DNA from: Bacilli bacterium
GTDB lineage: Bacteria > Bacillota_I > Bacilli_A > RFN20 > CAG-826
DNA length: 62,056 bases
Reading direction: 5' to 3'
Assembly: GCA_017635565.1 (NCBI GenBank)
Contig: JAGBLE010000013.1
Coordinates: 1-62,056 of the forward strand
In this document: positions 1 through 62,056 of the stretch, piece by piece
Layout of the letters: each line of letters opens with the position of its first letter
Position numbering within the stretch: position 1 is the stretch's first letter
Program-made: the position numbers and the translations under genes
Notes under the pieces: model-generated
What the model was told of the DNA's origin: nothing
Database searches by the model: none
The model's input: the letters and a program-made list of their open reading frames with translations, nothing else

Positions 1-13
1 ATTTTTTTATCCA

Positions 14-871
14 TTATTCTTTATTTAATTGAGGACAATCTCGATGAATGGCAATCGTTCGATAATCTTTAGAAAAATGTTTGGCTAAATAATTAGCGAC
101 ATATGTGGAGCGGTGTTGACCACCACTACAAGCGATTCCAATCGTGTAACTTCCTCTTCCACTTTTACGAAGTTCGATTAAGAATTTTTCTAAATAACAA
201 ATGATATCATCAATAACTTCTTGGGTGACAGAAAATGAACGCATGTAATTAATAACTTTTTCATCTTCTCCAGTTAATTCTCTTAAATCTTCCACCCAAT
301 AAGGATTAGGAATTAAACGAACATCAAAAAATGTATCGATACCTTGTGGTATTCCATTTTTAAGCCCGAAAGATAAAAATGTAACAGAAGTTATTTTACT
401 CTCTTCGACATTATTGAGGAATTTATATAAATTTACTCGCAATTGTTTAACAGTCAAAGAAGTTGTATCCAAGCATAAATCGGCGTAATCAAGGACTGAA
501 TTAATACTTTTGATATCTTCTTCAATGGCTTGAATTGGAGATATTTTTTGAGTGACACTTCGAGGATGAACTCGTCGAGTAAGAGTGTATCTTTTAATTA
601 ATTCCTCTTTCCCACAGTTTAAAATGATAATTCTGAAATTCGCATTTTTACGTTTTTTCACAGCTTTAATTGTTTCTTCAGCGGTAATCGCATGAGACAC
701 AAAACAGATGTTATTGATTTTATTATCTTCAGAAAGAAGTTGATCAATTACAACATCAATCGCTGTAGTTGGAATATTTTTAATAACAAAATAACCGAGT
801 TCTTCAAAAACATATTCGGCGCTTGATAGTCCTGAACCTGCTGGACCAGTAATAACAACAAAATTTTTCAT
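14..871 (-). CDS. rapZ: RNase adapter RapZ/YvcJ-family P-loop protein
   Basis: N-terminal ITGPAGSGLS P-loop (degenerate), TRRVHP, SFGLKNGIP, FDVRLIPNPYW and IACSGGQHRS motifs; downstream of trxB as in Bacilli. Confidence 0.9.
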   Translation of the reverse strand: MKNFVVITGPAGSGLSSAEYVFEELGYFVIKNIPTTAIDVVIDQLLSEDNKINNICFVSHAITAEETIKAVKKRKNANFRIIILNCGKEELIKRYTLTRRVHPRSVTQKISPIQAIEEDIKSINSVLDYADLCLDTTSLTVKQLRVNLYKFLNNVEESKITSVTFLSFGLKNGIPQGIDTFFDVRLIPNPYWVEDLRELTGEDEKVINYMRSFSVTQEVIDDIICYLEKFLIELRKSGRGSYTIGIACSGGQHRSTYVANYLAKHFSKDYRTIAIHRDCPQLNKE

Positions 872-872
872 T

Positions 873-1787
873 TTATTTACCTAAATATTCCAAAATTGAA
901 TTAGCGGCCACCATTCCATCGTGTTCCGCTAAATAGATTTGGCGGATATCTCTTGGAAGGACATCTCCTCCGGAGAAAGCTCCACTTACACGAGTCATCA
1001 TCTTTTTATCAACTGGGATATTACCCCATTCGTTTTTGATATCAAGATTAATAAATTTACTATTTGGATCTTGACCAACAAGAGGGAATACACCTTGAAC
1101 TTCAAGGATTCTTTCTTCTTGGGTTTCTTTATTTTGAATTTTAACTCCACAGAGTTTTCCATCTTTCATTAAGAATTCAAGAGGGATATATGGAGTGAGA
1201 ATAGTAACATTTTCTTTATTTTTTAATTCTTCAACGATTTTTGGATATCCTCTAAATTCATTGCGACGATGAATGAGATATAAATGTTTTACTAATCCAG
1301 AAAGATAAATTGCTTCTTTTAAAGCGGAATTTCCTCCTCCGATAACAAGGACATCTTCTCCTTTGAAGAAATGTCCATCACAAATCGCACAATAACTTAA
1401 TCCATGACCAAATAATTCATCTTCTAACGGAAGACCAATTTTTCTTTCCACTGTTCCAGTAGCGATATAAACAGTTTTGGAATAATAGGTGGTTGATAAT
1501 CCTTTTAAAACAAATAAATCATTTTCTTTATCTAAAGAAGTGATTTCATCTCCAATAAATTCCACTCCTGCATTCATTAATCTTTCAAAGAAAACTACTG
1601 CTAAATCTGGTCCAGGGATTTTAGTTTGTCCTGGATAATTATCAACTCGAGGAGCGACATTAATTTTTCCTCCTGGAGTCGATTTCTCAATAACGGCAAC
1701 TTTAATACCTGCTTGATGAAGTTTAATACCTGCTCCTATTCCACTAGGACCAGCGCCGATAATAAGACAATCATAGACATTATTCAT
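873..1787 (-). CDS. trxB: Thioredoxin-disulfide reductase
   Basis: GAGPSG FAD motif, CAICDG redox motif, GGGNSA NADPH motif. Confidence 0.93.
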   Translation of the reverse strand: MNNVYDCLIIGAGPSGIGAGIKLHQAGIKVAVIEKSTPGGKINVAPRVDNYPGQTKIPGPDLAVVFFERLMNAGVEFIGDEITSLDKENDLFVLKGLSTTYYSKTVYIATGTVERKIGLPLEDELFGHGLSYCAICDGHFFKGEDVLVIGGGNSALKEAIYLSGLVKHLYLIHRRNEFRGYPKIVEELKNKENVTILTPYIPLEFLMKDGKLCGVKIQNKETQEERILEVQGVFPLVGQDPNSKFINLDIKNEWGNIPVDKKMMTRVSGAFSGGDVLPRDIRQIYLAEHDGMVAANSILEYLGK

Positions 1788-2427
1788 AGAGAATATCCTC
1801 CAATTCTAAATAAGAATTAATTTTAAATTTTGGCGTTAAATCTTTAGGTAACTTTTTCGGACCCCAAATCGCTAAAGCACAATCGATCCCAGCGTTATTA
1901 GCAGCGTATACATCGAGCTTATCGTCTCCAACATATATCGTTTCTTGCTTACTAGCGGAGAAATATTTGATTGATTTTTCAATTCCTTCTGGATCTGGCT
2001 TTCCGTTTTTAACATCATCAAATCCGATAATATAATCAAATAACCCTTCAAAACCGATACACTTTAAAGCGTATTCAGTTAAATCATGACGCTTATTAGT
2101 GACAATTCCTAATTTATAACCGTCTTCTTTTAATCTAATAAGCACTTCTTTACTATGTGGATAGGCAAATGTATGAGTTGGATAAAGTTCCTTAGAGACA
2201 CGCATAAATTCTTGAAACATAAATTCAATATCCATCTCCGGAAATTCATCTTTGAGGGTGTCCCTAATTGGGGGACCTGAGAAATAATACATTTTCTCCA
2301 CAGGAGTTCTCACTCCATGACGATATTTATCATATAAGATATTAAGCGATTCAATAATCATTGGGTTGGAATCAAGAACTGTTCCATCCATATCAAATAA
2401 AACAACCTTATATCTTTTATTTTTCAT
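1780..2427 (-). CDS. ppaX: HAD-IA hydrolase, PpaX-like pyrophosphatase
   Basis: FDMDGT, GIVTNK, KPDPEG and YVGD motifs; start moved to ATG 2427 (MKNKRY), which overlaps the lgt end; lgt-ppaX synteny as in Bacillus. Confidence 0.75.
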   Translation of the reverse strand: MKNKRYKVVLFDMDGTVLDSNPMIIESLNILYDKYRHGVRTPVEKMYYFSGPPIRDTLKDEFPEMDIEFMFQEFMRVSKELYPTHTFAYPHSKEVLIRLKEDGYKLGIVTNKRHDLTEYALKCIGFEGLFDYIIGFDDVKNGKPDPEGIEKSIKYFSASKQETIYVGDDKLDVYAANNAGIDCALAIWGPKKLPKDLTPKFKINSYLELEDILYE

Positions 2428-3964
2428 TTTGTTTCTTTCCTTGAAGTGAATAAATAACGACACAGACAAGTAAAAGTAAGAAAGATAAACCAATTACTAA
2501 AATAATAAAGCCGTTATTATATTTATTAAATGCGATTGTGTTTGATTGACTTCCATTAATCATGAATAAAGAGCCTAAGATTGTTAACGCTAATCCAATC
2601 GCAGCAAATATTCCTCCAACAGTAATGGTGAAAGGAATATTAACATTTTCAATCATCGGAAGTTTTTTAATCTTGCGAATTATATGTCTAATAACGTGAT
2701 TACACATAATTAAGAAAACTCCACCTAAAACAAAGATGATTGACCACATCCAACTCCAATATCCATCATTTCCCATGTTATAGGCTGAATATCTCGTTGG
2801 CTCTAAAATAACTCGAGTTAAGCCATACCAAACGATATAAGAGGCCGCTAAATCACCGAGTTCAAGATATTTTCTAAGTCCTTTACCAAGCGCAAAACGG
2901 ATTAAGAAATATCCAGTTAAATTAGATAAAAATTCAATATAGAAAAGAGGGACATAAATCTGTCCAGAAGGAGCCCATCCTCCACTTTCTGAATATTGAG
3001 CGTTATTCATAATTATTTTTGGTAAAAACCACCAATTTGAAGAATCGACCAAATTTCCATGAACTTCAGCGTTAAAGAAATTTCCCCATCTTCCAATTGC
3101 TTGAGCAACTAAAATACAAGGAACGATAATATCAACCGCTAACCAAATTGAATATTTTTTATTTCTCCATAAAAACCACGCTACACCAACGATAATACCG
3201 ATTAAGGCTCCAGAAATAATGGTTAATCCACCTTCCCAAACAGCGAAAATTGACCACCACTCTCCGTTAGCGACTCGACTAGCAAATCCACCATGATCCC
3301 ATTCTCCGATAACATATCCAATTCTTGCTCCAACTATTCCGGCTGGAAAAGCTACGAAGAAAGTTGATTCTAATATGCCGTGTTTTCCATATTCCTTATA
3401 GAAGCGATGATCACAAATGAAATAAACAAGAATTGCGCCAGAAAGAATGCAAAGCGCATACCACGCTAAATTTGGTTTGACACCCATACTTGGATTAACA
3501 AATCCATCTTTGAAAGATAATCCGTTAACAAGAGGATATGTGATGTGATCTGCAATTCCATTTGTAAGTAAAATAAGTCCGATAAAGAAAACAATTCCAC
3601 TACTAATCATTGAAATAAATAAAACCTTGTCACTAGTAGGATCAATCTCTTTTCCGTAATAATGAATGATAAAAGATAAAACAAAAGTTGGTAAAGTAAA
3701 TCCAAAAATTAATGAACCAAAAATTAAAGAGGCCCATTCTCCTGGAGACAATATATATAACTGATACATTGCCAAAAAGACAAAGATTAGCACTGTTGAA
3801 ACCGCAATAGCACCAATAAAATAGACAAAATTTTTGATTTCGTTTGGATAATTTATGGTTTTAGGCATTGGATATTTAACTAATTTAATTGCTTTAAAAA
3901 CTGAGTATCCAAAAATACCTAATGCTATGGCGATAAAAATAATCATAAATATTAAAGAAACCAT
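2417..3964 (-). CDS. lgt: Prolipoprotein diacylglyceryl transferase with extra transmembrane segments
   Basis: WYALCI, GARIGYV, WEGGLTI.G and QAIGRWGNFFNAEVHG signature; likely ATG at 3964, just after the uvrA stop (ORF track starts at TTG 3976). Confidence 0.9.
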   Translation of the reverse strand: MVSLIFMIIFIAIALGIFGYSVFKAIKLVKYPMPKTINYPNEIKNFVYFIGAIAVSTVLIFVFLAMYQLYILSPGEWASLIFGSLIFGFTLPTFVLSFIIHYYGKEIDPTSDKVLFISMISSGIVFFIGLILLTNGIADHITYPLVNGLSFKDGFVNPSMGVKPNLAWYALCILSGAILVYFICDHRFYKEYGKHGILESTFFVAFPAGIVGARIGYVIGEWDHGGFASRVANGEWWSIFAVWEGGLTIISGALIGIIVGVAWFLWRNKKYSIWLAVDIIVPCILVAQAIGRWGNFFNAEVHGNLVDSSNWWFLPKIIMNNAQYSESGGWAPSGQIYVPLFYIEFLSNLTGYFLIRFALGKGLRKYLELGDLAASYIVWYGLTRVILEPTRYSAYNMGNDGYWSWMWSIIFVLGGVFLIMCNHVIRHIIRKIKKLPMIENVNIPFTITVGGIFAAIGLALTILGSLFMINGSQSNTIAFNKYNNGFIILVIGLSFLLLLVCVVIYSLQGKKQNEK

Positions 3965-3965
3965 A

Positions 3966-6791
3966 TTATTTACCAAGAACTTTCTTCAAATATTGGCCTG
4001 TATAACTCTTTTCAACTTTGGAGATTTCTTCAGGAGTTCCAGTGGCGATAACTCTTCCACCTCGGTCTCCACCATCTGGGCCAATATCAATGATATAATC
4101 GCTTACTTTAATGACATCTAAATTGTGTTCAATAACTAAAACGGTATCTCCATGATCAACAATTCTTTGTAAGACATTAATTAATTGTTTGACATCGTGA
4201 GTGTGCAAACCAGTTGTTGGTTCATCAAGAATATATAAGGTCTTTCCTGTTGGTTTTCTTTGTAATTCAAACGCTAATTTCACTCTTTGAGCTTCTCCTC
4301 CAGAAAGGGTGGTCGCTGCTTGACCGAGTTTGATATAGCCTAAACCAACATCGTAAAGAGTTTGGATTTTGTGTTTGATTCTTGGATGGTTTTCAAAGAA
4401 AGTTAAAGCGTCTTCCACAGTCATCTCTAAAACTTCATAAATATTTTTTCCTTTATAGGTGACTTGTAAAGTTTCTTCATTATATCTTTTACCATTACAT
4501 GCATCACATCTAACATAAACATCAGGTAAGAAATTCATTGGAACACGGGTTACACCTGCTCCTTCACATTTTTCACATCTTCCACCTGTTACATTAAAAG
4601 AGAATCTTCCTTTATCAAAGCCACGAGCTTTCGCTTCAACAGTATTAGCGAATAAGTCTCTTATTTCATCAAAAAGTTTGATATATGTTGCAGGGTTACT
4701 TCTTGGAGTTCTTCCAATTGGTTCTTGAGAAACGTTAATTACTTTATCGATTAATTCTTGCCCTGTTATTGATTTAACTTCACCAGGGAAAACTTCTTTT
4801 CCAGTGAAATATTTAACGAGTTGTAAATATAAAGTTTGATTAACCAAAGATGATTTTCCGCTTCCACTTACTCCAGTCACTGAAATAAATGTTCCAAGAG
4901 GAAATTTAACATTTATATTTTTGAGGTTATTAATTTTTGCTCCCTTTATTTCAAGGAATTTTCCATTTCCTTTTCTTCTTTCTTTTGGGATTTCAATCTT
5001 TTTTCGACCAGTTAAATAATCACTAGTGAGACTATTTTCACATTTTAATAATCCTGGGACATCACCTTGATAAATGATTTCTCCTCCATGGATTCCTGCT
5101 TTTGGGCCGATATCAACAACGTAATCTGCTTGTCGAATTGTTTCTTCATCATGTTCAACAACAACAAGAGTGTTACCAATATCTCTCATCTTTTTAAGAG
5201 ATTCGATTAATCTTTCATCATCTTTTTGATGTAATCCAATACTTGGTTCATCTAAAACGTAAAGAATACCAGTTAATTTGGAACCGATTTGAGTAGCGAG
5301 TCTAATTCTTTGACTTTCTCCTCCACTTAATGTCATCGCCATACGGGAAAGAGTTAGATAATCAAGACCCACATCGCATAAGAAAGAGACGCGAGATTCA
5401 ATTTCTCGAATGACCATGTTAGCGATTGTTAAATCATTATCTTTTAATTTGTCTTTAAGAGATAAAATCCAGTCTTTAAGTTCGCCGAGTTGTAAGCAAG
5501 TGACATCATAAATATTCTTTCCATCGATTAAAACAGAAAGGGCTTCTTTATTTAATCTTGTTCCTTTACAAGTAGTACAGATAGAATCTCTCATGAATTT
5601 TTCATAATAATCTCTCATCCAATCACTACTGGTTTCTTGATATAAACGTTCAACTTTTGTTTTAATTCCTTCGATATATCCAAGTCGATTAGTAACATTT
5701 CCAGAAGAACTTTTAAGAGAATATTTATGAATTTCTGGAGAGCCATATAAGATGATATGTTTTTGTTTTTCAGTCAATTCTTCATAAGGGACATCAGTTG
5801 AAATTTTATATAAATCACAAAGGAGTTTGAATTCTTGCCACTCAAGATTAGATGTATTAGCGGTATTTTTATAATAATCAATCGCCCCTTTAGAAATTGA
5901 TAATTGTGGGTTTGGGACTAAAAGTTCAGGAGCAGCTTCTCGCTTAATTCCTAATCCTTTACAGTCAGGACAAAAACCCATTGGAGCGTTAAATGAAAAT
6001 AATCTCGGTTCAAGTTTTGGAACAGAAAATCCACATATTGGACAAGTGTGACGATCACTTAAAACTTTTTCTTCAATTTCAGAATAAATGACAAGTAATC
6101 CTTTTGACCAATCAAGAGCCGTTTCAATTGATTCATATATTCTCGCTCGATTTTCTGGTTTAACAATAATTCGGTCAATAACAATATCAATAGAGTGTTT
6201 GTTATTTTTTTCTAATGGTTTTATTTCATCGATTGTGGTAAAAACTCCATCAACACGAAGTCTAACAAATCCATTTGTTCTAATCTTATCAATTATTTCT
6301 TTATGGGTTCCTTTTTCGTTATGAACAACTGGAGAAAGAAGTTGAATTTTTGTTCCAGCTGGATAATTAAGAACGATATCAGTCATATTAGTTGGACTAA
6401 AAGAAATAATTGGGGTGTGGTGATTTGGACAATAAGGGACTCCAACTCGACCAAAAAGTAATCTTAAATAATCATATATTTCAGTGACTGTTCCAACAGT
6501 ACTTCTCGGATTATGAGAAACACTTTTTTGATCGATTGCGATGCTTGGAGAAAGTCCTTCAATAACATCAACATCAGGTTTTTCATAATTTCCTAAAAAT
6601 TGACGAGCGTAACTTGAAAGAGATTCCATATATCTTCTTTGGCCTTCGGCAAAAAGAGTGTCGAACGCTAAAGTGGATTTACCACTTCCTGATAAACCTG
6701 TGAATACAACTAAAGATTCTTTAGGAATTGTAACATTAACATTCTTTAAGTTATTTTCTCTAGCCCCTTTAATAACAATATTCTTTTCCAT
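3966..6791 (-). CDS. uvrA: Excinuclease ABC subunit A
   Basis: Two ABC domains (GLSGSGKS, GVSGSGKS, LSGGE x2), CxxC zinc motifs, 941 aa. Confidence 0.98.
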   Translation of the reverse strand: MEKNIVIKGARENNLKNVNVTIPKESLVVFTGLSGSGKSTLAFDTLFAEGQRRYMESLSSYARQFLGNYEKPDVDVIEGLSPSIAIDQKSVSHNPRSTVGTVTEIYDYLRLLFGRVGVPYCPNHHTPIISFSPTNMTDIVLNYPAGTKIQLLSPVVHNEKGTHKEIIDKIRTNGFVRLRVDGVFTTIDEIKPLEKNNKHSIDIVIDRIIVKPENRARIYESIETALDWSKGLLVIYSEIEEKVLSDRHTCPICGFSVPKLEPRLFSFNAPMGFCPDCKGLGIKREAAPELLVPNPQLSISKGAIDYYKNTANTSNLEWQEFKLLCDLYKISTDVPYEELTEKQKHIILYGSPEIHKYSLKSSSGNVTNRLGYIEGIKTKVERLYQETSSDWMRDYYEKFMRDSICTTCKGTRLNKEALSVLIDGKNIYDVTCLQLGELKDWILSLKDKLKDNDLTIANMVIREIESRVSFLCDVGLDYLTLSRMAMTLSGGESQRIRLATQIGSKLTGILYVLDEPSIGLHQKDDERLIESLKKMRDIGNTLVVVEHDEETIRQADYVVDIGPKAGIHGGEIIYQGDVPGLLKCENSLTSDYLTGRKKIEIPKERRKGNGKFLEIKGAKINNLKNINVKFPLGTFISVTGVSGSGKSSLVNQTLYLQLVKYFTGKEVFPGEVKSITGQELIDKVINVSQEPIGRTPRSNPATYIKLFDEIRDLFANTVEAKARGFDKGRFSFNVTGGRCEKCEGAGVTRVPMNFLPDVYVRCDACNGKRYNEETLQVTYKGKNIYEVLEMTVEDALTFFENHPRIKHKIQTLYDVGLGYIKLGQAATTLSGGEAQRVKLAFELQRKPTGKTLYILDEPTTGLHTHDVKQLINVLQRIVDHGDTVLVIEHNLDVIKVSDYIIDIGPDGGDRGGRVIATGTPEEISKVEKSYTGQYLKKVLGK

Positions 6792-6855
6792 AAGTGTATT
6801 TATTTTAATCTAAATAAATAAACTTTTCTACATATATGAGTGTATTTTTTCAAAC

Positions 6856-6880
6856 AAAAAAATCAGGACTCATCCTGACT
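6856..6880 (-). terminator. Rho-independent terminator after the AAA_33 kinase gene
   Basis: Minus strand TCAGGA-tgag-TCCTGA followed by T7. Confidence 0.75.
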
Positions 6881-6899
6881 TGTTTTGTTCTCTTTTTAA

Positions 6900-7397
6900 T
6901 TAGATTATTTCTTTTATCGCAGGAGCGATATCGTTATTAGTAATCATGATGATTTTATCAAAGAATTTCTCATCTTTTTCAGTAGGGAGTTCAAATTGAT
7001 TAAAAAACATGTCTAAGACATCTGGAGCGATTGGATATTCTCTTTGTAAATTTTGATTAGAAACAACATTTTTATCAAGTTTCCACATCACAAGTATTAC
7101 TTCATCAAATAATGGCTTCAATATTTGATTCTTATCCACTCTTAAAGTGGATGTGATATGAGTTGCATCTAAAATCACAATTCCTTCTTTATCATGAGAA
7201 TAACTTTTAGCGAGTTCATAAAAAATGGTCCAAACAAGTTGTTCGTGATCAATGTTTGATTGACTTCCAGTAATTTCTCTTCTCAAAGAGTCACTACTAA
7301 CAACATATACATGTGCGCCTTTAATCTTTTTTATTGTATTAGAAAAATAAGATTTACCACTACCGGGAACGCCAGAAAGAACAATTAATTTATTCAT
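6900..7397 (-). CDS. AAA_33 / polynucleotide-kinase-like P-loop kinase
   Basis: LSGVPGSGKS, SSDSLR and ILDATH motifs. Confidence 0.8.
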   Translation of the reverse strand: MNKLIVLSGVPGSGKSYFSNTIKKIKGAHVYVVSSDSLRREITGSQSNIDHEQLVWTIFYELAKSYSHDKEGIVILDATHITSTLRVDKNQILKPLFDEVILVMWKLDKNVVSNQNLQREYPIAPDVLDMFFNQFELPTEKDEKFFDKIIMITNNDIAPAIKEII

Positions 7398-7414
7398 AGA
7401 TTACTATTATATTC

Positions 7415-7439
7415 AAAAAGAAAAGGGGTTTAAACCCCT
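7415..7439 (-). terminator. Rho-independent terminator
   Basis: AGGGGTT-ta-AACCCCT inverted repeat followed by TTTTCTTTTT on the minus strand. Confidence 0.7.
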
Positions 7440-7459
7440 AAACTTTACTAATTGAAGAA

Positions 7460-7873
7460 TTAAGCGAGTAATTCGTCTTTCAAGGTTTTGACGATTTCTC
7501 TTCTATTTTCAAGTTCTTCTTCACTTAATGAAGAAATTCTTTCTTTCGCATGAGCGATTTCTTCTGGAGTAACTTCTCCAACTTTTAAGACGGCTTTTTC
7601 AGCTTTTTTGTAGTCTTTCTTTAAAATTTTAAGTAATTCTTCATTTTGTTTACGAATTTCAATTTTTTGCTTAACGACGTTCAAATAACTTTCAGGAACG
7701 TAGGTAGAGATGATTCTGCTTCCTTCTCTCCATTGACGATAAAAATATTTGTGTCCTGAGATGTTTTTAACTGAAATATATCCTCTTGGAAGAGATTCAA
7801 TAACTTTTTCGATTAACGAAACTTCAATGAGTGATTCGATTAATACTTCAACTTGTCTTTCACTTTTTTTCAT
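7460..7873 (-). CDS. Hypothetical basic protein, probable nucleic-acid-binding beta domain plus coiled coil
   Basis: LPRGYISVKNISGHKYFYRQWREG...YV motif; K/E-rich helical C-terminus. Confidence 0.6.
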   Translation of the reverse strand: MKKSERQVEVLIESLIEVSLIEKVIESLPRGYISVKNISGHKYFYRQWREGSRIISTYVPESYLNVVKQKIEIRKQNEELLKILKKDYKKAEKAVLKVGEVTPEEIAHAKERISSLSEEELENRREIVKTLKDELLA

Positions 7874-7922
7874 AAATGCTTAACCTACCATATCATATTT
7901 AATCACAAAGATTAATTAAGTG

Positions 7923-7959
7923 CAATCAAACTCTCAGATTTTTTCCGAGAGCTTGATTG
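7923..7959 (-). terminator. Long stem-loop 3' of nifJ (terminator or mRNA stabiliser)
   Basis: Minus strand CAATCAAGCTCTCGGA-aaaaa-TCTGAGAGTTTGATTG, 16 bp including G-U pairs, no U-tract. Confidence 0.6.
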
Positions 7960-7979
7960 TTTAATGATGTATTTATAGA

Positions 7980-10900
7980 TTAAAGACCAAATTTTTTGAT
8001 TCTGTTCCAACGATCTTGAGCGTATTTCTCAGCCTTGGTAAGAAGTTCTTCAGCATGAGCAGGATTCACTTTTGGAAGTTGAGAGAATCTGGTTTCTGTC
8101 ATGATGAAGTCTCTGAATTTGGAATAATCTGGTTCAGGCATATCAATTGATAAACCTGGTTTTCCTTCAGCGACTAAACGTGGATCATATCTGAAGAGTT
8201 GGAAATATCCACATTCGACGGCTTTCTTCTCTTGTTTCATGGAATTGCTCAATCCACCCTTGATTCCATGGTTTGCACATGGAGCGTAGCATATAATAAG
8301 GGATGGACCATTGTAGCTTTCAGCTTCTTTCAAAGCTTTAATAGCTTTAACTGGGTTACTTCCTAAAGCGATTTGGGCAACATAGACTGTGCCATAACTC
8401 ATTGCAATAAGAGCAAGGTTCTTTTTAGGAGTTAATTTACCAGCAGCGGTAAATTTAGCAATACTACCAGTTTGTGATGATTTTGAGGATTGTCCACCAG
8501 TGTTGGAATAGACTTCAGTATCTAAGACTAAGATATTGACGTCTTCTTCATTAGCGATGACGTGATCAAGTCCACCGTAACCGATATCGTATGACCAACC
8601 ATCACCACCGATGATCCAAACTGATTTGTCTTGTAAATCTCTTTCGTAAGCGAGAACGCCTTTAACTTCTTCATCTTTACTAGCTTTGACTAAGTTAACG
8701 AGTTCAGGAACGATTCTACGAGATTCTTTTCTATTTTTGATGTTTGCAAAGTATTCATCAATTTTGGCTTTGAGTTCTTCTTCAACTGTATCTCTTTCTT
8801 TAGCAGCTTCTAAAATTTCAATAGCGGCTTTAAGTTTGTGATCAGTTGCCACTCTCATACCATATCCGAATTCAGCGTTGTCTTCGAATAAGGAGTTAGC
8901 CCAAGCAATACCTTGACCATCTTTATCGGTGCAGAATGGAGTTAATGGGGTAGAACCACTATAAATGGAACTACATCCAGTTGCATTAGCAACTAACATA
9001 TCTTTACCGAATAATTGAGAAACTAAACGATAATATGGGGTTTCTCCACATCCAGCACAAGCTCCAGAAATTTCCATATATGGCATTAAGAATCCAACAC
9101 CTTTTGGAGTTTCTTGCATAGCGGCTGGAAGTTTATCTGCTTTATAAGAAACGTGTTTGAATAAGTATTCTGCCGCTTCTTCTTGTGGGAATTGTGATTT
9201 GGCTTCTACCATTTCAAGAGCGTTCTTACCAACTTTATTTGCGTTACATTCAGCAACACAGAGACCACAACCAACACAGTTACGTGGTGAGACTTGGATA
9301 CGGTATTGATGTCCAGGAACACCGAGGGCTGGTTTAACATCGTTTTTAACGAGTTCTGGTGCGTTAGCGAGTTCTTCTTCATTTAATAAGAATGGTCTAA
9401 TTGTCGCATGTGGACAGACAAACGCACATTGGTTACATTGGATACAGTTTTCTTTGTGCCAAAGAGGAACTCTATCCGCAATACTTCTTTGTTCTCTATA
9501 AGTGATGTCTGGATTCATTGTTCCATCTAAGAGTTCCCATTCGGTGAATTTAGAGACTGGTAAGTCATCTCCACCTAAGTTACCCATGACAGCGACATAT
9601 GAATCAAAATATTCATCACCAGTGAGAGGTCTTTCAAATTTTGGTTCTAAAGCTTCCCACGCTGGATCGACTTTGACTTCTCTAAGTCCTTCTGTACCAG
9701 CATCAATTGCTTTCCAGTTGAGTTCGACAACTTCTTGTCCTTTTTTGGCGTAGGATTTTTCTGCAAACTTCTTCATCCATTTGTTGGCTTCTTCATAAGG
9801 CATGATGTCTTGGTTGAGATAGAAGAAGCTTGCTTGGAGAATGGTATTGGTGTGTCGACCCATACCGATTTCGCTTGCAATCTTATTAGCGTCGATAACG
9901 AAGAATCTTGCGTGTTTCTTAGCTAATAAATATTTTGTTCTATTTGGCATGACTTTGATGAGTTGTTCATCAGTCATATCAGTGTTGAGCAAGAATGTTC
10001 CGCCTTCTTTGAGGTTTCTAATCATATCGAACTTGAATAAATAAGTATCGAGTGAGCAAGAAATGAAGTTAGCGTTTTGAACATAATATGTACTTCTAAT
10101 TGGGGTCTTACCAAATCTTAAGTGAGAACGGGTAACACCACCAGCTTTTCTAGAGTCATAAGCGAAATATGCTTGAGCATATTGACCAGTTGCATCACCA
10201 ATAATCTTAATCGAAGACTTATTAGCGGAAACTGTACCATCACTACCTAATCCATAGAATAAGCAGCTTGTGTAATCAGCTTTGACATGGAAATTTTCAT
10301 CAACAGGAATTGATTTATGGGTGAGATCATCATTAATTCCAACGGTGAAATCGTGATGACGTGAATCACTATTTAAGAAATCATAAACAGATTTGACGTC
10401 TTTTGGTTGAGTATCTTTACTAGATAATCCATATCTACCACCGATAACTTCAATATCAAGACCTGCTTGTTTAATAACAGAAACGACATCTAAGTATAAT
10501 GGTTCACCAGTAGCACCCATTTCTTTTGTTCTATCTAAGACTGCAATTCTCTTCACGGATTTTGGTAAAACCGCTAATAAGTGTTTTGCAGAGAAAGGAC
10601 GATATAAATGTACTTTGACTAAACCGATTTTTTCATCTGGAAGAGCGTCGATTACTTCTTTTGCAGTTTCAGTGACTGAACCCATAGCAACGATGACTCT
10701 TTCAGCATCTTTACGTCCATAATAGGTAAATGGAGCGTATTCTCTACCAGTTAATCTAGTAGCTTCTTTAAAATATTTTTCTGCATATTCAACGACTTTA
10801 TCGTAGTGAGCGTTTTGCGCTTCTCTACCTTGGAAATAAATGTCATCGTTTTCTGCTCCACCACGAGTTACTGGGTGGGTGTGTGGATTTAAAGCACGAG

Positions 10901-11519
10901 CTCTGAATTTCTCGACTTTATCCATTGGAAGCAATTTCTTCCATTCTTCATTATCAACAAATTCGACGTTTTGAATTTCGTGAGATGTTCTAAATCCATC
11001 AAAGAAATGGCAGACAGGAGTTTCAGCGTCAATTGCAATTAAGTGAGCAACTGAAGTTAAATCAGCGATTTCTTGAACTGAGTGAGAACAAATCATGGCA
11101 ACGCCAGTTTGTCTAATAGCATAAATATCTTGGTGATCACCAAAGATTGATAAGGAACGTGTCGCTAAGCTACGAGCGGATACGTGTAAGACTACTGGTA
11201 ATAATTCACCGGCCCATTTATAAATGTTAGGAATCATTAAGAGTAAGCCTTGGCTGGCAGTGTAAGTGGCGGCTAAAGCACCGGCTTGAAGAGCACCGTG
11301 AACTGCACCAGAAGCACCGGCTTCAGATTGCATTTCGCTAACTTTTACAACACTTCCAAAAAAGTTTTTTCTTCCTTTGCTGGCTTCAACATCAATAACT
11401 TCTGCCATTGGGCTAGAAGGAGTGATTGGGTAAATTCCAGCAACTTCAATAAAGTTATAGGATTCTAATGCTGCTGCGGTATTTCCATCAACAGAGAGCA
11501 TTGTCTTTTTAACTTCCAT
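7980..11519 (-). CDS. nifJ: Pyruvate:ferredoxin (flavodoxin) oxidoreductase
   Basis: YPITPSS, CIQCNQCAFVCP and CVGCGLCVAEC [4Fe-4S] motifs, ACAGCGETPY, GGDGW TPP motif; start moved to ATG 11519 behind a GGAGG RBS. Confidence 0.97.
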   Translation of the reverse strand: MEVKKTMLSVDGNTAAALESYNFIEVAGIYPITPSSPMAEVIDVEASKGRKNFFGSVVKVSEMQSEAGASGAVHGALQAGALAATYTASQGLLLMIPNIYKWAGELLPVVLHVSARSLATRSLSIFGDHQDIYAIRQTGVAMICSHSVQEIADLTSVAHLIAIDAETPVCHFFDGFRTSHEIQNVEFVDNEEWKKLLPMDKVEKFRARALNPHTHPVTRGGAENDDIYFQGREAQNAHYDKVVEYAEKYFKEATRLTGREYAPFTYYGRKDAERVIVAMGSVTETAKEVIDALPDEKIGLVKVHLYRPFSAKHLLAVLPKSVKRIAVLDRTKEMGATGEPLYLDVVSVIKQAGLDIEVIGGRYGLSSKDTQPKDVKSVYDFLNSDSRHHDFTVGINDDLTHKSIPVDENFHVKADYTSCLFYGLGSDGTVSANKSSIKIIGDATGQYAQAYFAYDSRKAGGVTRSHLRFGKTPIRSTYYVQNANFISCSLDTYLFKFDMIRNLKEGGTFLLNTDMTDEQLIKVMPNRTKYLLAKKHARFFVIDANKIASEIGMGRHTNTILQASFFYLNQDIMPYEEANKWMKKFAEKSYAKKGQEVVELNWKAIDAGTEGLREVKVDPAWEALEPKFERPLTGDEYFDSYVAVMGNLGGDDLPVSKFTEWELLDGTMNPDITYREQRSIADRVPLWHKENCIQCNQCAFVCPHATIRPFLLNEEELANAPELVKNDVKPALGVPGHQYRIQVSPRNCVGCGLCVAECNANKVGKNALEMVEAKSQFPQEEAAEYLFKHVSYKADKLPAAMQETPKGVGFLMPYMEISGACAGCGETPYYRLVSQLFGKDMLVANATGCSSIYSGSTPLTPFCTDKDGQGIAWANSLFEDNAEFGYGMRVATDHKLKAAIEILEAAKERDTVEEELKAKIDEYFANIKNRKESRRIVPELVNLVKASKDEEVKGVLAYERDLQDKSVWIIGGDGWSYDIGYGGLDHVIANEEDVNILVLDTEVYSNTGGQSSKSSQTGSIAKFTAAGKLTPKKNLALIAMSYGTVYVAQIALGSNPVKAIKALKEAESYNGPSLIICYAPCANHGIKGGLSNSMKQEKKAVECGYFQLFRYDPRLVAEGKPGLSIDMPEPDYSKFRDFIMTETRFSQLPKVNPAHAEELLTKAEKYAQDRWNRIKKFGL

Positions 11520-11552
11520 TAGTTTTTTATCCTCCAAAAAATAACCAAAATT

Positions 11553-11581
11553 AATATACACATGTATGAGCGTGTTTACAA
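11553..11581 (-). promoter_or_regulatory. Sigma-A promoter of nifJ
   Basis: TTGTAA-17 nt-TATATT on the minus strand, with TG-rich extended -10. Confidence 0.6.
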
Positions 11582-11584
11582 GGT

Positions 11585-11620
11585 AAAAATAAAAGTAGCC
11601 GATTAGACTACACCGACTAC
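11585..11620 (-). terminator. Terminator after the Rex-like gene
   Basis: GTAGTCGGT-N8-ATCGGCTAC followed by TTTTATTTTT. Confidence 0.7.
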
Positions 11621-11629
11621 ATTTATTGC

Positions 11630-12055
11630 TTATTTCTTATTTTTTCGATTTGCTTGTTCCTCAGTGATTAATTTCTTCAAAATTCTTAAGTCAGTATCAC
11701 TAAGAGAAACATTTCGATCAAGTAGGCCACCAACGGAAGTCATTTTTTGATATATGAAATCGTTGATTGATTCAAATTTTTCTAAATCTTTTTTCTTAAC
11801 TGCCACTTTTTTATTATTCAAATTTTTGTTCTCTTCTTGATTAATGACAAATTGTTTCATCACTGGAACTAATTCCATTAAATTGAATTCAGGATCCATC
11901 TTTAAAGTAGGCTCAAAATACGAAAGAGTGTCGCTAATGATTTCTGGATAATTTCCAACCACCCGAGAAAGTCTTTCACTTGTCACATATTTGCGGTTTA
12001 TTTTTGCTATACCACTTAAATACTTCTTAATTTCAGAAACCTTTGGTTCATTCAT
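11630..12055 (-). CDS. Hypothetical protein with a Rex-like N-terminal winged-helix domain
   Basis: KYVTSERLSRVVGNYPEIISDTLSYF resembles the Rex wHTH (xxSSxELxxxxGxxxxxIRxDLSYF); no Rossmann domain; ATG 12055 behind a GGTGG RBS. Confidence 0.55.
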   Translation of the reverse strand: MNEPKVSEIKKYLSGIAKINRKYVTSERLSRVVGNYPEIISDTLSYFEPTLKMDPEFNLMELVPVMKQFVINQEENKNLNNKKVAVKKKDLEKFESINDFIYQKMTSVGGLLDRNVSLSDTDLRILKKLITEEQANRKNKK

Positions 12056-12166
12056 AATTATCACCACCTACTAAAATAATTTTATCACAGTAAAGAACTC
12101 ACGAAGAAAAAAGTGTTGAAAAATACTCTTATTATTCTTTTATAATTATATTATCGGAGGAAAAAT

Positions 12167-13141
12167 ATGACAAATTTCCAAGTATACAAAAAAACACTTT
12201 CTTTTTCGTTTCTCCAATTCGTTTTTGGAATGATTAGTCTCGGTGGACTTATTGGCTGTTGTGTCGGTGGATTTTATATCGCTGAAGGAATGGCGAGTAG
12301 CAAAGGATTAATCGGACTTGCTGTTGGACTTGTTATTGGAATAATTATTGCTATTCTAATTAACTATTTAATTTTAAATAGAATTAAAGCTGCTCAAATC
12401 GCAATGATGACCAAAGGAGTTACTGAAGGAGAATTACCAGATCACGTCACTCACGCTGGCTTTGAAGAAATTAAAGGAAGATTTGGTAAAATTACAGTTT
12501 TCTTCTTTGTCACTGGCGCAATTAAAGGCGTTTTTAGACAAATTGGAAGATCAATTAATCGAATTGGAACAGCGGTAGGTGGAGAAGTTGGAAACGGGAT
12601 TACATCAGCTATCGATTCCGCTATTCAAACTTTAATCGATTATTTATGCGATTGCTGTTTAGGATGGGTTTTATATCGCAAAGACATGAATTCTGCTGCT
12701 GCAGCGTGTGAAGGAGCAGTTATCTTCTTCAAACACGGCAAAACATTAATTCGTAATGTTGGAAGAATTTTTGGAATGGGTTTATTATCACTTGTTTTAT
12801 TTGGAGGAGCATTCTTTGGAATTATTTATGTAACTCTTCTACAGTTCCCTCAAATGTTTGACGCCCTTATTGCCGAAATCACAAACGCCGCTGCCGAGAG
12901 CGGTAGCCAAGTCAGTGAGATTGTCACTAACCCTACCACTTTCGTTATTTTTGTTTCTGCTTTAAGTGCGGTTATTATTTGGTCAATTCTACATTCAGTT
13001 ATCGTTAGACCATTTATTTTAGTTGGTGTTCTTCGTAACTTCATGGAAGCCGGTAAAGCACATATGCCTACTGAAGCAGATCTTGAAGAACTCGAAAGAA
13101 CTTCACCAAAATTTGCTAAATTAAGAAAAAACAACATATAG
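12167..13141 (+). CDS. Conserved hypothetical membrane protein
   Basis: GGAGG RBS; about four hydrophobic segments; own terminator. Confidence 0.75.
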   Translation: MTNFQVYKKTLSFSFLQFVFGMISLGGLIGCCVGGFYIAEGMASSKGLIGLAVGLVIGIIIAILINYLILNRIKAAQIAMMTKGVTEGELPDHVTHAGFEEIKGRFGKITVFFFVTGAIKGVFRQIGRSINRIGTAVGGEVGNGITSAIDSAIQTLIDYLCDCCLGWVLYRKDMNSAAAACEGAVIFFKHGKTLIRNVGRIFGMGLLSLVLFGGAFFGIIYVTLLQFPQMFDALIAEITNAAAESGSQVSEIVTNPTTFVIFVSALSAVIIWSILHSVIVRPFILVGVLRNFMEAGKAHMPTEADLEELERTSPKFAKLRKNNI

Positions 13142-13159
13142 CGGTTATCTTAATATTAG

Positions 13160-13188
13160 AAAGAGGAAGATATTTCTTCTTCTTTTTA
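13160..13188 (+). terminator. Terminator for 12167..13141
   Basis: AGAGGAAGA-tatt-TCTTCTTCT followed by a T-run. Confidence 0.65.
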
Positions 13189-13193
13189 TTTGC

Positions 13194-13222
13194 AAAACAA
13201 AAGACCTCTTTATAAGAGGCCT
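13194..13222 (-). terminator. Terminator for the aquaporin gene
   Basis: Minus strand GGCCTCTT-ata-AAGAGGTC followed by TTTTGTTTT. Confidence 0.7.
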
Positions 13223-13240
13223 CTGTTTTTTAAGTAAAAA

Positions 13241-13987
13241 TTATTCAGCTTTTGCTTCTTCTTTGCCTTTGGTGAGGAGTCCGTAGACAACCGCTGCAAG
13301 AGCAGCACCAGCAAGAGGAGCAAGAATCCAAATCCAAACTTGGGTTAATGAAGTAGTATTACCAGTAATTGCTTGTAAGACAGCAGGAGCTAAGCTTCTT
13401 GCTGGGTTAACAGAAGTACCAGTGAATCCTAATCCCATTAAGTGAACTAAGGCGAGAACTAAGCCGATGACAATACCAGCGTGTTTTCCATCGTGATATC
13501 TCTTGTCGGTAACACCTAAAATAGCAATGACGAAGACAAATGTTAATAATACTTCAACGAAGAAGGCCGCTAATAAGGACCAAACGTCTGCGACTAAAAC
13601 GCCATCAACTTCGACTTTAAGGAAGTCTTGGACTTCGTTTCCGCCTAAAGCTCCGAAATTGCCTCTTAAGCAAAGGGCAAGGAATAAAGATCCGATGAAA
13701 GCACCAACAGTTTGAGCTAAGACATAGAAACAGAAATCTTTTAAGGAAATTTGTTTTCTAATTAACATTGCTAAACTGACTGCAGGATTAATGTGGCAAC
13801 CAGAAATATTTCCGATTGAATAAGCCATTGCAACAATAACTAAGCCGAAAGCAAATGAAGTGGCAACCCACCATCCGCCAACGCCTAATGCATATTGTTG
13901 GCCAATTACTGCGACACCACATGCAACTAAAGTTAATACAGCAGTGCCAACACATTCTGCCAAATACTTTTTCCAGTTTTCTTTCAT
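13241..13987 (-). CDS. aqpZ: MIP-family channel (aquaporin Z-like)
   Basis: Two NPA boxes (HINPAVS, SVNPARS), about six TMs; start moved to ATG 13987 behind an AAGGA RBS. Confidence 0.88.
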   Translation of the reverse strand: MKENWKKYLAECVGTAVLTLVACGVAVIGQQYALGVGGWWVATSFAFGLVIVAMAYSIGNISGCHINPAVSLAMLIRKQISLKDFCFYVLAQTVGAFIGSLFLALCLRGNFGALGGNEVQDFLKVEVDGVLVADVWSLLAAFFVEVLLTFVFVIAILGVTDKRYHDGKHAGIVIGLVLALVHLMGLGFTGTSVNPARSLAPAVLQAITGNTTSLTQVWIWILAPLAGAALAAVVYGLLTKGKEEAKAE

Positions 13988-14000
13988 GAATTTTTCCTTT

Positions 14001-14909
14001 CTACAATTCATTTTTATCTGAATGCGAGAAATATTTTACATTGTCTATGACAACTTTTGCAATAAATATGAAAATTATGGAAAGTAAAGCGCCCATTGAG
14101 ACATCGGATAAGAAATGAGCACCGACTCTCATTCTGGCAAACGAGACTAAAAGTGTCCAAATAAATCCACAGCCGAATAAAACATACGAAATCTTTTCAT
14201 ATTTTTTATCAATATAAGGTAAGAATAATGATGACATTAAGAAGACACCACAAGTTCCAGCGTGTCCACTTGGGAAGGACTTGAATTCTTCAGAAAGAAC
14301 TCCGTAGTCATTAATAAATGTCTTGTAATCACTACAAACTGACCACCAGTTATGATATTCAAGGCCACTAACTGTGCCTAAACTTCTAAATCTTGGGCGA
14401 TGGAAAATCGATTTAAGTAAAGTTACTCCACCGATTAAAGCTACGCCAATGGCTAAAGCTAAAATGATATAAATAAGCCAAAGCTTATCATTATTTGTTT
14501 TACAAGTGATTTTATATCCTAAAAATCCAATTGCAGCGTCAACTGGTAAAGCGATTAATAGTCCAAAGAGCGGATTGATGTTTAAATAATCAAATCCATT
14601 TGGTCCAAAAAATTCTTTTCCAATGAAATAAACAGATAATCCAAACGAGAGAATTCCAAAACCAACATTGAAATATTTCCAAAATTTATGTGGATATTCT
14701 CTTTTTATTCCTAAATATACGAGGCCACCTCCTAAAAAGGCCAATACACCATATCCAGGAATTGTTCCAATAACGGAAATAACTAATCCGAAAGTGTCTT
14801 TGTTACTAAATAAGGCGTCATTAATCTGGTAATCAAAAAATGAACCAACGATAAAAGTAGCCACTAGCAAAGCAAAGACTAGGTAAACGTGTAAATATAT
14901 TTTTTTCAT
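14001..14909 (-). CDS. PAP2-family membrane phosphatase
   Basis: KSIFHRPR, SFPSGH and ARMRVGAHFLSDV motifs; multiple TMs. Confidence 0.88.
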   Translation of the reverse strand: MKKIYLHVYLVFALLVATFIVGSFFDYQINDALFSNKDTFGLVISVIGTIPGYGVLAFLGGGLVYLGIKREYPHKFWKYFNVGFGILSFGLSVYFIGKEFFGPNGFDYLNINPLFGLLIALPVDAAIGFLGYKITCKTNNDKLWLIYIILALAIGVALIGGVTLLKSIFHRPRFRSLGTVSGLEYHNWWSVCSDYKTFINDYGVLSEEFKSFPSGHAGTCGVFLMSSLFLPYIDKKYEKISYVLFGCGFIWTLLVSFARMRVGAHFLSDVSMGALLSIIFIFIAKVVIDNVKYFSHSDKNEL

Positions 14910-14942
14910 AACAAGAATATTATAAACCTTGTTTTAAAAATT

Positions 14943-15869
14943 TCATTCGTCAAATAATGGAGTGCTTAAATATCGATCACCACTATCAGGGAAAATGACG
15001 ACAACATTTTTATCACTCTCATTAATATTTTTGGCGATTTTAATCGCTCCTGCTAAAGCAGCACCAGAAGAAATACCCACTAAGAAACCCTCTAAATGTG
15101 ACACTAATCTTCCATATTCAAAAGCATCTTCATTACTAATTGGAATTATTTCATCTAAAACTTCTAAATCTAATGTATCAGGAATAAATCCCGCTCCAAT
15201 TCCTTGAATTTTATGTGGCCCTGGTTTTTCTCCAGATATAACAGCGGAAGAAGATGGTTCTACTCCCACAACTTTAATTCCTTCAATTCTTTCTTTTAAA
15301 TATTGTCCTGTTCCAGATATTGTTCCACCTGTTCCAATGCCAGCGACAAGATAATCAACTTTTCCATTTAAATCATCAAATATTTCCGGACCAGTTGTTT
15401 GATAATGCGCTCTTGGATTAGCAGGATTTTCAAATTGTCCCAGAATGATTGAATGAGGGATTTCTTTAGAAAGTTCTTTGGCTTTATTAATCGCGCCTTT
15501 CATTCCTAAAGGCCCTTCGGTTAAAACAATTTCTGCTCCATAAGCCTTTAAAAGCTTTCTTCTTTCTATGGACATTGTTTCTGGCATTGTTAAGATGCAG
15601 CGATATCCTTTCATCGCGGCAATAGAAGCAATACCTATACCTGTATTTCCACTTGTTGGTTCAATAATTACTGAATCATCGGTTAATAATCCTTTTTCTT
15701 CAGCGTCTTCAATCATTGCTAAAGCAATTCTGTCTTTGACAGAACCTGCAGGATTAAATAACTCAACTTTCGCGTACAAGTGACAATTAAGATCATACTC
15801 TTTTTCAATATGTTGAAGTTCAATTAGAGGTGTATTTCCCACTAATTCGTAAGTATTTTTGACAAGCAT
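14943..15869 (-). CDS. cysK: Cysteine synthase A
   Basis: GNTPL, NPAGSVKDR (PLP lysine), EPTSGNTG, GTGGT and HKIQGIG; start moved to ATG 15869 behind GGAGG. Confidence 0.96.
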   Translation of the reverse strand: MLVKNTYELVGNTPLIELQHIEKEYDLNCHLYAKVELFNPAGSVKDRIALAMIEDAEEKGLLTDDSVIIEPTSGNTGIGIASIAAMKGYRCILTMPETMSIERRKLLKAYGAEIVLTEGPLGMKGAINKAKELSKEIPHSIILGQFENPANPRAHYQTTGPEIFDDLNGKVDYLVAGIGTGGTISGTGQYLKERIEGIKVVGVEPSSSAVISGEKPGPHKIQGIGAGFIPDTLDLEVLDEIIPISNEDAFEYGRLVSHLEGFLVGISSGAALAGAIKIAKNINESDKNVVVIFPDSGDRYLSTPLFDE

Positions 15870-15933
15870 AAGGCTTTCCTCCAAATATACCTTAATAATA
15901 AGAATATTAATAATATGTGTCAAAAGATGTGAT

Positions 15934-15960
15934 AAAAAAAATGGGCAAGGCCCATTCTTT
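15934..15960 (-). terminator. Terminator ending the lipoprotein cluster
   Basis: AATGGGC-N3-GCCCATT with T-runs on both strands. Confidence 0.75.
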
Positions 15961-15963
15961 TTC

Positions 15964-16836
15964 TTATAGTAGAGCGATATCAATGATAAAGGCGGAATAA
16001 TAAAGGCTATAATAGAAGACAATCATATAATTATTATTTCCTGGATAAGCATAATAATAAAATCCATCTTCATATCCTTGATAATCATTAACGCTTCTTA
16101 ATCTATTTCCGAGAGTTTCTTCATATGAATTATATGGATAAATGTCATAAGAAGCAGATAAAAGAGTAGAGATATATTCTTCTTCTAATAAATAACTCGC
16201 TCCATCTCCAGCGACTGAAATAGTTAAGCAGCTATATCCTTCGCCATAAATATAAAACGAGAAATCAAATTCAAGATTCTCTCCATTAAGAGCGGGAATC
16301 TCTTCTCCTAAAAGATGCTTAACCGCATTGTTTGGGAAAGAACTTGGATTTAAATTAGGAAGATATGTATAACAAAATAATCCTAAGCAACCTTTAAGAA
16401 CCCCGTTATACGCTTTTTGAGAAGCGATACCTAAAATCTCAACCGCTACTTCTTCATTTAAAACCTTATCAGCGTATAGTGTTTGCGCTTCAAAATAGGA
16501 ATAGTCGGTTTCATCATAATAATATTGATTTTTAACTTCGCATTGATAACGATCTTGTTCATAACATGCGTAAGCGTATTCCACTAATTTATTTTCAGCA
16601 ACTTCTTGGCTTTCATAATATAAATAGAAATTAATTTCTAAATCACCATAAGCATCAGTGATAACTTCATATTCAAAAGCCTCACTTTCAATATATGGAA
16701 TAACCACTCCAATCGCATCATATGACGCTTTTGCCGCCTCTTCACCCCATTTAGAATTTTTAATTGCGTCATTATTAGAGGCACAAGAAAATAACAAAGT
16801 AGAAGTAATTAAGGAGAACAAAATTTTCTTCTTCAT
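15964..16836 (-). CDS. Acidic Tyr-rich lipoprotein of unknown function
   Basis: Signal peptide with lipobox LFSC; two copies of an internal W/F..G..IP domain. Confidence 0.8.
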   Translation of the reverse strand: MKKKILFSLITSTLLFSCASNNDAIKNSKWGEEAAKASYDAIGVVIPYIESEAFEYEVITDAYGDLEINFYLYYESQEVAENKLVEYAYACYEQDRYQCEVKNQYYYDETDYSYFEAQTLYADKVLNEEVAVEILGIASQKAYNGVLKGCLGLFCYTYLPNLNPSSFPNNAVKHLLGEEIPALNGENLEFDFSFYIYGEGYSCLTISVAGDGASYLLEEEYISTLLSASYDIYPYNSYEETLGNRLRSVNDYQGYEDGFYYYAYPGNNNYMIVFYYSLYYSAFIIDIALL

Positions 16837-16852
16837 AAATTAATTATTTTCC

Positions 16853-19144
16853 TTATTTAGAAAGAGAAATTCCGTTAGAGGCATTACCAATAACATATTC
16901 TCCATCTCCATCAATAAATCTGAATTCAATGGATTCTTTATCACTAGATAATGTAAATCTAATAATTCCGTTTTCTTCGGTTAAGAATTCATAAATTCCT
17001 GTATCAGAATCAAATCCATCAAATGAAGCTTTATATTCAGTTTTGAGTTCAATTCCCGCTACTTTGGTTAACAAAGTCAAAGTTGCACTTGTTGAATTAT
17101 TGATTTTGAAAGAAACATCAAATAATGTTCCATTAACATTTACTCCACTTGAAGAGAATGTTTGACCGATGAGGTTATATTCTGGATCATCAATATATTC
17201 TTGAGTGTAAGTTTTAATGACAAATTCATTAGAAACAACTCCATTAGTGACACTTGTTGCGGTAATAACTGCTTCTCCAACTGTTAAAGCAGTAACCATT
17301 CCACGATTATCAACTTTGACAATTTCTGGATTGCTTGATGCCCATTTAACATTTTTATTTGAAGCATTGGCTGGTGAAACAGTTGCGCTTAATTTCATTG
17401 AACTTCCAACTTTTAATTTATTCCTGAATCCATTAACTTCAATTCCAGTAACTGGGACCGCTAAAGTGTCATCATAATTGATACAGCTTTCATTAGCACC
17501 AAAAACAAAATTAAATAAATCGAGCCAGAAGCCAAAACCGATTGAGTGTTTAGTGGTAAAGACAAGTTTGACCATTGAAGCAGGTTCAAATTCTCTTGTT
17601 AAAATTTTTGGAGTCATTCCACTGCTGGTGGTTTTAGCAATTTCAGTAGTGATTTCTTCGGTAATATCAATTACTGACCAATTTTCGCCATCATTACTAG
17701 TTTTAATAAATGCACTTCCAACTTTTGATAAGTTAGTAATATGTGAAGAGAATTGTAATCCGTATAAGAAGGAAATTGAACTGACTTGTTGAGCTTCAAA
17801 ATCGAAAAATACTTCATTTCCTTCACGTTCACGATATGAATCATTCATGTGTTGAGAAGTTCCCCAATCAACCATAATTGCATTAGTGTCATCGACTTTA
17901 ATATCTCCATTTACTGTCGAAGAGATATTTGCTAAATACGAAGTAATAACGAAAGGAGCCTCAGTTTTAATGTTATTTGTCGCATTAATTTTATATGCAT
18001 CATCTCCTAAAGACTCGCTATCGGTAAATAAGAAACTATATACATCATTTTCACCAACTTCAATTTCTTTTGGAGCGTTGACTTTAACTTTTAAATGTTG
18101 AGAAGAAATGACTTGATTTTCTCCATTTGTGTGAGTGACATAAATCTCTGCTTCTCCTTCTCGAAGAGCGGTTAAATATTTGTGACCACTTTGCCAATTT
18201 AAGAAAGAATCAAAAGTAACGACTTCATTATTAGAAGAAGCCCATCTTACTTCTTTCTTATTAGCGTTATCTGGAGTGTAGGTAAATGAGAGATCAATCG
18301 TATCATCTGGATAAAGAATGATATCAAAATTTTCATCTGAATCAACTTCTTCGTTAATATTGATTACTAAGGTTTCAATATAAACATCAGGAGCTTCTTC
18401 ATGCCCAATCATTTCCTCATAAGTTTTAATTGTACTTTCACTAATTTCTGGAGGAAGAGGGGAAGTCGGAGAGGTGGTTGAACCAAAATTACTTAATTGG
18501 ATTTGAAATCCGATTGAGTCATCATTTGGATCATCATATCCTCTTATCTTTGTGAAATAACCATCATCATTAACTTGAATATCAATATAATGAATATCAT
18601 TAGTTAGATAAGTGAATTTTAATCCTTCAAGGACTTTATCAATTGCGTTTTCTTTAACGACATATAAACCTAAGATGTTTTCAACATCATCTTCACTAAT
18701 AACGTTTAAGAAATAAGGCATATAGAAATAAGCGTAATCGATTCCTACTTTAATTCCTTTTGAACCAGTTGAAATCCAACCACTTGTCACATATGAATTT
18801 GTTTGCTTCCAATATGCGTAGCTTTCTCCTTCGTAATATGAATAAAACATCCAGGCAAATTCATTACCATACATCTCTGCGGTATTTCCGTCATAGACTG
18901 CAACAAAATCATGTTCTCCAAAGTAATATTCATATCCATATTCTTCTCCGAAAGAAGCAGAATTTAAAGCGTAAGAAACAGTCATATTCGTGTAATCTTT
19001 TTCTTTTGCTTCTTTAAAAGTACTTCCGTGGATAACTGGTGGAGGTACATCTCCTCCTGGATCTTTTTCTCCACTATAAGAGTTACATCCAATAAGAGAC
19101 ATAAGTCCTGCTAATGGGAGTATAAATAATAATTTCTTTTGCAT
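16853..19144 (-). CDS. Lipoprotein with Ig-like (Big_2) domains
   Basis: Lipobox LIGC; PDNANKKEVRWASSN and VSPANASNKNVKWASSNPEIVKVDNRGMVTA Big_2 motifs. Confidence 0.85.
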   Translation of the reverse strand: MQKKLLFILPLAGLMSLIGCNSYSGEKDPGGDVPPPVIHGSTFKEAKEKDYTNMTVSYALNSASFGEEYGYEYYFGEHDFVAVYDGNTAEMYGNEFAWMFYSYYEGESYAYWKQTNSYVTSGWISTGSKGIKVGIDYAYFYMPYFLNVISEDDVENILGLYVVKENAIDKVLEGLKFTYLTNDIHYIDIQVNDDGYFTKIRGYDDPNDDSIGFQIQLSNFGSTTSPTSPLPPEISESTIKTYEEMIGHEEAPDVYIETLVININEEVDSDENFDIILYPDDTIDLSFTYTPDNANKKEVRWASSNNEVVTFDSFLNWQSGHKYLTALREGEAEIYVTHTNGENQVISSQHLKVKVNAPKEIEVGENDVYSFLFTDSESLGDDAYKINATNNIKTEAPFVITSYLANISSTVNGDIKVDDTNAIMVDWGTSQHMNDSYREREGNEVFFDFEAQQVSSISFLYGLQFSSHITNLSKVGSAFIKTSNDGENWSVIDITEEITTEIAKTTSSGMTPKILTREFEPASMVKLVFTTKHSIGFGFWLDLFNFVFGANESCINYDDTLAVPVTGIEVNGFRNKLKVGSSMKLSATVSPANASNKNVKWASSNPEIVKVDNRGMVTALTVGEAVITATSVTNGVVSNEFVIKTYTQEYIDDPEYNLIGQTFSSSGVNVNGTLFDVSFKINNSTSATLTLLTKVAGIELKTEYKASFDGFDSDTGIYEFLTEENGIIRFTLSSDKESIEFRFIDGDGEYVIGNASNGISLSK

Positions 19145-19157
19145 ATAATTCTCCTAA

Positions 19158-20300
19158 CTAAGCTTTGTAAGCTTGATATATTGCCAAACAAATCGTTTGA
19201 CTTGAAATTTGATATTGTAATTTCATTTCTAAAGTTGAACCGTTTGGGTGAATAGCAAATAAAGGGGTAGATAAGACTCCACTTTCTTCAGTTTCTTCGC
19301 CTTTATTAAATCCAGCCGCCACTAATTGGTCGAGATAATGGTCATAATCATCTTCAGAAGCATAATCATAATAGATGAGTAAAACATAATCATCAGTGCT
19401 ACCATCTTCTTGATCTGGGTCATAATATGTCCATCCCCAATATGTTGCGGTTTCTGAACCTTCTAATTTTGGAAGATAAACCCCCAAGAAAGCCCCTATT
19501 TCTAAAGTTGGCCACGCATTATCAATCGCGATATAAAGTAAATTACATTCATATTCGCCGACCATGCTATATAAAGTAATAGTTATATATCCAGTTGGAT
19601 CTAATAATTGAATTCCCCCGTTAGCGGTATCAGTATTTGTGATAACGTAGCTATTACTTTGAAGGATTTGAGAATATTTTGTTAAAGCGTTATCTTCAAC
19701 GAATAAAGCGTTAACAACAATCCTTTCATAATATGAATCATAGACAAAATTATATGCAGGAGCTTCATAAGAAGGAACATCAACTTCCAAATATTCTTTA
19801 ATAAAAGCTCCATCCCAAGTAGTTTCACGAGTCTTTCTAATTGATAGTTGTAAATTAAAGAAAGTAGTTCCACTACTTTCATCAGTCATTATTCCGTAAT
19901 TAACAAATAAATCACTAGAATAATCGACAAATCGATAAGCATATAGATAATCACCAACGACTGAGAATTCTTTTTCTTCAAGTTTTTCACCGTATAAGCG
20001 ATTTGCAGTTGTATTTGAAACACCAAAACATTTGATGTTAGTGTACTTAATTAATTGATTATTACTCGTTGTTTTTGAAACAAAAGCCTCGTAATTAATT
20101 GAAGTAAAAACAGGAATATATTTGGCTTGATCTCCGATTGAATATCTAATTAATTTATCAATTGTATCATCCCAACTATTCGCATAATATATTTCGTTTT
20201 CCTTAACGTCAGAAAAGTCTTCACTCTTGTTAGAGGAAGAACAAGAAAAGATAGTTAAAGGAATTAATAGAGATAGTAATAATTTTGTAATTCTTTTCAT
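19158..20300 (-). CDS. Acidic Tyr-rich lipoprotein of unknown function
   Basis: Lipobox IFSC; three divergent internal repeats. Confidence 0.8.
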   Translation of the reverse strand: MKRITKLLLSLLIPLTIFSCSSSNKSEDFSDVKENEIYYANSWDDTIDKLIRYSIGDQAKYIPVFTSINYEAFVSKTTSNNQLIKYTNIKCFGVSNTTANRLYGEKLEEKEFSVVGDYLYAYRFVDYSSDLFVNYGIMTDESSGTTFFNLQLSIRKTRETTWDGAFIKEYLEVDVPSYEAPAYNFVYDSYYERIVVNALFVEDNALTKYSQILQSNSYVITNTDTANGGIQLLDPTGYITITLYSMVGEYECNLLYIAIDNAWPTLEIGAFLGVYLPKLEGSETATYWGWTYYDPDQEDGSTDDYVLLIYYDYASEDDYDHYLDQLVAAGFNKGEETEESGVLSTPLFAIHPNGSTLEMKLQYQISSQTICLAIYQAYKA

Positions 20301-20331
20301 CTTGTTGTTATTTTACCTTTTTCGACTAATA

Positions 20332-20358
20332 GGCTAGGCGAGAAAACCCCGCCTAGCC
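20332..20358 (-). terminator. Hairpin or terminator after the collagen-like lipoprotein
   Basis: GGCTAGGCG-N9-CGCCTAGCC; weak U-tract. Confidence 0.6.
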
Positions 20359-20376
20359 ATAATAAATAGTTAAGTA

Positions 20377-23118
20377 TTACGCTGCATATAAGGAGCCAGT
20401 TGTAGCACCAGCTTCAACATAATCTCCACAAATGTAGTAATAGATTGACAAATCATCATCGCTAACGATTTCTAATGTAATTTCTCCATCATTAATAATG
20501 GTAACTGAAAGCTCAACTAAGCCTCCTTCGATTTCGCCACTAATTGTATTTGTTGCGGCATCAAAAGCGAGTTCATATTCAGTTCCTTCGCTATAATCTG
20601 AACTAATAACTGCAGTATTTCCTTCGATTAATAAAGCGATAGTTTCAGAACTAAATCCTTCACCTTCGAAATAACCTTCTAATGCGGTAGCAGCTTCTTT
20701 AACGTTAACCTTATAAGTAGCAGATACTCCGTTATATGTGACAGTAACGGTCTTTTCTCCAGCAGCACTCATATCAGGAGCAGTAACAGTTGCGCTAGCG
20801 CTAACATCTGTTTTTCCTCCCTTAGAAGAGACATAAGAAACTTTTAATCCAGTACTTGAGAATGTTTCTCCAATTTCAAATTCTTTTTTGACTGAAGAAG
20901 TATCAAGTTCAAGAGAGAATGTTTCAGGAGTGAGAGTTTTTAATGTTACTTTAGCTTCACCAAAGGTGATATATGAATCACTTCCAGCTGAGCATTCTGC
21001 AACTAAAGAACCTTCTTCTTCATAAACAACAAATGTTGCAGAATCGAAATCATTACCATCATCTAATTCAAGAGTGTATTTACCACTATCGATATTAGTG
21101 ACTGATCCAGAGAGACTGAAGTTTCCTTCTTCATCTTCTAAAGTTGCAGTTCCATCGGCGTTAAGAACTAATGTAGCATTTTCTTCATTATAGTAAGAGA
21201 TAGCGATTGTGTAAGTTCCGACAAAGTCAGCTGGTAAACTCTTACTATTAACAGTGACTTTAAATGTTGCGGTATTGTTACTTACTGAATCAGTAATTGT
21301 AATATTAGCAGTTCCAGCTTTTTTCGCAGTAATTTTGCCAGTTGAAGCGTTGACTGTTGCAACAGTTGTATTATCTGAAGCAAAGGAAATGTTTTTACTA
21401 TTGATTTCTTTTCCTTCAACACTTGAAGTTAAGAAATAATTAGAATCTGTGCTTCCTCCTTCAAGTAATTCGATATCAGTAGCGGTAATAGAAGCAACTG
21501 TAACGACTTCAGCAACTGTAATGGTTAATGTATTTGATTTAGTTCCATCAGCGGAAGTTGCAAAGACTTCAAATGTACCAGCTTTTTTCGCAGTTAACTT
21601 AAGTCCATCAGCATCAAAAGCAGTATCATCAAAGTTTAAAGTTAACGCTTTATACGTAGAGAAAGCATCACTTGGAGTAATGTTTGCAGTTAAAGTGACA
21701 ACTTCTCCAACTTTGACTGATGTTGAATTAGCACTTAAAGCGATTGACTCAACTCCTTTTGGCTTTGAAATATCAAATCCGTTAGAGCCAACACCGATTG
21801 AGAAATCATAATATGTGCTTGTATAGCTTCCATCGGTATAAACATATGGTGCGGTTGCGTGCAATTTTCCATTTTCGTTAACAACCACTAAAGAATGTAA
21901 CTTGTTAGCTTCACTATATGTGAAGATTACTTTATTTCCTTCATCAGTAATTTCACTGACAGAATATGTGATTTCTTTTCTAGTAGAAGTTGCTTTAGCG
22001 GTATTTCCATCAATCACAACTTTAATTGATTCATCACTGCTATAGAAAGTTCCAACAAAATTTTCACTGACACTCATATATTGAGCAGTGAATGTCTTAT
22101 CTTCATTAAAAATAAATTTATCAGGAGCGGCAGCACCTTTTTCATCTGTCCAGCCAGAGAAGACACCTTTACTTGATGCAGGTAAAACTGGTAAATCAAG
22201 AGTTTGACCATATGTTGCTTTATATGTACCAAGTTCGTCATCTCCATCCATTAAGGTATAAGAATATTCTTTTGCTTCCCAAGTAGCGTAAAGATTAATA
22301 TCTTCAACGATAAGAGCACTCATGAAATAGAATGGTTCATAATCTAAATATGCTCCATCAGCATTTTTGCTTCCAACTACCCAACCAGCAAAATCATATC
22401 CATCTAATGTTGGGGCAACTGGTCTAACCGCATGAGTTCCATGCTCAACAGTCATTGAGAAAGCGTTATTTCCACTTTCGGTTGCACCATCAGGAAGTTT
22501 ATATGTCGGTTTAGCACCATCAATTAAGGATTGGTTAATCTTTCCTGCACCATCCTTATAAGCAATCATGTAATTAACTTTATGAGTGACGGTTTCTTCG
22601 GTACCGAGTTTTCCATTGATGAGATCATCTAACCATTGAGCCTCATCTCCTTCATATTCTGGATGAGCTTCAAGATAAATCTCATATGCGGATTTACCGT
22701 TTTCTCCATCTTTTCCATCGGTTCCATCTTTTCCGTCAGTTCCGTCTTTTCCAGGAGCGCCATCTTCACCATCGGCACCATCTTTTCCTGGTTCGCCTTT
22801 TTGTCCTTGAGCAGAAACACCAGTGTCGACTCCATCAATAAACCAATGTCCATTTTCACCAATTGTGATTACTGAACCATCAGCACCATCTTTTCCATCA
22901 GCACCATCTTTTCCGTCTTTGCCGGTAATGGATTTAAGCCACTCTTCATATGTTAGTGGGTTATCTGTGCTCTCAGCATACAAAGCATAAATCTCACGTG
23001 TCTTTGATTCAAATTCAGACATTGATGTGTTTGAATTTGCTTGAGCACCACAACTAGCTAGAACAAATAAAGAGGCTATCGCTGTCGTAATAAGCAATTT
23101 GCTTTTATTCTTCTTCAT
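20377..23118 (-). CDS. Large surface lipoprotein with collagen-like repeats, InlB B-repeat-like and Ig-like domains
   Basis: Lipobox LASC; (G-X-Y)n tract ending GKSAYE; PT.DGY.FAGW...NLYATW repeats; ASDNTTVATVNASTGKITAKKAGTANIT (Big_2); C-terminal Big_3-like segment. Confidence 0.88.
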   Translation of the reverse strand: MKKNKSKLLITTAIASLFVLASCGAQANSNTSMSEFESKTREIYALYAESTDNPLTYEEWLKSITGKDGKDGADGKDGADGSVITIGENGHWFIDGVDTGVSAQGQKGEPGKDGADGEDGAPGKDGTDGKDGTDGKDGENGKSAYEIYLEAHPEYEGDEAQWLDDLINGKLGTEETVTHKVNYMIAYKDGAGKINQSLIDGAKPTYKLPDGATESGNNAFSMTVEHGTHAVRPVAPTLDGYDFAGWVVGSKNADGAYLDYEPFYFMSALIVEDINLYATWEAKEYSYTLMDGDDELGTYKATYGQTLDLPVLPASSKGVFSGWTDEKGAAAPDKFIFNEDKTFTAQYMSVSENFVGTFYSSDESIKVVIDGNTAKATSTRKEITYSVSEITDEGNKVIFTYSEANKLHSLVVVNENGKLHATAPYVYTDGSYTSTYYDFSIGVGSNGFDISKPKGVESIALSANSTSVKVGEVVTLTANITPSDAFSTYKALTLNFDDTAFDADGLKLTAKKAGTFEVFATSADGTKSNTLTITVAEVVTVASITATDIELLEGGSTDSNYFLTSSVEGKEINSKNISFASDNTTVATVNASTGKITAKKAGTANITITDSVSNNTATFKVTVNSKSLPADFVGTYTIAISYYNEENATLVLNADGTATLEDEEGNFSLSGSVTNIDSGKYTLELDDGNDFDSATFVVYEEEGSLVAECSAGSDSYITFGEAKVTLKTLTPETFSLELDTSSVKKEFEIGETFSSTGLKVSYVSSKGGKTDVSASATVTAPDMSAAGEKTVTVTYNGVSATYKVNVKEAATALEGYFEGEGFSSETIALLIEGNTAVISSDYSEGTEYELAFDAATNTISGEIEGGLVELSVTIINDGEITLEIVSDDDLSIYYYICGDYVEAGATTGSLYAA
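22696..22923 (-). repeat. Collagen-like G-X-Y coding repeats (two blocks)
   Basis: Repeated 9/18-nt units such as CCATCTTTTCC encoding GKD/GAD/GTD, split by an IGENGHWFIDGVDTG spacer. Confidence 0.85.
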
Positions 23119-23248
23119 ATTTACTCCTCTCTCGTACGCATAAATTATTAAGGTACGTGCATGAAAAATTTGTAATTATGATAAAACAACAATTTTTTTT
23201 AAGTAAAGAAAAACTATAATTTTTTTGTTGCTCCAATCGAGTAAAATT

Positions 23249-23277
23249 AAAAAAATTCTATTTTAAAAAATAGAATT
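23249..23277 (-). terminator. Terminator after the thioesterase
   Basis: AATTCTATTT-taaa-AAATAGAATT inverted repeat with a T-run on the minus strand. Confidence 0.5.
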
Positions 23278-23300
23278 CTTCAATCAAGTTTTTATGATTA

Positions 23301-24014
23301 TTATCTTTTTTCGTATTCTAATTTTGCGGTGAAATTAGTTGTTCCATTAACCGAACCTTTAACAACTTCAGGCATGTTTTTATCCGAATAAATTGAAACT
23401 TCATCACCATATTTAATTTCTTTATCATAATTGATACTGATAGAAGCAATACGGTTTTCTTTATAAAAATCTGGTTCGTGAGTATCTAATATGAATTCGA
23501 TATATTGAGTGTTATTTAAGTGGCCATTTAAATCAATTTCTGTATATTTTACTTTTCTTTTGTCCACTAATAAATTTGCTTCACCACTAACTTTTTCTGG
23601 AAGAGGTAAATCATCTTTATCGCTTTCTGGTTTAATTGGCTTAATTCCTTCAGGTTTAACCATTACTCTTCTTGTATCTTTATTAATCATTGCCCACATT
23701 GAACTAGCTGCAATAATTAATTTTCCTTTTGAATCATATATTTCAAAATAACGAGGATAAATGAAAGAGCGAGTCACCCCTGGATGAGTTCCGATAGTAA
23801 TAACTTCATCAAGGATTGGTGTTCGATAGATTTTTACTTCCATACGAATAACAACCCAAAGCAGATTATGTTCAAACAATTCCCAGTGTCCTGCTTTAAT
23901 GCTTTCAGCGTGATTAGAAGCAACACTTTGCATGAGTTTAAATAAACTTGAAAGTCTTAATTCTAAATTTTGATCGACATCAATTGAGGTAACTTGAACT
24001 TTTTCTTTATACAT
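23301..24014 (-). CDS. Acyl-ACP thioesterase (FatA/B-like)
   Basis: WVVIRM and EIDLNGHLNNTQY catalytic motif; double hot-dog size. Confidence 0.88.
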   Translation of the reverse strand: MYKEKVQVTSIDVDQNLELRLSSLFKLMQSVASNHAESIKAGHWELFEHNLLWVVIRMEVKIYRTPILDEVITIGTHPGVTRSFIYPRYFEIYDSKGKLIIAASSMWAMINKDTRRVMVKPEGIKPIKPESDKDDLPLPEKVSGEANLLVDKRKVKYTEIDLNGHLNNTQYIEFILDTHEPDFYKENRIASISINYDKEIKYGDEVSIYSDKNMPEVVKGSVNGTTNFTAKLEYEKR

Positions 24015-24065
24015 AAAATATACTTCCGAAGAAATATCCTATCTTATTTTTAAAATTATTAAAAT

Positions 24066-24101
24066 AAAAAAATCCTGGCAAAGGGTTTTCTTCGCCAGGA
24101 T
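24066..24101 (-). terminator. Terminator after clpB
   Basis: Minus strand ATCCTGGCGAAG-N6-CTTTGCCAGGAT followed by a T-run. Confidence 0.8.
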
Positions 24102-24106
24102 AAGAT

Positions 24107-26221
24107 TTATTTCTTGCTAATAACTACTTGTCCATTTTGATAATCGACAACATATTTAGCAGTTGTAGAAATATTTCCTTCAATAATTTCTTTTGCAATT
24201 AAGGTTTCAACATTGTTTTGAATGAACCTCTTAATTGGTCGAGCACCAAATTGAAGTGAGAAAGAGTTGTTCAAAACATAATCTTTAAGTGCATCAGTAA
24301 ATTCGAAACTGTAATAAGATTCTTGTAATCTCTTATTGAGTTCGTTAAGCATCTTTGTAACAATTTTTCCTTGTACTTCTTTACTTAGTGGAGAGAAATA
24401 AACGATTTCGTCAATTCTATTCAAGAATTCTGGTTTGAATGTTTGATGAAGCAAACCTTCGACTTTATCTCTTTCACCATTTAAAAGATATTCGCTACCA
24501 AGATTACTGGTCATAATGATGATTGTGTTTTTGAAATCCACTACTCGACCTTGAGAATCCGTTAATCTTCCATCATCAAGCATTTGTAGCAAAAGATTGA
24601 AGACTTCAGGATGAGCTTTTTCAATCTCATCAAATAAGACAATTGAATAAGGATTTCTTCTAACTTTTTCAGTTAATTGGCCACCTTCTTCATAACCAAC
24701 ATATCCTGGTGGCGCGCCAATTAATCGACTCGTTGAATATTTTTCCATATATTCAGACATGTCAATTCGAATAATGTGGCTTTCTGAATCAAACAAAGAT
24801 TCTGCTAAAGCACGAGCAACTTCTGTCTTACCAACACCAGTAGGACCTAAGAATAAGAACGAACCAATCGGTCGATTGTTATCTTTGATTCCTGCTCTTT
24901 GTCTTAAGATTGCGTCACTCACAAGAGACAAAGCTTCATCTTGACCAATCACTCTTCTTGAAAGGGTGTTCTTCAAATCAAGAACTTTTTCACGGTCTCC
25001 TTTTTCAATTTTAGATAACGGAATATTAGTCATCTTAGAAATGATTCTTGCAATTTGCTCTTCATCAACGACTTCAGAAAGGAGTCTTTCTCCATCGTTT
25101 TTTGAATCGAGTTCTTTAAGTTTCTTTTCAAGTTCAGGAATTTTCTTATATTGCAATTCCCCGGCTTTTTCATATTCAGAATGGCTTAAAGCATATTCCA
25201 AATCAAATTTTGCTTTTTCAAGTTTCTCTTTGATTTCTTTAACTTCATTAATTGCGCCTTTTTCTTTTTTCCACTGGGCTTGAAGTTCGTTATCCTTTTT
25301 AGTTAGAGCATCAAGTTCTTTGTTGACGTCTTCTAGTCTCTTCTTACTTGCCTCATCACTTTCTTTTGAAAGAGCGACTTTTTCAATTTGAAGTTGTCTC
25401 ATCTTTCTTTCGAGTTCATCAAGTTCTGCAGGCATAGAGGCTAATTCAACTTTAATTGAAGCACAAGCTTCATCAACGAGGTCAATTGCTTTATCTGGAA
25501 GGAATCGACTTGTTAAATATCGATTGGATAAAGTTGCCGCTGCAACTAAAGCGTTATCGGTAATTTTCACTCCGTGGAATGTTTCAAATCGATTCTTTAA
25601 TCCTCTTAAGATGGTCACTGTGTCTTCAACAGTTGGTTCATTAATCAAAACTGGTTGGAATCTTCTTTCAAGAGCACGGTCTTTTTCAATATATTCTCGG
25701 TACTCTTTCAAAGTAGTTGCACCAATACAATCAATTTCTCCTCTTGCAAGCATTGGTTTAAGCATATTAGAAGCATCAAGAGCTCCATCGGTTCGACCAG
25801 CACCAACAATTAAATGAATTTCATCAATGAAGAGAATGATTTTTCCATCAGATTCTTTAATCTTGTTAAGAACCGCTTTTAGCCTCTCTTCAAATTCTCC
25901 TCGATATTTCGCTCCTGCAACAAGAGCACCCATATCGAGTTCATAGATGATTTTATCTTTTAAAATTGTTGGAACATCATTACGAACGATACGTTCCGCT
26001 AACCCTTCAAGAATTGCGGTTTTACCAACACCTGGTTCACCTAACAATATGACGTTATTTTTTGTTTTACGGGCTAATATTTCAATGATCTTTCGAATTT
26101 CTTCATCTCGGCCAATAACTGGATCAACCTTTCCCTTTTTCACTTCTTCACATATGTTACGGCCAAATTTTTGAAGGACATCTTTATCATTTTCATAGTC
26201 TGGTACTTGATTCATTTGCAT
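24107..26221 (-). CDS. clpB: ClpB-type AAA+ chaperone lacking the N-terminal Clp-N domain
   Basis: GEPGVGKT and GPTGVGKT Walker A motifs, long coiled-coil middle domain, GAPPGYVGY; begins directly at NBD1 (704 aa). Confidence 0.9.
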
Positions 26222-26261
26222 AATTCAATCCTCCTTTTTTCAGTTCTATTGTATCACAAAA

Positions 26262-26288
26262 TTAGCACTCTGCAAGTGTGAGTGCTAA
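26262..26288. promoter_or_regulatory. CIRCE element (HrcA operator) overlapping the clpB promoter
   Basis: Perfect TTAGCACTC-N9-GAGTGCTAA; overlaps TTGCAG-16 nt-TACAAT on the minus strand. Confidence 0.97.
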
Positions 26289-26342
26289 AAATTTTAATAA
26301 ATACTATGTATTTAATTTTTTAAAAAAGCAAAATATCCTCTA

Positions 26343-26370
26343 TTGACAATACCCAGTGGGGGTATATAAT
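26343..26370 (+). promoter_or_regulatory. csoR-copA promoter containing the CsoR operator
   Basis: TTGACA-16 nt-TATAAT; ATACCC-agtgg-GGGTAT (26349-26365) is a C/G-tract pseudo-palindrome typical of CsoR sites. Confidence 0.9.
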
Positions 26371-26387
26371 ATCACTGAGGTGAGGTT

Positions 26388-26681
26388 ATGGAAAATTGTC
26401 CACATTGTAAAAAGAATCCTCGTGAAGAGGAACTTATCAATAATATTCAAAAGAGATTAAAGAAAATTAATGGCCAAATTAATGGTGTTTCCAAGATGAT
26501 TGATGAAAATCGATATTGTGGAGATATATTAATTCAAATTGCAGCTATTGAAAGTGCACTTAAAGAAGTTGGTTATATCGTTTTAAAAGATCATCTTCAC
26601 ACTTGTGTTTCTGATGATATCCAAAACGGAGACTTCTCTTCTTTAGATGAAGCAATTGAAATTGCTAAGAAACTTAAATAA
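26388..26681 (+). CDS. csoR: Copper-sensing repressor CsoR
   Basis: [17 protein letters not shown] and HLHTCV (Cys-His-Cys ligands); upstream of copA. Confidence 0.92.
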
Positions 26682-26683
26682 AT

Positions 26684-29260
26684 ATGAAAATCGATGAAAA
26701 ATATCTCATTTCAGGAATGAGTTGCGCTGCTTGCTCTGCAAGAGTAGATAAATCGATTAGAACTCTTAAAGGCGTTAAAGAAGTTAACGTCAATCTTTTG
26801 ACTAATTCTATGGTCGTTAGTTATGATGAAAAACTTGTTAATGAAAAGAAAATTGTTGATGCAGTTAATAAAGCTGGATATGGAGCAACTTTAGTGGAAG
26901 AAAAAGAAGGAAGAACGGTTATTTCAGAAGAAGAATTGATTGATCACGAAACTCCTCGACTTATCAAACGATTAATTTTTTCACTTATTTTGCTCATTCC
27001 TCTATTTTATTTAGGAATGGGCTTTATGCTTAATTGGCCTATCGGTGTATTATCCGATAATGTCCATGTTTTAGTAATTATTGAGATGATTCTCGCTTTA
27101 TCAATCATGATTATCAATCGCAGATTCTTCATAAGCGGATTTAAATCAATAATTCATCTCTCTCCAAATATGGATGCTTTGGTAATGCTTGGAAGCGGAG
27201 TGGCTTTTGTTTATTCTTTTATATTAACTATTATCTTATTAATTGATTACTCTAATGGAATGGAACCAACCCACTTAAATATGATAGCGATGAATATTTC
27301 TTATGAAACTGCTGGAATGGTTCCTGCATTAATCACAATTGGAAAAACACTTGAAAGCTATTCAAAAGGAAAAACAACAAATTCAATTAAAGCTTTGATG
27401 GATTTATCTCCAAAAACTGCTTTAATCATTGAAAATGGTGAAGAAAAAGAAGTCAGTATTGAAGATATTAAAATAAACGATATCTTCATTGTTAAACCAG
27501 GAATGAGTGTTCCAGTTGATGGAGAAGTTATTTCTGGCATTAGTAGCGTCGATGAATCAATGCTTACTGGTGAATCTCTCCCAATTGATAAAGAGGTCGG
27601 TTCTTTAGTTAAAAGCGCCACTATCAATCAAAATGGAGTTTTAACTTGTAAAGCGGTTCGAGTTGGAAATGACACAACTATTAACCAAATTATTCAAAGT
27701 GTTGAAAAAGCCGCGAATAGCAAAGCAAAAATTAGTCAAATTGCTGATCGAGTGAGTGGAATATTTGTTCCTATTGTTATCGCTATCGCATTAATTGTTT
27801 TCTTATGCTGGTATATATTCGGAAAAGATTTTGTAACTACTCACAATGATATTCATTCTTCTTTACTTTCTTATTCAATTGAAAGAGGAATATCAATACT
27901 AGTTATTTCTTGTCCTTGCGCTCTTGGATTAGCCACTCCTGTTGCTATTATGGTTGGAAGCGGAAAAGGGGCAAGAAATGGCATATTATTTAAAAACGCT
28001 GTTGCAATAGAAGAAACTGGAAAAATTGATTACATTATTTTAGATAAAACAGGAACTATAACTCAAGGTAAGCCAGTTATTACTGATATAAAAAGTTTGG
28101 TTAATGAAGACGAGTTATTGAAATTAGCATTTTCAATTGAATTAAATAGTTCTCATCCATTAGCAAATTCGATTGTTGAATATGCAAAGAAAAATAATAT
28201 CGAATCATATGAAATAACTGATTTTAAGACAATTGTTGGAAATGGATTATCTGCAATTATTAACGAAAAAACTCTTTTAGCGGGCAACATTACTTTATTA
28301 GAAGAAAATAATATCGAAATAGCAAATGAATTAGATTATATTAATGAGCTTTCTAGTCAAGGAAAAACTCCACTACTTTTTGCGTTTAACAAGGAATTAA
28401 TTGGAATAATCGCGGTAAGTGATGTTGTTAAAGAAGATAGTAAAGAAGCAATTAGAAAAATTAAAAATTTAGGTATTGTTCCAGTCATGCTTACTGGTGA
28501 TAACGAATTAAGCGCCAGATATATTGCTGATCAAGTTGGAATTGATTATGTCGTGAGCAATGTCCTTCCTGAAGGAAAATTAGAAATAATTAATAATATT
28601 AAGAAAAACGGAAAAGTGATGATGGTTGGAGATGGGATTAACGACGCAATTGCTTTAACTAGCGCTGATATTGGGGTTGCTATTGGTCAAGGAAGCGATG
28701 TCGCCATCGATAGCGGTAATATCGTTTTGATGAAGTCATCATTATTAGATGCTTATGCGGCGATTAGATTATCCCAATACGTTTATTTAAATATTAAAGA
28801 AAATTTATTTTGGGCATTTATTTATAATCTCATCATGATTCCTTTTGCCGCTGGGGCTTTTAGTCTATTGGGGATTTATAAAGTCGCTCCATGGATGGGA
28901 AGCGCCGCGATGGCGTTATCTTCTGTCTTTGTTGTTGCTAATGCTTTAAGAATTAATTTGTTCAACGCTTATAAAGAAGTTCATAAAAACAAAAAAGTTA
29001 ATAGTTTAACTTTCTTAGATAATTATCAAGTTTGTAAGATAAAGGAGAAAAATAAAATGGAAAAAGTTATCAAAGTTGAAGGCATGATGTGTATGCACTG
29101 TGTAAGTCACGTCAAAAATGCGCTCGAAGGAATTAAAGGCGTGAAATCCGCAGAAGTTTCTCTAGAAAAAAATGAGGCAGTTATTACCTCAGAAAAAGAA
29201 ATCAAAGATAAAGAAATCGAAAAAGCAATCACGAAAGCGGGATATAAAGTCGTTAAATAA
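26684..29260 (+). CDS. copA: Cu(I)-translocating P1B-type ATPase with N- and C-terminal HMA domains
   Basis: GMSCAAC, TGES, CPC, DKTGT, SHP, GDGIND, YN and MALSS motifs; C-terminal GMMCMHC. Confidence 0.95.
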
Positions 29261-29262
29261 TA

Positions 29263-29979
29263 TTAGTGAATTAGTTCAATTTCTCCGCTTGAAACGGATA
29301 GCACTTTTTCACCGATATCAATTAATAAATTAAAAGAATTATCGACACCCACTACTTTTCCTTGATATCTATTTTTATCATATAAGAAATCCACTATTTT
29401 GTTTTTGAGGTAATTATGGGACTCAAAATAATCTAGTTGATTTTTTATTTTTGTTTCAGTAAGCGAAACGCTATTAATTAATTCATCAAATAATTCTTTT
29501 TTAAATTCATCTATATCAAACTCAACTCTACTTTCTAAAAATAAAGAAGTAGGAGTTTTTCGATATTCGCCTATAAAATCTTTTTGATTGATATTAATTC
29601 CAATTCCAATAACTAAATAATTTGGTAAATTTCCTTCTAAAAGAATTCCGCACACTTTTTTATCATTAATATAAACATCATTAGGCCACTTAATTTCAAT
29701 CTTTTTATTAGGCAAATATTTTTCAATTATCTTAGAAACACCAACTGAAGAAGAAAGAGAAAAAAGTCCTCCATAAGTCACTAAATCTTTATTTTTAATT
29801 AAAATCGAAAAGGCTAAATTCTCTTTTGGGTTTCCTTTCCAAACTCGACTATTTCTTCCTTTTCCATGACTTTGATAATCAGCGGAAGCAATAGTAAAAT
29901 TATCTAAGCTAGAATAATTATCTCTTAGATAATCATTAGTAGAACCGATTTCTTCAAAATGTATTTCTCGATATTTCAT
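29263..29979 (-). CDS. birA: Biotin-protein ligase (group I, no HTH)
   Basis: STND, QSHGKGRNSRVW, KWPNDVY and KVCGIL motifs. Confidence 0.92.
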   Translation of the reverse strand: MKYREIHFEEIGSTNDYLRDNYSSLDNFTIASADYQSHGKGRNSRVWKGNPKENLAFSILIKNKDLVTYGGLFSLSSSVGVSKIIEKYLPNKKIEIKWPNDVYINDKKVCGILLEGNLPNYLVIGIGININQKDFIGEYRKTPTSLFLESRVEFDIDEFKKELFDELINSVSLTETKIKNQLDYFESHNYLKNKIVDFLYDKNRYQGKVVGVDNSFNLLIDIGEKVLSVSSGEIELIH

Positions 29980-29983
29980 GATT

Positions 29984-30010
29984 AAAAAACGGGATGAACC
30001 CGTTTATTTT
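29984..30010. terminator. Hairpin terminator between oadB and birA
   Basis: AAACGGG-atgaa-CCCGTTT flanked by T-runs on both strands. Confidence 0.75.
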
Positions 30011-31386
30011 TATAAGAATAAGAGGAGGAGAATTCCTGCTGCAACAGCAGAGCCAATAACTCCTGCAACATTAGGCCCCATCGCGTGCATAAGTAAGAAG
30101 TTTGTTGGATCTTCCCTAACGCCTTCTTTATGAACAACACGTGCCGCCATTGGAACAGCACTAACTCCAGCTGCACCAATCATTGGATTAACTTTGCCCT
30201 TGGTAAGTAAGCACATAAGTTTTCCTCCAAGAACACCACTTGCAGTAGCAAATGAGAAGGCCAAAATTCCTAAGACAAAGATTAAGATTGTGTCAACTGT
30301 TAAGAAGGTTGCAGCATCAGCAGTACATCCAACACAAACTCCGAGAAGAATTGTGACAATGTACATCAATGTTTTTGCTAATGTTTCAGTAATTTTTGGA
30401 ACAACTCCACTTTCTTTGATTAAGTTACCAAGCATTAAGCAACCAATTAACGCTCCAGCACTTGGAACGATTAAGACTGTAATCGCAGTAACAATAATTG
30501 GGAAGAGAATCTTTTCTATTTTAGAAACTTCTCTTGGAGTTTCCATTTTAATTTGACGTTCTTTCTTTGTAGTAAGAAGTCTAATAATTGGAGGTTGAAT
30601 AACAGGAACTAAGGCCATATAAGAATAGGCAACAATTGCGATTGATGATAAATAATCTGGAGCTAATTTAGATGTAACCAAAATAGCGGTTGGTCCATCA
30701 GCTCCACCAATGATACCAATAGCAGAAGCAATACGTGCATCGAAATTGGTCCATCCTAATCCATTTTTACCTAACGCAATAGCGCCAATAAATGTAATAA
30801 AGATACCTAATTGAGCAGCAGCACCGAGTAACATTGTTTTCTTATTAGCAATAAGTGGCCCAAAGTCAGTCGTAGCGCCAATACATAAGAAGATTAAGCA
30901 TGGGTAAATACCCCACTTAACTCCGTAATATAAGAAACCAAATATTCCAGTGTAATCTGCGGAATAGATACTCTTAATGTTATTAACTAATTCAATGGTA
31001 AATAATCCACCTGAATCAGCAACAAAATTTTCTCCACTAATAAGATTGAATATTTGTTTTGTTGTTGCGGTTTCAGTGCCCAAAGCATCAAAAATGTATT
31101 TGCTTTGATCAGCAGTTAAACCTGCTTTTGCAGCAAAAGAAACCACATTATATTCAGTCGCCCCTTTTGCAAATATTTCTTTTCCAACGTAAGGAAGGTT
31201 TACAAGAAGCATTCCAAAGGCGATTGGAAGAAGCAAATATGGTTCGAATTTCTTTTTAATCGCTAAGAAAAGTAGCACAAGGGAAATGGCAATCATGATT
31301 AGATTAAGCCAACCACCAGCTTCAAAGAAGCCAGCAATACCTGAGCTAGTAAAGAAAGCTTTTATTGTCTCCCAAAACTTTTCCAT
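30010..31386 (-). CDS. oadB: Na+-translocating decarboxylase beta subunit
   Basis: EPYLLLPIAFG, IGIIGGADGPT, AYSYMALVP, GVSAVPMAARV and HAMGPNVAGVIGSA motifs. Confidence 0.95.
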   Translation of the reverse strand: MEKFWETIKAFFTSSGIAGFFEAGGWLNLIMIAISLVLLFLAIKKKFEPYLLLPIAFGMLLVNLPYVGKEIFAKGATEYNVVSFAAKAGLTADQSKYIFDALGTETATTKQIFNLISGENFVADSGGLFTIELVNNIKSIYSADYTGIFGFLYYGVKWGIYPCLIFLCIGATTDFGPLIANKKTMLLGAAAQLGIFITFIGAIALGKNGLGWTNFDARIASAIGIIGGADGPTAILVTSKLAPDYLSSIAIVAYSYMALVPVIQPPIIRLLTTKKERQIKMETPREVSKIEKILFPIIVTAITVLIVPSAGALIGCLMLGNLIKESGVVPKITETLAKTLMYIVTILLGVCVGCTADAATFLTVDTILIFVLGILAFSFATASGVLGGKLMCLLTKGKVNPMIGAAGVSAVPMAARVVHKEGVREDPTNFLLMHAMGPNVAGVIGSAVAAGILLLLFL

Positions 31387-31394
31387 AAACTTAA

Positions 31395-31745
31395 TTATTT
31401 AATTGTGATGACAACTTCTTTAGCGGTAACGTTTTGGCCTTTGCTAACAAGGACTTCCGCTACTTCTCCATCAAATGGTGAAACAACTTCATTTTCGAGT
31501 TTCATTGCTTCAATAATAAGTAGGGTTTGGCCTTTTTTAACAACATCACCAACTTTGACCTTAACATCAGTAACGCTTCCTTGAATTGGGGAAGGTACTT
31601 CGTTAACATTTCCACTACTAACCCTTTTTGGTTCTTCTTTTTTGGTTTCTGTTATTGTGGCAGGTGAATCACTTTTGACTTCTTCAACTGATTCGACTTC
31701 AACCTTATATGATTTTCCATTAACTTTGATTTTGTAAATTTTCAT
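31395..31745 (-). CDS. Biotin carboxyl carrier subunit of the Na+ decarboxylase
   Basis: EAMKLENE biotinylation motif. Confidence 0.93.
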   Translation of the reverse strand: MKIYKIKVNGKSYKVEVESVEEVKSDSPATITETKKEEPKRVSSGNVNEVPSPIQGSVTDVKVKVGDVVKKGQTLLIIEAMKLENEVVSPFDGEVAEVLVSKGQNVTAKEVVITIK

Positions 31746-31748
31746 AAC

Positions 31749-32048
31749 CTAATCCTCAATTCTTTTAATAGATTTAATTCTTGCGTCTTTTCCAGTTTCT
31801 TTATGGTATTCAATAGACGCGACAAGAACAGCAACCGCTGCATCTTCATCTTCGTTTAAAATTTCATTTTCTTTTCTTGGCATGATGCTGGTTTTGCTTT
31901 GAACAACTTCAATTCCCTTTTGGAAAACGGTTGTAATCAAAATGATAATAGCAAGAACCAAGAAAACGATGATGATCGCAATTAACGCAATTAAAAATGC
32001 ATCACCGATTCCAATATTTTCCCAATCATTCCAAACAGCCAAAACCAT
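31749..32048 (-). CDS. oadG: OadG-family membrane anchor subunit
   Basis: Single TM (IIIVFLVLAII) and EDAAVAVLVA motif; operon context. Confidence 0.8.
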   Translation of the reverse strand: MVLAVWNDWENIGIGDAFLIALIAIIIVFLVLAIIILITTVFQKGIEVVQSKTSIMPRKENEILNEDEDAAVAVLVASIEYHKETGKDARIKSIKRIED

Positions 32049-32050
32049 AA

Positions 32051-33421
32051 TTAAGCCTCAACTTTTATCTTGGTTGGTTTAGCATCTTCATTTCTTTGTT
32101 TAAGAAATTTAAGTGCAACATCACCAAATAAAGCGATAGAAAGAACATCTTCATCGCTCTTAGCGACATCTTTATATTGTTTCTTTAATTCTTGGAATTC
32201 AGGTTTTAAATCATCTGCTGGTCGATAAGTAATAACTTCATCATCACCAATGATTTTCTTGCGAATTTCTTCATCAACTGGTGCAGGTGATTTTCCATAT
32301 CTTCCGTGGAGATAATCATTGATTTCTTTTGGAACCATTTTATATCTCTCACCAGAAATAACATTTAAAACGGCTTGAGTTCCAACCATTTGTGATAATG
32401 GAGTAACTAAAGGTGGATATCCAAGATCTTTACGAACATTTGGAACTTCTTTTAAAACATCTTCTAATTTGTCAGAAGCACCTTGTTGTTTTAATTGGTT
32501 GATTAAATTAGAAAGCATTCCTCCAGGTACTTGATATTTGACAATATTAGCGTTAACTGAAAGAACTTTTGGATTTAATAATCCATTATTCAAATATTTT
32601 TGTTTAACTGGAGCAAGTTTATTTGCAGCAGCGTTAAGCATATCAGCGTTTAATTTTGGATCATATTCTGTTCCTTTAAGCGCGAAATTAAGAGATTCGG
32701 TACAAGGTTGGCTTGTTCCTCCAGACAAAGGAGAAATTGCGCAGTCAACAATATCGACTCCAGCTTCAATGGCTTTTAAATAAGTCATTTCACATAATCC
32801 GCCTGTGCAGTGACTATGTAATTCGATAGGTAATTTAGTGTTTTTCTTTAAAGCAGAAATGAGTTCATAAGCCGCCATTGGGGTTAAAACTCCAGCCATA
32901 TCTTTGATGCAAAGGCTATCTGCACCAAGTTTTTCAACTTCTTTAGCGAGTTCAACATAATAAGAAACTGTGTGAACTGGGGAAGTTGTATAGCTTAAAG
33001 CAATTTGGCATTCTCCACCATATTTTTTTGTGGCTTTAACTGCACACTCTAAATTTCTAATATCGTTTAAGGCATCGAAAATCCTAATGATATCAATACC
33101 ATTTTTGATTGATTTTTCGACAAATTTTTCAACGACATCATCAGCGTAATGACGATATCCAAGAATATTTTGTCCTCTGAATAACATTTGTAATTTTGTG
33201 TGCTTACAAACTTTTCTGACTTGTCTTAATCTTTCCCATGGATCTTCGTTTAAAAATCTAAGACAAGAATCAAATGTGGCACCACCCCAAACTTCTAAGG
33301 CGCGGTAACCAGCTTGATCTAATTCTTTTAAAGCGAGAAGAACCTCTTCAGTGGTCATTCTCGTTGCAAATAAGGATTGATGGCCATCTCTGAGGCCGGT
33401 TTCAACAATTTGAACTCCCAT
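32051..33421 (-). CDS. oadA: Oxaloacetate decarboxylase alpha (carboxyltransferase) subunit, biotin domain separate
   Basis: LRDGHQSL, WGGATFD, KDMAG, HSH, PGGM and LVTPLSQMVG motifs. Confidence 0.92.
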   Translation of the reverse strand: MGVQIVETGLRDGHQSLFATRMTTEEVLLALKELDQAGYRALEVWGGATFDSCLRFLNEDPWERLRQVRKVCKHTKLQMLFRGQNILGYRHYADDVVEKFVEKSIKNGIDIIRIFDALNDIRNLECAVKATKKYGGECQIALSYTTSPVHTVSYYVELAKEVEKLGADSLCIKDMAGVLTPMAAYELISALKKNTKLPIELHSHCTGGLCEMTYLKAIEAGVDIVDCAISPLSGGTSQPCTESLNFALKGTEYDPKLNADMLNAAANKLAPVKQKYLNNGLLNPKVLSVNANIVKYQVPGGMLSNLINQLKQQGASDKLEDVLKEVPNVRKDLGYPPLVTPLSQMVGTQAVLNVISGERYKMVPKEINDYLHGRYGKSPAPVDEEIRKKIIGDDEVITYRPADDLKPEFQELKKQYKDVAKSDEDVLSIALFGDVALKFLKQRNEDAKPTKIKVEA

Positions 33422-33431
33422 AACAATTCTC

Positions 33432-35039
33432 TTATTTGGCTTTTGGTCCAGCAGAAACTAAAGCCTTACCAGCATCGTTAGTTTCGTATTTGACAAAGTT
33501 CTTAACAAATCTACCTGCTAAATCAGCAGCTTTTGCATCCCAAACTTTTGGATCGGCGTATGTATCTCTTGGGTCTAAGATTTTTGGATCAACTCCTGGA
33601 AGTTCGGTTGGGACTTCGAAATCAAAGACTGGGATTTTCTTTGTTGGAGCTTTATTGATTGAGCCATCTAAGATAGCATCAATAATTCCACGTGTATCTT
33701 TAATGGAAATACGTTTTCCTGTTCCGTTCCAACCAGTGTTAACTAAGTAAGCTTTAGCACCACTGACTTTCATCTTCTTCACTAATTCTTCAGCGTATTT
33801 AGTTGGATGTAATTCCAAGAAAGCTTGGCCAAAACAAGCAGAGAATGTTGGAGTTGGTTCAGTAATTCCTCTTTCAGTTCCTGCAAGTTTAGCGGTAAAT
33901 CCACTTAAGAAATAATATTGAGTTTGTTCTGGAGTAAGGATTGATACTGGAGGTAAAACTCCGAAAGCATCAGCACTTAAGAAAATAACATTTTTAGCAT
34001 GTGGACCATGACTAATTGGTTTAACGATTTTTTCAATGTGATTAATTGGATAACTAACACGGGTGTTTTCGGTAACTGATTTATCAGCAAAATTGATTTT
34101 TCCGTTTTCGTCTACTGTGACGTTTTCTAATAAAGCATTTCTTCTAATTGCGTTATAAATATCTGGTTCGCTATCTTTATCAAGGTTGATAACTTTAGCG
34201 TAGCAACCACCTTCGAGGTTGAAGACACCATTATCATCCCAACCATGTTCATCGTCACCGATTAATAATCTCTTTGGATCGGTTGATAATGTGGTTTTAC
34301 CAGTTCCGCTTAATCCGAAGAAGATTGCGGTATTTTCACCATTCATATCTGTATTTGCAGAGCAGTGCATGCTAGCAATACCTTGAAGTGGTAAATAGTA
34401 GTTCATCATGGAGAACATACCTTTTTTCATTTCTCCACCATACCATGTATTTAAAATGACTTGCTCTCTACTTGTGATGTTAAATGCAACACAGGTTTCA
34501 CTGTTTAAGCCGAGTTCCTTGTAATTCTCAACTTTTGCTTTAGAAGCTGTGTAAACGATAAAGTTTGGTTCAAAGTTTTCAAGTTCTTCTTCTGTTGGTT
34601 TAATAAACATATTTCTAACGAAATGTGCTTGCCATGCGACTTCCATAATGAATCTGACTGCCATTCTGGTATCTTTGTTAGCACCGCAGAAAGCATCAAC
34701 AACGAATAATCTCTTTCCAGATAATTCTTTTTGGGCGAGCTTTTTAACTTCTTTCCAAGTTGCTTCAGTCATTGGGTGGTTATCATTTTTATAACCTTCT
34801 GAAGTCCACCAAACAGTGTCTTTACTATTTTCATCAACAACGATGAATTTGTCTTTTGGAGATCTTCCTGTATAAATACCAGTCATAACGTTGACAGCAC
34901 CGAGTTCGGTGAGTTGTCCTTTTTCATAACCGGTGAGTTCTTCTTTTGTTTCCTCTTCGAACAAAAATTCATAAGAAGGATTGTAGATGATCTCTTTAAC
35001 ATCGCAAATGCCATATTTGCTCAAATCAATTTTTTTCAT
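33432..35039 (-). CDS. pckA: Phosphoenolpyruvate carboxykinase (ATP)
   Basis: [39 protein letters not shown] and EGGCYAK motifs. Confidence 0.98.
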
Positions 35040-35060
35040 AAATGCTCCTTATCTATTTAT

Positions 35061-35074
35061 AGATAACGCTTTCC
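35061..35074. promoter_or_regulatory. cre-like (CcpA/LacI-type) site upstream of pckA
   Basis: Minus strand GGAAAGCGTTATCT, 13/14 match to TGWAARCGYTWNCW. Confidence 0.45.
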
Positions 35075-35164
35075 AAAAACGTCCGAAATCGGTTTTATTG
35101 TAGCACTATTTTATTGATTATATCAATATGTTAAATGGATTTTTCTTTATATTTAAAAAAGAAA

Positions 35165-35740
35165 CTATTTCTCAATAGTCTCTTGATTATTTTCTTGTTT
35201 TTTGGTTTTCTTTTGATCATCAATAACGCTTTTTGGTAATAGTAGCGTAATTAATATCGCTATTGTTATTTTTGCTATATCAAATGGAATATATGGAACA
35301 ACTGATATCATTAATGTTTTCTCTAATGTAAACGAGAGATATAGCATCATGAATATCGTTCCGATAATATAGCAAACAACTAAACCAACCGCGCAGGCAA
35401 TTATCATTCTTAAAACTGGGTGAATCTTAGGAATTTTATTTAAATAAAAGATGATTGGAGAAATGATAACAAAAGAAATGACATATCCAAACGTTGGCGT
35501 TACTCCAACTGCAAATCCGGCATAGATAGGAAGTAATAATCCTAATAAAAGATATAAGGAAGTAATAATGACACAATCAATAACGTGAGAAGCGGTCAAG
35601 CAAATGATAAACACCATTAGGAGTTGAAGAGACACTTTGATATTAGCGCCAAGTGGTAAAGAAAACATTCCAAGCACACACATCATTGCGAGTAATATCG
35701 CGTTTTTAGTAATTCTTTTGACAGTAATCGTATTCTTCAT
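35165..35740 (-). CDS. bioY: Biotin ECF transporter S component
   Basis: VSLQ, YLLLGL..PIYAG, PTFGY and PYIPFDIAK motifs; next to a biotin-dependent operon. Confidence 0.9.
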   Translation of the reverse strand: MKNTITVKRITKNAILLAMMCVLGMFSLPLGANIKVSLQLLMVFIICLTASHVIDCVIITSLYLLLGLLLPIYAGFAVGVTPTFGYVISFVIISPIIFYLNKIPKIHPVLRMIIACAVGLVVCYIIGTIFMMLYLSFTLEKTLMISVVPYIPFDIAKITIAILITLLLPKSVIDDQKKTKKQENNQETIEK

Positions 35741-35831
35741 AACAACTTAATAATATAAAGAAAAATAATTGATAATTAAATAGAGAAAAAATTTTGTTTT
35801 TGCCCAATCTGAAAAAATGTAATCTAAATAT

Positions 35832-36617
35832 ATGAAAAATAAGATTTCAATCATCTTTGTTGATATTGATTGGACAATATTTGATCATTCAAAAAATCCT
35901 TCTGAGTTTGATTTTGTTTCAATCGAAAAACTAAATGAATTGCATGAATCTGGAACAAAAATATTTATTTACACCGCTCGACCATATCATTCGGTTGAAC
36001 AAATTCATCTTTTCGATTATCTCAAACCTGACGGAATGATTCTTTCTAATGGTGGATTAATCATTTATAAAGATGAAATCCTATATGGCTCTTGGTTTGA
36101 CACAAAAGTGTTTGAAGATTTTTGTAATTTAGCCCTTTCCCTACATGTAAACGTTGAAGGAATAAGACCTTATAACGCTTTCCTTATCGCCCCAGAAGAT
36201 GACGCTGTTCATAGTTTATTTATTGATTATCCAGAAGATGTTCCTCCAGTTGAAGATTTCCATAATCAAAAAGTTATTGGTGCGGCTTTATTTGCTCCAA
36301 AAGAATTAGATGATATTATTCGTCCAACATTACCTGATAAAATGTTTTATTTTAGATATCACGACTTTGGTGTTGATGTCGCCCCACTACCTCACGATAA
36401 AGGAGAAGCTATTAAATTTGTTTTAAAGAAGCTATTGATTAATAAAGATGAAGCGATGGCAATTGGGGATGATTTCGCTGATATATCAATGTTTAAACAG
36501 GTCAAATATAGTGTGGCAATGGAAAATGGTCGAGAAGAAGTAAAAAAATCTGCTTCTTTTATTACAGATACGGTTAGTAATCATGGAGTTAAAAAGATAT
36601 TAGATAAATTATCTTAA
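35832..36617 (+). CDS. Cof-type HAD-IIB hydrolase
   Basis: DIDWT, TARP, NGG, DKG, AIGDDFADISM and VAMEN motifs. Confidence 0.88.
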   Translation: MKNKISIIFVDIDWTIFDHSKNPSEFDFVSIEKLNELHESGTKIFIYTARPYHSVEQIHLFDYLKPDGMILSNGGLIIYKDEILYGSWFDTKVFEDFCNLALSLHVNVEGIRPYNAFLIAPEDDAVHSLFIDYPEDVPPVEDFHNQKVIGAALFAPKELDDIIRPTLPDKMFYFRYHDFGVDVAPLPHDKGEAIKFVLKKLLINKDEAMAIGDDFADISMFKQVKYSVAMENGREEVKKSASFITDTVSNHGVKKILDKLS

Positions 36618-37271
36618 AGACTTAAATTTTTCTTTTGTTTCTTCTGATATACGATATGATTCAGCTATCTTACTGATGGTTTTTCTTTTTAACTTATCAT
36701 CATCGATATTTTTCAAGAATTCGTATACTTCATTTTCATATTTAATGGCAATAGTCGCTAATAGCCAAGCTTCACCCATCATTACCATATATTCATCATG
36801 AAGCGAGAATAGTTCAAAAAGCGAAAGAACTCCACTATTTTGATAAAATTTGAGTCCATAAATATAGGCAAATCTTCTTTCATAAATACGTTTTGATTGA
36901 TAAGTTTTTAAGAAGAAATCTCTATATTTTTCAAAAGTGCATTTCTTTAAATAATGAGGGATTGAATCAGTAACTGCCCAACTATCAGCGTATTTGATAT
37001 TTTTCCTCAAGAAAGATAGTTGCTCATCAATCGTTTTTATTCTAAGCAAAGAAACACCAAAATATATTAAATCAATCTCAAGATATTCTTTTAATTTGAA
37101 ATCTTTTAGTTCTAATTCATTATCAATGGATAATTCTTTGACTAGCCTCTTTATAATAGGTGAACGAACACCAATACAATTTAAATCAGAATTTAGAAGT
37201 TTCTTAGTGAACTTAGAATACTCTTCATCCCTAATTTCAAATAAATAATTAACTAATTTTTGGTAGTTCAT
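36609..37271 (-). CDS. DNA alkylation repair protein (AlkD-like)
   Basis: IGVRSP, DSWAVTD and EYMVMMGEAWLLAT motifs; start moved to ATG 37271. Confidence 0.85.
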   Translation of the reverse strand: MNYQKLVNYLFEIRDEEYSKFTKKLLNSDLNCIGVRSPIIKRLVKELSIDNELELKDFKLKEYLEIDLIYFGVSLLRIKTIDEQLSFLRKNIKYADSWAVTDSIPHYLKKCTFEKYRDFFLKTYQSKRIYERRFAYIYGLKFYQNSGVLSLFELFSLHDEYMVMMGEAWLLATIAIKYENEVYEFLKNIDDDKLKRKTISKIAESYRISEETKEKFKSLR

Positions 37272-37362
37272 ATGACAATAATACAACATAATATTTATAT
37301 TTTCGATTTGTTATTTTAATAACAGTTAGTGGTATAATGATAATTGCTGATTTATAGAAAGT

Positions 37363-38349
37363 ATGAACGAATTATTATTTAGTGTTATCGTCCCTGTTTA
37401 TAATGTCGAAAAATATATCGACCAGTGTCTTTCATCTATTCAAAAACAAACTTATAAAGATTTTGAAGTAATTATTGTTAATGACGGAAGCAAAGATGAA
37501 AGTATTAATATTGCAAAAAAATATGTAGAAGCTGATTCTCGCTTCTCTATTATTGATCAAGAAAACAAAGGATTAGCAATTGCGAGAAGAGTCGGTGCTT
37601 TATCTGCAAAAGGACAATATATTATCAACATCGATTCCGATGATTATGTTGATGAAAAATATTTTGAAAATATGGCGGAAATCATTAAATCTAATAACAG
37701 TCCAGATTTAGTGTGCCTCAACCATTTTGAAAACGAAGACAAGCTCATTGAAAACCCAAACTTCAATGACACTCTGTTGAATAAAGAACAAATAGAAAAA
37801 ATCATATATCCATATCTCATAAGAGCGAAAGACTTCCATTATTTCGTTCCAACCGCATGGTCAAAGGCTATTAAAAGAGAACTATACACAAAGTTTACCT
37901 GCACAACTAGAATCCAAGTTGGAGAAGATGGCTCAGTCACAATACCAGTTGTTATTAATTCAAATACGATATATCTATCTAAAAAAACTGGATACCACTA
38001 CCGAATTAATAATTCTTCTTTAATCCAAAATAAGAAGCCTCGTAATTATGATGATGTTTTTAATACCTATAATCACATCATTTCAAACATCGATATAAAT
38101 GAATTCGATTTTAAAAAGCAGTTGTATCGTTTTATTTCTCATTTATTCTTTAATTGCTCAGTCACTCAATTTTACTGTGATAAAAAATATAAAGAAGTTA
38201 AGAAGATTATTTTAGAGAAAATGAATGAACCAATCATAAAAGAAGCAATAAAACATTTAGATGCCTCTGGATTTAAAGGAAAATTAATGAGGCATTCCTT
38301 AAAACATAAGAGAATATATTTAATGAAATTGTATAGTCATATAATGTAG
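37363..38349 (+). CDS. Glycosyltransferase family 2
   Basis: SVIVPVYNVEKY, VNDGSKD, DSDD and GED motifs. Confidence 0.92.
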   Translation: MNELLFSVIVPVYNVEKYIDQCLSSIQKQTYKDFEVIIVNDGSKDESINIAKKYVEADSRFSIIDQENKGLAIARRVGALSAKGQYIINIDSDDYVDEKYFENMAEIIKSNNSPDLVCLNHFENEDKLIENPNFNDTLLNKEQIEKIIYPYLIRAKDFHYFVPTAWSKAIKRELYTKFTCTTRIQVGEDGSVTIPVVINSNTIYLSKKTGYHYRINNSSLIQNKKPRNYDDVFNTYNHIISNIDINEFDFKKQLYRFISHLFFNCSVTQFYCDKKYKEVKKIILEKMNEPIIKEAIKHLDASGFKGKLMRHSLKHKRIYLMKLYSHIM

Positions 38350-38357
38350 GAAAAATT

Positions 38358-39410
38358 ATGAAAATTATTACATGTGCAAGTTATTTTGGCTCTGGTAGCA
38401 GCGCCCTTACAGATTTGGTTTCAGAATATTCAAGCGTTCATGCAAATGATGATTTTGAATTTCGTTTTATTCATGATCCAGATGGAATTAGCGACCTCGA
38501 ATACCATTTAGTTGAAAATCATAATCGAGAATGTTCTGGATATGCTTTAAAAAGATTCATTAAAGTTTCAAACTTCAATAGCGGAACTTGGTTTAACAAA
38601 AAATACGAAAAGTATTTCCATGGAAAATATAAAGAATACACAAAAGAATATGTGAATGATTTACTTGATTTCTCATATAAAGGATTTTGGGTATACGATG
38701 TTGCCGCTAACGGAAAATTCAAATATTATTGTCGCGCGTTTATTAACAAATTTTTCATTAAATTCAACATGGAAAAACCTCAAATTATGCGTAAAGAAAT
38801 CACTTATTGTTCTCATCCAAGTGAAGAAAAATTTCTTGATGCAACTCGAAAATATACTTCTAAATTACTTAATTACCTCAATAACGATAACAAACCATTT
38901 TTAGTAATTGATCAAATCCTTCCTTCATCTAATATCGAACGATGTATGAGATATTTTGATGATGAAATATTTACCTTTGTTTTTGATCGCGACCCTCGTG
39001 ATGTTTATATATTAACTAAGACTGTTTGGAAATATGACCACATCTTCCCACATAATTCAGTTGAAACTTTCTGTAAGTGGTTTGATTACGCAAGAAAAAG
39101 CGCTAAAGAAAAGAGTAAAGATAAACATGTAATTTATCTCAATTTTGAAGATTTAATATTTAAATATGAAGAAACAGTAAAAATGATTGAATCCACTATT
39201 GGACTAGACAATAAAGATCACACAAATCAATTTAGTAGACTTAACCCAAAAAGAAGCGTTGTAAATACTCAAATTTGGGAAAGATATCCTAAATATAAAG
39301 ATGATATCGCATACATTAAAGAGCATTTAAAAGAATACCTATACGATTTTGAAAGTGTAAAAGAAAACGAAATATGTGGTATTGATGTTAAAAACAAAGA
39401 GGTTTTCTAA
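38358..39410 (+). CDS. Sulfotransferase-fold protein
   Basis: N-terminal GSGSSA loop, DRDPRD and FEDL motifs typical of PAPS-dependent sulfotransferase folds. Confidence 0.65.
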   Translation: MKIITCASYFGSGSSALTDLVSEYSSVHANDDFEFRFIHDPDGISDLEYHLVENHNRECSGYALKRFIKVSNFNSGTWFNKKYEKYFHGKYKEYTKEYVNDLLDFSYKGFWVYDVAANGKFKYYCRAFINKFFIKFNMEKPQIMRKEITYCSHPSEEKFLDATRKYTSKLLNYLNNDNKPFLVIDQILPSSNIERCMRYFDDEIFTFVFDRDPRDVYILTKTVWKYDHIFPHNSVETFCKWFDYARKSAKEKSKDKHVIYLNFEDLIFKYEETVKMIESTIGLDNKDHTNQFSRLNPKRSVVNTQIWERYPKYKDDIAYIKEHLKEYLYDFESVKENEICGIDVKNKEVF

Positions 39411-40504
39411 TGAAAAAAATTCTCATTGTCTCTAATCACCTTCAATATGGTGACGGCGTTTGTTGCACCTTGATTTCTTTTGCTAATTTATTAAACGAAT
39501 TAGGTTATGAAGTAACAATTTCTTTTATGCTTAGATTTGATAAAAGGTTATTACCTTTATTTGATAAAAACATAAAAATCAGAAGAGCGTTTTCTCTTCC
39601 AGTTTTTAAAGGTTGGGATAGATTGATGTCTTTTCTACCAGGTAAGTTTTTATATAATAAAGCCAGCAAAAAAGAAAAGTTTGATATCGAAATTGGATAT
39701 TGTTGGAGAAACCCTACTATCGCAATTGCTAATTCGACAAATAAAGAAGCTAAGCACATCATGTATACGCATGGATATAATGACGCTAGTAAATATTATC
39801 ATCGTTTTGACTGTGTTTTTGCCCAATCAAAAGGAATGGCAAATCTAATTGAAAAAGATAAAAAGAGCGGAGTTCCTATCTATTTATTCCATAATTGCTT
39901 CGATGATCAAACAATAATTGAACATTCTCTTATCGCTCCTAATTTCACTAAAAATCCAAACAAAAAATTATTTGTTGTTGTTGGAAGAATAACTACTGAA
40001 AAAGGATGTTTTAGATTACTTGAAGTTGCAAAAAGATTAATAAACGAAGGAAAAGATTTTGAACTCTGGTATCTTGGAAGCGGATATCTTGAAAAAGATA
40101 TGAATGTCTATATAAAAGAAAACCACTTAGAAGAAAATATTAAATTATTAGGTGTTCAATCGAATCCATATAATTTAATCAAACAAGCTGATTGTCTTAT
40201 TTGTCCTTCAACTCAAGAAGGATATAACACTGCGTGTGTTGAAGCATGTATCCTTGAAGTACCAGTTTTGACCACTGATGTTTTTGGAGCAATTGATATC
40301 GTTGAAGAGGCAAAAGCGGGTAAAGTGGTTGAAAATAACGAAGAAGGTCTTTATGAAGGATTCAAATTTGTTTTGGATCATCCTGAAGAAATTGCTAAAT
40401 GGAAAGAGACATTAAAAAAGACAAAATTTAATTTTTATAAAGAGACAAAAAAGAAATTACTTATTAACCTTCTTAACGGAATTGAAAATGAACAAGTAAA
40501 TTAA
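39410..40504 (+). CDS. Glycosyltransferase family 4 (GT-B)
   Basis: VGRITTEKG, LLGVQSNPY and PSTQEGYNTACVEA (EX7E) motifs. Confidence 0.9.
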   Translation: MKKILIVSNHLQYGDGVCCTLISFANLLNELGYEVTISFMLRFDKRLLPLFDKNIKIRRAFSLPVFKGWDRLMSFLPGKFLYNKASKKEKFDIEIGYCWRNPTIAIANSTNKEAKHIMYTHGYNDASKYYHRFDCVFAQSKGMANLIEKDKKSGVPIYLFHNCFDDQTIIEHSLIAPNFTKNPNKKLFVVVGRITTEKGCFRLLEVAKRLINEGKDFELWYLGSGYLEKDMNVYIKENHLEENIKLLGVQSNPYNLIKQADCLICPSTQEGYNTACVEACILEVPVLTTDVFGAIDIVEEAKAGKVVENNEEGLYEGFKFVLDHPEEIAKWKETLKKTKFNFYKETKKKLLINLLNGIENEQVN

Positions 40505-40541
40505 TTTACTTTACGAAATATAGCCGAACATATATAATCTA

Positions 40542-42236
40542 ATGGATTTTAAAATGGTTAAAATTAGTGACGAAACAAATATAAATCGAATAGAACACAA
40601 GAGTAAAAAGAATATGGCGTTAGGCGCCATAATCGGTTATCTTGCCATTTTAGTGAGCATCGTTCATGGTGTTGTTTTAACTCCAATTGTTACGATGTAT
40701 GTTGGAATTGATAACTATGGACTATACGGAATTGCCACCACCATCATTGCTCTTTTCTTATTAGATTTAGGTTTAGGAACTGTCACTGAAACATATTTAT
40801 CAAAATTGCGAGCGGCAGGAGACAAAGATTCTGTTCAAAGATTCTTATCCACTATTTTTAAGATTTATTTGGTCTTAACCGCAATATGTTTAATAATCGT
40901 TGGAGTTATTTATTTTTTATCTCCTTATTTATATAAAAGTTCTTATTCTCAAGAACAAATCTCCATGCTCCAGAATCTCATTTTGATTGTTGGAGGATAT
41001 GCTTTAGTTAGTTTCCCTACCAATACTTTCTCAAGCGTTATCACCGTTTATGAGAAATTTGGTTTTAATAAAACTGCTGATTTGGTTCAAAAATTAATTT
41101 ATCTCGGATTAACCATTGCCGCTGTTAAGCTTAATTGGGGTTTAATTGGTGTTACTGCTGTTAATGCTGGAAGCGGAATAGTTGCTATCATCATGAGATA
41201 TCTTTATATGAGATTATATTTAGGAGTTAAATTGGATCTCAGACTTAAATTTAAAGGCACAAGAAGCGAATTAAAATCAATTCTTGTTTTCTCTGCTTGG
41301 GGAATTGTAATTGCCTTATTAACTAGACTTGTTTTCAACATTACTCCTTCAATTTTAGGAATGGTTTCTAGTAGCGACCAAGTCACTAAATTCATGTATG
41401 TCAATACAATTGAAGGATATGTTTATATGTTTGGAGCAATGACCGCTACATTCTTCATGGCAAAAGTTGCTCGAGTTGAATCAACCGGTACTCCAGAAGA
41501 AAAACGAGAAAAATTATTAGCATTAGCCAAGAAAGTTGGAAAGCTCCAATTTGTCGTTATTGCTTTAATTATTTTTGGTTTTGCTACAGTGGGAAGAGAA
41601 TTCATTTCTTTCTGGCTTAAAGATATCTTAGTGGAAAGCCCAGACTTCTCTTCGATTTATTGGTGTATTCTCGCTGTTGTTGCTTATGAAATCGTTCATA
41701 TTCCTGAACTTCCTATTTATAATGCGATGTTGACGGAAGGTCATATTAAACCATTAGCGATTAACACAATTATTAAAGCAACAATCAATGTTGGATTATC
41801 ATTTGTTTTATCTTCATATTACGGCGCTAATGGTGCCTGTCTTGCTATTGCCATCGCTAGAGTTGCTGATCTTATATTAAACAATTTTGCGTATCGAAAA
41901 TATTTAGGAATAAACTTAGGAGAATTCTTCTCATTTGTTTATATCAAAGGAGCGATTGTCATCGCCATATCATTTGGAATTGGACTATTAACTCATTTCT
42001 TCATGCCAATTGATAATCTCCCTCTTAAATTCACCATTAATGGAGTGATATTTGTCGTTATCTTTAGTTTATCAGTCCTATATATTCTCTTCTCAAAAGA
42101 AGAAAGAAAATATTATATTAACCAAATATTAATTCTCCTACATATCAGAAAAGATGTTTCTACTGAAAAACCAAAAGAAGAAACTACTGAGGAAAGTGAA
42201 AAGAAAGAAGAAATCAAAAGTGGAGAAGAAAATTAA
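40542..42236 (+). CDS. Polysaccharide flippase (Wzx/MOP family)
   Basis: About 14 TMs; G..NYGLY, LDLG and YGANGA motifs; start may be ATG 40554. Confidence 0.85.
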   Translation: MDFKMVKISDETNINRIEHKSKKNMALGAIIGYLAILVSIVHGVVLTPIVTMYVGIDNYGLYGIATTIIALFLLDLGLGTVTETYLSKLRAAGDKDSVQRFLSTIFKIYLVLTAICLIIVGVIYFLSPYLYKSSYSQEQISMLQNLILIVGGYALVSFPTNTFSSVITVYEKFGFNKTADLVQKLIYLGLTIAAVKLNWGLIGVTAVNAGSGIVAIIMRYLYMRLYLGVKLDLRLKFKGTRSELKSILVFSAWGIVIALLTRLVFNITPSILGMVSSSDQVTKFMYVNTIEGYVYMFGAMTATFFMAKVARVESTGTPEEKREKLLALAKKVGKLQFVVIALIIFGFATVGREFISFWLKDILVESPDFSSIYWCILAVVAYEIVHIPELPIYNAMLTEGHIKPLAINTIIKATINVGLSFVLSSYYGANGACLAIAIARVADLILNNFAYRKYLGINLGEFFSFVYIKGAIVIAISFGIGLLTHFFMPIDNLPLKFTINGVIFVVIFSLSVLYILFSKEERKYYINQILILLHIRKDVSTEKPKEETTEESEKKEEIKSGEEN

Positions 42237-43320
42237 AGTTTTACAAATTGTTGGAAGTATGAATAACGGAGGGGTTGAATCTTTTGTTATGTCATATTAT
42301 CGTGAACTTCACGAATATTGTGAATTCACTTTCCTTTGCTTTGATGATTCTAAAATCATTCCTAAAGAAGAAATTGAATCTCTTGGAGGACATGTAATCA
42401 TCGTTCCATATTTAAGTCATTTCAAAGCTTTCAATTCTTCGTTAAGAAAAGTCCTTGATGAAAATAAATATGACATAATTCATTCTCACTTAAACACATT
42501 GAGTGTTTTCCCTCTTCGAATTGCCAAAAAACATAAAGAGCCAATCAGAATTGCCCATTCTCACTCCATCAGTAATAAAAAAGAATGGAAAAGACATATT
42601 GCTAAATCCATTCTTAGACTCTTTTCTAAAACTTATTCAAACGTCTATTTCTCCTGCGGAGAAGCAACTGGTCGATATCAATTTGGTAATAAAGCCTTTA
42701 ATAAAGGAAAAGTTACAATTATTAAAAACGCGATTAAGGTCGATAATTTCCGCTTTAATGAAAATATTAGAAAAGAAATTAGAGATGAATATAATCTTTC
42801 AGAAAACGACTATTTAGTGGGCACAATTGGAAGATTTGTTGAAACCAAAAATCAAAAATTCATTCTTGAACTTGCTAAAAAGAATAAAGAACTCAAATAT
42901 ATGATTGTTGGTAATGGTCCACTAGAAAAAGAATATCAAGATTATATAAAAGAAAACAATATTGATAATGTCATTATTGTTGCCACTAATGGGGATGTAA
43001 AAAAATATTATTCAGCCTTTGATACATTTATTCTTCCTTCATTTTATGAAGGATTCCCAATCACTTCTTTAGAAGCCCAAAGTAATGGATTATATATCAT
43101 TTACAACACTACTGTTCCTAAAGAAGGACTAGTAACAGGATACGGAAATTTCATTTCAATAAAAGATCAAGAATTATGGATTAAAGAATTATTAAATAAA
43201 CATCCACGTAAAACCGAACTCATTGATGTTGTTAAAGAAAAAGGATATGACATCAAAGATGCAGCGATGGACTTGTATAATAAATATCAAGAATTATTAA
43301 AAGAAGATGCTCACAAGTAG
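42220..43320 (+). CDS. Glycosyltransferase family 4 (EpsF-like)
   Basis: GSMNNGGVE, RIAHSH, IGRFVETKNQ and PSFYEGFPITSLEAQ motifs; likely start GTG 42220 (ORF track 42154). Confidence 0.88.
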   Translation: MEKKIKVLQIVGSMNNGGVESFVMSYYRELHEYCEFTFLCFDDSKIIPKEEIESLGGHVIIVPYLSHFKAFNSSLRKVLDENKYDIIHSHLNTLSVFPLRIAKKHKEPIRIAHSHSISNKKEWKRHIAKSILRLFSKTYSNVYFSCGEATGRYQFGNKAFNKGKVTIIKNAIKVDNFRFNENIRKEIRDEYNLSENDYLVGTIGRFVETKNQKFILELAKKNKELKYMIVGNGPLEKEYQDYIKENNIDNVIIVATNGDVKKYYSAFDTFILPSFYEGFPITSLEAQSNGLYIIYNTTVPKEGLVTGYGNFISIKDQELWIKELLNKHPRKTELIDVVKEKGYDIKDAAMDLYNKYQELLKEDAHK

Positions 43321-43332
43321 CATCTTTCTTTC
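43299..43332. terminator. Bidirectional terminator between convergent genes
   Basis: AAGATGCT-N7-AGCATCTT flanked by A-rich and T-rich runs. Confidence 0.55.
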
Positions 43333-45068
43333 TATTCGTTTTCCTTATATATTTCAGAGATGTGTTTGAAATCTTCAAATCTTCTAATAAATGCATCAAC
43401 CACATCAGGAGCGAATTGCTTTCCTTTTTGAGAAACAATTTCATTATATGCATCATCAATGGTCCACGCTCCCTTATAGCAGCGTTTACTGACCAAAGCG
43501 TCAAAGACATCAGCAACAGAAGTAATCTGCGCTTCTTTTGGAATTTCATCTCCAACGAGGTGATGAACATATCCATTTCCGTCATATCTTTCGTGGTGAT
43601 ATTCAGCAATAATTGCCCCTAATTGCATGATATTTCCAGGAACTCCTTTAAGGAGTTGACCACCATAAACAACGTGTTGTTGCATGATTTTATATTCTTC
43701 ATCAGTGAACCTTCCTGGTTTATGCAAAATATTTTCATCGACCATTATTTTTCCGACATCATGAAGCATTGAGGCAATTCTAATATCGTGAACTTCACTT
43801 TCATTAAAACCGAGTTCTTGAGCAAGAATCGCACTATATTCACTAACTCTTTTAACGTGATTCCCTGATTCACCAGATTTATTTGATAAGATGGTTGCAA
43901 AGTTTTCAGAAATACTATCCTGTTGAAGGATGAGTTCGTTTAAAACGTCTTGAATCTTTCCTGCCATCGTATTGAAAGATGAACTCACATCTGTAATTTC
44001 ATCATTAGCTTTTAAATCTACTCTTGTATTGTAATCTCCACCTGAGATTGATGAAGCAGCTTTAGATAAGTTTTTAATTCTTTTAATTTCAGCAGAAGAA
44101 AGTAAAAACGCGACAACTGCAGCAGCAATAACAGAAACACCAACAATAACGATTGTCAAATTTCTTCCATAACCAATTGTCGCTTTAATTGATTCATGAT
44201 TAATAAAACTAACATATTTCCAATTTTCAGAAGTAATTTCATTAACCGCCACTGTATATGAATCCGCTCGAGAAACGCCAGTAGAGAACTTAGAGACGTT
44301 ATTCAAAACTGCATTATCAACACTTTTATCTCCAGAAGAAAGATTTAAAACATTATCTCCGTTTTCATCAAAAAGAAGCATTCCTTCATTTTCATATTGA
44401 GTATCTGTAATCGCCGAGAGGAAAAGAGGACGATTGAATTCGTATTCAATATACCCCACTACTTGCATATCTAATGAGTCTTCAACGCCAAAATTAACAA
44501 GAGCTTTCCAAACAAATAACTGTTCACCAATAAAATACCAATTCGATTTTCCTGGATGTTCGATTAATTTTTGATATTTTTCTTCAGTAAATTCGACATT
44601 ACTCATCGATGTTGGTTTTAATCGATTATAGATAGGATTAGTGACAAAAGGAGAATACATTGTTGCTGATTCAATATCTGGATCACTAACAACTAAATAA
44701 TCCATGGCGCCAATTAAGGTTGAACCATCTCCAGATTGGTCTGAACCATTTAACGCTGTTTTAATTTTGCTTTCAGATTCACTTGAAGTAGAAACTGTAA
44801 CAATATTATTAGCAAAATCATGATTATATCCGATTTGATTAGCGAGTAATTTCATTGATGTTTCTGCTGATGAAATTGAGTTTTGTAACGCTAAAGTTGC
44901 GTTAGTAGAAACACTATTAAGAGTACTCGAAGCAGTGTCATAAGCAGAATTAGCAAATGTCATCAAAAGAAAAATACCTAAACTAACAACTGCAATTGCA
45001 ATTGTTACCATGGTCATAATTGATATTTTGGCCCTGATTGGGAACCTAATATTAGTTTTCTTTTTCAT
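43332..45068 (-). CDS. Membrane sensor with Cache-like extracellular domain, HAMP and HD-GYP phosphodiesterase
   Basis: Two TMs flanking about 270 aa; HAMP (GDY..DEI....FNTM); HVKRV, LHDVGK, HHERYDGNGYV and VADVFDAL..KRCYK; start ATG 45068 or TTG 45074. Confidence 0.88.
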   Translation of the reverse strand: MKKKTNIRFPIRAKISIMTMVTIAIAVVSLGIFLLMTFANSAYDTASSTLNSVSTNATLALQNSISSAETSMKLLANQIGYNHDFANNIVTVSTSSESESKIKTALNGSDQSGDGSTLIGAMDYLVVSDPDIESATMYSPFVTNPIYNRLKPTSMSNVEFTEEKYQKLIEHPGKSNWYFIGEQLFVWKALVNFGVEDSLDMQVVGYIEYEFNRPLFLSAITDTQYENEGMLLFDENGDNVLNLSSGDKSVDNAVLNNVSKFSTGVSRADSYTVAVNEITSENWKYVSFINHESIKATIGYGRNLTIVIVGVSVIAAAVVAFLLSSAEIKRIKNLSKAASSISGGDYNTRVDLKANDEITDVSSSFNTMAGKIQDVLNELILQQDSISENFATILSNKSGESGNHVKRVSEYSAILAQELGFNESEVHDIRIASMLHDVGKIMVDENILHKPGRFTDEEYKIMQQHVVYGGQLLKGVPGNIMQLGAIIAEYHHERYDGNGYVHHLVGDEIPKEAQITSVADVFDALVSKRCYKGAWTIDDAYNEIVSQKGKQFAPDVVDAFIRRFEDFKHISEIYKENE

Positions 45069-45116
45069 TTTCAATATCTATCTTACCAAATTAATAAAAA
45101 ATGTTAAAATAAGAAC

Positions 45117-46598
45117 ATGCATAAAAATAAATTATATTTATTACTTCTCCCTATTCTCTTAGTAAGTTGCGCTTCAAATAGTCAAAATAACGGTAGCGAA
45201 AAAGAAGAAATAGAAGAGAATTGTTTTATTAAAGAAGATACCACGATCGATTTTTTGTGCATGGCGGATGGAAGTTATCATAATTCGCTTCAAAAAATGA
45301 TTGACGATTTTAAAAAAATCGAACCACACGTTACAGTCCATTTATACAATCCTCAAGGTTCTGGCAACTACACGATGATTGAAAAAACCATTGTTGCTGG
45401 ATTCTTTAAGGAAGATTATCCCGATTTAGCGCAGTGTTATCCAGACAACGTTGTTAAATATATCGATAAAGGATATGCAATCAATATTGACAAATATTTG
45501 AATAATCCTGAATACGGACTAAATAATGAAGAAAAAGAAGATTATATTGAATCATTCTTGCTAGAAGGAACAAATTATTTAGTTGACGGAACTTATTCTC
45601 TTCCATTTTGTAAATCAACCGAACTCCTTTACTATAACGCGGATGCTTTAATTAATCTTGATTTGAGTTCTGTTGATTCCAGCATTAATAACGGCAACCC
45701 ACTTAACGAAGAATATCTCAATAGTTTAACTTGGGAAGAATTATTCGATAAATTATGCCCTGCAATTGTTGCATATAATAATTCTTTATCTATAGAAGAT
45801 AAAATTATGGTGGAAAGTGAAAATTCCGCTGTCTTCACTTATGATTCAGATGAAAACTTCTTCATTACTCTTGCTAACCAATATGGGTATGAATATACAA
45901 GTATTGATGAAAATGGGAAACCAAGCATTGGCTTTAATAACGATGATTTGAAGAATCTAATGAAAAAATTAAAAGTCGCCAAAGATAATAAATATCTTCA
46001 AACAAAATATACATATGAAAATTATGTTTCGTATCTCTTCCAAGGAAGAAATAGCCTATTTACTGTTTCTTCTAACGCTGGATTATCTTATAACCTACCT
46101 CAAGAAAATCAAAAGCAATTCAAAGTTGGAGTGGCTAAAATACCAAGTCCAGAAGGAAAAGAATATTCATCAATTAACCAAGGTCCATCAATTTGTATTC
46201 TTGATCACAAAGATGAAAATCGCGCTTTAACTTCTTTCTTGTTCTGGAAACATATCACAAATAAAGAAAACTCATCATCTTGGGCACTTGATACTGGATA
46301 TATGGGAATTAGAAATAGTTCTTATCAATCTGAAGCATATAATAATGCTTTAATTGTTGATGAAAATTCCTCTTTAGCAGATTTAGCGAAAGCTGCTAAC
46401 TTAGTTAAAATTTCAGAAGTCAGAACTTCAACATTTAACACTCCTATTTTTAAAGGATCAGGAACTGCAAGAACAAATGTTGGATTAATATTAAAAGATT
46501 GCTTATTAAGCACCGACTTAAATAGCGAAATCGATGAAATATTTGAAAAATATTATAACGATACTTATCAATATTTAATTAAATATAACGAGATTTAA
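45117..46598 (+). CDS. Extracellular solute-binding lipoprotein (CUT1/UgpB-like)
   Basis: Lipobox LVSC; PDLAQCYPD, YSLPFCKSTELLYYN, TWEEL, QGPS and TGYM motifs. Confidence 0.85.
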   Translation: MHKNKLYLLLLPILLVSCASNSQNNGSEKEEIEENCFIKEDTTIDFLCMADGSYHNSLQKMIDDFKKIEPHVTVHLYNPQGSGNYTMIEKTIVAGFFKEDYPDLAQCYPDNVVKYIDKGYAINIDKYLNNPEYGLNNEEKEDYIESFLLEGTNYLVDGTYSLPFCKSTELLYYNADALINLDLSSVDSSINNGNPLNEEYLNSLTWEELFDKLCPAIVAYNNSLSIEDKIMVESENSAVFTYDSDENFFITLANQYGYEYTSIDENGKPSIGFNNDDLKNLMKKLKVAKDNKYLQTKYTYENYVSYLFQGRNSLFTVSSNAGLSYNLPQENQKQFKVGVAKIPSPEGKEYSSINQGPSICILDHKDENRALTSFLFWKHITNKENSSSWALDTGYMGIRNSSYQSEAYNNALIVDENSSLADLAKAANLVKISEVRTSTFNTPIFKGSGTARTNVGLILKDCLLSTDLNSEIDEIFEKYYNDTYQYLIKYNEI

Positions 46599-46622
46599 GG
46601 TGATATACTTCACCTTATTTTT
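46596..46622 (+). terminator. Terminator after the solute-binding protein gene
   Basis: TAAGGTGA-N6-TCACCTTA followed by a T-run. Confidence 0.8.
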
Positions 46623-46664
46623 ATATGAATTTATTTCTCTTTTGTTTATAATGTTTTTCGTAAT

Positions 46665-47510
46665 ATGAAAAGCGAACTAGAAGTAGACATTTATGAACAA
46701 GCTATAACAACAAAATTTCGTCAATTATTATGGTCGAGATTTTTAAAAGCCATTCACGAATTTAAACTCATCAGTGAAGGAGACAAAATTTGCGTTTGTA
46801 TTTCTGGTGGAAAAGATTCAATGATTATGGCAAAGATGTTTATGTGCTTACAAAAATTCATGAACTTTAAATTTGAAGTGAAATATCTCGTCATGAATCC
46901 TGGTTATAATTCTCTTAATCTTGAAATGATAAAAAAGAATCTAAAAACCCTCAACATCCCCGCTGAAATACATGAAACAAACATCTTTGAAATCGCTAAT
47001 GCACAAGATAAAAGTCCTTGTTTCTTATGCGCTAAAATGAGAAGAGGAGCCTTATATAACATCGCTAAAAGTATGGGGTGTAATAAAATCGCTTTAGGCC
47101 ACCATTATGATGATGTCATTGAAACAACTTTAATGAATATGTTATCAAGTGGGTCTTTCCAAACCATGCTTCCTAAACTTCATTCCACTAATTATGAAGG
47201 AATGGAATTAATTAGACCTCTATATTACATAAGAGAAAAAGATATCATCAGATTTAGCAAAGAATTTAATCTCAATTTCATTCAATGTGCCTGTCGCTTT
47301 ACTGAGAGTTACACTCATAGTGAAGACGGAATTGGAGAAAGTAGAAGAAGATATATTAAAAATTTAATTAAGGAAATAAAAAAAGAAATTCCCGATGTCG
47401 AGAAAAATCTTTTTTCTTCCGCAAACAATGTCACATTTGACATGATTCTTGGATATAAAGTAAATAGTGTTTATCATTCATATCTTGAAAATTATGATGA
47501 TGATAAATAA
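46665..47510 (+). CDS. ttcA: tRNA 2-thiocytidine biosynthesis TtcA-family protein
   Basis: SGGKDS PP-loop, SPCFLCAKMRRG, LGHHYDD, IRPL and CACR motifs. Confidence 0.88.
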   Translation: MKSELEVDIYEQAITTKFRQLLWSRFLKAIHEFKLISEGDKICVCISGGKDSMIMAKMFMCLQKFMNFKFEVKYLVMNPGYNSLNLEMIKKNLKTLNIPAEIHETNIFEIANAQDKSPCFLCAKMRRGALYNIAKSMGCNKIALGHHYDDVIETTLMNMLSSGSFQTMLPKLHSTNYEGMELIRPLYYIREKDIIRFSKEFNLNFIQCACRFTESYTHSEDGIGESRRRYIKNLIKEIKKEIPDVEKNLFSSANNVTFDMILGYKVNSVYHSYLENYDDDK

Positions 47511-47515
47511 TTGAT

Positions 47516-49648
47516 TTACTTTTTAAAAGGGTAAACCTTTTCAAAATTGCTTGCTAATTGTAAGACCGTTTCATCTTCCATATATTTACCAATTATTTGT
47601 AATCCGATTGGAAGATGATGTTTTCCTAAGCCAATAGGAACAGAGCAAGCAGGATTTCCAACAAAATTAACAATAAAGGTCATCGCAAACCCAATTAATG
47701 GATCAATTTTTTGACCGTTAATCATTTCTGGTCCTTTTGTATTATTGTTCTTATCGTTTTTAACAGGCATACAGCAGCTAACTGGAGAAATAATTAAATC
47801 ATAATCTTTAAAGACTTCATCAAAGGCGTTTTTGATTGCTTCTTTTGCTTCACCATATTTCACTAATTTATCTTTTTCTTTGATTGCTCTTTCGTTCCAA
47901 TAAAGTAATTCTTTTGGTAAACCTTTTTCTAAATCTAATCCTTTATTTTTATATTCTAAGCATTCACTTGCAGATTCTTGAGAAATCGCAATTCCCCAAA
48001 GTTCAGATAATTCATTGTTGGTGTAGCGGATATCAAAATTTACTCGATCCACTATCGCCCCATATTTTTCTAAGGATTTAGCTTTTTTATAAACTTTCTT
48101 TTTGATTTGATTTTCCACAGGGAAAATTCCAAAATCATCAGTGTAAGCAATCTTCATTCCTTTGATTGGTTTATCTAAGAATGACAAATAATCAACATTT
48201 TCTTTTTCTTCACTAAATGGGTCGCTACTATCAAAACGTTGCATTTCATTAAGTAAAATTGCAGTGTCTTTAACTGATTTTGTTAATCCACCATTTTGAC
48301 AAAATGGGAAATAATTTGGATCAACACTACTAGCGTAATGGATTGGAACAGTTCCAGTAGATGCTTTATAGCCAAATATTCCAGTCCAACTTGCAGGAAC
48401 TCTTATCGATCCTCCAGCATCTCCTCCTTCAGCAATTGGAAGTAAACCAGCGCTTACCGCAGCGGCACTTCCTCCACTTGATCCACCGGAATTATATTTT
48501 AGGTTATATGGGTTTTTAGTTGCCCCATATCTTAAATTGTCACAAGTTCCTCTAAATCCATATGTCGGAGCGTTACATTTTCCTATCGCAATTCCGCCTA
48601 ATTTTTCCATCGCTTCACAAAATAAGGAATCACTACTATCAATCCTATCAAGAGAAGGAATTCCTCCACAGCTATTACTCCATCCTTTTTTTGAATCTAA
48701 AAAATCTTTTAAGCCAAAAGGAACTCCAGCGAAAGGTCCAACATATTCTCCATTATTAATTCTTTTTTCTAATTCAAGTGCTTTACTTTCTGCCTCATCA
48801 AATTTTGTATAAGTAAAAGCATTAATCTTTTTATTATATTTATTTATTCTTCTTTCAAAATATTGAACAACTTCTAAAGGAGTTAAGATGCGGTTATTAA
48901 CTAATTCTCCTATTTCAAAGGCTGACATCTTTTCTAATTCATAAGTTGTTTTAATATATTCTTCTCCAACACGATTATCTTTCCAATATTTTGAAACTCG
49001 ATATCCAATTGGGGTAAAGATAATCTCGCTGAATAGTTCGATAATTGCTCCTAATACTGATGCACCAAGACATTGCCAAATTGTCCAACGAACTTGAATA
49101 GCAAAAGGAATATAAGGTAAAACATAGAAAGCGAGAAAGACAAATAAGAAATTATCCACTATTTGACCTAAAAAAGTCGAAATATGGCTTCTTAAAGTAA
49201 ATGCAATTCTTCCATCAGGATTACGTTTAATCCTTTTTCCAACAAAAACATTAACGTAATTATTGGTTAAGGCGGAAATAATAAAGGCAACTGTGCTCGC
49301 TAATAAAATTGACCACGAACTAAATGCAAAGACGTCATATTTAGGATTATTTAAAGCAACGCTTACTGAAAAGAAAGCTAATCCAACAATAAGATTAATA
49401 GTGACCGCTAATATCGATAAATAATTAGCAGCTTTAGCCCCAAAGTGTTTTGTCACAACATCAAGGATCAAAAAAGAGAGCCAAGATATGCATATTCCCG
49501 CATTGATTGCTAAAAACGGAAGGGAAACGAGTTGATATTGGGCGAGAATATTCATCCCAACAATTGTTAAACAAAAAAGAATAACTACAGTTTTAGGAAC
49601 GGCCTTAAACAAAAGAGTTATTCTTTTGAAAATAGAATAATTTTTCAT
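47516..49648 (-). CDS. Fusion of a VUT/YhhQ-family queuosine-precursor transporter (about aa 1-235) and an amidase-signature enzyme (about aa 237-710)
   Basis: N-part: about six TMs with NILA, D....FG, R...ST..GQ.VDN.LF; C-part: GVPFGLKD, GGSSGGSAAA, GGDAGGSIRVPA and LPIGLQIIG. Confidence 0.85.
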   Translation of the reverse strand: MKNYSIFKRITLLFKAVPKTVVILFCLTIVGMNILAQYQLVSLPFLAINAGICISWLSFLILDVVTKHFGAKAANYLSILAVTINLIVGLAFFSVSVALNNPKYDVFAFSSWSILLASTVAFIISALTNNYVNVFVGKRIKRNPDGRIAFTLRSHISTFLGQIVDNFLFVFLAFYVLPYIPFAIQVRWTIWQCLGASVLGAIIELFSEIIFTPIGYRVSKYWKDNRVGEEYIKTTYELEKMSAFEIGELVNNRILTPLEVVQYFERRINKYNKKINAFTYTKFDEAESKALELEKRINNGEYVGPFAGVPFGLKDFLDSKKGWSNSCGGIPSLDRIDSSDSLFCEAMEKLGGIAIGKCNAPTYGFRGTCDNLRYGATKNPYNLKYNSGGSSGGSAAAVSAGLLPIAEGGDAGGSIRVPASWTGIFGYKASTGTVPIHYASSVDPNYFPFCQNGGLTKSVKDTAILLNEMQRFDSSDPFSEEKENVDYLSFLDKPIKGMKIAYTDDFGIFPVENQIKKKVYKKAKSLEKYGAIVDRVNFDIRYTNNELSELWGIAISQESASECLEYKNKGLDLEKGLPKELLYWNERAIKEKDKLVKYGEAKEAIKNAFDEVFKDYDLIISPVSCCMPVKNDKNNNTKGPEMINGQKIDPLIGFAMTFIVNFVGNPACSVPIGLGKHHLPIGLQIIGKYMEDETVLQLASNFEKVYPFKK

Positions 49649-49652
49649 AAAT

Positions 49653-49703
49653 CTCCTTGGTTTTATTTTATATAGCGAAGGATTTAGAGGCCGAACTCCG
49701 CTA
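49653..49703 (-). ncRNA. Putative preQ1 class I riboswitch (atypical, long P1)
   Basis: UAGCGGAG/CUUCGCUA stem, loop UUCG...AUC, A-rich tail ending AAAACCAAGGAG (SD); upstream of a VUT transporter. Confidence 0.7.
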
Positions 49704-49709
49704 GAGGAT

Positions 49710-49737
49710 ATTATACCCCTTTAATCAAATTAAACAA
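49710..49737 (-). promoter_or_regulatory. Sigma-A promoter of the VUT-amidase gene
   Basis: TTGTTT-16 nt-TATAAT; predicted start site falls at the 5' edge of the riboswitch stem. Confidence 0.6.
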
Positions 49738-49880
49738 CATACTTATACATTCATTTATTTATTTGGGAAAAGTAATCTACCATTTTTATTAGCTATTTTG
49801 TTACTTTTAGTAAACTGTTCAAAGGAAATAAAAAGGAGGAGCCTCTTTTAACATGGGGAAACCTGGGTAAGCTTCAACTT

Positions 49881-49915
49881 AAAAAGGTGATGTGCATCAG
49901 TTCATATCACCTTTT
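49881..49915. terminator. Bidirectional terminator after the Na/Pi cotransporter
   Basis: AAAAGGTGATGTG-N8-CATATCACCTTTT. Confidence 0.8.
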
Positions 49916-49920
49916 ATTAT

Positions 49921-51567
49921 TTAAAGAGCTTTACTAATTTGATCTCCAGTTGGGTTTTGAGAAGAGAAGCCAATATTAACGATGTGGTCTCCCACTCTTT
50001 CAAGAGATGAGATAATCACGGTGTAAAATGCGCCTAATTCAATCGTACAGTTATTTTGTGATAATCTTTCAAAGTGTTTTGCGGAGAACTCTTCTTTATA
50101 AGCATCGGTTTTTTCTTCTAAAAGATTAAGTTCATCAAGTTTTTCTTGATTTGGATTTTCGAATAATTCAATCGCTAAAGAATACATCTTTTCGATTGTG
50201 TCCACCATCATTCTAAGTTCATTTCTTGCTTCTGAAGAAAAATGCAATTCATCATTTTTCATTTTTAATGAGTCATCAGCGAAGTTTTTCGCATAGTCTC
50301 CAATTCTTTCAATATCATTTACAACATGGAAATAACTACCAAGAATTTTTTCATCTTTTTCACCAAGCAAAGGTGAAAGCTTAATTAAAAATTTAGTGAT
50401 AACGTTATTCATATAATCGATTTCATCTTCATGAACGCCAATTTCTTTAATGTTATCCCCTTTTTGAGAATATAATTCATCAATTCCTTTTTTAAAGTTT
50501 TCTTGGGCAAGTAACGCCATGTTTAATATTTCTTTCTTTACTTGTTCCATTGCAATTGATGGGGTTTGTAATAATCTTTCATCAATATATTTGATAACAT
50601 GTTCTCTTTCATCTTTTTTATCTTTGATAACTATTTCAGCAATTCTCACTAAATATTTAATGAAAGGAATAAGTATTAATGTCGTTGAAACATTAAATGC
50701 GATATGGAAAATTGCGATTTCAATCGCATAGTTATTACCAAAAGCGTTATTTAAAAAATTAACGATTGGGGTTTTAAAAATCCAAACAAATGTTGTGAAT
50801 ATAGTAACTCCAATAACATTAAACAATAAGTGAATTAAGCCGGTTCTTTTTGCATTTGCACTAGTGCCAATCGTAGCAATTAAAGCTGTAATACAAGTTC
50901 CAATATTTGCTCCTAGAATAATAAATAATCCACTTTCAAAAGGCATTGCCCCACTTGACACCATAACAATAACTAAACCAGTCATCGCGCTTGAAGACTG
51001 CATTATCGCGGTAAAAACAATGCCTAAAAGTAATAAGAGTAAAGGAAAATCAATTCCAGAGAAAATATTCTGTATTGCTTCTTTAATTTCGTTGTTGTTA
51101 AAAGAAGCGCTCATTAAATCAAGGCCAATAAAAATTAAGCCAAGACCACAAATAATTCCACCTATATTTTTGACTTTGTCATTTTTGAAAAATTGCATCA
51201 TTACACCAATAAAGGCTAATACTGATGCATATATTCCAACATCAAAGCTTGATAATGAGACTAATAAGCCAGTAACGGTCGTACCAATGTTAGCGCCCAT
51301 AATGACTGATGTCGCTTGGAAGAGAGTCATCGTTCCAATATTAACAAAACCAATCGTCATCACGGTTGTAGCGGCACTTGATTGAATGATTCCAGTAACA
51401 AGAGCACCAATACCAACGCCTAAAAAACGATTCTTTGTAATCTTGCCAATTAATCTTTTCATTCCTGGGCCAGCAACTTTTTGCAAAGAATGAGAAAGCA
51501 TATTCATTCCAACAATAAAGACACCAACTCCAGCAAGTAACGCCAAAATGCTATTAAATATGACCAT
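49921..51567 (-). CDS. Na+/Pi cotransporter with C-terminal PhoU-like domains
   Basis: QSSAAT/QSSSA and GANIGT repeats; DIERIGD and LERVGDH PhoU motifs; start moved to ATG 51567. Confidence 0.93.
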   Translation of the reverse strand: MVIFNSILALLAGVGVFIVGMNMLSHSLQKVAGPGMKRLIGKITKNRFLGVGIGALVTGIIQSSAATTVMTIGFVNIGTMTLFQATSVIMGANIGTTVTGLLVSLSSFDVGIYASVLAFIGVMMQFFKNDKVKNIGGIICGLGLIFIGLDLMSASFNNNEIKEAIQNIFSGIDFPLLLLLLGIVFTAIMQSSSAMTGLVIVMVSSGAMPFESGLFIILGANIGTCITALIATIGTSANAKRTGLIHLLFNVIGVTIFTTFVWIFKTPIVNFLNNAFGNNYAIEIAIFHIAFNVSTTLILIPFIKYLVRIAEIVIKDKKDEREHVIKYIDERLLQTPSIAMEQVKKEILNMALLAQENFKKGIDELYSQKGDNIKEIGVHEDEIDYMNNVITKFLIKLSPLLGEKDEKILGSYFHVVNDIERIGDYAKNFADDSLKMKNDELHFSSEARNELRMMVDTIEKMYSLAIELFENPNQEKLDELNLLEEKTDAYKEEFSAKHFERLSQNNCTIELGAFYTVIISSLERVGDHIVNIGFSSQNPTGDQISKAL

Positions 51568-51718
51568 TGCTAATCCCTTTCTCACCTAATCTAAGTTTTA
51601 TAACCTAGACTTTTAGCTTAGTGATTTAAATAAGATTTATTCACTAAACTTATTTTATGCTAACAAAATTAATTTTTGATAACAATAACCTTGGTGGATT
51701 TTAGCATAATTTTTCTCA

Positions 51719-53323
51719 TTATTTGATTCTTTCTGTGGTTTCTTTATCAAAGAAATAAAGTATGTCTTTATTGATGTTAAATGTTATCTCTGCTTCACTT
51801 TTTGGTTTGGTTTTTGTTGAAGATTTAAGAAGCAATCTTTGACCATTTAAATAAGTATAGATAACCAATTCATATCCTAATAATTCAACATAATCACAGG
51901 TAGAAGAGATGTCATTAGATAAATCTTCGTTTGTCGCTTCACCCTTAAGATAAATATTTTCTGGTCTAATACCTAAAACAACTTCTCCTTCATGATTTTC
52001 TAATAACTTTTGTTGTTCTTTAGTTAGATCAATCTTAATTTCTTTTTCACCAGGTATAACAAAATATCCATTTTCATATTTACCATCGAGGAAATTCATA
52101 CTTGGAGAACCGATAAATCCACCGACAAACATATTGACAGGATTGTCATATACTTCTGTTGGTGTTCCGATTTGTTGAACATATCCATCTTTCATAATGA
52201 CGATACGGTCCGCCATTGTCATCGCTTCAGTTTGGTCATGAGTAACATAAATTGTTGTCGCTCCAACTCTTTCGTGTATTTTAATGATTTCGCTTCTGGT
52301 TTGAACTCTTAATTTTGCATCCAAGTTACTTAAAGGTTCATCCATTAGGAAGACCTTTGGATGTCTAACAATTGCTCTACCAAGGGCTACTCTTTGACGT
52401 TGGCCACCACTTAATGCAGCAGGTTTTCTAAATAAGAACCTCTCTAAATCTAATATCTTAGATGCTTTATAAACTTCTAAATCAATTTCATAAGCACTAT
52501 ATTTGCGATATTTAGTCAAAGGCACTTCATTATTTTTGAGATATTCTAATTCTTTTTCTAAGTTCTGAATTTGGTTTTCTTTTTGAGAAACGCTATCTTC
52601 AAAAATCTTTATCGCCAATTCTAATTTCTCAATATATTTCTTTTCTTTTTCAGCTTTTTTCTCATCAGCTTCATTACTGAGTTCAACTTTTGTTTTTTCT
52701 AATTCATCTTTATATAAAGCAAGTTCTTTATTGTTTTTTTGAACTTGATTAGATATTTTTTTGATTTCATTTTCGTGTTCTTTAATATCTAGTTCATTAA
52801 TTCCAATCTTTTGTTTATATAGTTGTTTAATTTTTTCTTCGTTAGCGAATATTTCTTGATAGATTTGATCTCTTTCTAGTAGCAAATCCTTAGCTTCGTT
52901 TTTCTTACTTATTTGGCGATTAAGCTTTTTAATTTGTCTTAAAAGTTCGTAATTCTTTTTTCTGATTTCATCAATTTCTGGATTTTCTTCGTAAATTGGG
53001 AATTTGACTTTTCTTAATTTCAAAGCAAACGCCATATTTTGATAGACAGTCATATGAGGATAAAGAGCGTAGCTTTGGAAAACCATCGCGATATCACGGT
53101 CTTTAGGAGCGACATTATTAACAAATAAGCCATCAATTAATAATTGACCACTTGTAATATCTTCAAGTCCTGCCACCATTCTTAATGTTGTGGATTTACC
53201 ACATCCAGAAGGTCCAACAAAAACAATGAATTCTTTGTCTTTAACTTCTAAATTGAAATTAAATACTGCTTGAACACCATTTGGATAAATTTTATTGATA
53301 TCCTTAAATAAGAGATTTGCCAT
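51719..53323 (-). CDS. Sugar ABC transporter ATPase (MsmX/UgpC-like) with a large coiled-coil insertion
   Basis: GPSGCGKS, MVFQSYALYPHM, LSGGQRQR, DEPLSNLDAKLR and TOBE tail. Confidence 0.93.
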   Translation of the reverse strand: MANLLFKDINKIYPNGVQAVFNFNLEVKDKEFIVFVGPSGCGKSTTLRMVAGLEDITSGQLLIDGLFVNNVAPKDRDIAMVFQSYALYPHMTVYQNMAFALKLRKVKFPIYEENPEIDEIRKKNYELLRQIKKLNRQISKKNEAKDLLLERDQIYQEIFANEEKIKQLYKQKIGINELDIKEHENEIKKISNQVQKNNKELALYKDELEKTKVELSNEADEKKAEKEKKYIEKLELAIKIFEDSVSQKENQIQNLEKELEYLKNNEVPLTKYRKYSAYEIDLEVYKASKILDLERFLFRKPAALSGGQRQRVALGRAIVRHPKVFLMDEPLSNLDAKLRVQTRSEIIKIHERVGATTIYVTHDQTEAMTMADRIVIMKDGYVQQIGTPTEVYDNPVNMFVGGFIGSPSMNFLDGKYENGYFVIPGEKEIKIDLTKEQQKLLENHEGEVVLGIRPENIYLKGEATNEDLSNDISSTCDYVELLGYELVIYTYLNGQRLLLKSSTKTKPKSEAEITFNINKDILYFFDKETTERIK

Positions 53324-53334
53324 GAATATTCCTC

Positions 53335-56064
53335 CTAATCGACAAATACCACGAAAGCACTGTCGTAACTTTGTATATTTAATTCTAAAACATTAGAACT
53401 ATTCATATCGATATATTCTCTATTTCCACGATTATAAATATAAGCACCTTGGTGAACATTTTTTGTTGTTAACGTGATACTTGCATCTTCCATATAAAAC
53501 GGTAAGTTATGATTATAATCTGTAATAGAACGATAATCACTAGTAGCAGGAGCACTTCCTGAATTAGTAATCATTAAAGCTTGTTCTTCGTTTCCGTTAT
53601 TGAATAAACCAATTAATAAATCTTGATTTGAATTTATGTTACTTAAGTAATCGGTGTAAGCAACACTGTGTTTGAGGTTTTGGAATAGCATATTCTTTTT
53701 ATCAACATCCAAGATTGATGTACCTTCATATTGATATTCCGAATATATTTTTGATAAATATTTCATCTCAAAATCAACAGATTTAACGTTGTCATATAAA
53801 GTTTGATTAACAATATTTCCATCAGGATCAGCGATTACATTATAATTAGAGGCACTTGAAGCATATATGTAATGGAAATAATTCTTCACTCCATAAGATA
53901 ATCCAACCGATATTTGCCATCTAAGTTCTTTTGCGGTAGGCATGATATATCCTTTTCCACCATCTCCAGAGGAATGTTGACAGCTAAGCAAAGAATACCA
54001 AAGAGGAATATTATTAATTTTTCCTTGATAACTCCATACATCAAAATCACAGAAATACGCTTTTCTAATATCTCCATCATCAAATAGAGGATAAGTATCC
54101 CAAGCATAGGCAGGAGGATTAACTTTTTCAATATATGGTTTGATGTAATAATCTTCATAATCTTCCGCGTTAGCGTCATAATCATCACCATATAGTCCAG
54201 ATAAACTACAAGCGCCAGGGAACATATTGATAAAGAATAACTTATCTTTTGGCATTACTTTGTCATATTGTTCTTTCATTGTTTTTAATTCGTCAAACTT
54301 AGTTGTTTGAGGTTCATCATACATAAAGAAGCCTAAAACTGCTTCATGATTAGCGTAACTTGGACAAGTTCCATCCCATGGAGCGTATTCTCCTTTTTCT
54401 TTATCCCATCCTCGTGGATCAACGATAAATTTAATGCCCAATTCTTTTGCTTTATCTAAAGTATGAATGAAATTATTATGCCAAACAGGATTAACACCAA
54501 CAATAACATTAATACCTGTTTTAGCGATATCTTCTAACGCTTTGTCGTTTTGGAAATGACAATTACCATTCCAGAATCCAATATTTAATCCTTCTAATTC
54601 TTCGTAAGGCGTTATTGGAGTGTCATTATCAACAATTTTCCATTCATATCCATCATATTTAAATGTTGTTTTATAGATATAAACGCCTTTATTATTGTCA
54701 TTTTCACTAGCAAAATAACCAGATAAAGAAATAATGGAATTAATTCTGATGAGACTATTTAAATCCTGATTATCAAATAATATTTCTATCTTATTAGAAG
54801 AAATGTTAATAGCGGCCTTATTAATATCAGCAGCGTATAACCCATCTAACAAAATATTCGCGGATGAAATTGGAAGATAATTATTTTCTTCAATATTAAG
54901 GCCAGGAACTTCGAGATATAAATGTTCAGAATCACTAATTTCCATATAAGAAATCACGTCAGTTTCTCGATTAACGTAATGATAATATTCGCTAGAGACT
55001 CTAAAGAAATTAAATATCGTTTCTTTTAATTTGAAGTGATATTCAACCCCATCAATATTGCCAATGAATTGTCCTTTTACTATTAATAAGTCGCCTTCTT
55101 GAATATCTTTATAATCAATTTCGTATTCAGTCGCGTTCTTTTTAATTAAAGAAATCTTATCTCCGATATAACTTCTAATTTCTTTTCGATAAATGTAAGC
55201 ATCTTTTTTATATTCTTCATTAGAAGTATCTAATTTATATTCACCGATTGGTAAATTATTTTTTTCTAACCCAAAAGTGGCTTTAAATCTGTTTTCGGTA
55301 ATGTTACTAATTTCATAAGCTTCACTGACATCAACATTAACTTCCTTAGAGAAGAATAAATTTGAAATGAATATTTCTCCATCAAAATGATAAATAGAAA
55401 AACTTGTATCTTTTAAATTCTCCACTATTTCTAAATCAATTGTGATGCTATGCCACTTATTATCATTAATCAAATCTAGTTTCTTAGTTTTATCGTTATA
55501 ATTAAACAAAGCATGCATTGATCGATTATCTAAATCACTATTCAAGTCATAATATTGGTAATCAAAAGTCACAAATCTTGTTGTTACTTCTTTTGAGAAA
55601 TTAAAAGTCGAATATCCGTTTCCGTTATTTTCTCTTAACCCTTTTTTGAAGTCATCTAAATTTTCAGTAGACACTCTTAACGCTTTCTTTTCATCAATTT
55701 CGTAATATTTATAATCTGCATCACCAACACCATAAAAATATTCATCCCATTTAATTTGATCAATATAACTGGCATTAGATCTTACATAAGCAATATCTGA
55801 ATTAGTAGCATCTTCAATTTCTTCTTTTTCACTTTTCTGCGCTAATTCATACTTTGAAATATCAACAGGTTCCTTATCGTTTTTATCAAGATAATAATTA
55901 TGACAGTCAGCGCAATAATAAAAGCCAGAAGAATATCCAACTAAATTAATAGTCGGTCTTCTTGCGTAAATATATTGAAATTCGTGATGATGTTCGCCAT
56001 TACCACAGCTTGATAACGCTATTAATAAAATAGGAAAAATACCTAATTTTAAATTCTTTTTCAT
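53335..56064 (-). CDS. Lipoprotein with accessory beta domains and a C-terminal putative glycoside hydrolase TIM barrel
   Basis: Lipobox LSSC; DIAKTGINV, LDKAKELGIK, VLGFFMYDEP, INMFP, WDTYP and ELRWQ...YGVK motifs; within a sugar ABC operon. Confidence 0.65.
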   Translation of the reverse strand: MKKNLKLGIFPILLIALSSCGNGEHHHEFQYIYARRPTINLVGYSSGFYYCADCHNYYLDKNDKEPVDISKYELAQKSEKEEIEDATNSDIAYVRSNASYIDQIKWDEYFYGVGDADYKYYEIDEKKALRVSTENLDDFKKGLRENNGNGYSTFNFSKEVTTRFVTFDYQYYDLNSDLDNRSMHALFNYNDKTKKLDLINDNKWHSITIDLEIVENLKDTSFSIYHFDGEIFISNLFFSKEVNVDVSEAYEISNITENRFKATFGLEKNNLPIGEYKLDTSNEEYKKDAYIYRKEIRSYIGDKISLIKKNATEYEIDYKDIQEGDLLIVKGQFIGNIDGVEYHFKLKETIFNFFRVSSEYYHYVNRETDVISYMEISDSEHLYLEVPGLNIEENNYLPISSANILLDGLYAADINKAAINISSNKIEILFDNQDLNSLIRINSIISLSGYFASENDNNKGVYIYKTTFKYDGYEWKIVDNDTPITPYEELEGLNIGFWNGNCHFQNDKALEDIAKTGINVIVGVNPVWHNNFIHTLDKAKELGIKFIVDPRGWDKEKGEYAPWDGTCPSYANHEAVLGFFMYDEPQTTKFDELKTMKEQYDKVMPKDKLFFINMFPGACSLSGLYGDDYDANAEDYEDYYIKPYIEKVNPPAYAWDTYPLFDDGDIRKAYFCDFDVWSYQGKINNIPLWYSLLSCQHSSGDGGKGYIMPTAKELRWQISVGLSYGVKNYFHYIYASSASNYNVIADPDGNIVNQTLYDNVKSVDFEMKYLSKIYSEYQYEGTSILDVDKKNMLFQNLKHSVAYTDYLSNINSNQDLLIGLFNNGNEEQALMITNSGSAPATSDYRSITDYNHNLPFYMEDASITLTTKNVHQGAYIYNRGNREYIDMNSSNVLELNIQSYDSAFVVFVD

Positions 56065-56176
56065 AAATTAATCTTAAGTCAAAGAAAAAAACATTTATAG
56101 TTTTTTTGTGTGCATATTATAAATATTGCAATATATAGGAATATAGTTCGAAATAGTATAACTATTTCTCCATATT

Positions 56177-56206
56177 AAAAGGAGCGCTATTTGATATAGC
56201 ACCCCT
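56177..56206 (-). terminator. Internal terminator of the carbohydrate locus
   Basis: Minus strand GGGGTGCTAT-atcaa-ATAGCGCTCC followed by TTTT. Confidence 0.75.
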
Positions 56207-56245
56207 CTATAAAACTTTAAGTTTGTCCGCTATAAACGTGATTTT

Positions 56246-57543
56246 TTATTCAGCACGTGCAAGAGTCCAAATTGGATTACCACCATCATCAGTGCCAGTA
56301 ATATTGTAACTGACTGATAATTTGGTTGAAACAACAACAGCGTATCCAGTAGCGTGGCTATAGAAGATACCACTAATTTGGACGATATCGCCAGATTGAA
56401 TTGAACCACCAATTACACTGAGATCAATGGATGAACTACCGAAGTTTACCCACCATCTATCAACGCCTTCTGATGTTTCTTTTCTTAATGCATCAATCCA
56501 GCCATCGTTGGCTTTAGAAATATTATAAGTTGTACCATCTCTAACAACTTGAATGCAGGATGATTTCATTCCTCTAAATTTACCATTGTTAATTGGACCA
56601 TCATCATAAACTGGAATTGTGTCTAAATGTTCAGCGTAGAATTGCAAGCCGGCATTCTTATACCATGGGGTACCACTAACACCATTACCTCCAAATTCAT
56701 AGTCATGTAACTCAACTTTTCCTTTAAATAATAATACATGGTAATTTCCATTGCCTTCATCTGGTGTGAGAATTAAATCAAATGCATCAACATCAAATCT
56801 ACAAACTACCTTAGTAGTGTCATCTTGATCATAACCAATAAATGTAGTCGCATTAAAGTGAATTATATCTCCATCATGGAAGACTTGGGCAAATGAATCA
56901 CTCCAATTGCCGCAGAATAAATATCTAAACCAACCACCACTCAATTCTAATTGATCATTAGAACCATTACATGTGAATAAGTCTTTTGGAAGATCTCCGA
57001 CTGGGTTAATTGTTTCTCCGCCACGAATAAGAGAAATGTCATTTTTATTTGCTAATGTGTAGTTGGCTTTTGGAGCACCACTAACAACGATTTGGAAGTG
57101 GCCATTATGCCAGCTAGCGCAGTCATTAATATGGAATTGAGCTTTGTAATTGAATTGCTCTGAAATGTGACTTCCGTGGAGTAAATCATCTCTTTCTCTT
57201 GTTCCTTGTTCGGTAAGAGTTGCTTCTTTTGTTACTGTCCATTCTGTGTATAAATGAACATCATCTAACGAAGAACTAATATCAAAATTAGTAATTCCTA
57301 AAAAAGCATTTCCACCTTCGTTAGCGTGGGTCGTAACAGTCAAATTTAAATTATATTCATCACCAACATTAAGATTAATATCTTCTTTATCGGTATAAAC
57401 ATTTAAAGAATCTTCAGGGCGATATTGCAATACGTTAACAGCGCATCTTGCGATGTGACTACCAACTTGCACGCTATGGAAGATCCTAGCAATAACGAAG
57501 TAGACAATAAGAATAATCCAATTTTGATTCTTCTATTTTTCAT
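56246..57543 (-). pseudogene. Frameshifted or internally deleted secreted protein (signal peptide from ATG 57543; body in ORF 56246..57472)
   Basis: ATG 2 nt after the permease stop encodes MKNRRIKIGLFLLSTSLLLGS, but that frame stops after 46 codons; the 408-aa body is in another frame. Confidence 0.65.
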
Positions 57544-57545
57544 AA

Positions 57546-58460
57546 CTATCCTTTAATTCCTCCCATAGATACTGATACTCTTAATTTTTTATTAAAGATG
57601 ATAAATACGATAATGATTGGTAAGGCCATAATTAAGGTGGCCGCTAATTGAATTGGAATGTAATTTCCTTCTGGAGAAGCATTTTGGACGAAATCATAAA
57701 TTCCAAATGCTGCCGTTGGATAACTTGGGAAATAAAGCAATGGAACTTGATAATCATTCCAATAAGAAATAAATGAAAGAACAAAAACAGTAACGATTGT
57801 GTTTAATGATTGAGGAATAATGATTTGACCCATTACTCTTAAATTAGATGCTCCATCAACTTTTGCCGCTTCTGTATATTCTTGAGGAATAGAAGAGAAT
57901 TGAGCGTGTAAAATCAAGAAATAAATACTTAAGAAATTAAATCTTAAAATGAATACAGCAGGGATAGAGTCATATATTTTTAAATTGTGGAGCATAGTAA
58001 TTTCACTAGCCATACTACCAACAATTGGTAAAGTCATTGTGATTAAAACAAATGTATAGACAACTTTAGAAAACGCATATTTAAATCTAGCGGTTAAATA
58101 CGCGACAATAACTGGGCATAATGTAAAGGCAAAAGCACTTCCTAAAGCGTAAATGAGAGAATGCATTAATAAATCAGGAATACCATATTCCATCTCAGTT
58201 GTTGTTGTTAAAATCTTCAAATTTTCCCAAGAAAATGCGTAGTTATCAAAAGTATATTTGATTCCGAGATTGAACGCTCTTGAGACACCAAAGAAGTTTG
58301 AATAATCGTTTTTGTCCATGAAAGAGACAACAATTGCCCAAACAATTGGAGTAAATAAACCGATTGTATATATCGCTAGCAAAATAAAGATAGCGACAGT
58401 AGCAAAAGAAGGTTTTTCTTTAAGATGACTTGGCTCAGTATATAATTTAACTTTTTTCAT
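57546..58460 (-). CDS. Carbohydrate ABC transporter permease (MalG-like)
   Basis: IPQEYTEAAKVDGAS EAA motif, WNDY..P, C-terminal GGIKG. Confidence 0.93.
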   Translation of the reverse strand: MKKVKLYTEPSHLKEKPSFATVAIFILLAIYTIGLFTPIVWAIVVSFMDKNDYSNFFGVSRAFNLGIKYTFDNYAFSWENLKILTTTTEMEYGIPDLLMHSLIYALGSAFAFTLCPVIVAYLTARFKYAFSKVVYTFVLITMTLPIVGSMASEITMLHNLKIYDSIPAVFILRFNFLSIYFLILHAQFSSIPQEYTEAAKVDGASNLRVMGQIIIPQSLNTIVTVFVLSFISYWNDYQVPLLYFPSYPTAAFGIYDFVQNASPEGNYIPIQLAATLIMALPIIIVFIIFNKKLRVSVSMGGIKG

Positions 58461-59398
58461 TATGAGGTCACCTTAGAAAGAAGCTTTCTTGCCAATAAAG
58501 TGAGAGGAGCAACAATGGAAGTTGTTAATAAGCCTAAAAATGCTGCGTAACAATACCCAGAAGATCCTGCTCCACCAGAATAAACAATAGAGAACATATA
58601 ATAGCCAAAAGTATATTCAGTATTTTGCATATCTTTTGGTCTAAAGAACGAGAAGAGGTTATTTTGATTTGTAAATATTGAAGCGATTCCAACGATTAAG
58701 AAAGTTCCTACAGTCGCTAAAATGGAAGGCAAAATAATATGGATAAATTCAGTAAAAGAGGTTGTTCCATCTAGCTTTCCGGCTTCAATAATTTCATTTG
58801 GAATTTGATCCATCGCAGCGGTATATATCAAAACTTGTCCACCAAAAGAAATCCAAATTGAGAATATTGTTACTAAAATAAACCTAATATCACTTGTCGC
58901 AAAGTCAGTCGAGAAATAATCTGGCATTTTAATTCCAAAAAGTAAGTCAGCGTAAGCAGGAACTCCACTAGAAACAAACATTTGGAACATAACAACTAAT
59001 AAGATGCCTGGTAATATTGAAGGAATAAATAGGACAAATTTAAATAAGTTAGATAACGTTCTTCTTTTATAAATGTAATAGGAGAATATTGTGGCGAGGA
59101 CTGTTCCCGATAAAGAGGTGAAAATATAAACGAGAATAGAATTTTTAATCATCACCCAAAATTCTTTGGTGTTGATATCGGCGACAAATTTGTTCCAGTT
59201 AGGACCAATATCAAAAATGAATACACCATCAACTGATTTCTGAAACGCCATCAAAATTGATTGGAAGTTAACTCCAAAATAGAAGATAGCAATTTGAACT
59301 AATGGCAAAGCGATTAAGGCAACATAAAAGATAACGTCTCCTTTACGAAGCGGCGTTCGATTCTTACGATTAATCTTTCTTGCTACACTTCTTCTCAT
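58460..59398 (-). CDS. Carbohydrate ABC transporter permease (MalF-like)
   Basis: IPNEIIEAGKLDG EAA motif, IILPSI; about six TMs. Confidence 0.92.
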   Translation of the reverse strand: MRRSVARKINRKNRTPLRKGDVIFYVALIALPLVQIAIFYFGVNFQSILMAFQKSVDGVFIFDIGPNWNKFVADINTKEFWVMIKNSILVYIFTSLSGTVLATIFSYYIYKRRTLSNLFKFVLFIPSILPGILLVVMFQMFVSSGVPAYADLLFGIKMPDYFSTDFATSDIRFILVTIFSIWISFGGQVLIYTAAMDQIPNEIIEAGKLDGTTSFTEFIHIILPSILATVGTFLIVGIASIFTNQNNLFSFFRPKDMQNTEYTFGYYMFSIVYSGGAGSSGYCYAAFLGLLTTSIVAPLTLLARKLLSKVTS

Positions 59399-59411
59399 AA
59401 AAACTTAGAAA

Positions 59412-61043
59412 TTATTTAACTAATCCCTTCCATTTACTACTGATATATTCGTATTGACCATCAAAGTAGGCTTTTGCGGTCGGATTTGAAATATTAGCGC
59501 TTCCAAAATACATAAATGGGTGTCTGAAAACATTTCCATTAGGACCACCAATTCTTGTATTCCAAATGAAGTGATATGCATTAAAAACATCAAGATTATT
59601 GTTAACCAAAGTATTTGAACTATATGGATAAACAATATCTGAATTTTTCTTTAAATCAATTAATGAACGAGCATAAGTTGATAAGTGGGCTTGATCTTCT
59701 TCTGCAATATCGTAATTTAATGGTCGAGTAATCGATGTGTCAGCGGTAAATTTAGAAAGCATCTTATCGGTGTGTAAGAATTTCATAAATTCAAACGCTA
59801 ATTTCTTTTGCTGACTGTTTTTAGAAACAATTCCAAAAGATTGAGATAAAGACAAATAGGTGTGTTTATAATTCATTGCAGCAGCGACTTCTGAGTTTTC
59901 GAAAGGAATAGGCATAATCGCATAATTGGTTTTTTCACCATATGTCTTTTCATAGTTAGCAATAGCGTTTCTAGCTTCGTTTTCCCACCAAGAACCCTCA
60001 CAAATCATCGCGATTGGTTTTTCAGAAACTTGTTTACTATTGACGAATGTTTGTTGAGCAACGGTATGGGAAGGATCGTTAACTCTATTTTCGGCGTGTG
60101 ACAATAAAATATCTTCGACGAATTTGAGTGTTTTATATCTGCCTTCTTGTTTGGTTAACATATAAGCATTATCATCAGTAATGGTGACTGGATCTAATTT
60201 AGTAACGGTTCCATTAGAATCAACATTGATTAAATTAGTAGCGGTTCCATCAAAAGTAAAATTAAGCATCATTTGGTCATGTCCTTCAACGTGACCCACA
60301 AAGTTATATAAATAGTTAGCAGTATATTCAATACCTGCTGTTGAAGTGATAAAAGGAGTAATATTACTATTTCTCATTTCATACATTAAATTAGCGAATT
60401 CTTCAAAAGTAGCAGGTAAACCATCATCTAAAGTTCCTGGAATGTTATCGCTTCCAACGCTTAAATTTCCTTCTTTGTTGGTAAATCCACCATCACTAGA
60501 TATATATAAACTTCTTTCATTCCATAAATTAACGTCATAGACTAATCCATAAAATGAATCATAGAATGGAACGGCATATAACTCGTTATTGACTGTTAAA
60601 TAATCGAGGAATGATTCATCAATTTTGTCTTTAATTGAACGAGTTTCACCATAAGCGGTCAATTTTTCGTTCATCATTTCAGTTAATGGTAAAAGTTTTC
60701 CTCTATTGATGACTTCGTTATATGGAATGCCTTCAGTGAAATAGATGTCTTTGTTTAATGTTGAGCGCATGATGTAATCACCATCATATTGGGTTGAGCC
60801 AGTAACGTGAACTTTGACACCTTTTCTTCCTGGTTGGAATTCTTCAGAATCTTTATATAATTCTTCAAAAGCTGCGGCAGCGTTAGTTAACCAGGTAGTT
60901 CCGATACCTTTATCCAATGTACCAATATGCAAGTTGGCTTTATTTGGGTCATCATCCGCTCCAGCTTTTTTTCCACCACAACCACTAAGAGCAGTGCTAA
61001 TCAAAGCAATTGAAGATAAGGTTAATAAAAATTTTGATTTCAT
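59412..61043 (-). CDS. Carbohydrate-binding extracellular solute-binding lipoprotein
   Basis: Lipobox LSGC; YAVPFY...GLVYD, PATFEEF and AMICEGSWWENE motifs; start moved to ATG 61043. Confidence 0.88.
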   Translation of the reverse strand: MKSKFLLTLSSIALISTALSGCGGKKAGADDDPNKANLHIGTLDKGIGTTWLTNAAAAFEELYKDSEEFQPGRKGVKVHVTGSTQYDGDYIMRSTLNKDIYFTEGIPYNEVINRGKLLPLTEMMNEKLTAYGETRSIKDKIDESFLDYLTVNNELYAVPFYDSFYGLVYDVNLWNERSLYISSDGGFTNKEGNLSVGSDNIPGTLDDGLPATFEEFANLMYEMRNSNITPFITSTAGIEYTANYLYNFVGHVEGHDQMMLNFTFDGTATNLINVDSNGTVTKLDPVTITDDNAYMLTKQEGRYKTLKFVEDILLSHAENRVNDPSHTVAQQTFVNSKQVSEKPIAMICEGSWWENEARNAIANYEKTYGEKTNYAIMPIPFENSEVAAAMNYKHTYLSLSQSFGIVSKNSQQKKLAFEFMKFLHTDKMLSKFTADTSITRPLNYDIAEEDQAHLSTYARSLIDLKKNSDIVYPYSSNTLVNNNLDVFNAYHFIWNTRIGGPNGNVFRHPFMYFGSANISNPTAKAYFDGQYEYISSKWKGLVK

Positions 61044-61049
61044 ATTCAA

Positions 61050-62056
61050 TTATTTCTCCTTTGTATATTTATATTTTTTAATGATTAAGATTGATGCCAT
61101 TAATATGGCAAGTGATGACAATAAAATTGAAGATGATAATATTGTACCACCACACCCATTATTTGTAGGTGCCTCATGCTTTTGGATTTTATAGGTTTCT
61201 AAATAAGCGTTTAAGATACGGTTAACTTCTTCTATAGATGTTGCTTTTTCAACATCGTCCATCGCTTTAACGGTCGCTTCGTTAAAGGCACTTAATTCTT
61301 CACCACTATATTGGTCATTTTCCATAACGGCTGCGTAGTGATTTCTTATTTCATCTTCGGCGTTTTCTTTAGCGTCATCTAATTCTTCTTTTTCATATTG
61401 AGCCTTTGTTTTTAAAGAATCGATTTTGACTTTTAAATCAATGACAACACTATTTATTTCTTCTTGATTAGTCGCTTGATTAATCAATTCAATCGCAGAA
61501 GTTTTAAGTGAAGCGATATCGTTTTGTTCATCTTGACGATAAGAATCTAATTCATCTTCTTTATATTGATTAACTTCATTAATTGCAACATCTTTAATCT
61601 TGTCTAATGTAGTCTTCACATTGTCAACATCGTTTTTCGTAGCAATGAGTAAAGAATTGACTTCTTCTTTTGTTGTTGCTGCTTTAATTTCATTTATAGC
61701 ATTAGCAATAATAGTTTGAATTTGAGTATATTCTTCCTCATCATAATTGTCTTTATTAACATAATGATTTAATTCAGTTTCAGCGTTTATTTTTAAATCA
61801 TCTAATGAAAGATTTAATACCCAGCTATTGCTACTTGAATTAAAGAGGAAAACACTTTTGGAAATATTAAATCCAAATTTGGTTTCGTGATCCATATCAA
61901 ATCCTGAAAACGCACCATTAATGACAATTTGATCTCCATCTTTAATATCATTAACTAAACTATTGATGTCAACAGAATAATTTTCAGAATCGTATTTCTT
62001 AATTAAAGGTAAAGAAGGATTTGCCACTGGCGTTTCAGTATTATCTCTAATTAAAG
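61050..62056 (-). CDS. C-terminal part of a large membrane-anchored surface protein (start lies outside the window)
   Basis: Frame open to the window edge; three helical A..EI..A...EEV repeats (DUF1542/GA-like); ends GCGG + TM + basic tail. Confidence 0.8.
   Translation of the reverse strand, partial: LIRDNTETPVANPSLPLIKKYDSENYSVDINSLVNDIKDGDQIVINGAFSGFDMDHETKFGFNISKSVFLFNSSSNSWVLNLSLDDLKINAETELNHYVNKDNYDEEEYTQIQTIIANAINEIKAATTKEEVNSLLIATKNDVDNVKTTLDKIKDVAINEVNQYKEDELDSYRQDEQNDIASLKTSAIELINQATNQEEINSVVIDLKVKIDSLKTKAQYEKEELDDAKENAEDEIRNHYAAVMENDQYSGEELSAFNEATVKAMDDVEKATSIEEVNRILNAYLETYKIQKHEAPTNNGCGGTILSSSILLSSLAILMASILIIKKYKYTKEK

Follow-up and report, generated by a model that had tools for sequence, protein, structure and literature searches.

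Many gut bacteria, and all animals, depend on scavenging for queuosine, a modification of tRNA. Bacteria are known to salvage it either with a transporter together with QueK and QueL or by taking up preQ0 or preQ1 directly. The preQ0/preQ1 importer of E. coli is said to be YhhQ (COG1738, Vut_1, TIGR00697). Queuine salvage operons that pair a transporter with QueK (a nucleoside hydrolase) and QueL (a radical-SAM queuine lyase) were reportedly described by Yuan et al. 2019.

According to a review (PMC11625349), YhhQ genes are often found behind preQ1 riboswitches. The marks of the preQ1-I type I riboswitch (UU, UC, and a tail C) are given in that review and in PMC8752633, and the latter includes the structure from Carnobacterium antarcticum as an example of the type (RF00522). 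7-deazaguanine is also used for DNA modification in phages, whose gene clusters encode FolE, QueD, QueE, QueC, QueF, and DpdA (PMC10516641); in this paper, the words amidase and transporter have 0 occurrences. In the full-text literature that was searched, we found no paper that ties YhhQ or COG1738 to an amidase. An earlier note on this locus, made from the sequence alone, knew of no amidase-signature enzyme in queuosine salvage, and we found none either in the literature searched, which covers few subscription journals.

Our window (the whole stretch of 62,056 nucleotides that was analysed) encodes such a combination. The importer in the window shares with YhhQ its family, its control by a preQ1-type leader, and the expected supply of TGT, but the importer in the window is fused (and its relatives translationally coupled) to an amidase-signature enzyme. 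The module would follow the same logic as the QueK/QueL operons, which is import, cytoplasmic conversion to preQ1, and use by TGT, in hosts without de novo synthesis; in contrast, its enzyme family and chemistry (amide hydrolysis) are different. We consider it probable that the protein is a fusion, of single origin, of a YhhQ/Vut_1 importer to a cytoplasmic amidase, behind a variant preQ1-I switch, and that it supplies preQ1 from outside the cell, with the amidase freeing a base that TGT can use. The features of the locus are as follows.

46665..47510, plus strand: PP-loop TtcA-like gene, outside the module (NCBIfam TtcA, 200 bits, below the cut-off of 272)
47516..49648, minus strand: fusion gene, an open reading frame of 710 amino acids with an ATG start (open reading frame call)
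47561..48874, minus strand: amidase-signature domain, residues 259-696, predicted to be cytoplasmic, with the triad K314, S390, and S414 (Pfam, alignment, motifs)
48875..48994, minus strand: Lys/Arg-rich linker, residues 219-258 (alignment with unfused relatives, hydrophobicity scan)
48995..49648, minus strand: Vut_1/YhhQ-type queuosine-precursor transporter domain, residues 1-218, with about 6 predicted transmembrane segments (Pfam, TIGR00697, hydrophobicity)
49650..49707, minus strand: conserved leader RNA, a putative preQ1-I type-I-like variant riboswitch (match to model R1, 85.3 bits)
49653..49658, minus strand: Shine-Dalgarno sequence AAGGAG, part of the conserved motif and 4 nt upstream of the ATG (unchanged in 11 of 11)
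49659..49673, minus strand: A-rich tail L3 (13 nt) ending in AAAAC, then C (by comparison with the PreQ1 consensus of Rfam and with descriptions of type I)
49674..49680, minus strand: 3' strand of P1, CTTCGCT (sequence, covariation)
49681..49692, minus strand: enlarged loop L2, with GG (possible P2 strand), CCUCU (possible anti-Shine-Dalgarno), and UC before the 3' strand of P1 (sequence)
49696..49702, minus strand: 5' strand of P1, AGCGGAG, then UUC at 49693-49695 (helix in the MFE fold, covariation)
49710..49715, minus strand: candidate -10 box TATAAT, from which the transcript would start at about the foot of P1 (read from the sequence)
49882..49915, strand not assigned: terminator-like hairpin that ends the upstream Na/Pi-cotransporter-PhoU gene and separates that gene from the module (sequence reading, terminator/promoter scan)

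The earlier note gave 47516-49703 for the locus. The 710-residue frame is there, on the minus strand, but it covers 47516..49648, and the rest of the interval up to 49703 takes in the leader. Within the frame, Pfam's Vut_1 (PF02592) matches residues 50-218 (77.7 bits, cut-off 27.2) and Amidase (PF01425) matches residues 259-696 (285.6 bits, cut-off 27, profile positions 1-445 of 445), which bears out the claim that a complete VUT/YhhQ-type membrane domain and an amidase-signature enzyme share one frame. The Vut domain also exceeds the cut-off of the NCBIfam equivalog TIGR00697 (61.5 bits against 50.95), while three relatives fall under it (32.5, 48.3, and 42 bits). Transport of preQ0 or preQ1 is what would be expected from membership in this family. 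A Kyte-Doolittle scan, which is a rough method, gave six hydrophobic segments with Lys/Arg-rich alternate loops; from these and from the Lys/Arg-rich linker, the amidase is predicted to be on the cytoplasmic side of the membrane. In unfused relatives, the place of the linker (residues 219-258) is taken by the last part of vut, its stop codon, and the first part of the amidase gene.

The Lys/cis-Ser/Ser triad of the amidase is intact, as had been noted: GLKD is at 312-315, GGSSGGS is at 388-394, and GGSIRVPA is at 412-419. K314, S390, and S414 are shared by every one of the 26 aligned relatives, and their catalytic roles are presumed to be those usual in the amidase-signature family. No NCBIfam model for a named subfamily (GatA, AtzE, allophanate hydrolase, indoleacetamide hydrolase, and others) scored over its cut-off; the best amidase model was PRK06169 (285 bits, cut-off 506), and GatA reached 219 bits (cut-off 481). 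A look-up of the amidase in a protein atlas returned generic amidase clusters only. At E <= 0.001, the protein contains Vut_1 and Amidase only, and the domains of QueK, QueL, and Qng1 (IU_nuc_hydro, radical SAM, and DUF2419) are absent from it. The nearest solved relative of the amidase is an aryl acylamidase (PDB 4YJ6/4YJI; E = 4.9e-98 over the full length), which has the same triad and aligns over the whole domain (residues 3-469 of 471); this is a likeness of sequence only. Unlike the protein in the window, that enzyme is soluble, acts on N-acetyl-arylamine xenobiotics, and has no membrane partner, riboswitch, or link to queuosine.

To what extent does the host need an importer? The pair is present in three bacterial genomes, namely the host (G000), G022, and G123, which are 73, 95, and 91% complete. 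Our inventory of host genes covered tgt, queA, queH, queC, queF, and queT. The gene tgt, on whose presence the salvage idea of the earlier note depended, was found in all six genomes tested (G000, G022, G009, G005, G015, and G123), and queA and queH were found in 5 of 5 genomes. QueF was found in 0 of 10 genomes, as was full-length QueC (the best match was 22.9 bits over 47 positions), and QueT was found in 0 of 5. Because tgt, queA, and queH are present and queC, queF, and queT are absent, the host must get preQ1 from outside, and for the same reason, a role for the fusion in 7-deazaguanine salvage is well supported by gene content. G000 encodes a single Vut_1 protein; the fusion protein is the host's only recognisable importer.

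The leader is conserved. Of the 58 columns of the motif, 42 do not vary among 11 of the genus's 12 loci, ahead of fused and unfused vut alike, and our model R1 matches just upstream of 50 of the 70 vut genes whose upstream sequence is long enough. Copies of the core (49652-49702) were also seen in numerous other contigs from two gut metagenome runs, with dissimilar flanks on either side. Across the order, the motif was found in just 2 of 151 genomes, a sample that held 3 other genomes of the genus. The 7 bp of P1 are paired in 96.6% of cells, with changes on both sides in 5 of the 7 pairs; 0 of 500 shuffles reached the observed values and slid controls gave 40-51%, in an alignment that was fitted to the model and whose variation lies mostly between two or three lineages. 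P2 (GG/CC) is 96% paired and nearly invariant, with one CG swap and without covariation support, and the candidate anti-Shine-Dalgarno helix, at 72% pairing, shows no genuine covariation. By MFE, shuffled sequences are as stable as the leader (z = 0.05), in a fold that cannot model pseudoknots. The promoter scan listed none at the TATAAT box, because no -35 hexamer reaches 4/6 matches. Among the sequencing runs listed as containing the sequence, none was an RNA run.

The marks of preQ1-I type I are present in the leader: UU after the 5' strand of P1, UC before the 3' strand, an A-rich L3, and the tail C. Like type I, the leader has a putative H-type layout with P1, a Shine-Dalgarno sequence at the 3' end, and queuosine genes downstream, and UUCG, UC, and AAAAC are common to it and the PreQ1 consensus of Rfam. 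In contrast to type I, P1 is 7 bp instead of about 5, L2 is longer by 3 nt and L3 by about 5 nt, the tail is CCA instead of CUA, and there is no RF00522 match at E <= 10. None of the Rfam preQ1 families matched at the gathering score in the window or at E <= 10 in 49500-50100. Across the window and 21 related loci, Rfam gave no riboswitch at the gathering score, and of 41 relatives, none exceeded the cut-off of RF00522 (gathering score 39 bits). (A preQ1-II match in L031, with E = 4.8, was taken as chance.) The earlier note had read the leader as a preQ1 aptamer. The type I marks and the regulon context (see below) agree with this, but because Rfam does not recognise the leader, we view it as a variant and not as a standard aptamer; a preQ1-I type-I-like variant switch is the supported assignment. 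We did not find a switch called "preQ1-IV" or the like in the literature that was searched.

We then asked how vut and the amidase are arranged elsewhere. Among 80 metagenome loci, which were ranked against the fused query (this favours loci with both halves), vut is directly upstream of the amidase on the same strand in 71, with a median gap of 6 nt and with 67 of the 71 gaps at <=60 nt; another 3 are fused, 5 are cut by the end of the contig, and 1 has a different order. On viral contigs, vut is upstream on the same strand in 20 of the 21 loci whose amidase is at least 42% identical. The two-gene operon (switch, vut, amidase) is self-contained and common among the bacteria of animal guts and in large phages. 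Among 399 scored genomes sampled from the host phylum, none but G000 had a close relative of the amidase, and a scan of genome contigs with a single amidase sequence gave only two weak matches (25% identity). Ten other genomes, nine of them from the same genus, have vut without the amidase, and those nine have the same leader. Because members of the genus carry vut alone, the amidase is not needed for basic import.

No third gene recurs among 84 immediate neighbours of the pair (Pfam tallies, leading 25 of 75 families). Adjacency to the tRNA-modification gene ttcA had been pointed out previously. A TtcA-like reading frame does adjoin the fusion gene, but the two are convergent, so they are not co-transcribed, and the adjacency is incidental. 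Vut-SDR pairs were also seen beside the vut-amidase module.

Several loci link the module to preQ1. Directly upstream of orthologous vut-amidase operons, there are Rfam PreQ1 matches that score below the gathering score of 39 (L095, 33.9 bits; L098, 26.5 bits; L077 and L073, 24.8 bits). In the same order, similar leaders lie upstream of queT (two loci) and of queC-vut (one locus). The metagenome locus L054 has the gene order queF-queC-queD-queE-folE-vut-amidase, the phage contig L112 has the order motif-vut-queF-queC-queD-queE-folE-amidase, and QueC is encoded in 8 of the 21 viral loci. Close homologues of the amidase are therefore linked to queuosine genes in L054, L112, and the QueC-bearing viral loci; the earlier note had raised the prospect that they never would be. 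A queuosine gene is next to the pair in only 1 of the 80 metagenome loci (L054), as judged by BLAST of the locus reading frames against TGT, QueA, QueH, QueC, and QueT. A PF01702 search of 5 viral records gave neither TGT nor DpdA, which says little because phage DpdA proteins are divergent. Together, these data support the assignment of the vut-amidase module to the preQ1 regulon. Several phage contigs carry vut and the amidase inside que clusters like those described, whereas the module in the window is bacterial and would serve tRNA modification. Since the amidase also occurs in phages that encode the complete de novo route to preQ1, it is not solely a device of auxotrophs.

We propose that the membrane domain imports preQ1 and/or a 7-deazaguanine that bears an amide, and that the amidase, at the cytoplasmic face, would hydrolyse the amide, which would both trap the cargo and yield a base that TGT can use. 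As judged from the architecture of the leader, plentiful preQ1 would bind it, stabilise the pseudoknot, and hide the Shine-Dalgarno sequence, which would turn translation off. None of the computed results links the amidase to a particular amide. Enzymes of the aryl acylamidase type release an amine from an N-acyl group, and the characterised relative acts on xenobiotic anilides. The cargo that we favour is an N-acylated preQ1, such as 7-(formylamino)methyl-7-deazaguanine, which would be converted to preQ1 and a carboxylate. Formyl-preQ1 replaces all G in the DNA of one phage (PMC10516641).

With its amide on the aminomethyl nitrogen, N-acyl preQ1 would suit the gene content better than the substrates in the earlier note, which proposed hydrolysis of an amide, amidine, or ester deazaguanine. 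Cleavage of such a group (carboxamide, amidine, or ester) at C7 would turn 7-amido-7-deazaguanine into CDG, archaeosine base into ADG, or glutamyl-queuine into queuine. The evidence from the regulon and the operon is the same for that proposal as for ours, and in the phage clusters and in L054 the amidase is beside QueC and QueF, which could process CDG or ADG onward. Nevertheless, these substrates fit poorly, because their products (CDG, ADG, preQ0, or queuine) would need QueC or QueF to become preQ1, and the three bacterial genomes with the pair have no QueF and no QueC over the cut-off. With QueC and QueF not found, CDG, ADG, and preQ0 would be dead ends for hosts with tgt, queA, and queH. 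Furthermore, QueC is reported to use ADG itself, in which case an amidase for ADG would be redundant, and queuine as the product would still require a lyase. Hydrolysis at C7 is unlikely.

Another explanation is that this Vut subfamily transports something outside the 7-deazaguanines, either a vitamin with an amide or an N-acyl amine of xenobiotic origin, and that the leader has a ligand other than preQ1. This would account for a leader that Rfam does not recognise, for a xenobiotic aryl acylamidase as the closest solved relative, for flanking genes that are mostly unrelated to queuosine, and for the Vut partners of some relatives that score under the TIGR00697 cut-off. We think it unlikely, because the leader keeps the marks of preQ1-I type I, orthologous operons have preQ1-I leaders that Rfam can detect (below threshold), the pair sits inside queF/C/D/E-folE clusters, the Vut domain in the window passes the model for queuosine-precursor transporters, and there is no other candidate for the preQ1 importer that the host requires.

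The amidase might instead provide damage control, if a promiscuous importer lets in an amide look-alike that TGT mis-inserts or that jams the switch and the amidase destroys it. Some species of the genus do without the amidase, with only vut after the same leader, which makes the enzyme an accessory, and fusing a transporter to an enzyme would suit the clearing of a co-imported compound. This is very unlikely, as preQ0, the likeliest competitor, has a nitrile in place of an amide. Moreover, both the tight, often translationally coupled operon (71 of 80 loci) and its position inside preQ1 biosynthesis clusters resemble supply more than defence.

The fusion itself was seen in several independent sequences. 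The frame is continuous, with no stop codon at the junction (near 48945), as had been described. Contigs of four runs from three studies span 48925-48950 with zero indels (X2, 48344-49097; X3, 48121-49402; X4, 48793-49509; X5, 48882-49667). Nor is the fusion unique to this assembly, which the earlier note had considered: the fused architecture is found in 19 protein clusters (697-743 amino acids, 53-100% identity), in the genome of a second species (G022), and in 3 metagenome contigs. All catalytic residues are kept in the 9 fused clusters (of 19) that were aligned. In the tree, 22 fused rows are together on one side of a branch (SH-aLRT 99), which indicates that the fused forms are one old, diversified clade with a single origin. 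Among 15 unfused pairs that we examined, vut and the amidase are in frame in 10, and 9 of these 10 are separated by a stop codon, 3 nt, and ATG. The fusion is a derived form of the widespread two-gene vut-amidase operon. Because these in-frame pairs are nearly contiguous, a single error could mimic a fusion, but an assembly or sequencing artefact, or a decaying and functionless read-through, is extremely unlikely and is ruled out by the fused clusters down to 53% identity, their retained catalytic residues, the bridging contigs without indels, and the age and diversity of the clade in the tree.

If the module works as we propose, it would add a widely distributed third component to salvage, an amidase that is tied to the importer by operon structure, by translational coupling, and here by fusion. 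This would imply a circulating amide derivative of some 7-deazaguanine in gut communities, one that it pays to salvage. We found no such metabolite pool or enzyme in the literature that was searched, and the vut-amidase pair points to a salvage step that is undescribed. Also, because the Rfam preQ1-I model misses common, enlarged preQ1-I-like leaders, queuosine regulons in gut genomes and in phages are under-annotated. More tentatively, an amide-capped preQ1 (N-formyl-preQ1 from phage DNA, or another N-acyl-preQ1) may be a gut-wide currency, which Vut would import and the amidase would uncap, either for queuosine in bacterial tRNA or for the modification of phage DNA; the leader might then be a fourth, enlarged subtype of preQ1-I, and the Vut-SDR pairs might hint at wider modules of an importer and a converting enzyme.

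The host genome also contains a second gene of the amidase family (G000:C2). It is 33% identical to the fusion amidase and is probably gatA.

The proposed salvage gene of the window is a single open reading frame:

47516-49648, minus strand: vut-amidase fusion, 710 amino acids

Pfam assigns residues 50-218 of this protein to Vut_1 and residues 259-696 to a complete Amidase domain. The importer half falls in the YhhQ family; taken alone, it scores 61.5 bits against the NCBI "queuosine precursor transporter" model (cut-off 50.95). The amidase half belongs to the amidase-signature family and lies outside every named subfamily. The three motifs that the earlier note had quoted are all present, and the triad residues (K314, S390, and S414) did not vary in any of 26 aligned relatives. 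A hydropathy scan, which is a rough method, gave six membrane segments, with alternate loops and the linker being rich in Lys/Arg; this would place the amidase half in the cytoplasm.

The fusion is genuine and recurrent and is of interest to the specialist. The junction is spanned by contigs from four runs of three studies, none of which shows an insertion or deletion at that point. In a search of 5.8 billion proteins, 19 clusters among the 120 best matches had both domains (697-743 amino acids, 53-100% identity), and the remaining 101 were amidases of 472-511 amino acids (48-56% identity over the amidase part). One of 41 related genomes, from a second species (G022), also encodes the full-length fusion, at 58% identity, so the architecture is not confined to the window's assembly. 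We built a maximum-likelihood tree from 98 amidase domains, in which the metagenome amidases were restricted to those over 400 amino acids and to one per 90% cluster. The 22 fused sequences lie together on one side of a branch (SH-aLRT 99), which implies that the fusion arose once and then diversified. The lone "separate" sequence within the fused clade (L036) is from a contig that begins inside the gene.

We also compared the halves of the fusion (47516-49648) with unfused pairs (loci L023-L028 and L029, L055, L059). One group of pairs resembles the Vut half at 55-58% identity but the amidase half at only 47-48%; a second group resembles the amidase half at 52-53% but the Vut half at only 38-40%. 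Such differing nearest relatives suggest a mosaic origin or unequal rates of evolution.

When metagenomes were scanned with an alignment that combined the fused and unfused forms, 199 relatives were found. We kept the best 80, as ranked against the fused query, which favours loci with both halves:

71 of 80 loci: vut directly upstream of amidase, same strand
3 of 80 loci: vut and amidase fused
5 of 80 loci: locus cut by the contig end
1 of 80 loci: vut downstream of amidase

Amidase-only fragments (47-49% identity) are also among these 80, all at a contig edge. Where vut lies directly upstream (71 loci), a median of 6 nt separates it from the amidase gene (at most 60 nt in 67 loci, with 15 pairs overlapping). 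The two genes were in frame in 10 of 15 pairs examined, and in 9 of these a stop codon and three bases lie between them, so the loss of one stop codon would yield the fusion. No family recurred among the 84 immediate neighbor proteins in a Pfam tally (leading 25 of 75 families), and the pair appears to form a self-contained module. The neighboring TtcA-like gene, which the earlier note had pointed out, is convergent with the fusion gene and its adjacency is incidental. Beside the pair, L055 (6443-7862) and L099 (10278-11831) carry a second vut directly followed by a short-chain dehydrogenase/reductase gene, possibly a further module of importer and enzyme. Within the genus, the vut matches of the genomes G002 (L011) and G017 contain 3 stops and 1 stop and may be decaying copies.

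The host assembly (G000; 1.07 Mb, ~31% G+C) is 73% complete, and in it the fusion is the sole Vut_1 gene. Its contig 20 carries tgt, queA, and queH side by side, and tgt, whose absence would have counted against salvage, was present in all 6 genomes tested. Searches for QueC, QueF, and QueT in G000, G022, and the related genomes G009, G005, and G015 were negative, as were those for QueC and QueF in G123, G001, G003, G014, and G018; for QueC, this means no full-length match above the cut-off. As far as these searches show, the lack of QueC and QueF makes the pair carriers G000, G022, and G123 preQ1 auxotrophs. Because QueA and QueH are present, such hosts would need preQ1 itself.

The start codon is preceded by a conserved leader:

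49650-49707, minus strand: leader RNA, modelled as R1

Within the genus, 11 of 12 loci share this leader of ~58 nt with 42 of 58 columns invariant, whether the vut gene that follows is fused or not. R1, a covariance model built from the genus leaders, matched just upstream of 50 of 70 metagenome vut genes with at least 90 nt of upstream sequence; it also matched G123, from another family of the same order. Across R1 matches, helix P1 (7 bp) has compensatory substitutions at 5 of 7 pairs and is 96.6% paired (0 of 500 shuffles reached the observed value; slid controls, 40-51%), which is good support for the helix, given an alignment fitted to R1 and variation from few lineages, and is not a probability. 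The same test did not support a second helix or the anti-Shine-Dalgarno pairing.

The earlier note had read this leader as a preQ1 aptamer. It fails the Rfam membership test: there was no match at gathering score anywhere in the window, and preQ1 families were absent from 49500-50100 even at E ≤ 10. The marks of type I are present, however. PMC11625349 and PMC8752633 describe preQ1-I type I as having UU atop the 5' strand of P1, UC ahead of its 3' strand, an A-rich L3, and a conserved tail C followed by UA; the Rfam consensus runs GG-UUCG, UC-CC, AUAAAAAACUAAGG. Similarly, the window's leader has GAG-UUCG, UC ahead of the 3' strand of P1, a 13-nt A-rich stretch ending in AAAAC, and then CA and the Shine-Dalgarno sequence AAGGAG. 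Unlike the consensus, it has a P1 of 7 bp, three extra loop bases, about five extra tail bases, and CCA in place of CUA, which is enough to escape the 45-position Rfam model. We predict that it works like type I and probably descends from it. In the full-text library searched, no paper described a further preQ1 class.

In two gut metagenome runs, the contig depth summed over the ~50-nt leader core (49652-49702) greatly exceeds that of the remaining gene, and the sequence on both sides of the core is unlike; many other organisms in those samples therefore carry the motif. Two leader copies precede one vut at L055:6174-6354 and at L099:7717-7929 and may be tandem riboswitches; the second vut of L055 is preceded by a third copy. 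In phage versions of the leader (L108, L110, L115, L118, L121, L124, and L030:2600-2700), UUUUG replaces the UUCG that follows P1, and the loop contains UUCCUU; these form another variant of this RNA.

Of the 20 vut genes that R1 did not match, many have leaders resembling ordinary type I aptamers. Four of these, directly upstream of vut-amidase, score 24.8-33.9 bits in Rfam, under the 39-bit gathering score, and in the host's order similar leaders (24-27.5 bits) lie ahead of queT (two genomes) and of queC-vut (one genome). The relatives of the amidase are also linked to queuosine genes, as the earlier reading required. Metagenome locus L054 has queF-queC-queD-queE-folE-vut-amidase on one strand. 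Viral contigs gave 21 loci with an amidase of at least 42% identity, with a same-strand upstream vut in 20 and QueC in 8; the order in L112 is R1-like leader, vut, queF, homing-endonuclease gene, queC, queD, queE, small gene, folE, amidase. Together, these leaders and loci imply that the pair is part of the preQ1 regulon in bacteria and phages. The QueF heading L054 (433-1941; 503 amino acids) has an intein splicing domain ahead of its QueF domain, and L112, L115, and L118 have NUMOD4, NUMOD3, and HNH homing-endonuclease-type genes among the que genes and also beside the amidase.

Sequence comparisons establish the architecture, the conserved operon, the control region with its regulon, and the hosts' dependence on import. 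We propose that the importer would bring in a 7-deazaguanine, that the amidase would cut an amide of this compound on the cytoplasmic side of the membrane, and that preQ1 would feed back on the leader by hiding the Shine-Dalgarno sequence. The substrates suggested earlier (such as 7-amido-7-deazaguanine, archaeosine base, or glutamyl-queuine) fit poorly, as their products would be CDG, ADG, preQ0, or queuine, for which these hosts appear to have no conversion route. We therefore favor an amide at the aminomethyl nitrogen of preQ1, because hydrolyzing it would release preQ1 directly. The closest solved relative of the amidase is an aryl acylamidase (E = 4.9e-98), a type reported to liberate an amine from an N-acyl group, and PMC10516641 reports that N-formyl-preQ1 occurs in nature, taking the place of every G in the DNA of one phage. 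These make an N-acyl-preQ1 substrate plausible, no more: the amidase is missing from nine other species of the genus and one neighboring-family genome, and is also found in phages with the full de novo pathway, both of which count against it.

Known queuine salvage operons share the logic of transporter plus enzyme; the enzyme differs here. In the full-text library searched, no paper tied such an amidase to YhhQ/COG1738 or 7-deazaguanines, in agreement with the earlier note. Judging from sequence, the salvage system is of a known kind; its enzyme partner and its riboswitch variant are new.

Elsewhere in the window is another gene:

51719-53323, minus strand: MalK/UgpC-like ABC ATPase, 534 amino acids

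In translation, this ATPase appears to have a Lys/Glu-rich, coiled-coil-like insertion of ~190 amino acids between the Walker A region and the LSGGQ signature.
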